A stretch of DNA of 64,000 bases. Origin: Raillietiella orientalis (Eukaryota). The translations under genes and the position numbers were made by a program. A model generated the notes under the pieces. It made no database searches and was not told the DNA's origin. It saw nothing but the letters and a program-made list of their open reading frames with translations. Positions 1-64,000 of the stretch are shown here, piece by piece; position 1 is the stretch's first letter; the number at the start of each line of letters is the position of its first letter. The stretch lies in NCBI GenBank assembly GCA_036172245.1, contig JAYWIR010000004.1, forward strand, positions 806,001-870,000, written 5' to 3'.

Positions 1-829
1 TAGTCTGTGGTTTGTTCACCTTTGGTTCAATCAAATGAAAGGGGATAAATTTGGGTGGCAAGAAGGCTGTTTACCTTTTCATAGCCTTCGCCTCCTTTTT
101 CTCAGAGCCGAGGCAGCTGTTCAAAAGGCGCTGTTTCTTCTCACCCAGCCGTTGCTTTCAGTAGATGCTGTTAATGGAGAGCTGGATGCTGGAACGCACC
201 ATCTCCTTCCCGATTTATTTCCTCCCAGTGCCTCGAGATCCTCACTTCTCACAACATCGCATCGTTCTCTCTGTCTCACGATCCAAGGATGTTGCGGAGA
301 GTGACCGTATTGACTCCGGAAATCCTGGATGAGGAGAGGAGAGCTGGTTCTTGGTGAGTGCTTTCTTTTCGTTGCCTTTCCACATATTGCGTTGGCTTGG
401 CCATCTTTCCGGATGCGAACCGGACGTGAACGCTTTGACGGCTGAGCCTGTAGGTGTCGGGATCGGATGCTTTTGACAGACACTGCGCGCAGAGTGACTC
501 CTGAAAGTTTCGTGACGGTTCGGTCCGGAGGGTCCAACAGCTTGAGACCAGTGTCCACGGAGAAGATGCAACCTCGTCTGATGAGTTCCCGAGACCACTC
601 AAAGGGACGACGTACGTTCCTTCGAGTAATGGGCATGTGAGCATTCTTTTGCCTCTCTGCCCGAAAGATCCGTGTATCTTGATTTTCCAAAGGAGAATTT
701 CTATCGAATTCCAGTCTGCCTTCCAGTGGATGCCGCACCCCTAATAATGCACTTTTAGAGAAGAAGAACATTTTTATGGCGTCTTGTTTTTGAAAGTCCG
801 CGGTCCGATATATGCGGACAAACATCCGG

Positions 830-1950
830 TCCCTTGAGGACTCGGACTGGATTAGGCACATCTGAAACGGATACTCATACGTGTCAAGATATCCATATGC
901 TGTCGTGCACGTTTAGGAAGTATCTAAGACAGGATATCGGCGTCACTGATTTGAAATTGGATGGCACTCCAGAAACAAAATGGAAAGAAAAACATTATCA
1001 GGAATGCTGGAAAGGGATCATCTTCAACATGTTTGTTCCAGCAATGTAACTACAGCTCTGGTCTTCTAAAAGGACTGGATCATCTACAAAAACCATGGGG
1101 AAGTCTTCGACAGACCGGGAGACATCAGGAATGATGGCTAGTCTTTTAGAAACAAGCCTAATCGAAGAAGAGTGTAAGAAGTTTTCATGTAAGAAATTCT
1201 CAGTATTTCCAAATAGCCTTCTCTATCCCTCCTATCAAATCCTCGTGCCTAAGCCAGATGAGGGTTTGGCTGCTGTTGGTAATGATTGAGAAAGTGCACC
1301 AAGGATTCTTCCCCAGCCGTACATCTTGAAAACATCCATGCCATCCTTTGTGGAAACGGCTTGCAAGAAACAGAATCAGACCATCTGAGCATCGTTCCAA
1401 ATGGTAAAGATTGAAAGTGAGATCATGAGAGAGACATCTCGTGTGCCTTGGGTGGCTCATGAAAAAAAAGGTTGTAGGACAGATCTCAAATCTTTGATGG
1501 TTGGCTTGGAGTAGAAATTGAGATCGTTGTACATTGAGCACTCTCAAACTAGGTGGTCAGAGAGCCACTGACTGCGAGTGGCTCCCTGACCCGCTTGAAA
1601 TTTCAGATGAGGCTGGAAAACGGCAAGCCAAAAGCATGGAGAATCTCACACAAGGGATATCCATCGCGTTTCGGAGGGTGTCGCTATCAAGGACAAAAAC
1701 AGGTGCTGCACATATAGAGGAGCTTGCAGCATATGGAACGACATCGCGCTTCCCCAGAGTTAATTACCATGACAACGAAGAGGCATCCAGTCTGGCTGAC
1801 GCAGGTCCCGGAAATCTGAAGTTTTGTTTACGTGGTCCGGGAGACTTTTTTGAAATTGCAATTAGCATGCTCTCCAGGGAGCCGCTGACTCAAACGCGCT
1901 CACTACCTCGCCTGATGTTGGCACCGGCAAACTTAGACGGCGCTCGATTT
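830..1950 (+). mobile_element. Highly decayed Ty3/Gypsy LTR-retrotransposon pol (RT into RNase H start)
   Basis: + frames give RT landmarks in the expected order despite stops and frameshifts: SYQILVPKPDEG (SP-LVpKPDG), LKSLMVGL (mpFGL), CEWLPDPLEIS (vYLDDiLi), ASSLADAGPGNLKFC...FEIAISMLSREPL (pL..l..k.F.W...F..lK..L...PvL). Confidence 0.5.
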
Positions 1951-2199
1951 TAAACTTCCAAAAGTTCAAAGTTTACATATGAAGAATTGGTATTCGCTCT
2001 GTATGAAACTGTGTCCTGCTGCAAATTTATTGAGTGATCACGTGGCTCTTTATGACAAAAAAGGATCTCCCGCCGCCGGGGTATGGACATCGAAAAATTG
2101 CCATTGGTGTCTAGACACGGACTTCCTCTTCCTTCCATCAGCAAAGATAGGGAAGAAGGAAGAAAAAGAAAAAAAAAGGAAAGGGAAATAGGGAACCAA

Positions 2200-2640
2200 A
2201 TGGGAGGGCAAAGAGGAACAGAAGTTCATCTCATTAGTAACAGCAGTCTGTTCTCGGCCCTCGGTCTTTCCAGTACCACCCATAAAACTCGACTCTGACG
2301 AATGGACCAACGCCAATTCTATCCCTTGAACTCTCCGATCCTGCTCTTTTAGGCAGCCGGAGGAATTCCGGATTTAGCCTGCTCCTTGGACGCCGCCAAC
2401 CTCGCTTCCTCCACTTCTCGTGCCGCCTTGCCGTTCCGCTTGCATGCGTCCCGAGGCAGCAGGGCGTTCCATCCGCCTCTACAATAGACGAGGGCCACCG
2501 CGGAACCGCGGCGGCGCTGGCGTCCCGATAGCTCTACGACGTCGGTGCTACTGTTGACCATCCTTTCCTCTGCTAGGGGCAGCATTTTGTCGGAGAAGAA
2601 GATGACGTGCGAACGATGATTCATGGACGAGACCTTCATG
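2200..2640 (-). mobile_element. Possible RNase H / 3' remnant of a non-LTR retrotransposon
   Basis: ORF 2349-2639(-) has HVIFFSD...VALVYCRG, a weak match to RNase H IfSDS and V.L.WvpGH, followed by a pyrimidine-rich tail. Confidence 0.25.
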
Positions 2641-3399
2641 TGTCAAGGGCAACGCAGGTTTGGGTCAGTCAGGTCAGAGGATTCCGATGAGCTCTCACTA
2701 CCCGCGTTTGTACACGCGGGCCCCAATTCCGTGAAGTGTGAATCTGCAAGTTGGTCGTTCCAACGGGTACAAACACGTGCGTTAATGGGGACGTCTTTCC
2801 CAAATGGGGCTACCTGCTGCCGTTTCGGCGCGAGGCGACCCCATCTTCAAACACAATGCTCCTCGATCGCCGCCAGTGTTCCGTCTGGAGCTCCGGGTCA
2901 TAGGTCGCAGAGTATGCAGAATATGCCCCTCGCGGGAGGGAGCTGCCCCAAGATTTTCTACGGGAGCTCTTCCTTGGGTACGCACGCGCCGGGAAGCTAA
3001 GAAATGAACGTTCGCGGTGCGTGCGCGTTCACAATGCTGCGTCTCGACCTCGCGTTCACGTGAGCACCCGCGGATTATCCGGATGTGCGCGGACGGCTGC
3101 CAGCTTCCCAGCATCCCTGCACTCCTTCATTTTGCCTGCGCCTTTCTGTTTTCGTCCCTGTCTTCAGGTCGTTCCCGTTCCTCAGCCCAGCAGTCAGGCC
3201 ATTCATCACGCACCTCGCGCTTGAGGAAAACGCGTGATTTTTCAAAATTGCTGCTTGCTCCCGGAGAGGCGGAGCGGCGGCTGCCTCCCTGCTCTGGCTC
3301 TCGAGGATAGAAAAGGAGAGAGGAACGCTAGGTGTGCGCGCTTGCGCTCTTCCGCAACCGGTTGTTCCTCGCGCGAAGGCAACACACACAAAAAAAAAA

Positions 3400-4800
3400 T
3401 CTGCGGAGGAAGAGCAGGATCGAATTTTGGCAGGCTACGGAAAAAGAAGCCTCATGCTCGTCTGTTTCTCTCTCCCTCACCCCCTCTCGTTTCCTTGTTC
3501 CCTCCTCCTACAGGCTCCAGGGTTCCTCCCGCCGGCTCCGGGGTGCAGAGTCCAGACGAGCGAAAGGCGCGCGACGCGACGACGACTTCCTGCTGCTTTT
3601 CTTCCAAGTCGTCCCGCGAGGCGGGGACACGTTCCCCTGACTGCGGCTCATCGGGGAGCTGGAAGATACCGGGCTGGATAATCACCTCCAGCCGTGCGTC
3701 TTGCTGCTTCCCCCGCCTTGACCCCGGCATGTTCCTAATTCCACGAAGAGCTTCCCGCCTTCTCATTTTTTTTGGTCCCCTGTTTCGCCCTCCGCCTTCC
3801 TTGTCCCCAGGTTCCCCTGCGGATGATAGGAGGAGAGTCCGCGAACGGCCGAACGTCCATCTCGATCTCCGAGAGTCTCGACGGACTGGTTCATGTTGGG
3901 AACCCCACTCCTGCTCCAGTTCGATATTCTCCAGTGTTTCCTTTGGACCGAACCCTCCGGCTTCCCTCTTCGGAGCTTCTTCAGGTTTCTCCCTCTCAGA
4001 ACCTCGCGCACAAATCGCTTCCTCCACCATCTTGGATTCCCGGAAAGGTTGCACTCTCCCTCTTCCTTGAGTGAAAGCTGCGCTGCTGTTCCGCTACGAA
4101 AGAAGGCAGTCGGCTCCAGGGAACAGATGGCAGCTCTTTCGGGCTTCGGTCTGGCCTCCGAGGGCACGGCTGAAAGAACATGGCCCTCCTCCACTTGGGA
4201 AGACAAGCTGGCATCCTTCCTTCCTTTTTTTGTTTCGGCTTTCGGGATTTTTTCTTCTTGGATGCGAGTTTCCCGGCTGGGGTCATCGGCTCGTTCTCCT
4301 CCCTTTCCGCGAAAGGAAGCAAGCCGCGCCCTGTTTCTGTGGTCACGTGAGCCTTCTGCTCGCGCATGCAAGAGGTCCGCCCCGTGCCATTGCAACCACC
4401 CGCCCTCCATTTGGCAGCGTCTTCCTCGCAGCTTCAAAGGGGCGCTCAGATTTTCCTGGAGAGAGTTTCACGGTTTTCAGACGGTCACGAGCAGGTTCTT
4501 CGTCCTCCTGGAGACAGGAATTTGTTCCACCCCATGGTCCTTGGTTACCTACCGCCTTTGTCTTCCCATTGCAAGACAAAGGTGATGGCTCGCTACGGAG
4601 TTCCATCCCGGAAAATCGGGGACGGAGCCATCAGAAAACGAGATCCGCTACAGATGCTGCTGTTGCTAAATGCACTGCCTGGGATGCTGAGGAAAGCCAG
4701 CTTTCCCAGAGGAGATGGGCGCCTGACTTTCAACTCTTCCGGACAAATGCTCTATTGCTCCTCCTAAAGCAGGAAGTGCAATGAAGGTGGGTAAACTCCA
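3400..4800 (-). mobile_element. Possible L1/Tx1-type ORF1 remnant
   Basis: Degenerate zinc-knuckle-like RTSCMREQKAHV near 4345-4380(-), followed by a long charged low-complexity open frame (3452-4054). Confidence 0.3.
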
Positions 4801-5949
4801 TCTGCTACTTCCCTCATCCACCGATTGCCATACTCCACGGTTATCTGGGGTAAATCTTCCCCTTTTCCTCCTTTTGCGGTAATTCCTGATGCCACTACTC
4901 TTCGACGGCTGACTTCTGGATAGTTCGACTCCCTGTCGCAGCACCAGCCCCCAAGCAAGGAGCAAGCAGAAAGGAGCGAAGATCGTGTTTTCTTTTCACA
5001 GTTCTCTCTTGAATTTGCGCATTTTGTTCGGCGTCAGTCATCGAACCACCGTTCCCGAGTGGCATCTGCTTTGCTCCTTAATGAGACTCACTTTCTTCCT
5101 CGTCTTTTTCCTGTTTTCGTTTTTTTTATAGCCTTGGCAGGTAGGGAGTCGCTGTGTGCGGTTTGGGGACGGCGCTGTCTTGCTAACGTGCTGTCAAACG
5201 TCTCTCCAGGAGCGAGGAAATGCTCGCGTAGTTGCGCCTCCATCCGAGGAGTATTCTGAGGATGAAGTGGAGCTGTCAAGCTGCTGCCTTCTCTTCACAC
5301 GGGATTCTCCCAGAGGATGAAGGTGCAAGGCTCCGCTCAAGGGTTTTCTTCGGGACTTCAGAGCTTCTGCCATCGCAGCCCGCGGATCTTGTTGCTTGGG
5401 GGACCATTTTCGCTTATGAAGGTTTGTGATGCTGCTGTCAAGGAAATGTTCATCCTTTCACTTTCGAAGCTCCAGGAAACCCTTGCACCTGCTTCTCACG
5501 TATGCAGATTGACGCTATATCCTCCCCCTCCCCTCTCCCCTCCACGCCTGGAATTTTGCCAGTTGGCTGTCACGCGCTGTACCTGCGTATTTGGAGCCAA
5601 GTAAATAATATTTCTATTACGCTGCTGCTGTTGCGGGTGAGATTTTTTTTCCTTCCCGTGCCTTTCTGAAAACTTGACAGGAAGGCATCCAGTCTGGAGT
5701 TGCCGAAGTTCTGAAAAGTTTCTGGTTTTCCTGTACTCGATGTGCGAAATTTGTTTTGTCAGATGTCGGAGTGGATCTCCCCTTTTTTCACGTAACCTTC
5801 TCCCACGTGACATCCGAAAGAGACCTGAGATGTCCAAAGCAAACAAACTCTTTGGACTTTCGTCCACTTTACTTTTCTGGTTCTTTATTCCAGCAGGTAT
5901 CTCATCACTTTCATGTAACCTCCAGGAAGTGACTGTGGCTCACGGCTGT

Positions 5950-6790
5950 TCATTACTCCCGTGCTCCAGCCGACGCTCCCTGCATACGTTGCCAAAGTGG
6001 TGAATTCTGGAACACATTATCTTTTTCCTGGGATGATTCGCTTCGGTACCAAAAGATCAGCTCTTTCAGCACCTTGTTTCTAGGATCCCATGATGAGTGG
6101 GAACACTGACGTAGGAGTTCGTTTGGAGACAAAACGAGGAGTGCCAATCCTCCAGAATTTTTCAGAGTTTCCGGAGGAAGAAAGGGAAGGAGCAAGGTAT
6201 GCCCAATTCGATAGCCCGCTCTAGGGCATGGAGCGAGTCATCGTATTGAACTGGTCTGAGCTCCAAGTCGATTCCAAGCCACGATTTCTGGGTGACCACC
6301 CGATCAGGGCTACCAGGTCTTTATGTCTGCAGCTCTTGAGATTGGGCTCTCTTGCGATTGAGGATTGGAAAAGGATTTGGTAAGTACCTCTTCCCGAACC
6401 ACGAGTCTCCTGCAACTTCGATCCGTTCCATTCTCGGTGAGCGTTGCTCACGCAGGCCCTACGTGAAAGCTCACAGAATGAACGAACCCATCATCGGAAA
6501 ACGTTGAAGGAAATTGTGCCCCATTACTAAAGGAATGACAGACAGTCAGAAGCCATTTTTCCGGTGTGTGGTTACAATTTCCTGGGCTTTTTCTGTGCGG
6601 CGCTCGACTGGCGAACTCGACAGATCGTTGGTGCACCTACGAGATCTCCCAGCAGCTTGAACCCTCCGCGGCTCAGTGGGAGGCGGTCATCAGAGGGCTG
6701 CTTCCTGCAGCAGTTCCCTGCTTTCGTTCCTATTTCACGATGCCCGCACGTTTGAGTGGCTTGCGAAGATCTCTTTGCGGAAGTCACTAA
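5950..6790 (-). mobile_element. 3' remnant of an RNase H-bearing non-LTR retrotransposon (R1/LOA/I-like)
   Basis: TCGHREIG (WvpGH.gI-like), then HREWNGS...GRGTY...KDLVALIG, resembling the segment before the C-terminal CCHC; heavily decayed. Confidence 0.3.
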
Positions 6791-7399
6791 CTTGTTCAGG
6801 TGGAGCTGCTTTGGATTCTTCTAACTGAAAAAAAAAAAAAAAAAAACATGTGCCAGAGATGCACAGAGACATTCCAAAGGGTGGTGCAAGAGCACCAGCA
6901 AGATGTTTATGCTTTAAGGAAGATGCAATGTGCCAACACTTCAAAATCGGGCACAATTCCATCCTCATCAATCCAGAGTTGAACGTGAAGAAAGCTCAGC
7001 TAGCAGATCAAACTGCCAACTGAGAGAAATCTCCCAGGAAGAAGTCTTCTTTATCCGTTCTTGCTCTCTGGATGCAGTATTGCCTGGATTTAGCTCGGAG
7101 AGCTGAAGAAGCCGTCTCGGTTCTGCCCCTGCCTTTGGTCTACTTGTTTCCTTGATTTAAAAGCACTAGGAGAGCGTTGTTTGATATTCCAGAGAAGAAA
7201 AGAAAAAACATCGAGAACCAGAGAGGCATCGAAAGATTCCTTCTCGCTGGGAAAAGGGAAACGGCCTTCCGATGCTCACAAGAGAGGGAACAGTGGAGGG
7301 ATATTCCGTTGTTCCCTCCGCGTGTTAGATATCCGACAGGAATGTAGCCTGCGCATGCTGTGAAAAGGTCAACAATCAGTCATGCAGGAAAAGCGAATC

Positions 7400-8400
7400 A
7401 AAACCATTGGTCAAATGATGCGGCCCCGCTGCATCTACTGACCTTCCGGCTGAAACACATAGAAAGCGATTTATTTGCCTTCCGCAAGACAAGCCCTTTT
7501 CTCCTCCCTGCCTGGCTCTTCCCACAACAGTCGAAAGGGGCAATGACTGATGAGAAAGCGCACTTCAGCCCTTCCTAGGTCTTTCGAGACCAGCGGCGAG
7601 CAGTCACTGTCTTGAGTTGCGCCAACGAGGGAGGCCGTTATCAGTTCTAGAGTGGTGTAGTTCCTGTTCTATGGAGCAATTCGTGGTTCATTTTACAGAT
7701 TGCTGACACGACTGCGGCTACATAGCCAGCTTGAGAAAGCGGCAACGCTCGAAAGACGATCCTTTGTGACTCGCAAGGAAGCCCGGGTCCATGCGTGTAT
7801 TGGGGAGAAACAGGAAAAAAAGCAGTGGTAGTCACCGATCACAGAGAGAACTCTTCAGACGCTCCATCATCCGTTTCCGTGCCTCCTTCTTGAGACGAAA
7901 AGAGAACGATCGTTCCATACATAGACGAGCAAGGTTTGACCGACCCTCCTGTTCCCGAAAGAATCACTCATCGATCAGAGCTCTCACTGATATGAGATGG
8001 CATGCGAATTCCTATTGCCTGGATTCCAACCATCGCTGGAATATCGATCTCAAGTATGCATCGGGCAAGCGAGGATGCGATTGGTATGCGCAGTGGTTCC
8101 AGAGGCCATCGTAAAGGAGCGTGACTCAAAAATGCCACCGCTCTCCCGAATCAACTGCCCAATAAGCGGATACACCACGCAGATGCTTCCTGATGGATCA
8201 CATTTGCAGGACGGTGGTATGCCTTCAGCCACGTCTTCTTCAACGGAAGGAATTCCAATCTTGGCTGAATTCCTGCAGTGGATTAATGATTCTTCTTCTT
8301 TGCTAGACGTGGCGCTCGCAGGGAGTGAAGACATCTTTTCTCTTCTGTTGCCAGTCTTTTTTCCTAGCAAACGCCTCAACTGAGCTCCTCCACACCGCTT
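7400..8400 (+). mobile_element. Non-LTR retrotransposon 3' remnant (RNase H plus decayed CCHC region)
   Basis: KAVVVTDH (I.TDS), IPIAWIPTIAGI (L.WIPsH.GI), then LSRI...PILAEF, in RNase H to C-terminus order. Confidence 0.45.
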
Positions 8401-8689
8401 GCTGCTCATTGTACCGGACGATGCAACCACGAAAATCTTACCCAGTACAGGAGATCTTTACAGAGGTCGAACTGCTCGGCCTCTGTTCTTTGACCACTTC
8501 CTGTTTGTTGTGGCTGCTCACGCGCCCGTTTCCTCCCTCCCCGACGCCGGTTCCTGGAACCGTGTCGAATAGCGTGATTCCGGTCCATTCTCTTTTCCAT
8601 TCCTTATTTATTGATTGGTCGTCCCGCCCCACCGTCCAGTCTCTCCTAGTTCCTCCCCCTTTCCTTTCGAAGCGGCGCCTAGCTGGATA

Positions 8690-9340
8690 AGTTTTATTTC
8701 TTCTATTTTAAACAACCGACCCCGCAGTCCGGAATAAGAAGGTCACAATTGGGCGCTTATCGACCCAAGATTAAACATACAGAGAAGCACCGGAGTCCTC
8801 TACGGAATTCCCCACAAGGGGGACATTGTTCCATGTGCACTTGGTCCTCGGGGAACTCTCTGAAACTGCAAAGGGGACGGGAAAATGAATAAATAACGGG
8901 AACGGAGGAGGAGGAGCCACCGAGCTTTAGTTCCTAGGACCCCCGCCCAGTGCGGGAGTGCTTTCTGTCCCTCGCTGTTTCATCCGGCCAAGACCACCTC
9001 GCCCCGGTCCGTGGAGTGGAGTCTCCTGGCCAGCAAGCTCCTCTGCTTGCGGGAACGCGTCTCGGGAAGGGACACGTCGCCCGGAACGCTCGTCTGGATG
9101 GAAGTGAGGTCGGTTGCTGCCACGCTCTCGCCTCCCTTCGGCAGGGCACCGTGGAGGTCGAGCAGGTGTTGAGGGATGAGCACTTGACGGAGCGCACCCC
9201 TCGGAGCAAGAAGTTTCCTCGCTGCTCGCGGCAAGGCGGCGTGGGTGGTCCTCGTCTGCTGCATGCGGCGAAGAAACCACAGATGTTCTTCTGTAGAGGA
9301 AGAGACCGAGACCACAGCGTACTGGGAGTTACTGGGTAGA
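8690..9340 (-). mobile_element. L1/Tx1-like ORF2 C-terminus and 3' UTR
   Basis: HLWFL...HAALPRAARKL resembles the zf-RVT H.aLP..rl motif; minus-strand AATAAA near 8693-8698. Confidence 0.5.
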
Positions 9341-9689
9341 CTCCATTTACATAGTATTGGTTGGTGAAACCCTACCCTAATCTTATGATAGAATGAGGAT
9401 CAATGAAAATGAAGGATGAGGAAATCAAAAGGATGAGAATCAATCAGGAATAGATTCAAGACTCTCTCTTTGTGACCTCGTGATTTAGAATAAGGGTAGG
9501 GAAATTGCCTGGATGTCATTTGTCCCTGAGGGAATTCGTCCATAATCGCTGTAGAAAGCGCTGTAAGGAGGGAGTAAACTCAGGAAGCTTTGTGCTTCTC
9601 CTTCCTATGGAGGACAGACCACGGACCTTCCTATGGAGGCACCTTTCGGTGAAAGCATTGTTCATCAGATTCCGAGCAGCCTGAAATTC

Positions 9690-10110
9690 AAAGAACTTCG
9701 AGATGTTCAGGGAGCTGACAGTTGCAGCAGCAAGCGGTGCCTGAAGAAAGAACTGGCGTGCTCCAGTATTTCCCTTTCATGAGGTGTGTGTCGACTGCGT
9801 CGGCTGGTCCATGGACCATGATGAACAGTTCGTGACGCTGATGACTGACTGTAAGAGCATTGGATGGCTGCAGCGGCAACAGCTCCACGCTGCGAGCGGT
9901 TTCCATTTGTGCAAGTCTGCAGCTGAAGTCTTGGGTGAATTCGTAGATAACATGATAATCTTAAGTACCGTGCTACTGAGGAGTAGGTGCATTGTGTCAA
10001 CGAAGCGCACGGTTGCCTGGATCTGATGATAATTTGCATGAGCTTCCCAAAAAAGGATGCCCTTCCAATCAACAAATGCTTTGCATTCTCATCTGGGAAG
10101 CTCATGCTAA
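9690..10110 (-). mobile_element. Ty3/Gypsy RT-thumb/RNase H remnant
   Basis: RASFFG plus frameshifted ANYY (RsFLG.aNYY), KWKPLAAWS (PiAf.S), HELFIMV...HLMKG (Ella.V...yL.G). Confidence 0.5.
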
Positions 10111-10779
10111 TTATCGCCGGAGCCAGGCAAAGGTCATGAACTGAATCCCTCTGCCCTGATTTGTTTTTTTTGTTCTTTTTTCATTTCTAAAGATAAATAG
10201 ACACCTATTGAAAGATGCTTTCCTATTTAACTACCCTTCATTAAAATTGGGGTTTTCTCAGTTATTTGCCAATGTCATGTAAGTTGCGTTCCATAGATCA
10301 TTTTGTTTTTCCAGATTTGATGATAGCTTGTCTAATGCGGCGCTTGAGATATGGGGTTCTGGAATTTTCTGTGTATCTTCGATATTTAGTGCTAAAGAAA
10401 ATATGCTTTCAATAGTGTCCGGCTGAACATACTGCAAATACCCTTGTTAATCTCTTGTGCAACGCCCGATTGCAATGTTCTCTTGATTCTTATCCTCTTT
10501 CTTGCAGTTACAGGGGTGAGCCCCCATTTTTGTGGCCACACTATACGCTGATGGTCATTCTTCGAACTGCTCCTTCAGTGTTAATGCACAGGGTGTATTT
10601 CCGATGTGACTTCCACGACTCCTCGCTGAAATTCCCTTGGATTGAGACGTCAGTAGAATTTCTGGACAGACCTGCACCCTTTTGAAAAGCTTGCAATCTT
10701 GAGACACATTTCCATGAATCGAAAGCATATAAATCCTTTCGTCACTCTTCTCGAGGTACACAATACTGTGTGCTTGGAC

Positions 10780-12320
10780 TGAAGCCCGGGTGCACTGCAA
10801 GACGGACTTGCGAGTGATCGGTTGCGTAGACCACGTATTTTTTCTCGACTGTGGAAACGAATACGTAGGGATAATCGAGCATCCAAAGTCTAAATGTTCC
10901 GGATGAGAGGAGTCTCCAAGGAAAGATTCGGAAAATGCCTGAAAGCTGGATTAGCCTTCTAAAAGTGCAGGGACAGCTTCAAATCTTTCCTGGAAGACCG
11001 CTCTACTCAAACATTCCGTACGCCTCTTCTGTGAGTGCCATCCTTTTCTAGGTTTGTTACCGGAAGGCTGCGATGAAGGACAGATGCTCAGGGAGTTTTA
11101 TCTTCAGGATCACGTCCTAGGCAGGCAGAAGAAGGTGAGGTACCTCTCTCAGTTCTTTGTTCTGGCAGAGAGAGGAAATCTGGTAAATAAGCGCGACTGG
11201 ATGACAGTGGCGTGCCGAAGCACACGCACCGCTCAGTACACCAGCATTGTCCCCAGCTATGCGCTGTTGGGTTTCCTGACGTGGACCGCGCTACGCAGAT
11301 CCTAGAGGACAACGCTCACAATGGTCCCCATACGGCTTAACAAGCCACTCACGTAAGGCACCACTGAAAGAGAAGAGAGAAGCGGGATTGAGTGAGGATG
11401 AACTGCCGGGAGAATTTCAGAGGCCCTTTGAGGCAGAAATGACACCCCCAGTGCATGAGCCACCATTGTGGACTCGAAGATAAACCAAGTTTCTGCCTTC
11501 TTCAGATCACCTGGGGTTTTTCTTCTGCCCAAAATAGAGACCGGTGTGGTCTGAGTAACCGCGGTCCTATCACTCTTGTGGAGAAGGACATCGAGCAGCT
11601 TCCTTTTCATGGTGTCGATCGCGAGATTGGAACAGATAAAGGAGTTCACGATCACCCCTAAAGAGATCTCCGCAGTGCGGATCAAAGTATGGACTTCAAT
11701 CCACTCTGAGCTTCCACCTGCCTCGATTTCCGTCGAGAAAGGGAGAATACCGCCTCTCTACGGGGAGGATTCGGCATAGCAAGTTGATGAGGGGCACCAC
11801 ACGAAAATACAGGAGTACCAGTCGATCTACAAAGGGGTTTCGAGCACACCGGCTATGGATGTCTTCTCAACATACTGGAGCGGCTTGAGCTTCTAGAAAG
11901 CTTCATCATCCACCTGGACTCGTTGCAATGCAAGAAGTCAGTTTGTTGCTTTCTCAGAGTCATGATCCTGCAAAGTCGAGCATGGCAGCAGATGAAGAGA
12001 CTTTTTGAGTCCGATACTGTTCTGCACCTTCTTGGAAGCTGGAAGTCTCACTCAAAGAATATTTAGAGTCGACCCCAAAAGGGTCGAATTCCAAGTGAGC
12101 AGGCAAAAGAAGTCAACAGTTGTGGCAGTTGGTACGTCTCTGGATGCGGCTTGATCTTTGAAACATTCCCGTGGGAAGGTCCCTCAAATACACGGGAACA
12201 GTGAGTTTGTTGTCTCCGAATGAAGTCTGGTCCGCCTGTGTAGAGAAGGTCTACCTTCTCTGTGTGGTTTCTTGACCGCGACTCGTTGCCTGAAAAGGAA
12301 ACACATTGGACGTCCTCTTT
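10780..12320 (+). mobile_element. Ty3/Gypsy integrase remnant
   Basis: LPEGCDEGQMLREFYLQDHVLGRQKKVRYLSQFF...VACRS resembles the integrase HHCC region; FSSAQ (fSsayhPQ) lies downstream; possible chromodomain debris near 12260. Confidence 0.45.
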
Positions 12321-12349
12321 GCCCTTCGCATGGAAGGATTTCCGTTCCC

Positions 12350-13300
12350 CTCCCCCCCTTTTTTTGTTGCACCTGAGAGAATCCGGGCTGCTGTCTTCTA
12401 CTACGATGCGGGAGCCCTATGTGGGACTCCAAGTGAGGCTGAAAGTGTGTGTCTAGCTGTCCACCGCCAAGAAGCGGTGTCAGCTTCCATACGGCTGAAC
12501 GAGAGAGGATCCAAACATCCTTCGGGAGCTTGGTCCTCAAGGCGAATTTGCGGACTCCCTGGTGCATTTCTGCGCGCCATTATGCCAAAGAACTAAAGAT
12601 CTGTGACATTGTGACGCTGATACACATCGCGCACGGTCGCAGATACGGGCGATGCGTGCTGCCCAATTCGGTCGAGAGAGCTCAGTGCCAGAACACTTCG
12701 GGCATGCGATGCAACTGAGAAGGCCGAACCCATCCGGCGCTGGAGCCCATTCGCTTCTTGTAGAAACGCGTCCTTATGGAAGACTCCGGGTCAGCGCGGT
12801 CCTGCTTTCCTAGGGCGCGTCTCGTGGTCATTGGAAATCTGCTTCCGTGGGAATAAGAGCCGGATTCGCCTGCAGCATCGGGAGTGGTGGCCTTCCGGGC
12901 GGCTAGGGCTAGCCAAGCTCCATCTTCCGATGGAACGCGGCGCAGCTGCCGGCAGCAGCCACGCCCAGAGACCTCGCTCGCAGCCCGCGAAGGAGGATAG
13001 GCTTTCCTGGAATTCCCCGGGGATATCTCGAGACCTGTGGTTTCCTGGCCACGGCCTGTGCCCTTTCCCTGCGCTGCCAGAAGACGTCCTGCCAGTGCTC
13101 TGGAGCCTCCGTCGGAGCGCCTCAGAGGGGGCAATTCTTCAAGGAACGTACCTCTCGCAGGACCGTGGGGGGAGCGCTTTCTATCTCCGCGCGTGCTTCC
13201 GGAATGTTCCAGAGGCTGCAGCAGACACGGGCGCACGTCACAGAGGCACTCTGATTCCTGGATAATCCATCTTCTCCCCTGACCTATGCAGTGAAAGTCA
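12350..13300 (-). mobile_element. L1/Tx1-like ORF2 3' remnant
   Basis: ORF 12682-13236(-) ends ...MPEVFWH (H.FW.C-like zinc-finger end); GC-rich composition like the other Tx1 pieces. Confidence 0.35.
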
Positions 13301-15599
13301 CTCCCCCGGACTCACCAGTGCCTCTTTACAGTCATTTCTCTGCCATGTACGAATACAAGTGACAATGGTCGCCTGGATGGAAGAGATGGGAGTATATCTC
13401 AGGAGTACTTCGGTTACCAGGTGATACTCCACAAGAACTGCTTAGCGAAATGCTCATCTCTCCGAGCCTAGGAGGTGTCCTCACGCTGAAGATTTCTGCT
13501 TCGTGAGTGAAGTGGTAGCATGCAAGATGTAGAAATGGAGTTACCTCTATTCAAGGAAGCCACTTGCATTCATCACCGCCCTCAACCCGAACTGAAAAGT
13601 GGTCCGAACTGAGAAGTGGGTCAAAAGGAGGCTTCAAGCTGATTGTGGTCAGACTTTCTGAAAACCAAAAGCAGCACTGCATCCTCTTTTCTGAGATCCT
13701 TACTCGATGGGGGCATTCGTTAACCATGATCATCAGTGTGAGATTTCTATTGTTAGTAGTTAGTTAATTAATTGGTTTCCTTTGCTAACCCTGAAACGCC
13801 CTTAACTACGCATGCTGCCAGAGAGGCTAGGAACCTTTTTGTCGTTTCGGACTAACGAATATCTGACCGCCTTTTATGTCTTTTCTTCTTCATTGTCTTA
13901 AACAAATGCATCTGAAAATCTGGGATCAGGGATTTCCTCAACCTCTCCAGCTCTTATTCGTTGTTGACTAAGGTTAGCGTCACTGGGAGTGGGGAAATAT
14001 TGCTGGACGAGGTGATATCGGCTTTGAACCCCTCATCCTTGAGTCCGGCAGCGAGAGATTTCTCCGATTCACTTGAACTACAGCCCTTTGGAGTCCAAAG
14101 GTCGCTGGTCTTCTTCCAGAAAATTGACCTGCAGGTGTGAGCTTGGTTGTTGGAATTCAGTGTGTCTAGCAAAGATATGTCTAGCTACCCGTATGTCCTT
14201 CCTGTCGAGTTTAAAAACTTGGAAAAGTGACCAGGTGAGTGCCCTTGGTGACGCCAGTGGCGTCACCAAGGGTCTCTAGCAGCGGTTTTGCTGGCATCGG
14301 AGTTTTCATGAACGACTTCCCACTTTCAGGATCTCTTGATCTCTTCAGTGTGCATCCTTGTCAACCTCAATAGGCAGATGTTCATCTGAAGAGGTCTTGG
14401 AAACTTTCGTCACCTCAGCAGTTCCGAGACCATCTTCCTTTCAGCTTCCCACTCTACTCGCATATCATGTATCCGGAGAACCATCTTTCATCTCTTTTTT
14501 GATGCTATCTTTGAAGTTCAAACAAGAAACCCCTTCGCTCCCGGGTGCGGATCTGCCGAGCGCTGCCTGGTTCCGTTGCTTCGAGATGTCGTCGGTCACA
14601 ATGGACGTTTGCGTTCTCCACGAGATAGAAGCTGCGGAAGACGACGAGACGAAAAGACAAGGAGCCCCCCGACAACGGCACCGGAGGGATTATGGAGAGT
14701 GAAGGGTCCAGCATTTCTCCCGGAGAGGAAAGCTCACAGGACTTCCCTTCCGGTAGCAACAGGGGCAGCCCTCTCCGTTGCCCATTTTGACAACAGCAAA
14801 CATCAGGAACAACTGATAATCACAATGAGGGGGTGGAACAAAAGAAAGTAATTAGGATGCTTGGGGAGAGAGCATGTTGCCTTCCAATTAACTTAATGGC
14901 GGGGTGCTCGGCCGTGTGAGAGATGGCAGACTGCGTTCCTGTACCCTCGCGGTCATTCGCCAGCGCTTTTCTCGTCCTGGGGAAATCAGGAGAGCAGCAA
15001 GATGGATTTTGAAAGCTAACTGTAGAGTCCCCAAAGCTCTCTCGTGATAAAAAGATGGCCACTCCCAGCAGGGAGGAGTCCGTAGGACTTCTATAGGTCG
15101 TGAGAGAAAAGGAGCAAGCAAAGTAGCGAGAGCGAGGTTTCCCCGCGCGCTGCTCACGCGCAGCAAAGGAAATTTTCGCACGTCCAAGACGCAGGAGTGG
15201 CCTGCCTTTCAGATATCTTGGAGGCACTTCTCTTGCTCCTCCGTGCACTCCAGAGCATTGATCTCAAGTTGACATCTGCCCCAGGAACCAAAGCACAAAG
15301 CACGTGCATCTGCAGTCGCGCTAGGCAAGTTCACGGGACCGAAACTTCATGCAGGAACGACTACAAAGGAGGACAAGGTTGCTATAAGGGTCCACTCAAG
15401 AACAGCAACCAACCGCTTCGGGTGATCAGCAACACTAAAGGACGAGTGTGCGTTGCAGCTCACGCCAGATCAGTGCTTTCCTCAGTTTATTCGGAGTCCT
15501 GGAGCGTGCTGAAGAGGTATGCCAGGTGGCGACTGAGACCGAAGGACGCTCCATGCAGACAAATTTTCAGCAAACAAAAAAAAAAAGGAGAGAGAGAAG

Positions 15600-16810
15600 C
15601 CGTAGGAGTGCCTCGTGCTTGCGTTTCTTTTAAGAGTTTTGGGACACTGCTCATCATTTTCGCAGTTTGCTCTTCCGGCCTAGGAAGAATGGTGCTTCCC
15701 GAACAAACGGTGTGTGGGTTGCCTGCATTCGTACGAGAGAAGATCTCGAGTTCCTGCAGAACTTCTTGGCTCCTCTCTGATCCCGTGGATGTAAAGAACC
15801 CTTGCTGAGAGTACCCGAACCGCTGCTGGTTCGCCTTCAGAGGAAAAGAGCAAAGCCGGTGTCGTAGCATTTGCTCTTCTCCGTCTGATGTGCCTTCCTG
15901 GACTCTGTCGCCGATCATTCGAAGACAGAGCAGGCATCCATGGTGATGAGGTCGATCCTTTTCTAAACCCCCAGGTCCAGCCAAAGCCTCGGACCGGCAC
16001 TCGATTGACGGCTGCAGACGAGATTCGAAGCAGCCTACATGTAGAATAAGAAATTCCTGGAAAAGGGAAGTCGCTCAAAAGCCCTGTGCTGCCCGCGTCG
16101 GAGGCCTTGTGGTTAAGGCTTCCGCGTGTGGCACCGTGCGTCGTGGGTTCGAATACTTCGGCAGAAACTCTGACGCCACTGCGTCGTCGAGTTCCGAGTT
16201 TCTCCTGCAATGGCGCTGGTGGGCCGAGACATTCGAGCGTGGCGCCGGCGGTGGTTTGATCCGGAGGCCCCCGATGAAGGCCGGAACAATGCGAGTCGAC
16301 CTTCGGGTCCTCCCAGGAATCAAGGAATGGGGAGTTCTCCCTCCTGTCGTGCAACGGAGAGCGGACACCCCCTTCACCGGGGGACCCTCCGAGTCGTCGC
16401 CTCTTCACAGAGTGCACAAGGAAGCAAGCGAGAGCGATTCCCTGCGGGAAGCTGCAGAGCCCCTTCTGAGTTTCGGAAGCGTCCCTTAGGGGTTCTCTTC
16501 AGAGGAGTGAACAGGAGCGGTTCCCTTGCGGGTTCCCTCCGGAGAAGAAATTCCTACAAGCGGATCCTTTCCGAGTTCCCTTCGGAGAAGTTGAAATGAA
16601 GTTGAAATGGAGAGGATAGCCCCTCCCCATGGGGGGTGTCCCTCCGGAGAGAATGAGGAAGGAGATTCCCTTCGGGGTTCCCCTTCGGAGACAACCAGGG
16701 TGGGAGGTGCGATCCCTCCGTCCGGGGGATCCCTCCCCAAGCGTGAGAGGAACGGACTCCGAACCCTTCCTGGATTCATAGGGCGGACCTCCATCCCGGG
16801 GTGCCCCCTA
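15600..16810 (-). mobile_element. Possible N-terminal part (decayed zinc fingers, low-complexity leader) of an RLE-type non-LTR element
   Basis: Long GC-rich minus-strand open frames (15680-16417, 15487-15984) with finger-like HRLCSFPLK and LECL segments; no catalytic motif seen. Confidence 0.3.
16482..16810. repeat. Degenerate tandem repeat, core ~TCCCTTCGGGGTTCCCTTCGGAGA, spacing ~40-60 bp
   Basis: Copies start at ~16482, 16522, 16565, 16625, 16667 and 16713. Confidence 0.7.
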
Positions 16811-16999
16811 TTGAAAAGTAAAAAAAAAGAAAGAAAAAAAAAAAAAAGTCCTATGCTGATGTTTAAAGCTCGAATGCCAGCTTCCATTTCCCTGATGGTG
16901 AAGGATAACAGGCAGGGAGATATAAAGATGTTCAAAATTCCTTGCTGATCTTTAAAAGAGAATCGAAAATCACGAATGATCCTTCGGTGAATCGGATAG

Positions 17000-18320
17000 T
17001 CAAAGACTTTTCGCCTGTCTCTTCATGCACTCCAGCTTGTCGTCTATGGAAGCGGAAGAAACGGAGGCAAGTTGCATGTGCAGAAGATGCGGGAAGACTC
17101 ACTGCCGCGAGTTCTTGATCATCATGAGAGAAATTCGAGTTCCGCCGTCAAGAGGCACGAACATCCGGTCAGTCGAGTAAAAGCGGCATAGATACGGAGA
17201 GTGCTCATAACCTCCTCCCGGTCAGCACTGCGGCTTGACTCCAGACTCCGGATGGACATGATACTTTCTGAAAAAGTCGACTCATCTTGTCCAACGCTTC
17301 CTTCTCAAGCGAGTTAATTGGGAGTCGGTGCTGGAGGAAGTGTGGCAGAGTAAGGAGAGTCAATGTCAGCAACTATCTCCCAATTGCCCCTAGAGGAGCA
17401 CCGGTAGCGGTGCGAGAATTGGTGGAAGGATCTCTGGGAGTGCGAACAGCGACGAGATGTCCGGAAAAGTCAAGGACCCTCTCACACAAGCAAAACACAT
17501 GGAGTAGTGGGTGAGCTCGGGCATACGGCACAGTCAGAACATATACTCGAAGCATGTGCTGTGTCCTCAGCGAGCATGAGCGGTCGCAATGGTGATCATG
17601 AACGTATGCGAAAGAATTCATTTCTAGGACTGCGCATGATGCAACTCCGGGAGGCAAGGCGTACCTTCAAGGGGATGTACTCTGATCAGGAGAGCCATGT
17701 CCTGTACTTGTCGTGATGGCACCCCTCTGTATAATGAATATCATATGTAGCTCGCCGATGACCTCTTCGTGCATGAGGTTCGATTCATTGCTAGCTGCAC
17801 CGATCGAGGGTGGTGCCGACCACACGCGCAGCTCACATGCAGCTCCCTTCAGCCGCGTTCAACCACTGCATGTTTAGCAGCGCTGCGGTCTTATTTACAG
17901 ACGCCGTGTTGTAGTTGTGGAACAGCTCGGAAAAAGGATAGCCGAGCTGTCGGAGATGCTGTCATCCAGCAGGCTGACTTCTGAAACGGAATCCTGCCTG
18001 GAACCTGACCTGATCCTGCAGAGCAAAGAACAGATGGTCATAATGGACACCTCTTGTCCCTTCGAAAGAAGCGACCCAACCTGTGAGGAAGGAGGGCAAG
18101 TGCTGTAGTATGACTCAGCACTCTTCCAGAGAATTGACCGCACCAGATTTGCGTCCATCGCGGTGAAGTCCTTGGGCGACGGAACCCAGGAAACGACAAC
18201 GCTCTCAGGAGGCTCAAAATCCCAGGGAATCGAAAGGAATACTTGAAGCAGGCGGTGTTGAGAAGTAAGATCCTGCGTTCCCTACCACTGGGAACCGCGG
18301 ATGGCTTCTGTTAATAGATC
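17000..18320 (+). mobile_element. RLE-type (NeSL/Utopia/R2-group) non-LTR retrotransposon, 3' remnant
   Basis: LEPDLILQSKEQMVIMDTSCPFE (PD-(D/E)xK-type L.PDLv....iDvt.PFE) at ~18000-18065, then KSLG and NPGNDNALRRLKIP (GsLGsW.p.Nd..L..Lgi); EVRFI upstream. Confidence 0.8.
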
Positions 18321-18435
18321 CTCATGTGAGAAGCCAAACTGACAACGGAAGAAGATGGAAAGGTGTGGAGTATGCAGAAAATTCTGCCTCAGCCGATATT
18401 TGACTCAGACCAAGCATTCTTTTGCCTGCCTTTTC

Positions 18436-18477
18436 TGTATATCATTGTTTTCAAAAATTTCAAAACAATGATATACA
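18436..18477. repeat. Perfect 16-bp inverted repeat with 10-nt loop
   Basis: TGTATATCATTGTTTT (18436-18451) / AAAACAATGATATACA (18462-18477). Confidence 0.95.
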
Positions 18478-18505
18478 TTTGCATATACCTGAGGGGGATG
18501 TACCC
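18452..18505 (+). pseudogene. lon: 54-nt fragment of a Lon protease gene, probably bacterial (Wolbachia-like)
   Basis: Translates QKFQNNDIHLHIPEGDVP, the Lon signature DIH(L/I)HvPEGa.P that precedes KDGPSAG; AT-rich codons unlike the flanks. Confidence 0.7.
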
Positions 18506-18569
18506 ATCACAAAGATAATTGAAGCAAAGTTATCTAATTGTGACTTATTTAATGTAAAACAGTAGTGTA

Positions 18570-18635
18570 ATCAATATCAAATTTCACAATTTTCGTAGGA
18601 GAATTTTTTGCAACTTCCTCAATATCCATTCCACC
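18570..18635 (-). pseudogene. sucC: 66-nt fragment of succinyl-CoA synthetase beta subunit, probably bacterial (Wolbachia-like)
   Basis: Translates [31 protein letters not shown] is the SucC signature; the continuation matches my recollection of Wolbachia SucC. AT-rich. Confidence 0.8.
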
Positions 18636-19849
18636 TTGAAGATCGCAGTATGATATGAACAGTGATTTAGTTGAAGCGCTGGAGCTTGCCAACATGATTC
18701 CACAAGCAGTCATTACTATGGAATGCGCATAAAACCCCAAAGAATCTCTTTATTTTCAGCATTACAGCCTACTGCTAGGTTTAAAAGCAATGAGAAATTT
18801 ATGCCATCGCCATCTCCGCTGTCTTTCTTGTGGACGGTGGAAACGAAGAATCCCCCGAGAACTGATTCTCTGTACGAAAAAGAGGATTCATTTTTCAATA
18901 GACGGAGAGCTCGAAATGATTCGGTTTCTGAAAGACAGTAGCACTTGCGACCATTTTGAGCAAGACCCAGAAAAGGTGCCTTCTCTGCGGACTGCAAGGA
19001 GGTTTCGTGGACAGCCTGCCTAAGGAAAGAGATGATTCCATCCATCGAGCTTCGAAGACGGATTTGGAGGTTGCCACTGCAGATTCTGAAAGAAAAACGA
19101 TGATGCAAGCAAATGCCGACGCGAGTGATCAAGAGAGGCGTCTGAAACGGATTGTAAATAAGTTTCTGCGTCTCTAGTGGCAGTTCCATCTGAGAGTGAG
19201 GAATGACTCTGGCTCGGCCCGAAATGCTGGGAAACAAGAAACGGTCTCTGCTTGCCTTCGGGACACATTTGTTCCGAATTTCAGTCAACGAGAGACAGAC
19301 GGAGGGATGCTCCAAGAAAAGCGATACAGAGAAAAAAAACGAACCTGACTTTTTGCATCCCCTGTAATCGTTTTTTTTTTTTCTTAGGAGCGCAAACGAA
19401 CCGTGTAACTAATTATCATAGGTATAAGTATCGACAAGTTGTTTCCTTCGGTTGCAGAATAAGAACACGTTTATTCGATGCTGCTTTTCCTTTTAGTGCT
19501 TTGGTACCCCTCTCATGGATGCCTACAGCAATTCTGTGGGGGGCGTTCTAGAGCACTGACGCTAGCTAAACGACGTAGCTCGCTCAACCTACACTCCTCG
19601 GAAAGGCTTCCAGGTTGCTATCGAGCAAATTGCCAAAAAGGAGCCTTTGAGTGGTGGAAGGTCACCTGAAGTTCCACTGATTTGACACGGCTGTCAATTT
19701 TGCTTCGGGGGCTTTTCCTTGGCATCAAACTGACTCGTATTTATGTGAGGCACGAGAGTCACGGATGCGATGGGAGCTTTTGTGCAAAAAACAGGGACGC
19801 TGTGGATGAGAAAGAAAAACAATCTCTTCTACTTTCAATCACAGAAACT

Positions 19850-20480
19850 AAAGGATGAGTTTGCGAGGTCATCATCAGGCCATTTGGATACTGGAATCTT
19901 CGGAATAATATAAGATGATACTTTCGTCCAGCATCCAATTCAGCCCGGCCGGAAACTCTCACCTCTAAACTCAAGGTCGCGGATTCCACCATTGCAGTGT
20001 ACCGGTCATCGTCAGGCCTTTGCCGATGCCGCGCTCGGAGGACGGCCATCCATCTCATCCCCACCATGATGAAAATGAGGATGACAAGATGGCGTCTCCT
20101 ATCGGCAGCCAGGGGTGGAAACCTTCTGCATTTCAGGACGACTATAGGAAAGGAGCGCGTCAGCGACCCAGCGACCTTCCCATCCTTACCGTTCCCTAAA
20201 CTGCGGTGCACGTAAACCCCTCCGACGGTGATATCCCCTTTTTCTGATCACTGCCGATTCACTCTGGACGAGTTTGAGCTTCGGACAAACTCTGAGTCAT
20301 ATCAAACTATCGGAGACATCAGGTGGAACACGAGGTTCTCTCATGCAACCTGCCAGTGATGCTCCAAGAGACGACCACGAGTTCAACGTCCTCCATGTTG
20401 AGGCAGACGCACATGGCACATACCCCGGGAGCACGCTGATCTGGAGACAGAAAGGTGGCTTCTAGAATTCTTGGAGACTT
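19850..20480 (+). mobile_element. Decayed non-LTR RT C-terminal region (possibly Ingi/Vingi/Jockey group)
   Basis: GIFGII*DDTFVQH (yLGv.lD..L.f..H); weak C-terminal finger remnant. Confidence 0.3.
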
Positions 20481-22199
20481 CTAGATAAGCTTTGTTCTGC
20501 ACTCTTCCGTGGGCCTCCGCGCGAAGCGACGCAGTTGGATTTGGGGATTGCGTTTCCGGAACGTAGGTTTCCAGAATGTTCATCAACCCGCACCCTCTCA
20601 ACGTGATGGTCGGGAAACGCGAGATTCAACTGAGGAACGATCCCTAATTTATTTATTTATTTGTTTTAAAAAACGATCAGTGGATGTGGATAAGCACAAG
20701 GCAGCACCACCAGCAAGACCATGAAACCTTTGTCACTTGGCTTCCGCTTTCCCCACTCCGCATAGATGGCAAAGGAGCTCTCCATTTTAGGGAAATTTTT
20801 GTCGTTTCATTGGACGAGCCAGGGTTGCTTCGTTCCTGTGCTCAGCATCGGTACGGAGATGCTTGGCATGTACCAGGCACAACGCCTGAAGTCTGCTGAT
20901 GAGAGCCTATTAGCATGATTGCGAGATGATTCGAAATTATGACTCGTAATGGTCATAATGACAGAGCACTTCAGTGGGTATGAGATGCATTATCCATCAA
21001 GCCTTACATTCACGAGTAGATTGCCTCCCAAGCGACGCATCATTTTCGGTCCGCCGATATGTAAAACATTCCTTCCTTCCCGCTTTTGCCTCCAGGACGG
21101 TTGCAGGCAGATCCTTCCCCTCTCCCTTCGAGAATGCTTTCCATCTCCAGCTTCCGAAGAGAAGCACTCTCGGAAAAAGGGTTTCGTTTCTCGCTGCCGA
21201 GCACATGGCGCGAGCTGACGACGGACTTTGTTTGCCCAGTTGCGGTCTCTGACCTGCTCTTTCGTCTCTGCATGGGCAGCTTGAGAAAGGTCGCACGAAA
21301 GCACGGAATCGTTTCTGCAGCTCAGTGGTGTTCATCTAAATAAACATGGCATATCGATCTTCTTGTTGATCTGCAGCTGCAAACGTCAACCAAATCAACA
21401 GACAGCAAGGAAAAAAAAAAATCTCTCTTTCTGTTACTGGAACTCCTTGATGGGAATCCTTCGGCTTCCAGCTGCAGCATCATGTTTCGTTAAAAACCAA
21501 CACTGGAAGCGTTAGGAAAACCTCAAGCTGGTCTTTCTGAAGGTCTGGGATAAGTGGAAATGAGCGTCTCACAAAACGATGACCCTCTTTGTGCAAGTCA
21601 CAGAGATGTTAGGACACTTCATCCTCCGAACATTTCAGTTTGCAGCATGGGATCTTCTCCAACATCCGTGATCCAAAGTTCTTCTGATCAACTACATAAC
21701 ATAGCCATTACTGACCATGCACCAACTATGATCTTGTTTACATCTTTCTAGCGAGAATCGGTGGTTGTGAAAACTGACCAACAAGGAGACTTCAGATTCT
21801 TGCCTTCCGGTCCTTTTCATAAACTCTTTTCGAAATGTTTTGCTTCGAAGCAACGAGGAGGCTGCTAGAGCGGCCGGAAGCGATTCCTCACGTACCTAGC
21901 GATTGACACCGACAGCACCCACTTGTGCGTTGGCAGGAAGCTGTCAGCCTGCTGGAAAGCCGAAGGGAGACCACCAGAGCTCGGCTGCTGAAGGAGAGAG
22001 GAGGGAAGGGGAGGGAACCTCTGGCGCCGTCTTCCCGATATACACACTCCCTTTCTACGTGTAAAAAGATAAGGCACAAAATCAGGAAGAATGCTTTCTC
22101 TATGCATGGTCTACACAGGCAGTTCCTTTAGCTCACTAGCAGGAATTCCTTAGCTACCGTTTCCTCCCATCCTCCTCCCCATCCCATTTTGAGATCAGC

Positions 22200-22980
22200 G
22201 GCTTGTGGTGTCAAGGATAATCTCTGGAATGTTCCATGCGCGAGTGTCGATTAGAATGATGACTTGAGCAATGGCACTTGAGATTTGCGAATGACATATT
22301 TATTCACGCTGAGGATCACCACCTTGCATGCGAGAGCAGGGCGGTGTTATACGATGTGGACTGGATGTGGACTAGCTTCGCGTGGTATGAAAGGGTTGCC
22401 TAAGAGCATCCTCAACCATCGCATCAGCAGTTCGGACCCGATCACCAGAAGACTCGTTGGATTGCTGGACCAGATCAAGAGGGTTTCCCGGAAGCATTGA
22501 AAGCCTCCGGTCAGACAATCCCTAGGGCGGACTCCAGGCATCGATCTGCTCCTCCACTGGGCGTCGCCTGCGCCTTCGAAAGATCAGCGGCAAATTTCAG
22601 AAGAGGCAAGGCCACAGAAAAAGAGAAACCATCGAGAACTGGTTCTCCAATGACCTCCAAAGTGACTGCTTGAGCATGCACTCTCCTTAAAGGATCTTTG
22701 GGAGTTTTGGCTCTGATGAACCGTGGAGGTGCTGAAAGTTTCCTAGACCACGGCAGTGCATCAAGAGAGCACTCTCCAGCATCCAAAACTCCCTGGGCAC
22801 ATACCGGAAATATCGGTTGGGTCGCTTGCAGAAGAGCGAGGATGTGGACCGGGAAGTCCGTGACCACTGCCAGCCACAACGCGGACGCAGAAAAGAAGTA
22901 CCAGAAGGTGGAAAGGAGAAAGTGCTCGTATAGATGGCGGTGAAAAATTCTTCCGACCTTTGTTTCCATCTCTCGCTCTC
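22200..22980 (+). mobile_element. Non-LTR RT remnant (domains 5-7 and thumb)
   Basis: HLRFANDIFIHAED at ~22274-22315 is a decayed L.(F/Y)ADD motif. Confidence 0.5.
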
Positions 22981-22989
22981 CCCATAAAC

Positions 22990-24350
22990 ATGACTGGGAT
23001 CATGGGAAATCGTGAAAGAGTCTTCGTTTATGCAATGGATGTTTATGAGAATGGGTGGATTATAAGGAGATGGTACGCTCGTTTTGCACCTTGAGTGCTT
23101 GTTGGTTGTCCGTGCAGTACTTCGGCGGTGTCTGTATGGATGGTGATTTGTCGTCGAGATTGTGTTGGCTGTTCAATGATTCAATGAAGCAATGCTCCAT
23201 GTTTTTGGCATTTTGTTTTTCAATGAGGATGAAGATGGTGGTGATAAGAGCAACGATGCTGGGTGCATTTGGAGATGAGGTGGATTGGGAATTGTTTCTT
23301 ATTCTTTGGTTGTTTTTCTTATATGAATCATGGTTGTACTGTGGTGGTGGTAATTTATACAACCACAATTACAACGATTGGTATAAATTACCATCACAAT
23401 TACAACTTTGTGATTGGTTGAAAATGTGGTGATATAAATTACCACTACAATTTGACGATTAGAGTGATGCTTGAATAATCGCATCGGTGATAGGAATTCA
23501 CTGGAGCAGGCACATGAAAGAAAGACCATTTTGGTGATCTTTCTTCCATCACACCAAAGTTGGGTGATACCCGCTGAATTGAGGGATGGCCAGTGAGATT
23601 GCAATGCATTTGAGAGTGACGAGGACGGTGGTGTCTGTGGTAATTCATTGGTCTATTCTCAGGATGTCAAGGGCTAGACACAGGATGAGCATGGTGAGAT
23701 TGGTGTGGTGCAAGGGTCCATCACTGTGGAAGGTAGGTGGGTATGCAGCAGTATGAAGTATCTTATAGTTTTTGCATGTCGTAGCTATAAGATCGGCTGT
23801 GCTGAAGTAGTGTGTCGTGGTTTTTGGCGATTCGTGACGTACTTCTTGCCTTGTTTCGCATGCTGATGAGGATCGGTAAAAAAAAAGCAGTTCTGAAAGT
23901 TGAGAATAAGCTGAAGAAGTCGCTGACAAAGCAACGATTAATTGTAGGAGTTGGTTGATCAGAATGATATTTATTCCAGATCATGCATGTTCGTTGGTTA
24001 TGGAACATTGCTGATCAATGCCTATGTCGGGATGGTTTACGATTCGGAATCTCTACGATACGTGAAAGAACGCTTTCTGTTTCTGGTTTTCTGGTGTGTG
24101 TGAGGGTGTTTTTCTGTAATGAGGATGAAGGTGGCAATGATGAAGACGGGAATATTATGTGTTATTTGGAGATGAGGTATCGTGGAAGATATTTCCTGTC
24201 TAGTCATTTTTTCGTTAGAATCGCGGTAATGATAACAGTGTGTAGATTGTATTTTTGAGCGAACATATTATTTATAGTAACGTGCTCATTTGAAAAAAGA
24301 AACGGTATTGAAATTATGTCTTTGGAAAAAGCTGGGAGCACGAATGGGCT
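22990..24350. other. Compositionally distinct, G+T-skewed island with two diverged direct repeats
   Basis: Abrupt shift to C-poor, G/T-rich top strand. 23170-23335 aligns by eye with 24050-24228 (shared AATGAGGATGAAG and ATTTGGAGATGAGGT). Confidence 0.7.
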
Positions 24351-24399
24351 TGCGACAGACCACTTTTTAGAAAGGAAATGTGCGCCATACAGAGATCGT

Positions 24400-24800
24400 T
24401 GCCTTTTCGAATCCACTGCCGTCCATTGATGAGAGAAACACGCACCGAAACACGCAACACAGCATCCGAAAGGAGTTTTTGCCTAGAGGTACCTTCGTCC
24501 TCAGTCTGTTTTTCAGGTAGCTAAAAACTCGGTGGGAGGCGGATCTTTCCGTTAGCGCTCTGGATGGATAGAGTCTCCGAGGAACGGGGCAAGTCCGAAG
24601 CGGAGGGTGAGGAACTCTCCATGCGGTCGCGGCAGTTCGAGGTGCATATCTCCGCAATTCCGTCTTCCGGGGAAGAGGGTTCGGCGCCCAGATGTAGTAA
24701 ATACGGAGAGCATATGAAGGACCCTGGTGGGACGGGCTAGAATACGCGGGCGCATCGCCGTCCACATCCTGAAACCTCTGCGTTCTCTCCTTCCCTCTCT
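24400..24800 (-). mobile_element. APE endonuclease fragment of an L1/Tx1-like ORF2
   Basis: YALRIYYIWAPNPLPRKTEL resembles l.i.nvYAPn....r..f. Confidence 0.5.
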
Positions 24801-26379
24801 TCCCCTTCCGTCCAAGTTAGGAAGACAACGAAAGCGAAGATCCAAACCGAATTCACCATCTCGTAATGCGCTATGCGCGCTCTCAAAAATTCGAATCGCC
24901 TTTCATGATGAACTTCCTCTAGGCAGATCATATTTCATGCTCATTTCTTTCGCATTACGCACACGAGTAATCCTTCGCGCTGGTCCGCTTAATCCGTCCG
25001 AAAACTCTTGGATGTTAGGAGGAGCACAAATTGCTCTTCAAGCGAGCGAACGGAATTATGGCTCCTGGATGCTCAAAACTTGAGAAATGACTCCTGTTCC
25101 AAGGGATGATTTCCGTTACCAGAGAAGCAGTTCGTTCCGTATGTCCAAAGGTTCTCTTCGAAGATTGAGACCAAAATTTTCGCAGCTCGTAGCTTCAGTC
25201 TTCTTGGACCATTGATCGTTCATCGCGCTGCAGACGACCGAGGGTTTGTTTTCTTCCTGCTGAGATTGCAGTGAAGTCAGCCACTCGTGCTTCGGAGGGA
25301 CGTTGGCTGTTCCTCCTTCGTTGGAGTTTCTTTTTGCTCCTCTGCCCTTTTCTCGTCAGGGAGCTTCGAGAAATGAGCCGTCGAGTCATCCGTCCATGGA
25401 GAAGCGTGAACCTGACCGGATTTTAACATATCTGTTTGATTCCTGCAAGACGCCATATGAGGAAGATCCAGCAGCGAATCTTCTGGATTCAGTCCCTCCT
25501 CTATTTCTCAGTAATATCGCTTTCTTCTCCATCGGCCGCCCCCGACTGAGTGGAAGGCCTATCTTTTAGGGTTAAGGAAGGAAGGAGATACGAGGTGCGG
25601 ATGCAAGATTGAAATCCAGCACTGGTTCCGATTACTTCCTTCATTATGGTTATTTTCCTTCTTAACTCCCAGGTTTCTCTTGATTTTTTTTCATTCCTAG
25701 GCTTCTCGCGAGCCTCATTCTTTCCTGAGGATCCGATTCGATCTTGATCTGGGTAGCAGCGTGTGATTTATCCTTTGTTTCCAGTTTGCTTCCGGACATG
25801 TTAGGGCACTTATTGCGCCCAGGAATGTACAAGGAACGAACAACGTAAGTAAGCAGGGTAGGACACTCGGCTCTTCTTGATCCCGCGAGTATGGGGCAGG
25901 CACTACCTTAGCAGATCAACTTCAATTCCGGTCCACAGTGAGATTTCAGTTGATCTGGTTGATAAACAATTATAATAATAGCAATTACAAATTGCTCAAT
26001 AAATGATCGTCGTTTATGAAAGAGCGCTCTTTGCTTACGCACTCTGATGCCGAAATGCAGACTTCTTTTGGGTGACCAGTCCTTAAACGTGCATCCGATG
26101 CTCTTGGAAGGGCTGATCACACTTCATTGCAGCAATCGAGGAGAAATTTAATTGGCGAATGAAAAACAAGCAGCGAAATATCTTCAGTGAAAGCTTGAAA
26201 GAGCAGACCACGAAATGAACAGCACTACTTAAGTAGGAGAAAGTTGAACATTTCCGATTCACTACAAGCATCTTGAAATCTACATGCAAGTGCTCTTATA
26301 AGGAATCAAGCTCTGAAGGTCCAACTAAAACTGCTAATAAACAAAAGTGGCCTTGAATGTTGAAGAGACAAAAATGATT

Positions 26380-26800
26380 GTATTTTTCTCACTGCTGTCT
26401 TTAGATGAAGCTGCAGATGCAAGATGAACATTCAAATTACCTGGAAAATCTAGAAGGGTTCTTCTCAGAGTGCAAGATTGGAGCCATTTAGGAAGACAGG
26501 ATTCGGAGGTCAAATAGAGCTCAACAACCAGATCTTGTCGGAACCTCAGAAGGAATAGCTTCGGAAGCAGATGTGCCCCTCTCTTCGTTGCAATGGATGT
26601 GTGACTGAATAGATCTGGCAAGATGGAACGTTCCGGAGAAAAGGGAGTCTAAAAGTTGCTCCTACTTCCTACTCCTGATTCGTCTACCGTGTTTGTTGAA
26701 CGCGGAGTTACACTCAACTTCTGCAGTCATGGCCTCCGTCCTCGACAACAACAACCGTTGGACAGTTTCATAAAGAATAGAAGGGACTTTCCCAGTCTGA
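26380..26800 (+). pseudogene. Decayed leucine-rich-repeat protein fragment with LRRCT-like cap
   Basis: YLENLEGFFSECKIGAI (L.nL..L.ls.n.I..I) and LQWMCD*IDLARW (W.CDC.l..W), with in-frame stops. Confidence 0.5.
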
Positions 26801-27249
26801 ATGAAAGCTCCAAGGAGAACAGTAGAGGAATCAAAAGATCAGCTTGCCGTTCGCTCGCGGTGAGCAGAGGAAGAAACAGTGTCCTCGCTGGATTTCTTGC
26901 ACATGATGTCCCTCCTGCAATTTGCAGCTTCTTATTTTCGAAGTCGCTTCTGCTCCTTCGGAAGAGCACATCCGAGATGCATCATCTTTCGTGCCGTTGC
27001 ATTTGCTGTTCCATGCTTGTGAGTCAGTGCACTTCACGACATCCACGTTTCCAATTCGGCGATTTTCAATCGAAGAGCTACTGAGACGAGATCTTTTGGT
27101 GAGGACGTCTACGAAGAGACGATGAGATCCTTTCGATCGGAAAGAATCGAACGGAGGACCGTTCGGATGAAAACTCCGGGAAAATTCATCATTCTTTCCC
27201 AATGGGTTGGGTAGGTCACCATCCGCTAGGTGGTATGGGAAAGGATTCG

Positions 27250-27576
27250 TGCACATGTTGAAGCCGCTGCGGAAGATGTGGTGGGGCTTTAACAATTTTT
27301 TTAGGTCACACACCACGATTCTGTGCAAAATTATGAATGAATTGCATCTGATTATTCGCAAGAATTGAACAGTAGGTCTACGTGTATTGGAGACTAATTT
27401 TGGCTTCCATCTTGCCAGATCTATGCAGTCACAGATCCATTCCAACGGAGAAGAGAGGGACACATCTGGTCCCGGAGCTCTTCTCTTCTAAGGTTCCGAT
27501 GTGATCTGGTGGTTGAGCTCTATTTGACCTCCTAATCCTGTCTTCCTGAATGGCTCCAATCTTGCACTCTGAGAAG
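27250..27576 (-). pseudogene. Second, inverted copy of the LRR/LRRCT fragment
   Basis: PLEWICDCIDLARW...IRCNS in ORF 26831-27463(-); 27405-27576 is the reverse complement of 26461-26628 with scattered mismatches. Confidence 0.55.
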
Positions 27577-27579
27577 TGC

Positions 27580-28200
27580 ATCATCACAGGCACCGATCAT
27601 CTCTGGAAGGAATCAAGAATCGGCAGCTGGAGATGATCCGTCGCAAAGGCAGATGCTGCCCGGAGATCATTTTCCATTCGGACTGTGGAGGGAGATGCTC
27701 GCAGCAGTGGCGGCTCAAGAGGATCCACCTCTTCTGTGCAGCCTCAATGGCAAGGTCGCTGAACCCGGACCTGCACAAGGGCATCCCCTAGAAACGAGAT
27801 GGAGTGGCGCTCCGAAGATGCCTGAACTGCTGCATAGGAGCTTGCATGCCTTCTCTGGGTCCAAGAGCACGGCCACAGCATCAGAGCGTGTACGTAGGGG
27901 TCAGCGGCACCTCCCACAGCTTTTGGAAGCGCACTCACCCCTTTTCGTGGGCACGCATGAGCAGAAAGATGCACATGAGGGTCTGCATAACGACACATTG
28001 CACATTGAAGAGGAGCTGCGGGAGAGAAAGAGATTCTCCGGGTCGGTTTGTGCTCCTGCGGTTCCGAAAACACGTCCAAAGCCGGAAGACACGCTCAGGT
28101 GTTGCCTATGTTTCGTCCAAGGACTCTTCCACTCTGCTTGCGCACTTCCGTTCGTCTCCTTACGCTTTACCCACCCATAAAATACGCTGAAATTTACCTG
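27580..28200 (+). mobile_element. Non-LTR RT N-terminal domains (0-2), decayed
   Basis: LPGDHFPFGLWREM (PGpDgip.elwk), then LLCSLNGKVAEPG (li.K.gd...p). Confidence 0.4.
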
Positions 28201-28394
28201 CAAGGCATTCGAGTGCCTGACTGATCACCTGCGCTCTGTCTGTAAGGATTTTTGAATCTCCTCATCATGCGGTAGCCAGAGAGACCTGCGCGGAATCGCT
28301 CAGTTCTCCTCATGGCGGGGGCTGTATCACTCTTCCGATTCCGTGCCTCCCGTCTTCTCACCTCATCCCACGGGACCTTTTCATCTTCCTTCTC

Positions 28395-28558
28395 CTCGAT
28401 CTTCTCATCTCATCTCATCTCATTTCACATCGCATCGTGCTGTGTGCAGTCCTGTCTCGTGACGTATCAGTTATCATTCCGTCTCATCCCGTCGCGCTTC
28501 ATCTCACTCTGCCTCGTTGCGCTTCATTTCATTCTGCCTCATGCTCATCCCATGCATC
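28395..28558. repeat. Degenerate pentanucleotide microsatellite (CATCT-like)
   Basis: catct catctcatct catttcacat cgcatc... with 5-bp periodicity maintained through the tract. Confidence 0.6.
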
Positions 28559-28999
28559 ACGGGAAAAGAAACAGAGGAGGCTGCGTCCGTAGGGTCGGAT
28601 GGAAACGCGGAAGTAGAGAGCGACATGGGAACCTCCGGACAAGGTGCTTTCGGGTCAAATATCGCGAAATCCCGAGGGATGGAGAAGACACAAGGAAGAA
28701 GAGAGTTTTGATTTCGGGTCATGTGGGAAAGGGGGCGGACAAGATGCTGCAGCTATGCAGCATCTCCGAGGCAGGGAGGAAAAGGATATCCTCTGAACGT
28801 ACCGATGGAACCGCGTTCTCTCCAGAGTGAAAGTGAATATTCCTTTCCTAATCGGGACGTGTAGAACGAATCCGGGAGGATGCGTGACGGAGGCTCAGAA
28901 GGATGCACGACCAAGAAGATTTACGGGAGGAGGAACGGAATTTCGGGAGGACTCGTGACTCATGAAATGAGACCTCGGAGGTGCTAGAGGACCCATGGC

Positions 29000-29650
29000 A
29001 GGCTCCTAGGGGTAATGACGAGGAAAGGGGGACTGTGAGCGAGATGGTGAGGGGTCCACACGAGAATCCGTCCTCCCAGGGAGGAAGCGGTGGGTGTCAG
29101 GTGCTCCATTTGAGTGTGCACCTGAAGATGGTGCCAGAAATCAACTCTCTTTGGGAAGGGAAGGCAATGTGGCAAGAAAAAGGAAGGGAGAAAGGAATGC
29201 GGCAGAACTGCCATCGTTGCCCAGATAAACCGCTTAGTTAGGTTGATCTGAAAATTCCCTTCCCTTTGCCTAGCGAAGATCCCCCCCAGGCGTTCCTGAT
29301 CTACGGACCTATGTGTCCAGTAGAGAGGAGGGAGGGAGGGGAGAAGGCATCAAAGACTTTCGTCGCTCTCCCCGGAGAGCACTGTAAAGTGTCGACAGGC
29401 TTCGAGACAACTCTCCTCGTCCACCCACCTCTTCCCCACAGCTGAGGATGCCGATGTACGCTTCCCGCAAGTCCGCTAGGGATTTCTATCTCCTGCAGGT
29501 GGTGCCATCTCTTGAACGCACACTGCGGAGGTGGTGGTAAGCAAAGGATTCCGGGGATTCCCTGCCTCCGCTCTGCTCCAGGATGCCGATAATGTTCCTC
29601 GTCGGACATTTTGCTCATCTCCTCAGTTCAACACCCTCCCTCCCCTCCCT
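29000..29650 (-). mobile_element. Decayed APE endonuclease start of an L1/Tx1-like element
   Basis: RRQGI...HHLQEIEI (lQEt) followed by W.G...GG; preceded by ORF1-like low-complexity sequence. Confidence 0.3.
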
Positions 29651-31839
29651 CTTTATTTCGTCTCTCCTTCCCCAAGAGGACTCTCGTTTGCGACATGTTC
29701 CAAGGCGAGCTCAGGGACGCATTCGGGCTCCCAGATGGAGCGTCCTTGTCTGAAAGTCCTGCTCTCTGAAGAAGTTCAGGCTCCTTTCTCCTGACCAGGT
29801 CCCATCGCTGGGCTGCTATTGGGGCCGGAGGAGATGGGGAAGGAGGGCTCCAGGGAGATGCGGGGGATGGCCCGCGCCGCAATCCCAAGCATCACAGGAA
29901 AAAGCATTCCAGTCGGGAGAGAAAGGGCTGCGCATGCGTGCTCGCCGCCTCGTTGCCACGGGGCAACTTCGTTACCTCACTCTTGACGAAAGGGCCAGGG
30001 AAGGATAGGGGTGCAAACGGGGAAGGCACCGCGCGGAATCGCACGAGGAGGATCGACGCAGCAAAGCTGGAAACAGAATTCAATCGGATCAGGGGCGAGA
30101 GGAGCTCATTTGCTCCTTCCTTCCTACGCTTTAGTGAGGGACCGAGCGCCAGGAGGAGAGCACTGGGAGGATCTGCAAATGCCCTCGCTAATCTTTAGAT
30201 TCCTATTGATCTTCATTATTTCCGGGATGCCTTGACGAGCCGGGATCAGAGGTCCGTGAGAGAGTCAAGGAGGATGATTTGCTGCGCCAGCTGCCGGGAC
30301 GAACATCCAATCACCCAAGATGAGAGCCGAGGCAGCTGAAAGCGCCTGCTGTCGTATAGAAGACCCGCACCGCGTCTTCCGAAAGACGCTGAAGCTCCGC
30401 TTCTTCTTCGGAGAAGCCAAACTTCCGCATCCGGCTATCCAAAGAAGTTTCAAAGAGATCTGGACCAGATCACTTTAGTCACTCCACTCATTTTTTCGCA
30501 GGCATATTTTTGGTGCACTTTATTGTCATCCCTCATCCCCTCATCCCATCATACCATGCTGCATGTTAAATGGTATTGTATGTGTTGTGCATAGTAGCAT
30601 ACGGTAGTCGTAAATCAAAGCATTTCTAGAACTCTCTATTTATAAGCCTCACGTGAGCTTCAGCGTTCTGCACGTGTGGCTTGAGAACGACATTTATGAG
30701 AACAGGGAAGCACAGCACAGCAGAGGGCGTTGCCGGAAAAACATCACGGATGCAGTGACCGCCCAGACTCCCAGAAAATTCCTCCGCTGTCTACGGATGG
30801 CACAATGAGTTCTGGAGACCTTTCGAAGGGAACAAAGGATGTTGGTTGAGCATCCTGACGTACAAAGCATTTCAGCAATAGCTGAGTGATCCCCAAGAAG
30901 AACCCAATAGCTGAGGAGGATTCTGAAGGAGTCTCAATAGCCCATGTTTCCTCCCTCTGGATGGACGGAGAAAAGACGTGGAATCTTAGCCCGCAAGCAG
31001 TCGGAATTAATCGACACCCAAGCAACGGGTGATCAGTCAGTGTTCCCAAGCACACACGTACATGTGCGCCTGCAGCGAGAGAGCTTCAATCATTCTAAAA
31101 TCACACGGCACGGTTCCCTCAGAAGGGAAATGTAGGAGGCAGCTGAGAATCTTGCATCTTTTCCATAACTTCTGAATCTGTTTCTTCTGTTGCAGGATTG
31201 CAAAGGGGGGAACAGAGCGCTGTAGGACGCGTAGTGTTCGTCCACGGCGCATCGTTCTCACCCTGCAAAGAAAGCACGTTCACCGCGTCCTCTCTGCTAC
31301 AGACTTCATTCACTGCGTCCCCTTCCTCTTCTACAGACTGCTTTCACTTCTTGGAGTAGCACGCGAGCTAATGTTCAGCGGCAAAAACGTTCGATGACAC
31401 AAGAAGCCTTGGAGGATTTCACGAGAGGGAAGTTTCCTTTTAGAGGACACGGATCCCTGGATTACAACCTATAAAAAAAACGGCTGACTCCATTCGGCAT
31501 TCTCCTTCTCATCGCTGCTACTGTAGTACTGATAGTGCTGGTGCCGGACGCAGGTATTCATCCCCAGTCGACATTCCACCTTTTTCAAACACACGCCTCC
31601 ATTGTCCTCTGCTGCAGCACGTGCCTCTCCTGTTCCTGTCTCTAGCCCTTGGTCTTTGCTCCTCTGCCCTCCTGCTCACCTTTTCTTTTTTTCACAGCCC
31701 CCTCTTTTTTCCTCCACATCACGCCCATCGAGCGTTCGCTTTTGCCTTGGCAGCTCTCCTTATTCACCCTCTCCTCCTTTTCACACCTGGTGATGCGTTG
31801 AAGAGGGAAAAGAAATAATGTTGGAGCAGTAGAAGCAAA

Positions 31840-34440
31840 ACAGAAGCCCCAGCAGTAGTGGTCACCGGTAACCAATTGACACAGAAGAGGAATGGTTGCG
31901 ACTCCAAGCTTTATGAGCTGTTCAGTTCCGTCCTCGATTCCGGGAAGGGACGGCACTCGCGGTCCCTGTTGGAGAGCAGGCACGCTAAACCTGTCGTCGT
32001 TGTTCTCCAAAGCTTCCCAGCTCCAAGACCCCTTCGAAGATGTCCGTCTATCCTGATTCCAATTCCAGTGCCCGATCCAAAGGTCACGGAGGCATTTCAG
32101 TCCTCAGCAGCGACTGCACGACTGCATGATGTTCACCATCTAATACAAATCTTCCTCACTTCCGCGTTCAAATCTTGGAATGGAGATGATTTGCAGCGAC
32201 ATACTCCTCACGAACTTTCTAGACCGTTTCCCGGGATCGCTCCCGTCTTTCAAAAAACTCCAGTTGTAACAGAGAAGAAGCAAGGTAGTCAGATTGAGAT
32301 GGGCTGAGACGATGCCATTTCTTTCTGTGTGCGAAGAGAAGCCCCAAAGCAAAATTCCAGTAGCTTTCGAGGACCGAGGGTGCACCACGGTCTCAGGGTG
32401 CCGCATTGCAGACAGCGTGAAAATCGCCTCAACGTAGTGTAGGGATAGTCACTGGTATGGAATCCTTTCCACTTCCATGCCATCCGACTACTGACCCATA
32501 CTCCTCTCGTTGCCCTACGATCTTTGCGAGAGGCGGTGTCACGATCCAGATTGCGTCCACGACCTTTCAGGGTACTTGTCGGGGAGAAAGGCTTCTCCGG
32601 GATGCTCAAGCATAGCGGCGTCCAGGCGACCATCGACCACAGGGGTCCAGGCTCTTCGGAAAGACTGGTGCATCGTGCTCGCCATTACGCCGACTCTCCG
32701 TGGCGGCGCTTCCCGCCTCCGTGCGTCCTTTGCCATGGCAGTGGATCCCCTGACATCCGATTGTGGCGTCTTTACAGAAACTGGAAAAGCGCCACGGGAG
32801 CCGCCCGTTGACCCACGGGACAGACGTGCCTGAGCAACGTGACTCCTGTTCCTTGGGTAGCTCATCTGCTCCAGCTGCGAAAGGAAGTGGCAGCTTGTTC
32901 CCCAACCGACTCCAAGTAAAAGCAGCAATGGAGAAGGGACTCCCTACTCCTAATCCTGGAGCTTCCAAGGATCGGCCTATCGAGTCACGAGAGCTCAGTG
33001 CCACCCGGAGAGCAGAACCAGTTTTCAAGGGAGCCGAGAGGGAGGCGAAACAGTCGGGAGGGGAAACATGATGGGCAAGGTAGAGCAAAATTTCTCCACG
33101 AAAGTGCCCCGTCCTTCTCCAAGGACGTTACTCTTCTCTGAGGGGTCGCCTCTGACTCGCGCTTGCCCTTCTGATCCGCACCCTCAGTCCCACGAGATCC
33201 ATTGTTCGTCCAAGAGGTACTGCGGCTGAGGAGAACGCCTTCTTTCACCCACTTCTTAGTGGGGAGCGACTGCGAAAAGGAGCTTCCTCCGATGCGGCCG
33301 CTTCGCCTCCTCCCGAGAACCAGAAAAATCTGTCTTTTATTGAGCCCTCCCTAGAACTCCTCAGGGGCATGAGGTGCATGGGTAGCCCTTTTCTGCTCCC
33401 GTCCCGCATTCGGAGAGCGGCTCTTTTCCTTTTTTCCAGGACACTCGGATGTCTATTCCGTCGCCTTTCGTGGAGACGGAGACAAACCATTGGTGGCTCT
33501 CTTAAGGCGTGTCCATTCCTCAGCTAGGGCTAAGGCAGAGGCGGGGCTGCAGAATCGGGCACGCCGGAAGTGGGATGGGAGGGGAAGGGGGAGCAGCGCA
33601 GCGCAGAACAACCCATTTGTCGCCATGGCAGCCAGGAACGGCGGCTCCGTACTTTCACTTAACGACGTAATCGAGGATGAATGGAGATGATTCGAAGTTC
33701 CTCCGCAGCAGCAAGAGACGAAAAGATCGATACCCTCCTCCCCCTCCTCTTTCCGCGCTTCCTTCCCTCTCCTCCCTTTCTCCTTTCCCTCTATTCGAGG
33801 CAAGGGATGCTGCCGCTCAGCTTACCGTCAGGCTCGCATAGAAGGAGAGACTAATGGAGAAGATGAGAAAGATGGGGACAAGGAACCTCCTCTGCCCTTC
33901 GCTCCGAAGAATTGGCAAGAGGAGGGGCTCAAGGATGATTCTCCCTCCTCCCCTGGGCGTACCGGCCCCCTCAATTCGGGAACAGTCGGACGTGTTTCCA
34001 GGCTGGAGCAACCCGAGGATGTGGCTTTAGCAGCGAGGTGAGCCATGCTCTCGCTGTTCCCGTTCTAACGGAAAGAGAGGGAGCACGGCCCTTCCCCTCT
34101 CGTTCTCCAGCCGCCACCTCTTCTTTGGAATTGCTGCCGGTCTCTGAACCCGTCCCTCAGTGCTTCCACCGCAATGGCAGCGGTCTGCTCAGGCGGAACC
34201 GCTGCGCCCTAGCGACACCGATCCGACCTGGTGGGAGGTGTTGGTTGAGGGGAAGACTCTTCCCTTCCGCTTTCAGCCAGAACGGAAGCCATGGAACATG
34301 GAGCGGAAATGGAGCAGGAACGAATAAAGAAAGTTGTGGAAAAGGTGCAGTGAAGGAGATGAAGAAAGAAGAGAGGGAAGGACGAGGATGCTTAAGAACA
34401 GCGTCCAATGTAGCGTGGAAGTCGGCATCCCCCATGAAAA
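31840..34440 (-). mobile_element. 5' half (ORF1 plus APE) of an I/Jockey-group non-LTR element, decayed
   Basis: Ordered APE motifs QSDVRG (qwNvrG), RKDRRATRGV (rDR...GGV), ILLWGFSSH (llGDFNaH), LIKLGV (iDL) and TGDH (SDH); upstream FVPAPFPL...FW resembles the ORF1 pre-CCHC. Confidence 0.55.
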
Positions 34441-34599
34441 CCGAGGTTTATGGGTACTTTCCTTAGGAATAATAATGGAGTGTTCAAAATACAGCCCTCA
34501 ATGCTGCTGCTTCTGCTGCTGCTGCAGGTAGCCTCGGGTCAGCCAGAGATCCAGTTAGACTGATGCTCTCAAGGAGGGCTGAAGTAGGCTGAAGGATGC

Positions 34600-37500
34600 T
34601 TGCAGGATTCGTTTCCCAAAATAGGTCTACTGATGAAGAAGCTCCGGAAAATGTTCAGCGATGCTCGACCATTTCCCAAGAAGCAGAGCAGTTTGTCCTA
34701 CTTCTCTCTTTTGATTGGTGAGGCACATTACAAGAAAAGGGCTCGAGGAGCGGCAACTCATCCCGGAGCTTCAGCAAACAGCGACTCTCTGACTGCGTCT
34801 GGCTGAAGAAGAGCGAACTTTTCCAGAGATAAAGCTCTAGCAAGATTTCAATGGAAAAACGCACAAGCAGTTGGCGTGACCTTCATGGATGGAGCCACTG
34901 TCTTTATGGAAGGCGTCATCAAAGCAAGAACGAGAAACGGCTAATCCATTCTGCTGTTAGAACTCCAGCTTCCGTATTTGCTTCGTCCCTAACGGACGCG
35001 GAGCTTTCAAGTAATAATGCTATTAGTACTCGCACTTTTGGTTTCTGGAATTTCCGATACCAATGTACTGTGATTTCAGGCACCTTCCCAAGCTCCATTT
35101 AGGTAGACACGATTGGGAGCAATAGATGCGCAGCTGAAGTTTCCAAAAGCACCAAACCAGCAGCCCAAACCTTGCTCTAGAGCTGCCCTTCTCCTGAAGT
35201 TTCCAGATGGCAAGCAGCCTTTTTTCCAGAGGCAACAAAAATATTTGTCACAAATCCTTAGTCACGCTAACCAAAGTACCAACGAACGCCTTTCAAACCA
35301 GTTCAAGCAGCACAGAAGAGATTGCACGGTGAATCTCTTGAGCTGAGTGAGCGTAGTGGGGAATGCTGCTGTTGATGAACTGCATCCGATCGAAAGATCC
35401 CCCCGTGTTGTTGCGCCTGTCACCTCACCTCGAAACTCTTCATTTTGCATAGACCTCGATGCATCCCTTCCATTGTGATCCAATTAACGCTCGACCTCAT
35501 CTCCAGAATTTCGTCTCACCGAAAGAATCACGAAAAATTTGCCTGTAGTCTTAACTGCTGCAAGAGTAGATCGTTCAGCCCTCACTGAATGAAATAATGC
35601 ATAGCGCTCAGAGGAACAAAATAGCCAAAAAGCGAATTGGTTCCAAGAAGCTGAAAAGACTACCTAGAGCAAAAAGGATAGTTCGGCTTTCGTTTTTTGT
35701 CGCGCAGGCTGCTGATTCTCCCAGAGCCAGCCTGAAGAAGTAGCTCCGGCTCATCGTCAAAAGTCAACGGTCAGCATGTCTTATACCCCGTATTTAAATC
35801 TGAGAGGTTGTGAACCCATGAGCTGACCCATGTGCTTCCTCCAATACATCTGTGTATCTGCATGCACACGAGACCGCGAGAGAGCATTTGATTATTCCTT
35901 TAGCATGTCATTGGAACGCCAATTGCTTTCGAATGAAGATCACTATTAGCAGTTTTCTTTGATCATGAAAGTGACGAAGAGTTCGAGGAGAGCAGGAACA
36001 CAGGAGCTGTGGATCACCGAGAAAGAAAAACGGTGCTACTTTTTCCGTCCTTAGTAACATGTGGAAGATGCCAGGAAGAAATCGCGTTGAGATACTCTTT
36101 TCTCACTAAAGTTTCTGTTGACGGCGAAGGAAAACATTTCCCAACCGTTTGCCAAATCGTGTTCCTTATCTGCAGCTTTTATTCTCACGACTGTAGCCAG
36201 CTGCTCCCCTTTTCAAATTTAAAGCAGTTATCAATCAAACAATGTGTCATCAGAGCAATCTTAAGGAGAAGATCAATTGTCACAAAACAGATACAGGAAG
36301 CGGATAAAGTGGAAGGTGAGTTTTCTTTAAAAAAGTCGGAGCAGCCTCTGTGCTTCAGCGAGGCTTCCTCAGGAGCTGCAGATACCTGGCATTAATGGGG
36401 TGAAGGTGGAGTGGTTCCTGCACTGGTCGAACAAGAATCGCAACCGAGATCTCAGGAAGAATTTGCTTTTTACGACATCTGAATTTCGTAAGGTTGTCAC
36501 GTTTCTATCTGCGTGTCCCTCTGATGGCAGTTCCTCCCCACGGTAACGCAGGATCCATGTATGTGTGTTTTTTCATTTTGTTTTTTTGCTACAGATGATG
36601 ACGTATGCCAGACTCCAACAGCATGCTCTCTGTGTTCCTCGATTAAAATCGACAAATCTGCCTGGTGAGAACAATGATGGCTCCCAAGACCCCAAGAAGA
36701 CGGTGGATGCCATTCAAGGAAACTGTTTTCAGTCGCCGACGTCTCCATGAAAAGCAGAGAAGTGACCCGAACGCGGAGCTGAAACAGAAACGAGCCTCAG
36801 TGGTAGTTTGTGGGCAGAATCCCATTTCCTCTCTTCGCATTCCCGCCTGTGGCCAGTTCCCAGAAATCATGTTCACCACCGTGAGGTGTCTCCATCCCAC
36901 CCCCATTTGCTTGCCTGTTTATCGATCCTGTCTTCTCACCCTCTACATGCTCCTTTTCCAGTGATGTTCAAGAGCCCTCGTTTTAAACTGGCAGACATTT
37001 AGCCCTTTCCGAGTTCGTTTCATAAAGCAACCTCACCCCTTCGTCAGACCCTCTCATGAGTCGGTGCAAGAGGTGTCGCAAGAATCGAAAATCGGGCAAA
37101 AATTCCCGCAGGGGACTCTTACAGAAGGGATAGACGGGACAGCGATAACCTGTGAAATGGGACAGTAGCTGCACGGGACCTATAAGACCCCTTCGGCTGA
37201 AGCAAGGATGCCCCCCGAGTCCTCTGTCGTCCAACATGGCTCTAGACGACCCTTGCAAGCGATGAACACATCGTTCCTATAGAGCGCGTCCTCGTTACCC
37301 GCAGACATGGATGACCTCGCCTTGATAGCAGGTACCAGCGACGACCTACAAGAGCAGCTCTAATTATTCGGGGAGCAGTGAGAAAAGTCTTCCATCTGTG
37401 AACTCAAGGAAGCGGGTCAACCTCCATTATGGGGAGGCTACACCTTGTGGGGCAGGTTCCCAATGAACCGTTTGGGAATCTCTGTGTACGAGGCGTCCCA

Positions 37501-38540
37501 AGTGTACCCGGAAACCTATTTGAGACCGGTCTGCTAAGAAATAACCCGCTCCCAAGAAGCACCTCGTGCATAAGGCGCAGACCCCTGCCGGACTACCTGG
37601 CGCGAGTTTGATGCACCACTAGCTTCTCTTTACAATGCATCCCCAAAATCTCGGCATCTTTCCTAAAGGACAGGAAAACTAGAATGATGATCAAAAAATG
37701 TCCAAATCTCTTTTGCAAACCAGCACTTGTAGGGAAGAGTGATAGTGTAAATAAGTTAAATAAACCGCCTTTTCTGTAAATGGTTGTCTTGAGCTAACGA
37801 TGCCTGATATCTGGCTTTCTCGTTGTACATTTCGTATGATTTGCTTATTTTGAATATGTAACTGGAATGCCGGGATTCGGAAACCTAGTGATGACCCATA
37901 CTGGTTCAGTCAGACTGAGGTTCATTTCAGGTAACAGGCAAGGATCTAAGTTAACGGCGCAGGCGCGTCATTTGCAGTCTTTTTTACAGTGCTCACTCAG
38001 CTCCCAAGCTATTAAGCTTGATAGGGCTCTGCATGCCATGCTTTAAAAAAAGAAAGGAACTCAGACGAACCTTCATTTCATAACAAAAGTTCTTCATCAC
38101 CAGGTACGCTCGTAAGGCAGCTGTCGTGGTTTCGAAAACTGCTCTCATTTTTTCCAGAATGTTACAAGGAGGACGTGTGCTTCGCATATAGTAAGCACAT
38201 GCAGCAAAAGATTACTCAGCAGAGTGTTTGGAGGAATCTTACAAACATCCGAGTTGCATTTACGACCACATCAATTACAGGAAAAGGGAAAACAAAGAGG
38301 AATGGCTTCCATCAAACAAGTTACTTGCTTGAGCTCAGGACAATGCAGTTGCAAAAGTTTTCTGATCATTTGGCACTCCTTAGGCATCCTGGTGCATAAA
38401 CTTCCGCTTGTTGCGCTCTCGTTACTCAGATTGAGGAATGAATCAAAGAAACAACTGGATATGCATGGGCAGAAGATAAACGATGGTGAAACGTGCTGAA
38501 AGGTAGTCTGAGGAAGCGATTGTCATTCGATATGGAGCTG
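34600..38540 (+). pseudogene. Spliced locus with up to three divergent forkhead-like domains, at least partly pseudogenised
   Basis: GT-AG exons 35953-36032, 36291-36315, 36373-36487 and 36595-36664 join in frame (FSLIMKVTKSSRRAGTQELWITEKEKRYRKRIKWK|ELQ...). Exons 37990-38103, 38158-38190 and 38430- give HFITKVLHHQNVTRRTCASHIIEE*IKETTGYAWAEDKRW*NVLKGSL. 34690-34865 gives SLSYFSLLI...SLTASG*...NF...WKNA. Confidence 0.45.
36900..37620 (+). mobile_element. Non-LTR (R2/NeSL-like) RT core fragment inside an intron of the forkhead-like locus
   Basis: LKQGCPPSPLSSNMA (QGCPLSP..FN) at ~37197-37240 and DMDDLALIAGTSDDLQEQL (yADDl.l.a....lQ..l) at ~37304-37360. Confidence 0.8.
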
Positions 38541-39239
38541 GAGTACGAAATCCTTTGACTACCGAGGACTGATTTTCTCCAAATGGAGGAGAGAGTGGTC
38601 CACGCACATTTTTCATATCCTCGGGACTTATCGAGGAATATCGGGTTTGGGATCTAGAAAGCTGGTTCCCAAGGAAGGACGAGCTTTGAGAACAGTTATG
38701 AATCCTCGATCCATTGCCGAGCAGCTCTTTCTCCTCGCGGAACCAGCTGGACTCCAAAATCATTTCTCAAGGTGTTTGCCTTTCTATTCCAAACTTGTAC
38801 GCGCTTTGGGTTTCAGTTTTGCATCGACCGGCTCTTGGCACGCCCTGTCTGATGGAAGTCAGCTCGCTCGTGACGCAAGAATGACGATCGTTGTCTGGAC
38901 AAGTTTCATGTGAGGATTCTGTGAGGACCAGATCACTGCCGCAACTGAATAATTCTGGAGCATCCTGGTTTCTACGCAGATGACCGTTCTAGTCGGTCCA
39001 TGAACACTACTCTGATCTCTGAGCGAGATATTGTTATTCGTTCAGATGTTTTTTTTTTCTTTTTTTATTCTGCGCATTAGATGGATTCTGAGCAACTTTC
39101 CTGTTCCCAGCATCCTAGATTTTCCTTTCCTTCGGTTGCTGCAATCAGCAAGGGTGGTTGCAATTTTTTTTTGGTTAGCCTGTGTTCATAAGAATAGTTC
39201 TGTTTGCTAATATAATATATTAAGTTGTTAATATGAGAG

Positions 39240-40300
39240 ATTTATGATGAGTGTGCACAAAGCACGTGACATCTTCATTGGTATTCGGATGCCGATATTT
39301 CATCCTCTTAACGGCATGGTTACCACACCTCCGCGTAGTAGCGGTTTCCTTTACAGCAATCGCGAACCGGCGGATTTTTGCTCACTTGTTGCAAACGAGA
39401 GAGCACAAAGATCTCGTCTTCCGCAGTTACCTTTTCTTGTGAATCACTGATTGGCATGAAATGCATTACCCTGAAAGCTTTCGTGAAGGAAGACTTGAAT
39501 GCGGATGCCCGATAGCAACGGCAATCGCATTTAAGGAATCATAGAAAGCTGATCGTGCATCCAGGTACTCTATAACGTAGAAAACTAAATCAAGAGTCCA
39601 TTCAGGTGAACTGGTCAAGAGTTCCTCCTCCTCGCATGCATATCAAACCATGTACGTACCATGCTGCGTCAGGGCAAGACCATTAATGAAAAGAATGTGC
39701 CTGATGTCTTTTGACAGGGAATCATGCTGCGGAAGTTGGTCGGGACAGAGAGCGCCCCATACCTCTGTTTGTTTGCGAAGTCGTCTGAGAAATGAATGGA
39801 AATGAATGCAGTGAATGTGCAGCACAGCATCTTGAAGATTCGAAAAGCAAAACTTGTATCCCCACTTAAATCTATGGAACACGAGTGGACGTGCAAGGTG
39901 GTCTTTCATCATGAAACATTCGAATCAGGGAAGTTTCTATAACTGGTGAGAGAATACCATTGCTGGAAAGGATATGCGAATATTCTTTCGACAAGAGTTT
40001 CATTTCGAAGTAAAAGTTAGAATGCGTATCCGATACCGGTTGAATAAAGGAAGGATATGAAGTGCAGGTAAGATTCATCTGTGTGTATATATATGTATAT
40101 AAGAACAAGGTTCCACGTGCATACAAAAATTCTTTCAGGCGGCTGCTGGCAGAAAAAGGAATTTCCAAGGAATCACACTTGGAGTTATTCCTCGGAAAGT
40201 TTCGCGTGTGCAGCCTGATGAGCATTCGCCCGAAATTCATGAAAATCTCAACTGTGGTGAGGAGATGAACGAAGGAATGGAGATTGTCCAATCACACGGT
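39240..40300 (-). pseudogene. M13 family (neprilysin/ECE-like) metallopeptidase pseudogene, partial
   Basis: Spliced segments in family order: KEYSHILSSNGILSPVIETSLIRM...TRVP (F...L....Wmd..T...a..K...iGyP); SAFYDSLNAIAVAIG plus frameshifted GIRIQVF (NAfY.p..N.I...aGILq.pF); NCG (NYG); VTCFVH. No intact HExxH. Confidence 0.6.
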
Positions 40301-40399
40301 ATTACTCAGGCTCACGATCTCGTGAGAAGGCTCATTATCCTGTGTGTAGATATGCGTGGCGTGTCCTAGTTGCAGGGACGATAAGGTCTGTTTACCCAC

Positions 40400-43300
40400 A
40401 TTGGCAATACAAGAAAGATATGAGAAGCTCGGTTGAAACTGAAGCTATTCTTAGCGATAGGGTAAGAAAAAGCATATCAGGATTCAGTGCCACTAAGAGC
40501 CCAAGGAGGGCTGCCGTAAGATTTTACAGAACAAAGCTTGATGCAAGCATACGCTTGAATGGATTCAAGCAGGTAACGAGACTTACCTCTGTTTCGGGCA
40601 CTTCGGGATCTCAGCTTTCAGGGTGTGCCAAGTTCGCACCCTAATCCCGTCTGGATGCTCCCATAGAGAGTGCCTAATCCATGAATTTCCAATATGCGAG
40701 ACCACCGATGAAACTGTAACTCCCACTTATGAGAATATCTGCTTACAGCCGATTGGCCGGGTATGAGCAGACCTTCTGCCTTCTTTGCAAACCATCAAAC
40801 AAGAGTTTCAATGACTCAGCTCGCTTTGACTCTTGTAAATTTATTTTTAAAAAGAAAACAGAAAACAGAAAGAAAATTTAGGGGCAGTTCCTTTAATAGC
40901 CCATGGGATGAAAATATGGAGTTGATTGCATAGTCTGATGACCAAAATAGAAATCCGAAGACCGCTCCCATGAATGCGACGAAGTCTTCTTGGAGCCAGG
41001 TCTTTACCAGTAGAGGAATGGTTTCATTCTTTCTTATTCTTAAGCCCAAAGCGTGCTGAACAAGATGTATGTCCTCTGGTGGCCACGAGCAACTGGTGCA
41101 TGAAATGCAGTAAGGTGTAAGAATCTGAAGATCACGCAAAAGAAAGGCGAAAGGATCTCAAACAAGCAAAACAATAACGGATTCTAGTGAAACAGGAAAA
41201 GATGCTGAGCATGCAAAGACGCATCGCTAACGATTCGACTGTCTGAATTTGTTTTAGAGGCTTTCAAAAAACTTGAATTCACAGCTTGTGTACAATCAAA
41301 GCATTTTAGTACGCAGCACAACCTCAGTAACGTGAAATCGATGCTTCCTGATACCGCTGGTGGCTTTTAATAAGCCACCAGCAGCATCAGAAAGCATCAA
41401 GATGACATCGATGAAATCAGCGTCCATTTGCCATATCTTTTTAATGCATATGACACGACCTAGTTGTTTTCGGCGTTTCATTTTTATCTTCTCATCCCAG
41501 AGTGAGTGTTTTAAATAAATGGCCTCGCACGTGGGGATGAGAAGATGCAATAAACGAGATTTTAAAAGTCCGGGATCGCAGGAGAGGAATTGAGGGGTGT
41601 ATTGCTGTCTTTATCACAGTCTTTATCCTATAGACTATGCCTATGTCCTCCTATTTGCTCAGACGGAGACTCTGGTCACTCGGAATGGAGCTCGTCATCG
41701 AAGTTGGACCACGCGTCTCCCACAATCGTGCAGTCCAACTCCCACTAGAAGAACACCGAATGGAACACCCTATTCAGGGTATTCAGGCAGGATATCGCTG
41801 CTCGCATCCTTGAGCTGTATGCCCGACCTCAATGCCTACCGGCTGACCCAACGTGCTGATGGGGCTCCATTGAGTTCAGAACCCGCGCTTCGATGTTTCC
41901 ACAGTCCGATTCCGCACCCCCAAAGCACCAGAATTCCTCACTGATGAACCCACGTCGCGTAGGCTCCCGCTTCTGTGGGGTGGACCTCCTCCTTTCCAAG
42001 TGCAGGCTGATGTTCCTGCCGTCTGGAGATGATTCAAGTGGTGTGTCCAGCAAATGCTTCTACAGTATCTGATGTTGGATGATGCTGTGAATGTTCTTAG
42101 GCTGTTGGCGTAGTTCCTAGGAATGTGCTGATCTTGCAGCATTAGATTGCTGTCTGAATCCCATGATGGTAGTGGTCCCATGAGGATTGTTTCCTCTGAA
42201 CTTGTGATCTCCTTGGAAAGCATCAGAACAGTACTGCTGCCATATTTGCTTTCCTTGTCCCTTGGACACAGTCCCAGGCTGTTCTTAAAGAGACAGTCCA
42301 CGTCCAGGTTGAGGTCTCAATCTCTTCTTCCAGTCAGGGGACCCGAAGGTCGTCGCGAGTCGACGTCTGACATTCCCTTTCCTCGTGAGAAGACTTCCCA
42401 TCCTCCACGTACCGCCTTTGTCATACGATTGGCAATCGCGGTTTACTTTGGCATGAATGGATGAGAGTGCCGCTGGCAGTGGTTTTAGATATGAGGCAGT
42501 CTCGAAAAGCGAAAAGGATATTTATGATAAGGACGTGTCCGACATGTGCAGGTCGGGAGGAATGGTGCCAACTTCACTAAAGATAAAAAAACTAGGCAGG
42601 GGGTGGGGGACAGGGTGAGATAATCAAGGGATCAATAAATAAATAGGTATGATATGAATGGCTCCCATGAAGAAGATTGCGATTCCCGAGAGCATACGTC
42701 AGGAAGAGGCAGGAAAAACTGGAAATCAAGTCCAATTCTTCTTCGCAGGTTTTATGCTGTTCCGACCAGAACAGCCCTGGGCCTCTCTTGCATTTTCTGT
42801 ACCAGTTTGCACAATTCCAACCATTTCTTTGCATCTGAAATAAGAGCGATGGCGCTTGTGAAGGGTTTCTTCAGATGTCAACCTCATCTCTTCCATTTGA
42901 AGATCACCACAGATGGTCCGGCAGCGATCTAAGGTTGCCACGTCTGCGTCCTTGTCTCAGTGTTTGAAATGACCGGATGTCTCTACCAAAATCCATTTCA
43001 AGATTCCTGTATCACCCGAGGCAGAGACTTCATGTTTTTTCTTACCTGCCTCGACGGAAAGGGGACGTCCCTTTCGTCAAAGCTTTATCCTGCTGGTAAA
43101 GCTTGTATTTCACCTCTGATCCTTTGGAGATCTAGAGAAAAACGAATCCTGATCACTCACACAAAAAGATTCATTTTATTCGTTTTTAAAGTCCCGGAGC
43201 GAAGGAAGGACAAGGGGGAAAGAAAGGTGCCATGGTTTTCTTTAATCTGAAAAACGTTAGAAAAAGACAAGAAAACCTCCTTCAAAGCAGCGAATAGACA

Positions 43301-43450
43301 GAAGACAATCTGATGACCATGGAGTGAATACTCCTCAGGAGCACAGAAATGTCAAGGAGTACCAGTTGGATGTGCAATTGAAATTTACTGCCATAAATAA
43401 AGCGAAGCCACTCGAGGGAAGCTATACGAAAAATAAGTGCCATCATCATT
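40400..43450 (-). pseudogene. Cytochrome P450, CYP4-clan-like, unprocessed pseudogene
   Basis: Exons in order: PKDQR; KWKR*G*HLKKPF (KW.rhRr.LtPaF); LDLISSFS; KRRKQL...DFIDVILMLSDAAG (41398-41418); GKDLA...SGLRI (WdDLa, EsLRl); LLIP; SLWEHPD; decayed heme loop IPKCPKQS|VCLHQA across intron 40554-40586. Multiple stops and frameshifts. Confidence 0.8.
41600..42470 (-). mobile_element. Non-LTR RT (domain 5 to thumb) remnant inside the CYP pseudogene
   Basis: TRDDLRV (aDDlvl), LGLCPRDKESK (gL..n..Ks). Confidence 0.4.
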
Positions 43451-43849
43451 GAAAAAAAAAGGCATGATGGGAAGGAATGGGCAGCGAATCTGCCCGAATG
43501 TATGTAGGTATCTAAGCACAAAACGACAGCCCATTAATGGGACTTGGAGGGATCTAAGAATGGATCAGGGTTTGCGTGGGTGTGGGGAGAACGGTTGGGA
43601 GACGGATGCTGTGGCTCTTTTGGGGAAAAGTTGGAGACTCGGTGCAAACTTAGGTGAGAGTAATACTTAATTCAAAGATCATGATTGAGTCAGGGTGATA
43701 TGAGAATCCCTCTTACCAAACACGTCTGCATTCGCTGCTCGAACCGCTCGATTTTCGCTATTCTGGATGCAGACAGCTTCATGTTTTTGATCTCCATCCT
43801 TATGATCTTCTCCTCTGTGCTTTTCAAAGTGATCAGGCGTCAGAAAATT

Positions 43850-44600
43850 TAGTCCTCTGTTTTTTGTGGCGGCAAGGATCCGTTGTCCGGTGTCATGCGT
43901 CAAGATTGGGGGAAAGATGTTGGCACCTTCGCAAACAATCACATAGCGATCCTTATGACCTTGATGTATCCAATTCCACTTGTTCCGAGTACCACATGGT
44001 GCCAGGTTTCTCCACCAGCTTCTCTCTTAAGAGACCGTTCTTTGTTGGCTGCCGCACACGCCTGCCATCACAATTGCCTTCTCACTTGCAGTGCGGAAGA
44101 CGACTTTTCAGATCTGAGATGCTTTGGACGCGTCTATGCGGGTTTCACGCTGAGAGCTGAAAGAAGCGAGAACGCTAGTTGCTGATGCAGATCAAGGCTC
44201 CTGAAGTTTCAGAAAGAAACTCGGATGGAAGCTGCTGCATCACTTCTGACGGTTTTCCAGTAAATACCATCCTGGTATTGGAGGCAGCCTTGGTAGGATC
44301 AATGGAAGCTGGAAGTGCCATTCGAAAAATGTGGGGCAGTGATCTTCCATCTAAAGAGACACTGAGCCGACCTCAGCCGATACGCGAGCTAAGCAAGAGG
44401 ACTGAGGAGAAGACAATGATTCGTCGTTGTCGTGAATGTGCTTCCTGGCCATCAGGAGGAATCGTAGCCTCGAGGGACTCGCTAGGGAGTCACAGAAGTC
44501 TTCTTGATCTCACTCGACTCTACTCTCCTAGAACCTCGAAAGGTGTGTGGCTCCCTCTCTTCTTACCATTGAACTCCTCTTTCTTCTCTTCTTCCTTAAA
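43850..44600 (+). mobile_element. Possible very old non-LTR RT remnant
   Basis: DLDVSNS (lDis.AF) and LVADAD (lyADD) at plausible spacing. Confidence 0.25.
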
Positions 44601-46479
44601 GACGGACGCTTTTCAGCTGTTAGTGAGGAACACAATGAAACCAGAAAATGCTTCGCTCTTGAATCCTCCATAGACGAGGAGAGGGAGTGGTTGCAGCTGC
44701 ATTATCCACTCTTCAAAGTCGCTACCTAAGAAGCTTTCAAGGCAATAAATTAGGGGAAAAAATGACCAGAAATACAAAGAGCAGTGGCCTTCCCTCTTTG
44801 CGAAGACGAATTTTATAGTTCGAGCTGCACCAGTTCCAGAGTTTCTTCGGCCTTTCGGCCGCTTCTTTAGAAGCCAAGCCGATGGAGCACGTCTTTACAA
44901 AGCGCGCTTGTGAAACAGCCTGCACCTGTCAGCTTTCCTGATTGTTCCCTGCACTACAGTCCAAGTAAACACAGTGCCATCCCATGTGACCAGTTCATCT
45001 TATTTGGGATTTGTGTGCTTCCAGAGAGACAGCCACTGATTGCTCCCGGCAATAACGGCATTGCACAGTTCAATAAAGGAGCAGAGAATGGAGTGGCAAA
45101 CGAGATGGGAGTGGCGCAGCACGGAGAGTTGAATTTTACTCTCCGCATTTTGGGGATATTCCCGTGCTCTTTCAACAAGTCTCATCGCAACGAAAATTCA
45201 CTCTAGAATGCATGACGCTTCCTTCTTGTGGAATTCCACTTGCTTAGAGGAAAACCCAGAGTCCAGTATGCCTCCGAAGGACCGATGGGCTCATCCTGCG
45301 CTTGTCACGCAGTGGACTACGCTGCGAGGAACAACACAGAATTAGGTACTCGACGGTTCGCCCTCAGGACAACACTTGACGTCCCGAAGGGCACCTGACG
45401 AAACTTGCCGAACTTTCATTGTGAATCCAAACGGATCCAGGGGGAATTTTTCCTTCTAACCCTTTGAATCGTGACAGGGACCCTGGTGGCAAGCAAATGA
45501 ACCTTGGGTCGCCGCTTTTGACAAGCGCATGTTTTTTGATCGAAGTGTCTTCCAGCTGTTCTCCCGCTTTCCTGCTCACATTTGGTTTTCTCACTATTTC
45601 TCTTCGCTCAACCGCGACCTGGTTTCCATCATTCTCATCCAGCGTGAGGCCTCAAACATTTTCAATAATCACTCAGGAGCACCCACCCAACCAGCATGCT
45701 CAGCATCTTGCCAGAGCTAAAAGAAAAGATTTCACAGCCATTATGCAGAATCCTTTTCTTTCAACTTACCTTTTTGTAGACTGGGAGGACGCCAGCTCCA
45801 AGGATCCCTTGTCTTCGACCTTACCCTTCAGCAACCGCCTCTTTCCGTAGAATTTGCAAACGGCGTAATGACTTGAATGATAGAATGCCAAAACAGGAGT
45901 AATCGACCACTAATTGTATTAATTAGGAACCAGATTCAAGGGAAGGGCGGGGTGGGGTAGCGAATGAGGAGAAGGCAGCGAAGTCCGCGCTCGCTTCAGG
46001 TGATGCTATAAACAAGACAATCTATTATGAAGACAAAGATCATAGAGGTTCTTTCGTGACCATAAGGGTACCAACATTCTAACGATCTCATTATAACTGA
46101 TCGCTTCTATCTCAGCGAGACTTTCAGTTGATTGTTCCATCAATCCGCCGGGCTGCAAGTATCTTGCCTTGCGTAGAACTTTGCGCTTTACAGACGGTGT
46201 AGTACAGTTTCAAATGGCTCCTGAGTATCCAGATGGCAGATCAGATTATGATAGCACAAACTGATAGCTAGCAGTCATTTCGGTGCAGCCTCCTGGTTTG
46301 TCGGGCGTAATACGGAGGAATTGGATCCGTAATAAGCTTACTGGAATTTTATCTGGTGCATCTATCTTTGCACGCGGATTTCATACTGCTTATAGAAAAA
46401 TACAGTGTGATTTTTTTTTTTCCTGGTGCAATTTAGGGGATTTCTTTTTTTTTTGTTCTTTTACCACGAGCTCAGCAGA

Positions 46480-49470
46480 ACTTTTTTTTTTTTTGTCTTT
46501 TCGGAATGCACAGGACACATCGAAAGAAGGGGCAAACATTGCGCAAGGGTCTCAGGATTCTGGACGTTGCATCCGATTGAAAAGACGGATTCGAGTTTCC
46601 ATGGCAGATCGGGATGAATGCAGGAAAAAGTTGTTTCCTCTCTTCAGGGCACTGGCGTTCCCTCATGCCGGCTCCCAGTCATTCCATCGCAGCAGCAGAC
46701 GCTTTTCATCCTTCAGGGAGGCGCACTGGTGCTTTCCATCCTTCTTGAGCATCGCGTTCATCTACTTGCATGGGCAGCATCCCAATCGAGGACGGAAACC
46801 GAGATGGAGTCGTTGCTAGCTGGAAACTTCACTCAGAACCTCGGAGACTCTGAATCCGTGGATTTGGTACTTACAAAGGAATGATGCACAAGCACTTGTT
46901 GTGGCAATGATAATCTCTCAGTGCAAAATTTGCAATTCCGATGCTAGACGTACATCCAGCTCCTGGAGAATGGATGGAAAATTCACAGGAAGCCGATCAA
47001 CTGTGAGAAGGTCCTTTTGCGATTCCGCATCCATAGAAATGGACTGCGAGGTCGATAAGCCAGTTCGAATGAGAGGTCGATCCGGGTACCGGGACAGTGG
47101 TTCCTGTCAGTGAGCGATGAGTGGATCGGCCGAGATGAAACGAGATGTTCGCTTAGCGATTTGGGCTAATTCGGGCTCAAGAAGAATTTGTGCATTAAAA
47201 GAATACGCAAATTCTTCTTAAATTGTCCTGAAACCAACTCTGGAACTCCCGTCTCCCCTTCTTCCTGCACCATTTCTTAAATTCGTTTTCTCTTAGAATC
47301 CCTGAAGGAGAAAAGGCCCTGCATGTGTCGATGCTAAATGAGGTGTTGGCAAAAGAAGCGAAACAGAAGTGGCCGTCATCATGCAGTGAGAGAATCAACG
47401 TATTAGCTTTTTTCAATCCAGAGAAGAGGGATTTCATGGGCTAGCACAAAAAAAGAGAGTAAAGATCAGCGGTTATTGAGAAACTAGAATCGAAGGAGAA
47501 ACGGCAGTTCCACTCAGTCTAAATCTGTAGAGAGGATTTAATTTTTCTGCACTAACTGGATGATCCTATAAGTTCACAAAATGCAGAAACCTTAAGGCCT
47601 CTGTACGCTGTGGAAAATAAGGAGCAATTATCCCTCTCGGAGCATTTAATGTGAATCAAGATCAATGTGAATCATCCCATTGTAATTAAACTCTCACAAA
47701 GGTGTTTCCGAACATTGGAGAAATAGAGGTGTGTTATAAAAACATGAACATGTCCTAATATTTGAGTGTATACTTGATATATATTTATGAAAGAATGAGG
47801 TCATCACATTGCAGATGATTAAAAACCGTGGATAATTATGCACATTATAATGTGTGTTGCGAAAACGAATCAACCCATGTTACGGATATAACACGATAAT
47901 TGTTCCGAAAATATAAAACAGCCCTCGGTGTAGCATCTGAATCTCATAAGCGATTGAAGCTTCCTTGATCGTGGATGCTGCAAGGGCATGCCATTGTGGC
48001 ATCCAGCATCAGTACCATATAAAAACAACTGCATCATGAAAATGCATCTGCGGGAATTCCAGACAACAGACAGATTGATTGAAGTTATTTTTCTGCATGG
48101 AATTTTGCCACTGTAGCGTATCTTCCAAGTAATAGAGCATGACCGATCATCTCCATTCAACTCCGCAAAATCAAGTATCTTCATTCTGAAAGGTTAGGAG
48201 AGCTTAGGCGAGCACATTAATGCATTCAATGTATCATTTCGAAGGTCTTAAACACTCCACGTATGCCGCCAAAGTGCACGCAATAAGTGACAGTGCAGAT
48301 GTTCAAAGCGTCCACTGATTATTATTCACTGCTTCATTGAATTTCCGGAGCCTCCACGGAGATGGTTGCGGTTTGAGTTCGTCTCTTCCAGTAACTTTGT
48401 AGCTAGGCAAATTGAAGGAAGTGAAAGCAGAGAAAGATGCAGACTTTCGCCACAGTGTTTCGTTCCTTGGAATGAACTTTGAGAAGATCGAGCAAAGATT
48501 TAGAAATGGAGCACTTGAAAAGCATCAGTAGTCGACTCATATGTACGCAAAACCTCTCCACACTCATAGGACAAGAACCCTTGCATTTGCAATTTGAGAA
48601 TTCCTCAGGAAGACACTGCAAATTCCTCTATTTCTAGCTGCGAGGAATCGCGAAGGATGGACTAATGAATTTGCTCATGAAATTACCAATTGCCAATTGG
48701 GACAGCTGGCACCTGCCTACATCAAAGAGTCAAAACAGGGATTTCAGGCGAGTGACGGAATTAATTTCATTTAATTTTTTTTTTTAAAGACAGCACTGCC
48801 TTTATTAGCAGCGTCAGCTGTTAGACAGGAAGAGTTGTGATGTACTGTGATCTCTTTGACGGCATAACGAATGCCAATGAAAGAATTATTTTGCCTCTAT
48901 ATTTCGTCACCGCACGTCATCGTTCGTCTTCTTGGAGTCGGCTGTGCCTTTCATAAAGAGTACACTTGATTTTATTTCTGGGATGAGGAACAACTTATTC
49001 ATGGCGTTTGTATCTTGTGATGTTCTTTCTCTTGAGCAAGTTAAAAGCTCAAGTCATGATTGTGAGTTTTTAACGAAGACCGGTCAAAGTTCATATAAAG
49101 AAAGTAAGGAGTACAAACAGAAGTTTGCTACCATGGAAATGTTCTATTTAGTCCTCCTATTCAGGGAATATTGGTTGAATTCGTCTCCAGAGGGTGCAGG
49201 ATCAGAATTTCGTTCTGTTTTTAAAGGCTGGTGGTCCAACAAGAACGTCTGTGCGATACATGTGATGGACATACATAGCTCTTGTATTCTCATATCTCGT
49301 TGAATAGACCTCTCCAGTGCAAAGAAAGCAAACAGGAATGTGAATTTATATCTTCAGCTTGATTAGTTGTAGGCTTTCGTGGAGACGCTGTACCACAGAG
49401 GCACGGAGCAAGGCCCATGGCACGCTTGAGACGAACTCTCTCAGGAACGGATGCAAATAAATAAGCTCAT
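46480..49470 (-). pseudogene. CHSY: Chondroitin sulfate synthase (CHSY family) unprocessed pseudogene
   Basis: FLCTGEVYSTRYENTRA (49277-49327) is in register with FLFVGVMTAQKYLQTRA. It is followed in order by PHPRNK (YPPQKK), KTNDDV (RADDDV), VFLRN, VHMSRLL, APFLNLC, ISPMFG (VNPMYG), SRYPD...QELDV (KYP...FCDVD) and PICHGNSNP (PVFCDPNLDP). Many stops and frameshifts. Confidence 0.75.
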
Positions 49471-50999
49471 GGTAAAGAACGGGAAAAAAAATTGAATCCT
49501 AGGTAGCCGGCGGATGCACTGGACAACTTTTTTTAAAATGTAATGAAAATAGTGGAAATCAATTCCATAAAATCATTGCGGATTGCATGTGGAATCATCT
49601 TTAAAAATGGATGAGTATTTATTATTCTTAGTGGCTTTATTGTGTTTGGAAAAAAAAATGCCCAATCTGCTGATAAAATATTATGGCTTGTTTTGGAAAG
49701 AGGGGTTTTCCTTGTGGTGACATCGATATTTAGGTAGATGTAAGGCTAAACAGTTCCAAGAGTGCTTCAAGAAATGCAGTTTCCTTAAAGATGAGTGGAC
49801 ACCTCATTTTCAGCTAGCAGGCTGCAAATGGATAAAAAGGGAAGTTGATTTAAATAATACGGTTATGGAATAAGGAAATAATCTATTTGTCAAAGTGAAT
49901 ACATGACCATTGCAGTGTTTTACAATCCAATGATCGGTAAACAGCTTTTCTTCCCAAATTCACACAAAAGCTTACAGATTTCTTCCTAGAAAGGATGAAA
50001 CAGCTTAGAATAAGCATCGAGTGCACATGGATACATGGCAAAGAAGATGCTTTGAAGGTTTTGTTGTGATCTTTGAGGAATGCTTACTCGAAGGAACATC
50101 CGTGCTGAGGCAATGGTTGTCTGCATCATTCCAGCGAGTGCATAGGACTCCTCGGATAAGCTCATGCTAAACTCCTCTTCCCTGCATATGGCACAGCTAG
50201 TTCCATGCTCCTCAAAACCCGAAGGCAATGACGGTAAACTTGAGATTGTGCTACCATGCCGATTTTGACCCTGAAGAAGTCATCAGATCTGCAACATTTA
50301 TTCATGAATGGATCACTTAAGTTCCAACTACGATCCAAGGAAAATGGGGTAAGTTTATGTTTTTCTATCAAGAAAACCACACGTCTCTGGTGTCTGCAAT
50401 TTATGACCAAGACCAAGAATGAACCTCATGAACCTTCTGGGCTAGTTAACGATTTCTGGAAGCACCCGGTACCAAGACTGAATCCCTTACCGTTTATTTA
50501 AGTCGGTGAAACATAGTGGGTGGAGGAATTTCCCATGGCACTGCATTTCTCTTGCAGCGTCCCTAACAGCTACGCGCGAAATATGGAATCAATCTCGAAG
50601 CAAATGGAAATGCAGAGCAGTAGGCGTATTAGAAAAGTTCACTGAAATGCTAGAAGTTCCAAGTTATTCAAACGCAAGAAGTTTCTCTTCCCTCTGTAAT
50701 CACATTTGGTTTAAGCGAAGGAGAAAAAAGGACGTGAACGTTGACAGTTGGGAACTCTCTCAAGACAAGGACAAGCCTACCCGATGTGCTATTGCTCTTT
50801 GTTTGCTTCCACTTGAGTCAATTAACACTACGGGTCCCTGCTTTGCAGATCCCAATAGAAATGTATAGACTGGCAAGCTTCTCCGTTTCCGCCATAGTTT
50901 AAACAGTGTCGCGTTCTGGAATCGTGGGACCTCCTGTTTGAACTGTACACATCAGCAAGTGTGACGGTTCCTCCTATTTTCCGGGAAACGATTGTCCAA

Positions 51000-53450
51000 T
51001 TAAGGAATGCGGTTTCCTTGCGGACCTTCGATCCCGAGCCACTAGAATTGCAGAATGCATGCGAATTCATCCCGCAACAGTAGACGGTGATGATTCAACG
51101 AGCTCAGCTTGGGGTCTGCCGTGATTTAGTATCTATAGCACCATGCCCAAAGGCCGTGCCAAAGGGAACCTCCACCACTTCAGGACTCCACGATCTCTCA
51201 GCAGCACTTGCTGCTACCATCAGGATATGTGGAGAGCTCACTTCCCAACTCCCCTGAGCTCACCGTCGCGACCTTCTTTCCTTCTACATGCCATGGCCTG
51301 AGGAAACTGTCGTTCCCAGACGATGGAACGCCCGAGGGCAGGAAGGACTCCGTTCCGAAGTTTGGGTCGAGGTTCGACTCTTAAGCGCCACCCCATCTCC
51401 AGGGCTGATTGCCTGGCAAGGCGGATAGTTAGAAGCTTCCTAGCGGACTCCCGCTTCCACGATTGCCATCGTCCAGCACTCTCTGGTGAGCGAAATTTTT
51501 CATGAAATTCGATAAGCATCGCATCAAGCGTGATGCCCCCATTGCTTCGTTCAGCCCACAGCGCCAGTTCTGCTCAGCGGAATTGACCTACTGAGCTTGC
51601 GAATTCCGAGTTCGAAAACTTCACGCTTCGAGCGCTCTGGGCTTCTCACCCATTTGCAATTTGAGAGTAGGCCAAGGCATTTCCGGTAAAGAAGGATGAT
51701 AAGAGAGAGCCCTTATCATCCTCTTTACAGGAAAAGACCGTCTCGTCCTTCCTCTTGGACGAGCGCAGCTATCTTGAGGGGAACTTCGGAGGGAACCATC
51801 TGCGAGGTGGTTCGATTCGTCTTTCGCCCATGCAACCAGCTCTTCTCCTCTTCTTAGGAAGCAGTCGATTCTTGCATTGATAGCGACCCCCTCCTGGTGA
51901 GAAAGTCGTGTCAATGACTCTTAGCCGGGTCCAGACTGTTCAGAGCTGTGCAAACCGCTAATGATCGGACCTTCGAGCTTCCATGGGCGTGGACGTACCA
52001 GCCTGCCAGCACCATCGCGACCAGAGAGAAGGTGCTGTCGGGCTGAGCTCAGGTAGTGGCGTAGAGTCAGTAAGACATTGGCAAAACGTCATTTGCAAGT
52101 ATCAGCTGCTAAAGGCGAAAAGAGGGTAGTCAGGAAGCAGTTCGCACGACTGATGTCAGCATATCGTGACGGTCCGCGCATTCCCATCTCTCCTTCATCT
52201 GCATCTTCTGCCGCGGGAAACCGCAAAGGGGAGATTTACTCGCAGGATCCACTAAAGGACGAAAGTTTTGCTTGCCCGGTGTCTTCGCGGGGATCTTCTG
52301 GAAGGGCGACCGTCAAAAAAAAGTAGGGGAGAAGGAGTGACCGAGGGCTCCGAAAAGCTTTTAAAGAATTTTCGGGTTGTGGCCACTCCTTCAATCTTCC
52401 GCTCTCTCACTCGAGCAAGAGCTAACAACCCAGAGCGGGACGATCTGCTCGTCCAAGAATCAGCTAGCAAACACATGGGAGGTCTCTCCTGGATGAACTG
52501 AGGCGAGACGCTGACACGCATCTGGAATCACGACGTGCGGCACTTTCTTCTCTGGATAAAGGGCCTCTCAACGAACCCATCAAGAAGGCGACGTACGGGC
52601 GAGGGGAGCGGCAGCCAAACGACACCCACGAGGGGTCGCCCCTGTCACCTGACCTCTTCCTGAGGAACACAAACCGCTACTGTGCGGGGACTACCCATCC
52701 GCAAGCACGCCAGTGCAGCGTTCCAGGAGGGGGAAAACAGGAACAACGTTGAGAGCACCCTCCACCCTCCGGTGAAAGCCAAGTGGGATTTCGCTTGGCA
52801 GTGGCCAATTCATGGGGATCTGGTCATCCCAAGAACACAGGTGCCCTTCCAGAACTCCGACTTCCAAGAACGCGTGCGAAGCAGCTCGGCAAGTTGCCCA
52901 ACGTCCAGCTCAGCGGGAACGCACATCCATCCGCAGACACCTATCGCACGCAGTGGCTTGGAACGGCGTAATGGAAACAGTTGAAGAAGATCGCCAACTT
53001 TGAGACTCAGACGACGCCGATACGCACACGGGAAAACCTGTTCGAACTGGAGATGCCAAACCAGAAGCTGCGGGTTCGCAAACCGCAAACGTGAAGCCGC
53101 CTGCAAAGTCTCCCCCCTCCGTCCCCCTCCACCCCACGAAGAACAGCATCGCCTTCGTGCTTCTTGCGAAGCGATCGACTCCTGATGCCTTTGGTGCGCT
53201 GGAGGGATCGCGCGCAAGCGCACGCAGTTGTTCGCTCAATGGTAGTTAGGATGACCTTACCCAGGCAAAAGTTTGCCTTTGGTCCGGGAATCCATCCTCT
53301 GGCAGCATCTCCCGAGATCCTCAGCGGCATAGCGCCTGCCACTCCTTGACTGGCTGCGGATCCCGATCTCCATGCAGAGCGGTCACAGTCACAGGCAACT
53401 GCGCGCTGGAAAGCTGTGGGTCCTCTGCATCCTTCGTCTGCAAGAGCTCA
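51000..53450 (-). mobile_element. RLE-type (R2-group) non-LTR retrotransposon, decayed, inserted within RICTOR
   Basis: Ordered PLGFH...GALN (Q.GF...G..N), RGDPS (QGDPlS), LLADS (fADD), ALEMGWRLRVEPRPKLRNGVLP (Gw.v..EP......G...PD) and EVVEVPFG. Confidence 0.7.
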
Positions 53451-56039
53451 GAATTTCATAAAATTTACTGCCTCGTATTCGAGCTGTGCCCGCTGGCTTT
53501 TCTCTTACACCTGCGAATGTGTTCGGTCACAGTCGTCTCGGCTGCTCGAGGCGTCCGAGGACTCGTTGTCGGCCGGTGCCGACCAAGGAGTCCATGCGAG
53601 TCTGAACGTTGGAATCGGGGAGGTGCACAAAGTCCTCACTACACTAAGAAATAGCATTATCCTTGAACACTAATCGGGCGCCTGCTTTTTTCAACATCAA
53701 GTAGCAGTACTCGATAAGTGTCTGTTTAAGGAAATCCTTGATGAAGTGTTTCTCTCTATATAGATAAGGCGGGAAGGTACTTATGTAGCATATTCCCTCT
53801 TGTCGAGATGTTTGCATTTCCTGAGCATGCAGTGGCATGGAAGTTTCCGGTATTTCATTCTCTTCCACGGTGAATGAAGCGACTGAATGGTTATGCAACA
53901 GGCAACCCTGGACTTTCCATGTGTGGTTCGTTTCCCGAAATCTCGGACTGCACTGTTGGTGATCAGCATAGGGACTTCCACGTCCGTTGTCACGGTCAGT
54001 TTACGACTCCTAAAACAGACAGAAAATCTTGGATCACCGAGGAATGTATATGAAATGTACATGGAGGTAGGATTACGTAATCGTGGTATTTTCCAAGCTG
54101 CAAAATACCACGAAAGGAGCTGTGCAACTCAAGTTTCCAGTGGAGCCGCACAGTGCTGGAGCAGATTCATCCCACATAATTATAGAAAACCATTTGCAGG
54201 ATAGCAAAGGGTTTTTTATAATTATGTGGTGGAGAAAGCTCCTCTTAAGTCTCTCTCCCTACATCTCTATACCACACGTAGAGATGGCTACAATCAATTA
54301 TTTTTGATTAGGTTATTTCTGCACTGGATGAGACTTCAGCTTACCTTTGAGATCCAGAACGCCGTTAGGAAATCCTTCACTTTCCGTTTAATGTTCGCTA
54401 AATCTTCAGTTGTTTGCTCCTCTTTGGATGATTGCCTGACGTTCTAACACAACAAGTCATCGAACTTGCTAAGCTCGCTGTTTCATTCCCCCATCCAAAA
54501 TGAAGGATCTGGCACCTTTGAATTATGGAGGCGCATTTCAAGGAAATTACTGGGAGGTTATCGTGGAAACACCCAAGGAATTTACAACTCATCAAGGGGG
54601 AGTGAGCGGCCACATGTAAGGGAGGCTTTTTAGAACCTCGAAAAACGAGTGAAAGTGAGAAAGAAGCTCTGAAACACTCCGAGATGAGAGCCGCACGAAG
54701 TGCGAGAGTGGAAGCACGAAGGGCAGAGTTCAAAACTTCTATTATCAAATGCTCCACCCAAAGGTACCGGAAACGGCCTTGAAACTCAAGGCACAGAGCA
54801 TTTCTGCACACTTCTTCCTGTGCTGGAAGTTCATCAGATCCTATGGGTGCAAACAGTGTTCCAGATGGCGTTTTACTCCTTAAGAAACGAGCTCTCGCTG
54901 ACAGACGGAAGAGTGAAAAGGCAAAGCATCAGATTATCACGATGCTATCAGAGCTTGCAAAATAAAAGGAAGTCAGCTATTTGACCTTTTCTGTTGAAAG
55001 AGCGAGAACTTTCGCGTGAAGGGAGATCACTGATCTTTTACTTAGGCATTCAGCCACAAGTGTATCGTTCCCCTCGAGCTGCCACCCAGTTCCTGGTCTG
55101 CTAAAGAGGAATTAGTGAGGAGCTTTCGTATACCTCCGGAAAATTTCTGTCGAAACCATGCAGTCGACTGAACAGGAAGAGGAATTTATGCGAGACATCC
55201 CTGGGAAACCTAGAAAGGGCTAGCCAGAATGAGCCTGAAATTAAAGTAGCGGCCACCCATCCCCTTGGCTTTGACACGCGACAGTGTTCAAGCTACTAAT
55301 TTTGAAAATCCTGAAATTAGAAGCTAACACGATTAGTTTTTCAGAACTGCAATGTAAGACTGTCCCCCACCCCCCCTCTTCCTTCAACCAAGAACACCAA
55401 TGTTCCCCATAAAACTGTGATGGGCTGTTCTGCTCCATTTTCTATACAGGCTGGACTCCACCCTAATAGTATTTTATACATTCAGTGCAGCTATGAGTTC
55501 CACTGGTAGATGGAAATTTAAGGACGAGGTCATTGAGAAGGCGAAGCGCCAGTTTCCGTACATCCAAGGGAACTTTCCCCGACCAGAAATGCAGGCACTC
55601 GTTTTTAGGAGGTGAATAGACGTAGGAGAGGGTGGAAATCGCGTGGAAAAAACAGTGGTTGAGAGTAATCTGTACCCCAATTGTAATCCAAGGTTCATAT
55701 TTTACGAAGATGCTCCGGGAGAGGAAGAACACGAGGCAAGTGCTACGAAATGATCAACGTGTTTTGGAAATTCCTCCGAGAAGACCGTTTGTTCCAATCA
55801 GGCTGAAGTCGCCCAAGAACATTCATCCGAGGCATCTCGAAAGCCAGTCAAGAAATGTACTCAGCTCATACAGATGCATCATACATTGTATTTAAGTGAC
55901 TTATGCTTCCACTATCAGGATTCCTGTTGCTATTCCCTTGGAACAGATCATGTTTCAACATCCATTCTGTATTACATAAATCCGTTCTGCATTCTGTATT
56001 TGCCTGATCAATGAGGAATGCGAAGAGGAAAACTTACCT

Positions 56040-56460
56040 CATTCTCTGTTAATTAATAAGCACATACTCGTTTTTGGGCTTTTCACTTGATATTAACATG
56101 TTAACCATATTATAGATTATTATTTATTTATTATCAACCTAAGCATTTAGGGTTTTGCATTTTTTGGAGAACATTTGCCTAAAGCTATCAAGATGTTTTT
56201 CATAAATATTATATTATATATCAGATATAAAATGAAATAATTAACTAACAGTTATTATATATATATATATATGTTTGTGTGCATATTTCAGAACAAATTT
56301 CCATACGTAATTCACAACAATAAAATATGTTTTTTATATTCGAAAATATAGAAATTAAAAACCATTAGAATTTTCAAAATCAAAATCAGTATCAATACAA
56401 AACCCCACAAGTTATGTTCCCTCTTAATTCAGTCTACCCCCGTTATTATTTAACACTTAT
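56040..56460. other. Strongly AT-rich intronic island with (TA)n tract
   Basis: Abrupt AT enrichment relative to the window; TA dinucleotide run at ~56256-56272. Confidence 0.75.
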
Positions 56461-57249
56461 TATGGCAATTATCATAAGGAAGCGCAGATCGAAAGAAACA
56501 GACATCAGTCATCTTCCTGAATCTACGCCTCCCCCTGGATGCCGTGTCGTTTTCTGGATGAAGATTTCATTCATCCTGCATCTTTTGTGGAATTTTCAAT
56601 CAGCAAAAGTTCTGGAACACTGATAAAAATACAGAGAAGTGTAACCCTTCTGAGCTCGCAGCTCAAAAAACATGCGGTTAGGAAGCTCAATAAGAAATTT
56701 CGAACCCTCCGAATGATAACAACCCTTGATTGCTGCTCGATTCTCTCTGAGGTTGCGGGAAATGGAGCAGACCCCCAAAATTTAAAGCCTGCTAGGTAGG
56801 TCTCACCTGAGCTGGATGCAGACGTTCCAGTTTCTTTAGGTGGGCAGGAAACTTCGCTGCTGCTTCATGAAAGCAAGGAAAAATCAATTGAGGAGCCGAA
56901 AGCAGTTGAGGTCCAATGAGACAGAAGAATGAAGACCCTCGAGCTGCTGGTCTTGCCGGGTTCGCCAGGAAGGTGAACTCAGAAGCCGGTAAGCGGAGTC
57001 TCATCCGGTGAGGCGACTGACGAGTAGCCGTGTGTTCGAAAATGAGCTCGGACCGTTCTCAAACGTGAAATGAGCTGGAAGTCCGGCTTGCATGAAGGCT
57101 GGAGCTTGGACCATTGGACCCGTGACAGCCACTGGGGGCGCATTTTAGTAAGCACACCTGGCTCTGTGAGATCCACCAAGAGATGAGTGTGATGCGCATC
57201 AGATCTCAAGAAAGGTGTTGGCTCCCATGGAGAGCAGGTCTGTGGTCAT

Positions 57250-57590
57250 GATGTTTTTGCACCCGGACACGCCGAGCGTTTATTTTATAAGAAATGAACC
57301 AGTTGGGAATGCAGTTTCCAACCGACGAACACAGAAGTCCAAGGAAAGGGTCCACTGAGTCCTGGATAACGAAAAGTCAAGAAAGGGGAAGGGGAATCGA
57401 AGGACAACAAAAAAAATAAATTCGGTGGGATGGGACGGGGATCTTTGAGTTCGTTCCGTGTGCACCGGGGTAAAAACAAAAACGCTGAGTAAGTTACGAA
57501 GCAAACGGGAATGAGGAATGAGAAAAAAATGAATAAAGGGAGGTAGGGAACAAGGGTAATCGGTGTGCACCGTTCCCAGCTATCCTCAAA
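57250..57590 (-). mobile_element. 3' UTR/terminus of an L1/Tx1-like element
   Basis: Pyrimidine-rich on the minus strand, ending AATAAACGC (57276-57284) like the terminus at 58813-58821. Confidence 0.5.
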
Positions 57591-58793
57591 CAGGCGCTGG
57601 ATTCCGGCAATCTTTTCCTTAACTTCTTGTTACAGGTGAGACCACCTTGAAGCCGTCCTCATTTAGATGGCTGCCACTCCGGTGGCCTCCCTTTGCTGTA
57701 TGATCGTGTCGAGCAGATGACGGGCCGTGACGATGGCGCGGATGCAACCCATGATTGCGACCATCGCGCCAGTTGAGTTCGAAATGCTGCCGCGCCAGAA
57801 AGGCTCCCCGTCTGCGTTGCGTATATCGGGAGACTGGATGCGTCTCCCTGAGGCTGTGGAGCACCTCCGTAGCTCCCTGAGAAGAGCAGGAGTGCAGCAA
57901 CTCGAGGACTGGGACGCTGTCAAGCACTCGGTCCGAAAGTTCTGCAAAAGATTCCCGGTAGACTGCCTCCCCGCCGGCTTCGGGGAGGGCATGCGGCACG
58001 AGCGAGCGTTCTTACAGGCGCGGCCATGGCAAAGACGGCCAGACGTACGTCGACTGGCGGAATTTCGAGCGGAGACAGTGCGCCAGGCCTGACAGTCCGG
58101 CTCGGTTACCTTGCTGGACTAAAAGGACCAGGAATGCTCGGCTCCACCGCAGGTAAAGCGCATTGTGCGCAATTACTACCCCTCCTTTTACGCAAAGGCA
58201 CCATTGGAGCGAGACTTCTCGCAGCTCCTACTGCCAGAAGGCGCTCGAGCGATAGAGGAGGAGGCGCGGCAGCGGCTCGCGGAACCTTTCTCGATCGGCG
58301 AAATCACCAGCGCCATCGGAAAGAGCCAAGGAAAAGACCAGGGGAGGACGGCCTGCCCACAGAGTTTTACCAAAACTTTGCGGCAGACTCGCGGCCTTGG
58401 TGCAGAAGATGGAAGTGCTGACTCGGGAAACGGACGAGATTCCTGACTCGTTCCGGTCAGCTAAAGTAAGGCTCCTCCCGAAGGGAGGAGACCTACGCAA
58501 CATTGGCAACTGGAGACCGATTACGGTAGTAAATACAGACGCCAAGCTGATGGCGAAGCTGTGGTCCGAGAGAATCGGACGGGTGGCCGAAGCGTTCAAA
58601 GTACGGAGCAGACGTACGCTGTTCCCGGCAGATCGATGGAAGCCAACCTGTTCCTCATGCTTTGCTACAGCGGAGTGACACAGCAGGCCGGGGAAATCCT
58701 CGATTCCCCAAGAGCCAGGGACAAGGAGACCCTCTTTCTGGGGATGCGTCGGGAGCCCTTGCGATCGCGGTCGATCTGCGCAATGCGTTCGAT
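57590..58793 (+). mobile_element. L1/Tx1-clade ORF2 fragment (APE end to RT domain 3), relatively young
   Basis: WDAVKHSVRKFC; YYPSFY; PGEDGLPTEFY; LLPKGGDLRNIGNWRPITVVNTDAKL; EQTYAVPGRSMEAN; VDLRNAFD (58770-58793). A few frameshifts. Confidence 0.92.
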
Positions 58794-60489
58794 GTTCAAC
58801 AGGATCACCGGGGCGTTTATTTATAGCAAACTCTAACACACACTGTGGCTGGACCAGTGATCCAGCCACTTCCGAAGAAACAAAACAGAGCCTGCCGGGT
58901 CACCGGTTTACAGACCGGTACGGTCCACCACGGCAGGAGGAGGAAGGGGGAACAAACAAAAAAACTAAACAAAAACAAAAGAAAGCGTGGGAGGGTGCGG
59001 GAAGGGATCACTGTTGCTGCTGGGGCCGTTGCATTCTTCGCAGGATGCCGGCAAGCTCTCTCTGTATTACTGGATCCAGGTGGGGCCATCTCGTCGCCCT
59101 CTCCAAAAATTCGGCGGCGTGCTGGATAGCACCCTTATCGCCAGGTCCTCCCGTTGCCTTGCTCCAAGCGCCGACGATCCCTCAAAGGCAGCAGAAGGCT
59201 GCTAAGGAGGTCGTAGGCCAAAGGGCGTTGGAAACGAGGAGTGCTTTCAGTGCGTCCCTGGGGTTGCCGCAGGGATCCCGATGGCCGCGGCAAAGCGTAG
59301 CCAAAGGGGCCGAAGAACAACACAATCCACAAGGAGGTGGGGGAGGAACTTCCGTTCTCCACACCTAATACAATTAGGGTTCACCGCTCCCCAGGTCCAA
59401 TGGTGTCAGCGGGAGTCTTCAGTGCAGCAACAGGAGCGCCGACTCCTGACATTTTAAAGCGAGGGCGGAGGTGTTCATTAGCACCCGGGCCATTTCAGAT
59501 GTTCCACCGGGACATCGAGCAGCGCGCTCCAGCGCAGAAGTCCATGGGGAGGTGTACTCGGGGTGGCAGCGCCTGTTAGCTGGCCCGTCTTCCAAGCTCC
59601 TATCTTCTCCGTTCCGGAGATTTTTGTTAACCTCCCACTTCGCCGCAACATTGCTGTCCAAATGTTCCCTTAGGAGGGCCAGCGCAGCAGAGAGGGGGGT
59701 TCTTCCTGACCAGGCTCTCTTCTTTGGATCCTCCAGGATCTCTTGGAGCGTGCAACTTCTGTAGCACCCAAAAAGGAACCGTCGTTCCTGTTGGGCGCGT
59801 TGCATGCCGCACTGTGCCCACGTGCGAACGGTTTCCTGCATCCAAGCACTACCGTTCGCGGGGCGACAGGTGATCCATCCTTGATTTTTCCGAACCAATG
59901 CAGCCACCCTCCTCAGCTGGAGCCCACATCGGTTGATGCGGGAGTGATGGAGTGAAAGAAAGGACGTGAGTCCCATCTTCCCGGTGGCTTTCTTGACGAG
60001 GAGACGTGCAGGGACGCACCAGCAGGTGCACCACAACTCCGGCACAACGGCCATCATTCGGAACTGGAGCTGAAGCTTCAGCCGCTCCAGCGTCAGGAGG
60101 TCGAGACCGTAGTCCCGACGCGGAGCGCACAAGCCCTTCAAGAGGACTCGAGCCCTCCCGTTGCCCCAAAGGGCGATACGGAGGAGGTCCTACGGAGAGC
60201 AAGGGAGCTGAGTCCCTCGCTCTTCAGCACCTACTTCGAGTTGGTGCTGAGGGCGTACAGGGATACTCTGGCTTCCCTGCCGAACTCGTGCCCCAGTATG
60301 CTAGCCATGTAGGCCTATGCAGATGACCTCTTGCTGCTGTTCCCGATGTCGGTCCCTACAGACGCACTAGAGAAATTCTTCGAGCTGTTAAGCAGGGGAG
60401 CGGGCATGGAAGTGAAATAGAAAAAGTGTATGTTGAAAGAAGTAATCAAAGGGTTTGTCTGAAATCGAGAAATCAGGAGAGACGAGGTT
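58794..60489 (-). mobile_element. L1/Tx1-like element 3' half with an inverted 5' segment
   Basis: Minus strand starts ILGHEFG (60299) and continues LCAPRRDYGLDLL (p..GGLgl) to a 3' UTR with AATAAA (58816-58821). Plus strand 60313-60489 reads AYADDLLLL...GAGMEVK*KKC...RRDEV. Confidence 0.8.
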
Positions 60490-61899
60490 TCTGCATCAGT
60501 CATGTTTGGTAGAAGCAGGGAGCTACCCCGAATGGAATAAATGGCAGCAGAAATTCCTTGAATTGACCAACAGTGTAATAGATGGAAGGTTACAATCCAA
60601 ACAATCCCGAGTTGGCAGAGTTGGCAGCATTGAACCCATTTATTGGGTCAGTTTTTCTAGTCAGGAAATAAAAACCAGATTTCTTAGATACTTAATAAGC
60701 AAAGAAGAATGAGGCTGTGAAGAAACGTTGACTCGATCGAGCGATGATCTGACAGAACTGCGATAAGAGCAAAGTAGAAATTCTGCTCCAGAGGTGTACG
60801 CTGGAGTGATACTGGGTTTTCCAGTCCTCGATTTTAATGGATCCAGAATCAAGCATTTACACTTGTATTCCTTCAAGAATTAGCAATTCTGATCGTACGA
60901 CGGAAATGTTTAATTACGATAGTATAGCATCAAGACATACGACATCGACGAGTACGCACATTCGTCCCACGCATGCTGTAATGAATCCGGGAGCCGTGGA
61001 AACAACACACTGCTTCCCGTGAGGGCAGCGAAAGAAAACCTCCGGAAAATCCATAGGTCCCCCAGGTTGGAAGCGGGAAGATTTCCCAGCACGACTGGGC
61101 AACCTGAATCAGAAGACTACCTTACTCTTGGTGCTTATCCTGTTTCAGCATGGGAAACCAAGAGAATCGAAACGTGTTTGTTTCGAGAGACTCCATACGA
61201 ACTGTGATGCTGATAATGAGACTCTCTTTCATCATAAACACGGGAGAGATATGAAGATTCCTGATGCTTCTAAATCGAAGCCGAGCTATTTTAAAAACGC
61301 GATTCCTCTTGCCTGGTTTCTGATTCTTGCTTGTTTTTCCTATTTCTTTTTCTGGGAATGAAGCCGGCGTGCTTTGCATGCACCTTGCCTTGTTTCGCGC
61401 ATGGAGTCCAGAAGGATGCTTTGTAGAAAACATGATTAAAGTGATGCGAGCAGAAGTTTGAGAGACGGTTGCCAAAGCATTCTTTTACTCACTATGTACC
61501 GTTGATATTTATCCGCGCACTTCAAATAAACTTTCTCAGCTCTCATTCACATTCGACGGTCATCTGTAGCGTAAATAAGGAAGTCACCTCCCCGGATCAT
61601 GCAGTCATGCACTATGGGGCTCTGATTTTTACACCCATTCATTGCTACTTCGCATTATAAAAAGAATGTACAAAGATGGAACTCACACCCAATCATGATT
61701 GCGGCATGAAACTCTACAGCCCCTTTAAAAGCTCACTATATAGCTCAAATCGTCTTCAGACAAGTCTTCCGTCAGATTCTCCACGTCTCGTCTTTTCCTG
61801 TTGGAACAAATTGTGTCGTCTCTGGCAGCTGCGTGGCTATGGTGCCTGTGCGACGCAGCCTGCGTCACGGGTTGGAACCGCACATTCGGCTCACACAGC

Positions 61900-63420
61900 A
61901 TGAAGACTGTGTACATTCGCCTGATACTCTTGTGCCCGTAATCACTGTACGATGTTTATCCTAACGAGTGGCACGTCTATTCGGGAGCTGTCGTCTTTGC
62001 ACTCAGTTCGCGTCAGTACGCTTCGAGCCACATCGTCTTAAGGGATGTGCTGCTATCAGCATGGCTAAATCTTGGAAAAGCAAGCAGTTTCTTGATGCGT
62101 AGAACTAATTTGGAAGAAATTCAGGATTTAGGCTACCAACAACGATCTTTACATATGACTCGTCAGGGGAAAGGAACGAAGGTGAAATTCAGGCAGTGGC
62201 ACACTTTGATGAGTCGATTTTATGGATGATTGTATGAGTCGTCTTGCGCCATCTACCGCACATCTTTGTGCTCTCAAATGGATCTGATGTTACAGAAATT
62301 CAATCAGAAGGAGAAATTAGAGGATGCTATGATAAGGCACGCGTCAGGAATCCAAAACACGTGGAAGAACTCTCGGCGTTTTAGATCTTTCGCTAACAGT
62401 CTGTATATCGCAGCTCATCGCCAGGCTGCTGAGGAACGAGTGCTTTCCTTTTCTGAGGTCCGTCCCTTTTTCCACGGGAAACCACTCAGCTCTCATTTAA
62501 TGCCACTGGAACTAAGGAGCCTCGAAGAAGTATTTCCTCAGATGCATTCATTCGAAGTTAATCATCTGCTATTGAAGTTTGCATAACAAATAAGAGAATG
62601 GAAAAAGCTGGAAGCAGGAATTCAAAGATGCATCTTCATGAAAGAAGTCGTTGCATCGCGCACAGGCGACACACAATAAATTCACCAGGCACCAGGAACC
62701 GAACCAGCGATCCAGCCATTATGCGCAATCCTTTTCGAAATGCCCTCAACATAAATTAAGTATTCAGGATGCTGAATTAAAAGTGACCTCCCAGGAATTT
62801 GCACTTCCTTCCGGTTACATCAAGAATGGAGATTGTCATGCTTCGTGAAGAGGTCCAGCTGGAACGATTTTTTTCTTCAAAGCTATCTCTCGGGGGTAGT
62901 TTGGGGGCTTATAGGAGGTCTTTGGAACTAAATAAAATTGAATAAAATGATCATTCACACCCAGTGACTTTCCCGATGTGCCTAACAGACGACAAGCACT
63001 GGGATTTGGGAACAGTTCGTTCCCAGGACAAGTCACATCAGCAGCATTTCTCATTTTGCAGGTTTTCTGGAATTCCTTTTTCCTGGATGAACTGGGAAAA
63101 GATTGAGAGCTTCTACTTGATAACAAGTGTCAGTGAAAGCATCTGGCGATGAGTTCCCGTATGTATTCCGATGAGAGGCACACTGCACAGATTTTAGCTT
63201 TGGTGGCGTGGACGCATTTTCTTTTTTAATCAAGAGTCGAATACTGACCCATCGATCTAATTGACCTACGTCTCGAGTGTCCTTGGAGCCTACAAGGGTC
63301 ATAAAGCGAAGGAGATGACAGTATCGGGGATGCTGTTTCTCTGCTTCATGACTCAGGACTTTCTCCAGCCTCGAGACTATTCAAATATTTTTACAGACTG
63401 AGTTGACCGCTCACTGCAAG
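61900..63420 (+). pseudogene. Possible FASTK-family / RAP-domain gene remnant
   Basis: C-terminal ILALV...VIKRRR*QYRGC...IFLQTEL resembles RAP (lal...mKrRqL...Gy...yL..kl); helical-looking upstream frame 62230-62586; several stops. Confidence 0.35.
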
Positions 63421-63499
63421 AAAAATAATCTCTATTCGTTAGGAGACCAAGCCACTCGGTAAGTGCCTATGTCGCTTTTTAGAAACTTGACTCAGTTCT

Positions 63500-63900
63500 C
63501 AGGAAGAAACCCTTTGTCTACCCCTAATTTAAATATTTCATTGCCATGTTTGTTATTACTGTCGGCCTTCTATTGATAACGATTTTTTCTTCATCCACGT
63601 CCTCACCCGCAATCTGAACCATTTTGCAGTCTTCAACTTCCTTGGAAATCTGTTGTGCTTTATCTGTACCCACCTGAAATGTTTGTTAAGTGGGGAGTGC
63701 TGTTTTCGCAGGGCCTCCAGAGAGAGTAAAGAAAGTCATCAATCCATACAAGCTCAGGTGCGAACGGCTCGAAGCACCTACGAAACTTCTACGCTCAGTG
63801 CCAGAATTTTGTTCCGCGCCACCGTATCACTACAGTGCTTACTGAAACAGATCATTGCTTCACTTCTGCAAAGAAACATGATGCGTCTGCTGTGAAATTC
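63500..63900 (-). pseudogene. PCI-domain C-terminal exons, most like eIF3 subunit c; divergent or decayed; runs off the window
   Basis: RSEAMICFSKHCSDTVARNKILALS and QQISKEV...KIVINRRPTVITNMAMKY resemble eIF3c EESLRTY...SISMETLS and IISKMI...VVMHRTEPT..QNLALQL; AG acceptors present. Confidence 0.4.
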
Positions 63901-64000
63901 GACCCCTACTCAGACTGCTTCTATCCCCATTTCACCCTTTGACTTTCACTTTACCGGTGTCTTTCCTCCTACAAACTGATGACAGTCTCCCTTACTCCAT

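Follow-up and report, generated by a model that had tools for sequence, protein, structure and literature searches.

A 370-bp patch of five abutting Wolbachia gene fragments with the anatomy of a compound nuclear insertion

Introduction

The closest described counterparts of the locus presented here are the nuclear Wolbachia transfers (nuwts) of filarial nematodes and arthropods, which it resembles in being Wolbachia DNA in host nuclear sequence, in a non-coding context and with disabled genes, as these elements are portrayed in the literature (PMC3849323; PMC2882956; PMC4046930; PMC12693587). Nuwts can be short, with a mean of 159 +/- 83 bp reported for O. flexuosa (PMC2882956), and they can lie side by side, as do two adjacent nuwts of B. 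malayi that come from different parts of the wBm genome (PMC3849323). Surveys of these elements apply filters, with only matches >100 bases considered in one (PMC4046930) and E<1e-30 required in another (PMC12693587). These accounts call the transfer mechanism unknown or leave the junctions unanalysed; we found no base-pair junction analysis of nuwts in their main texts, and their supplements may hold such data.

A second set of counterparts is formed by the complex organelle inserts (numts, nupts and numins), in which pieces from separate places of the donor genome are joined at one nuclear site, as they are here (PMC6215612; PMC9630118). Complex numts and nupts carry signatures of non-homologous end joining (NHEJ), and their fragments must have met before or during integration (PMC6215612). 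As these organelle inserts are described, our patch differs from them in that its donor is a bacterial endosymbiont and in that an insert of this size contains unusually many, and unusually small, fragments. Loose fragments are also ligated as filler of double-strand breaks when yeast chromosome breaks are patched with extrachromosomal DNA and when transgenes form scrambled concatemers, and fold-back or templated end additions are typical of alternative end joining. Those cases are experimental or somatic, whereas the patch would be a fixed, decayed and natural event of the germline.

Here, we describe a patch that consists of five exactly abutting Wolbachia shards, all <100 bp, in which the junctions and a fold-back can be read at single-base-pair resolution; this sets it apart from the nuwts as they are reported in the accounts cited above. 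A compound nuwt is a known sort of insertion, with precedents among nuwts and complex numts, and it is the base-pair anatomy that is unusually clean in this case.

Results

The window, by which we mean the whole 64-kb stretch of contig that was analysed, carries one compound Wolbachia-derived insert (Table 1). Five shards of 52-94 bp each, taken in order from lon, tolB, sucC, sdhA and the class-I lysine-tRNA ligase gene (lysS), tile this insert without gaps, and beyond its ends the donor and window sequences diverge completely. GC in 100-bp windows is 0.28-0.41 across 18400-18800, against 0.44-0.60 in the flanks and ~0.49 for the window, which bears out the AT-rich patch of ~370 bp claimed in the initial annotation; the five peptides quoted there are likewise all found in the sequence, each at its position and on its strand. 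At the level of the assembly, non-bacterial DNA poor in ORFs (longest ORF 281 aa) adjoins the patch on both sides, over 18.4 kb and 45.2 kb, and these flanks are single-copy within the window and have no Wolbachia match. When the ~63.6 kb outside the patch was compared with four Wolbachia genomes, none of them matched at E<=1e-3, and a 28-mer spanning the junction between shards F3 and F4 had no exact match in metagenome contigs.

Table 1. Coordinates of the insert, its shards, its junctions and other features of the window. Percentages are DNA identities; G numbers denote Wolbachia genomes.
Feature	Coordinates	Strand	Description
Compound insert	18436-18805		370 bp; host DNA up to 18435 and from 18806
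Host/insert junction	18435/18436		0 bp shared
Fold-back, left arm	18436-18455		Partner arm 18458-18477; repeats the beginning of the lon shard in inverted orientation
Fold-back, outer 16 nt	18436-18451		Perfect reverse complement of 18462-18477
Fold-back, pivot	18451-18462		12-nt quasi-palindrome native to Wolbachia lon
F1	18453-18504	+	52 bp of lon, Lon_C protease domain; 94% to G004 (wMoz), G015, G033 and G042; donor ORF endopeptidase La (TIGR00763, E=2.7e-254)
F1/F2 junction	18504/18505		Blunt, 0 bp shared
F2	18505-18560	+	56 bp of tolB, TolB N-terminal domain region; 95% to G001 (wTis); donor ORF TolB (TIGR02800, E=3.2e-65, under the family's curated cut-off)
F2/F3 junction	~18560		1 bp shared, at most 5 imperfect
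F3	18556-18637	-	~77-82 bp of sucC, ATP-grasp domain; start ambiguous from 18556 to 18561; 93% to G001 and G002, 97% over 70 bp to G006; donor ORF succinate-CoA ligase beta (NF001913, E=3.2e-175)
F3/F4 junction	18636-18637		TT, 2 bp shared
F4	18636-18729	+	94 bp of sdhA, C-terminal flavoprotein domain; 97% to G002 (wPaur) and G039; donor ORF succinate dehydrogenase flavoprotein (TIGR01816, E=1.2e-288)
F4/F5 junction	18729		A, 0-1 bp shared
F5	18729-18805	-	77 bp of lysS; 97% to G015, 95% to G004; donor ORF class-I lysine-tRNA ligase (NF001968, E=1.8e-249)
Insert/host junction	18805/18806		0 bp shared
GC-skew spike	23001-24000		Skew 0.353 at 41.7% GC
Inverted repeat pair	26461-26628 / 27405-27576		172 bp, 89% identity, ~780 bp apart
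U4 snRNA-like match	46760-46876	+	Full model length; 34.4 bits, below gathering 46; E=4.4e-4
LSU rRNA-like fragment	51314-51790	-	Eukaryotic; model positions 960-1386 of 3401; 51.1 bits against gathering 50

The origin of the patch was sought with peptide patterns taken from a 66-aa minus-strand ORF, which were run against 185,579 prokaryote species, one genome per species. The scan gave 491 pattern matches, from which 12 loci passed tblastn: 10 belong to Wolbachia or to a 'Rickettsiales bacterium' metagenome-assembled genome that a genus search placed in Wolbachia (81-100% identity), and the other two to distant alphaproteobacteria (68-75%). When a 651-bp DNA query (18300-18950) was compared with five Wolbachia genomes, all five returned matches in five abutting segments with E from 1e-13 to 1e-38, along with a sixth, inverted match that takes 18436-18462 to the same Wolbachia site as F1. 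Each shard is 93-97% identical to its nearest Wolbachia genomes, and no shard exceeds 97% identity in any of 60 species genomes. The Wolbachia origin put forward in the initial annotation therefore holds, on the origin scan and the five abutting DNA matches. Exons of host LONP1 or SUCLA2, which had been named there as the competing source, are rejected, as the best matches are to Wolbachia DNA at 93-97%.

The DNA matches also settle which genes are represented. The SucC piece of the initial annotation is confirmed both by Wolbachia DNA and by its minus-strand frame, which matches SucC among PDB sequences (E=5.2e-4). For the Lon piece, a PDB sequence search with the 53-aa plus-strand frame gave no Lon match at E<=10, so its identity is established by the DNA match to Wolbachia lon and not by the motif that had been cited for it. 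The further coding-like pieces that had been left unassigned are real and now prove to be tolB, sdhA and lysS. A minus-strand reading of 18640-18749, part of the 66-aa ORF, was rejected in favour of the plus-strand sdhA reading: that ORF is a composite, with its residues 8-31 matching only the antisense strand of sdhA. The TolB donor ORF scores under the cut-off of its family because it is truncated in the genome concerned (wTis).

Separately, we observed that the tolB frame around the shard is short in two of the nearest Wolbachia genomes, with a 314-aa ORF in wTis that lies below the TolB cut-off and only 83 aa in wMoz, and that some genomes, G005 and G015 among them, have nothing that matches the tolB shard at E<=1e-6. 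Parts of this Wolbachia clade may be losing tolB by erosion.

The patch was then compared with 60 species-level Wolbachia genomes. Shards F4 and F5 were found in every one, F1 and/or F2 in 55 and F3 in 54. In each genome, the five source loci are separate or on different contigs, and in none of the 60 are they adjacent; the closest pair seen, lon and sucC, is ~9-10 kb apart in a few genomes. In the single-contig genome G033, the sources of F1-F5 lie at 337, 134, 623, 217 and 837 kb. At each junction, the donor flanks never run on into the neighbouring shard. Summed over the five shards, mismatches among 361 sites number 21 to wTis (G001), 22 to wPaur (G002), 23 to wMoz (G004), 24 to G033 and 35 to wStri (G003). 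Two of these nearest named strains, wPaur and wMoz, are assigned to supergroup F (PMC12693587), and among the Wolbachia genomes that carry names the donor appears closest to supergroup-F strains.

At the junctions, pieces that lie apart in the donor genomes abut without spacer bases, which marks the patch as a multi-fragment insert, and the joins are of the NHEJ type: the shards share 0, 1 (up to 5 imperfect), 2 and 0-1 bp with one another and 0 bp with the host at either end, and a target-site duplication is lacking. Around the patch we found no flanking direct repeat or target-site duplication, and at the patch no poly(A). One end of the insert is a fold-back, with arms of 20 nt that the repeat search found to be 95% complementary and 2 nt apart. 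Its predicted DNA hairpin has an energy of -12.6 kcal/mol (z -5.6), which none of 200 shuffles equalled.

To describe the state of the shards, we defined as private any site at which the window differs from every aligned Wolbachia, with 7-9 genomes aligned per shard. The patch has 11 private substitutions (10 if the ambiguous position 18559 is assigned to the tolB shard), distributed over F1-F5 as 3, 2, 4, 0 and 2, which by a rough chi-square is no more uneven than chance. By codon position (1:2:3) they fall as 1:5:5, compared with 12:7:39 for the 58 positions at which living Wolbachia differ from one another. The enrichment at position 2 is significant at Fisher p=0.018, or 0.049 when the ambiguous site is left out, with n=11 only, and the contrast of position 3 with positions 1 and 2 is not significant (p=0.19), a weak test at the same n. 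Seven of the 11 alter an amino acid, among them an A to D change in the conserved PEGA stretch of Lon. In addition, the sdhA shard lacks one base after 18656, a private deletion that causes a frameshift, whereas the extra G is kept in all nine aligned Wolbachia. Through this disabling frameshift and its private substitutions, the patch differs from a live copy of the symbiont.

None of the shards holds an intact ORF over a whole domain, and the composite frames of the patch match no Pfam family. The shards, of 17-31 codons (52-94 bp) each, all come from the interior of donor ORFs of 314-649 aa, in keeping with the 50-100 bp size and the abrupt mid-gene ends attributed to the shards at the outset. 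That their frames are still open is mainly because each is so few codons long. The initial annotation had also judged the event recent. This is not borne out, given 93-97% identity, 10-11 private substitutions and a private frameshift: private substitutions with no third-position bias, taken with the frameshift, argue that the insert is not very recent. The patch would fit about 3%, or a few percent, of neutral decay since insertion, and some of the private changes may stem from an unsampled donor lineage.

The rest of the window is like gene-poor eukaryotic DNA, with a longest stop-to-stop frame of 281 aa. Its CpG observed/expected ratio is 0.81 and its TpA ratio 0.52. It contains 189 ORFs of >=95 aa, and among the 170 of these that were searched none had a Pfam match and none a reverse-transcriptase or transposon domain. 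No tRNA gene was found in the window, and its most coding-like ORF had no usable match in the protein atlas. The sole repeat within the window is an inverted pair, which may represent the two termini of a small non-autonomous transposon. The notion that the locus is rich in transposable elements is accordingly unsupported, with no Pfam match in 170 ORFs and, counting repeats within the window only, a single 172-bp repeat pair.

Three further features of the window were noted in passing. An isolated eukaryotic fragment resembling LSU rRNA is probably a decayed piece derived from rDNA. A match to U4 snRNA may be a pseudogene or a divergent copy of U4. One 1-kb bin has a GC-skew spike far above all other such bins of the window.

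Discussion

How might pieces of five unlinked genes of a symbiont have come to lie end to end in host DNA? We propose that the patch is probably a compound nuwt that arose in one event, when end joining at a single break in the germline captured several pieces of degraded symbiont DNA. Degraded Wolbachia chromosomal DNA would have supplied five short fragments of unlinked housekeeping genes, in mixed orientation, which would then have been ligated end to end, and into a single double-strand break of the host germline, by non-homologous end joining. A single-stranded lon tail may have snapped back on its natural palindrome, been extended by ~16 nt and then been joined, leaving the fold-back, and the insert would afterwards have drifted neutrally. 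We infer the break-repair step from the insertion product. Alternative end joining is known to leave this sort of mark, a snap-back extended before ligation.

A single-event account, the simplest for these data, explains the abutment of the shards, their mixed orientation, the 0-2 bp overlaps, the lack of a duplication or poly(A), the snap-back, the similar decay of the shards and the isolation of the patch in 64 kb. That several shards were captured together at one site, as the initial annotation had supposed, is supported by the abutting matches and the anatomy of their junctions, and we reject sequential independent insertions of the five shards. The insert is almost certainly without function, drifting as a pseudogene.

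A different reading is that the patch lies in no chromosome: small Wolbachia fragments would have been fused into a chimeric molecule while the library was prepared or amplified, and this molecule would have been assembled into the contig of the host. Concatenated sub-100-bp pieces with a fold-back do resemble ligation or displacement-amplification chimeras, yet overlaps of 0-2 bp at the junctions would be too short for a k-mer misjoin, and the patch sits inside a 64-kb stretch of contig, where the host sequence on either side of it is unique. Moreover, copies from a live symbiont are expected to be intact, whereas these shards carry the private sdhA frameshift, seen in none of nine Wolbachia. 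Their private substitutions show no bias towards the third codon position and include amino-acid replacements, for instance A to D in the PEGA stretch of Lon. We therefore consider an artefact improbable. It is also quite unlikely that the shards are what is left of a large Wolbachia insertion, of tens of kb up to a whole genome, that four large internal deletions, along with inversions, cut down to five stubs. There are documented cases of large nuwts that later broke up (PMC4299567), NUWTs have been described as 'fragmented by neutral genomic processes' (PMC12693587), and Wolbachia gene order is fluid enough that the shards could have been colinear in the true donor. Such erosion would nevertheless require four independent deletions, each leaving a stub <100 bp and a clean join of 0-2 bp, and no other Wolbachia remnant within 64 kb. 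The order and orientation of the shards are also unlike those of any genome inspected (in G033, for example, the sources run 337, 134, 623, 217 and 837 kb), and the private-substitution counts of 3, 2, 4, 0 and 2 per shard do not go beyond the spread expected by chance in a rough chi-square.

An RNA-mediated route would account for all five shards coming from transcribed protein-coding genes: a reverse transcriptase of the host would have switched from one Wolbachia transcript to another, and the resulting chimeric cDNA would have entered the chromosome. Since a Wolbachia genome is mostly coding DNA, the finding that all five shards are coding says little about an RNA origin. Retroelements and poly(A) tracts near Wolbachia-like fragments have been suggested as relevant in filarial nematodes (PMC2882956), but at this locus the sense strands are mixed (+,+,-,+,-), poly(A) tail and target-site duplication are lacking, and no reverse-transcriptase domain occurs in the 170 ORFs of the window. 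Given strands of both senses, and with neither poly(A) nor a duplication present, we reject template switching by reverse transcriptase, and the RNA route as a whole is very improbable. Equally remote, and speculative, is the idea that the patch was captured for a function, lying in a locus that produces small RNAs and serving as a record against the symbiont or a means of regulating it. Typical piRNA clusters differ from this window in their transposon remnants and repeats; here there are no transposon-protein remnants and almost no internal repeats, and the substitutions look neutral.

Taking the patch as a compound nuwt captured at one break, what does it contribute? It offers a base-pair view of endosymbiont DNA entering a host chromosome, as very small fragments sealed in a break with a snap-back at one end. 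Survey filters of >100 bases (PMC4046930) or E<1e-30 (PMC12693587) would miss pieces of this size, which suggests that nuwt surveys with length cut-offs of at least 100 bp, or with E<1e-30, undercount such insertions.

More tentatively, the patch could be the tip of a hidden class, with symbiont DNA reaching the germline nucleus mainly as sub-100-bp shards that are concatemerised and used as break filler. If this is true, the length or E-value thresholds applied in published nuwt surveys would exclude such 'micro-nuwts', which would also constitute a sensitive fossil record of past infections, in this case by a supergroup-F-like Wolbachia and possibly in a host lineage with no known Wolbachia. 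The patch itself indicates that the host lineage once carried a Wolbachia related to supergroup F.
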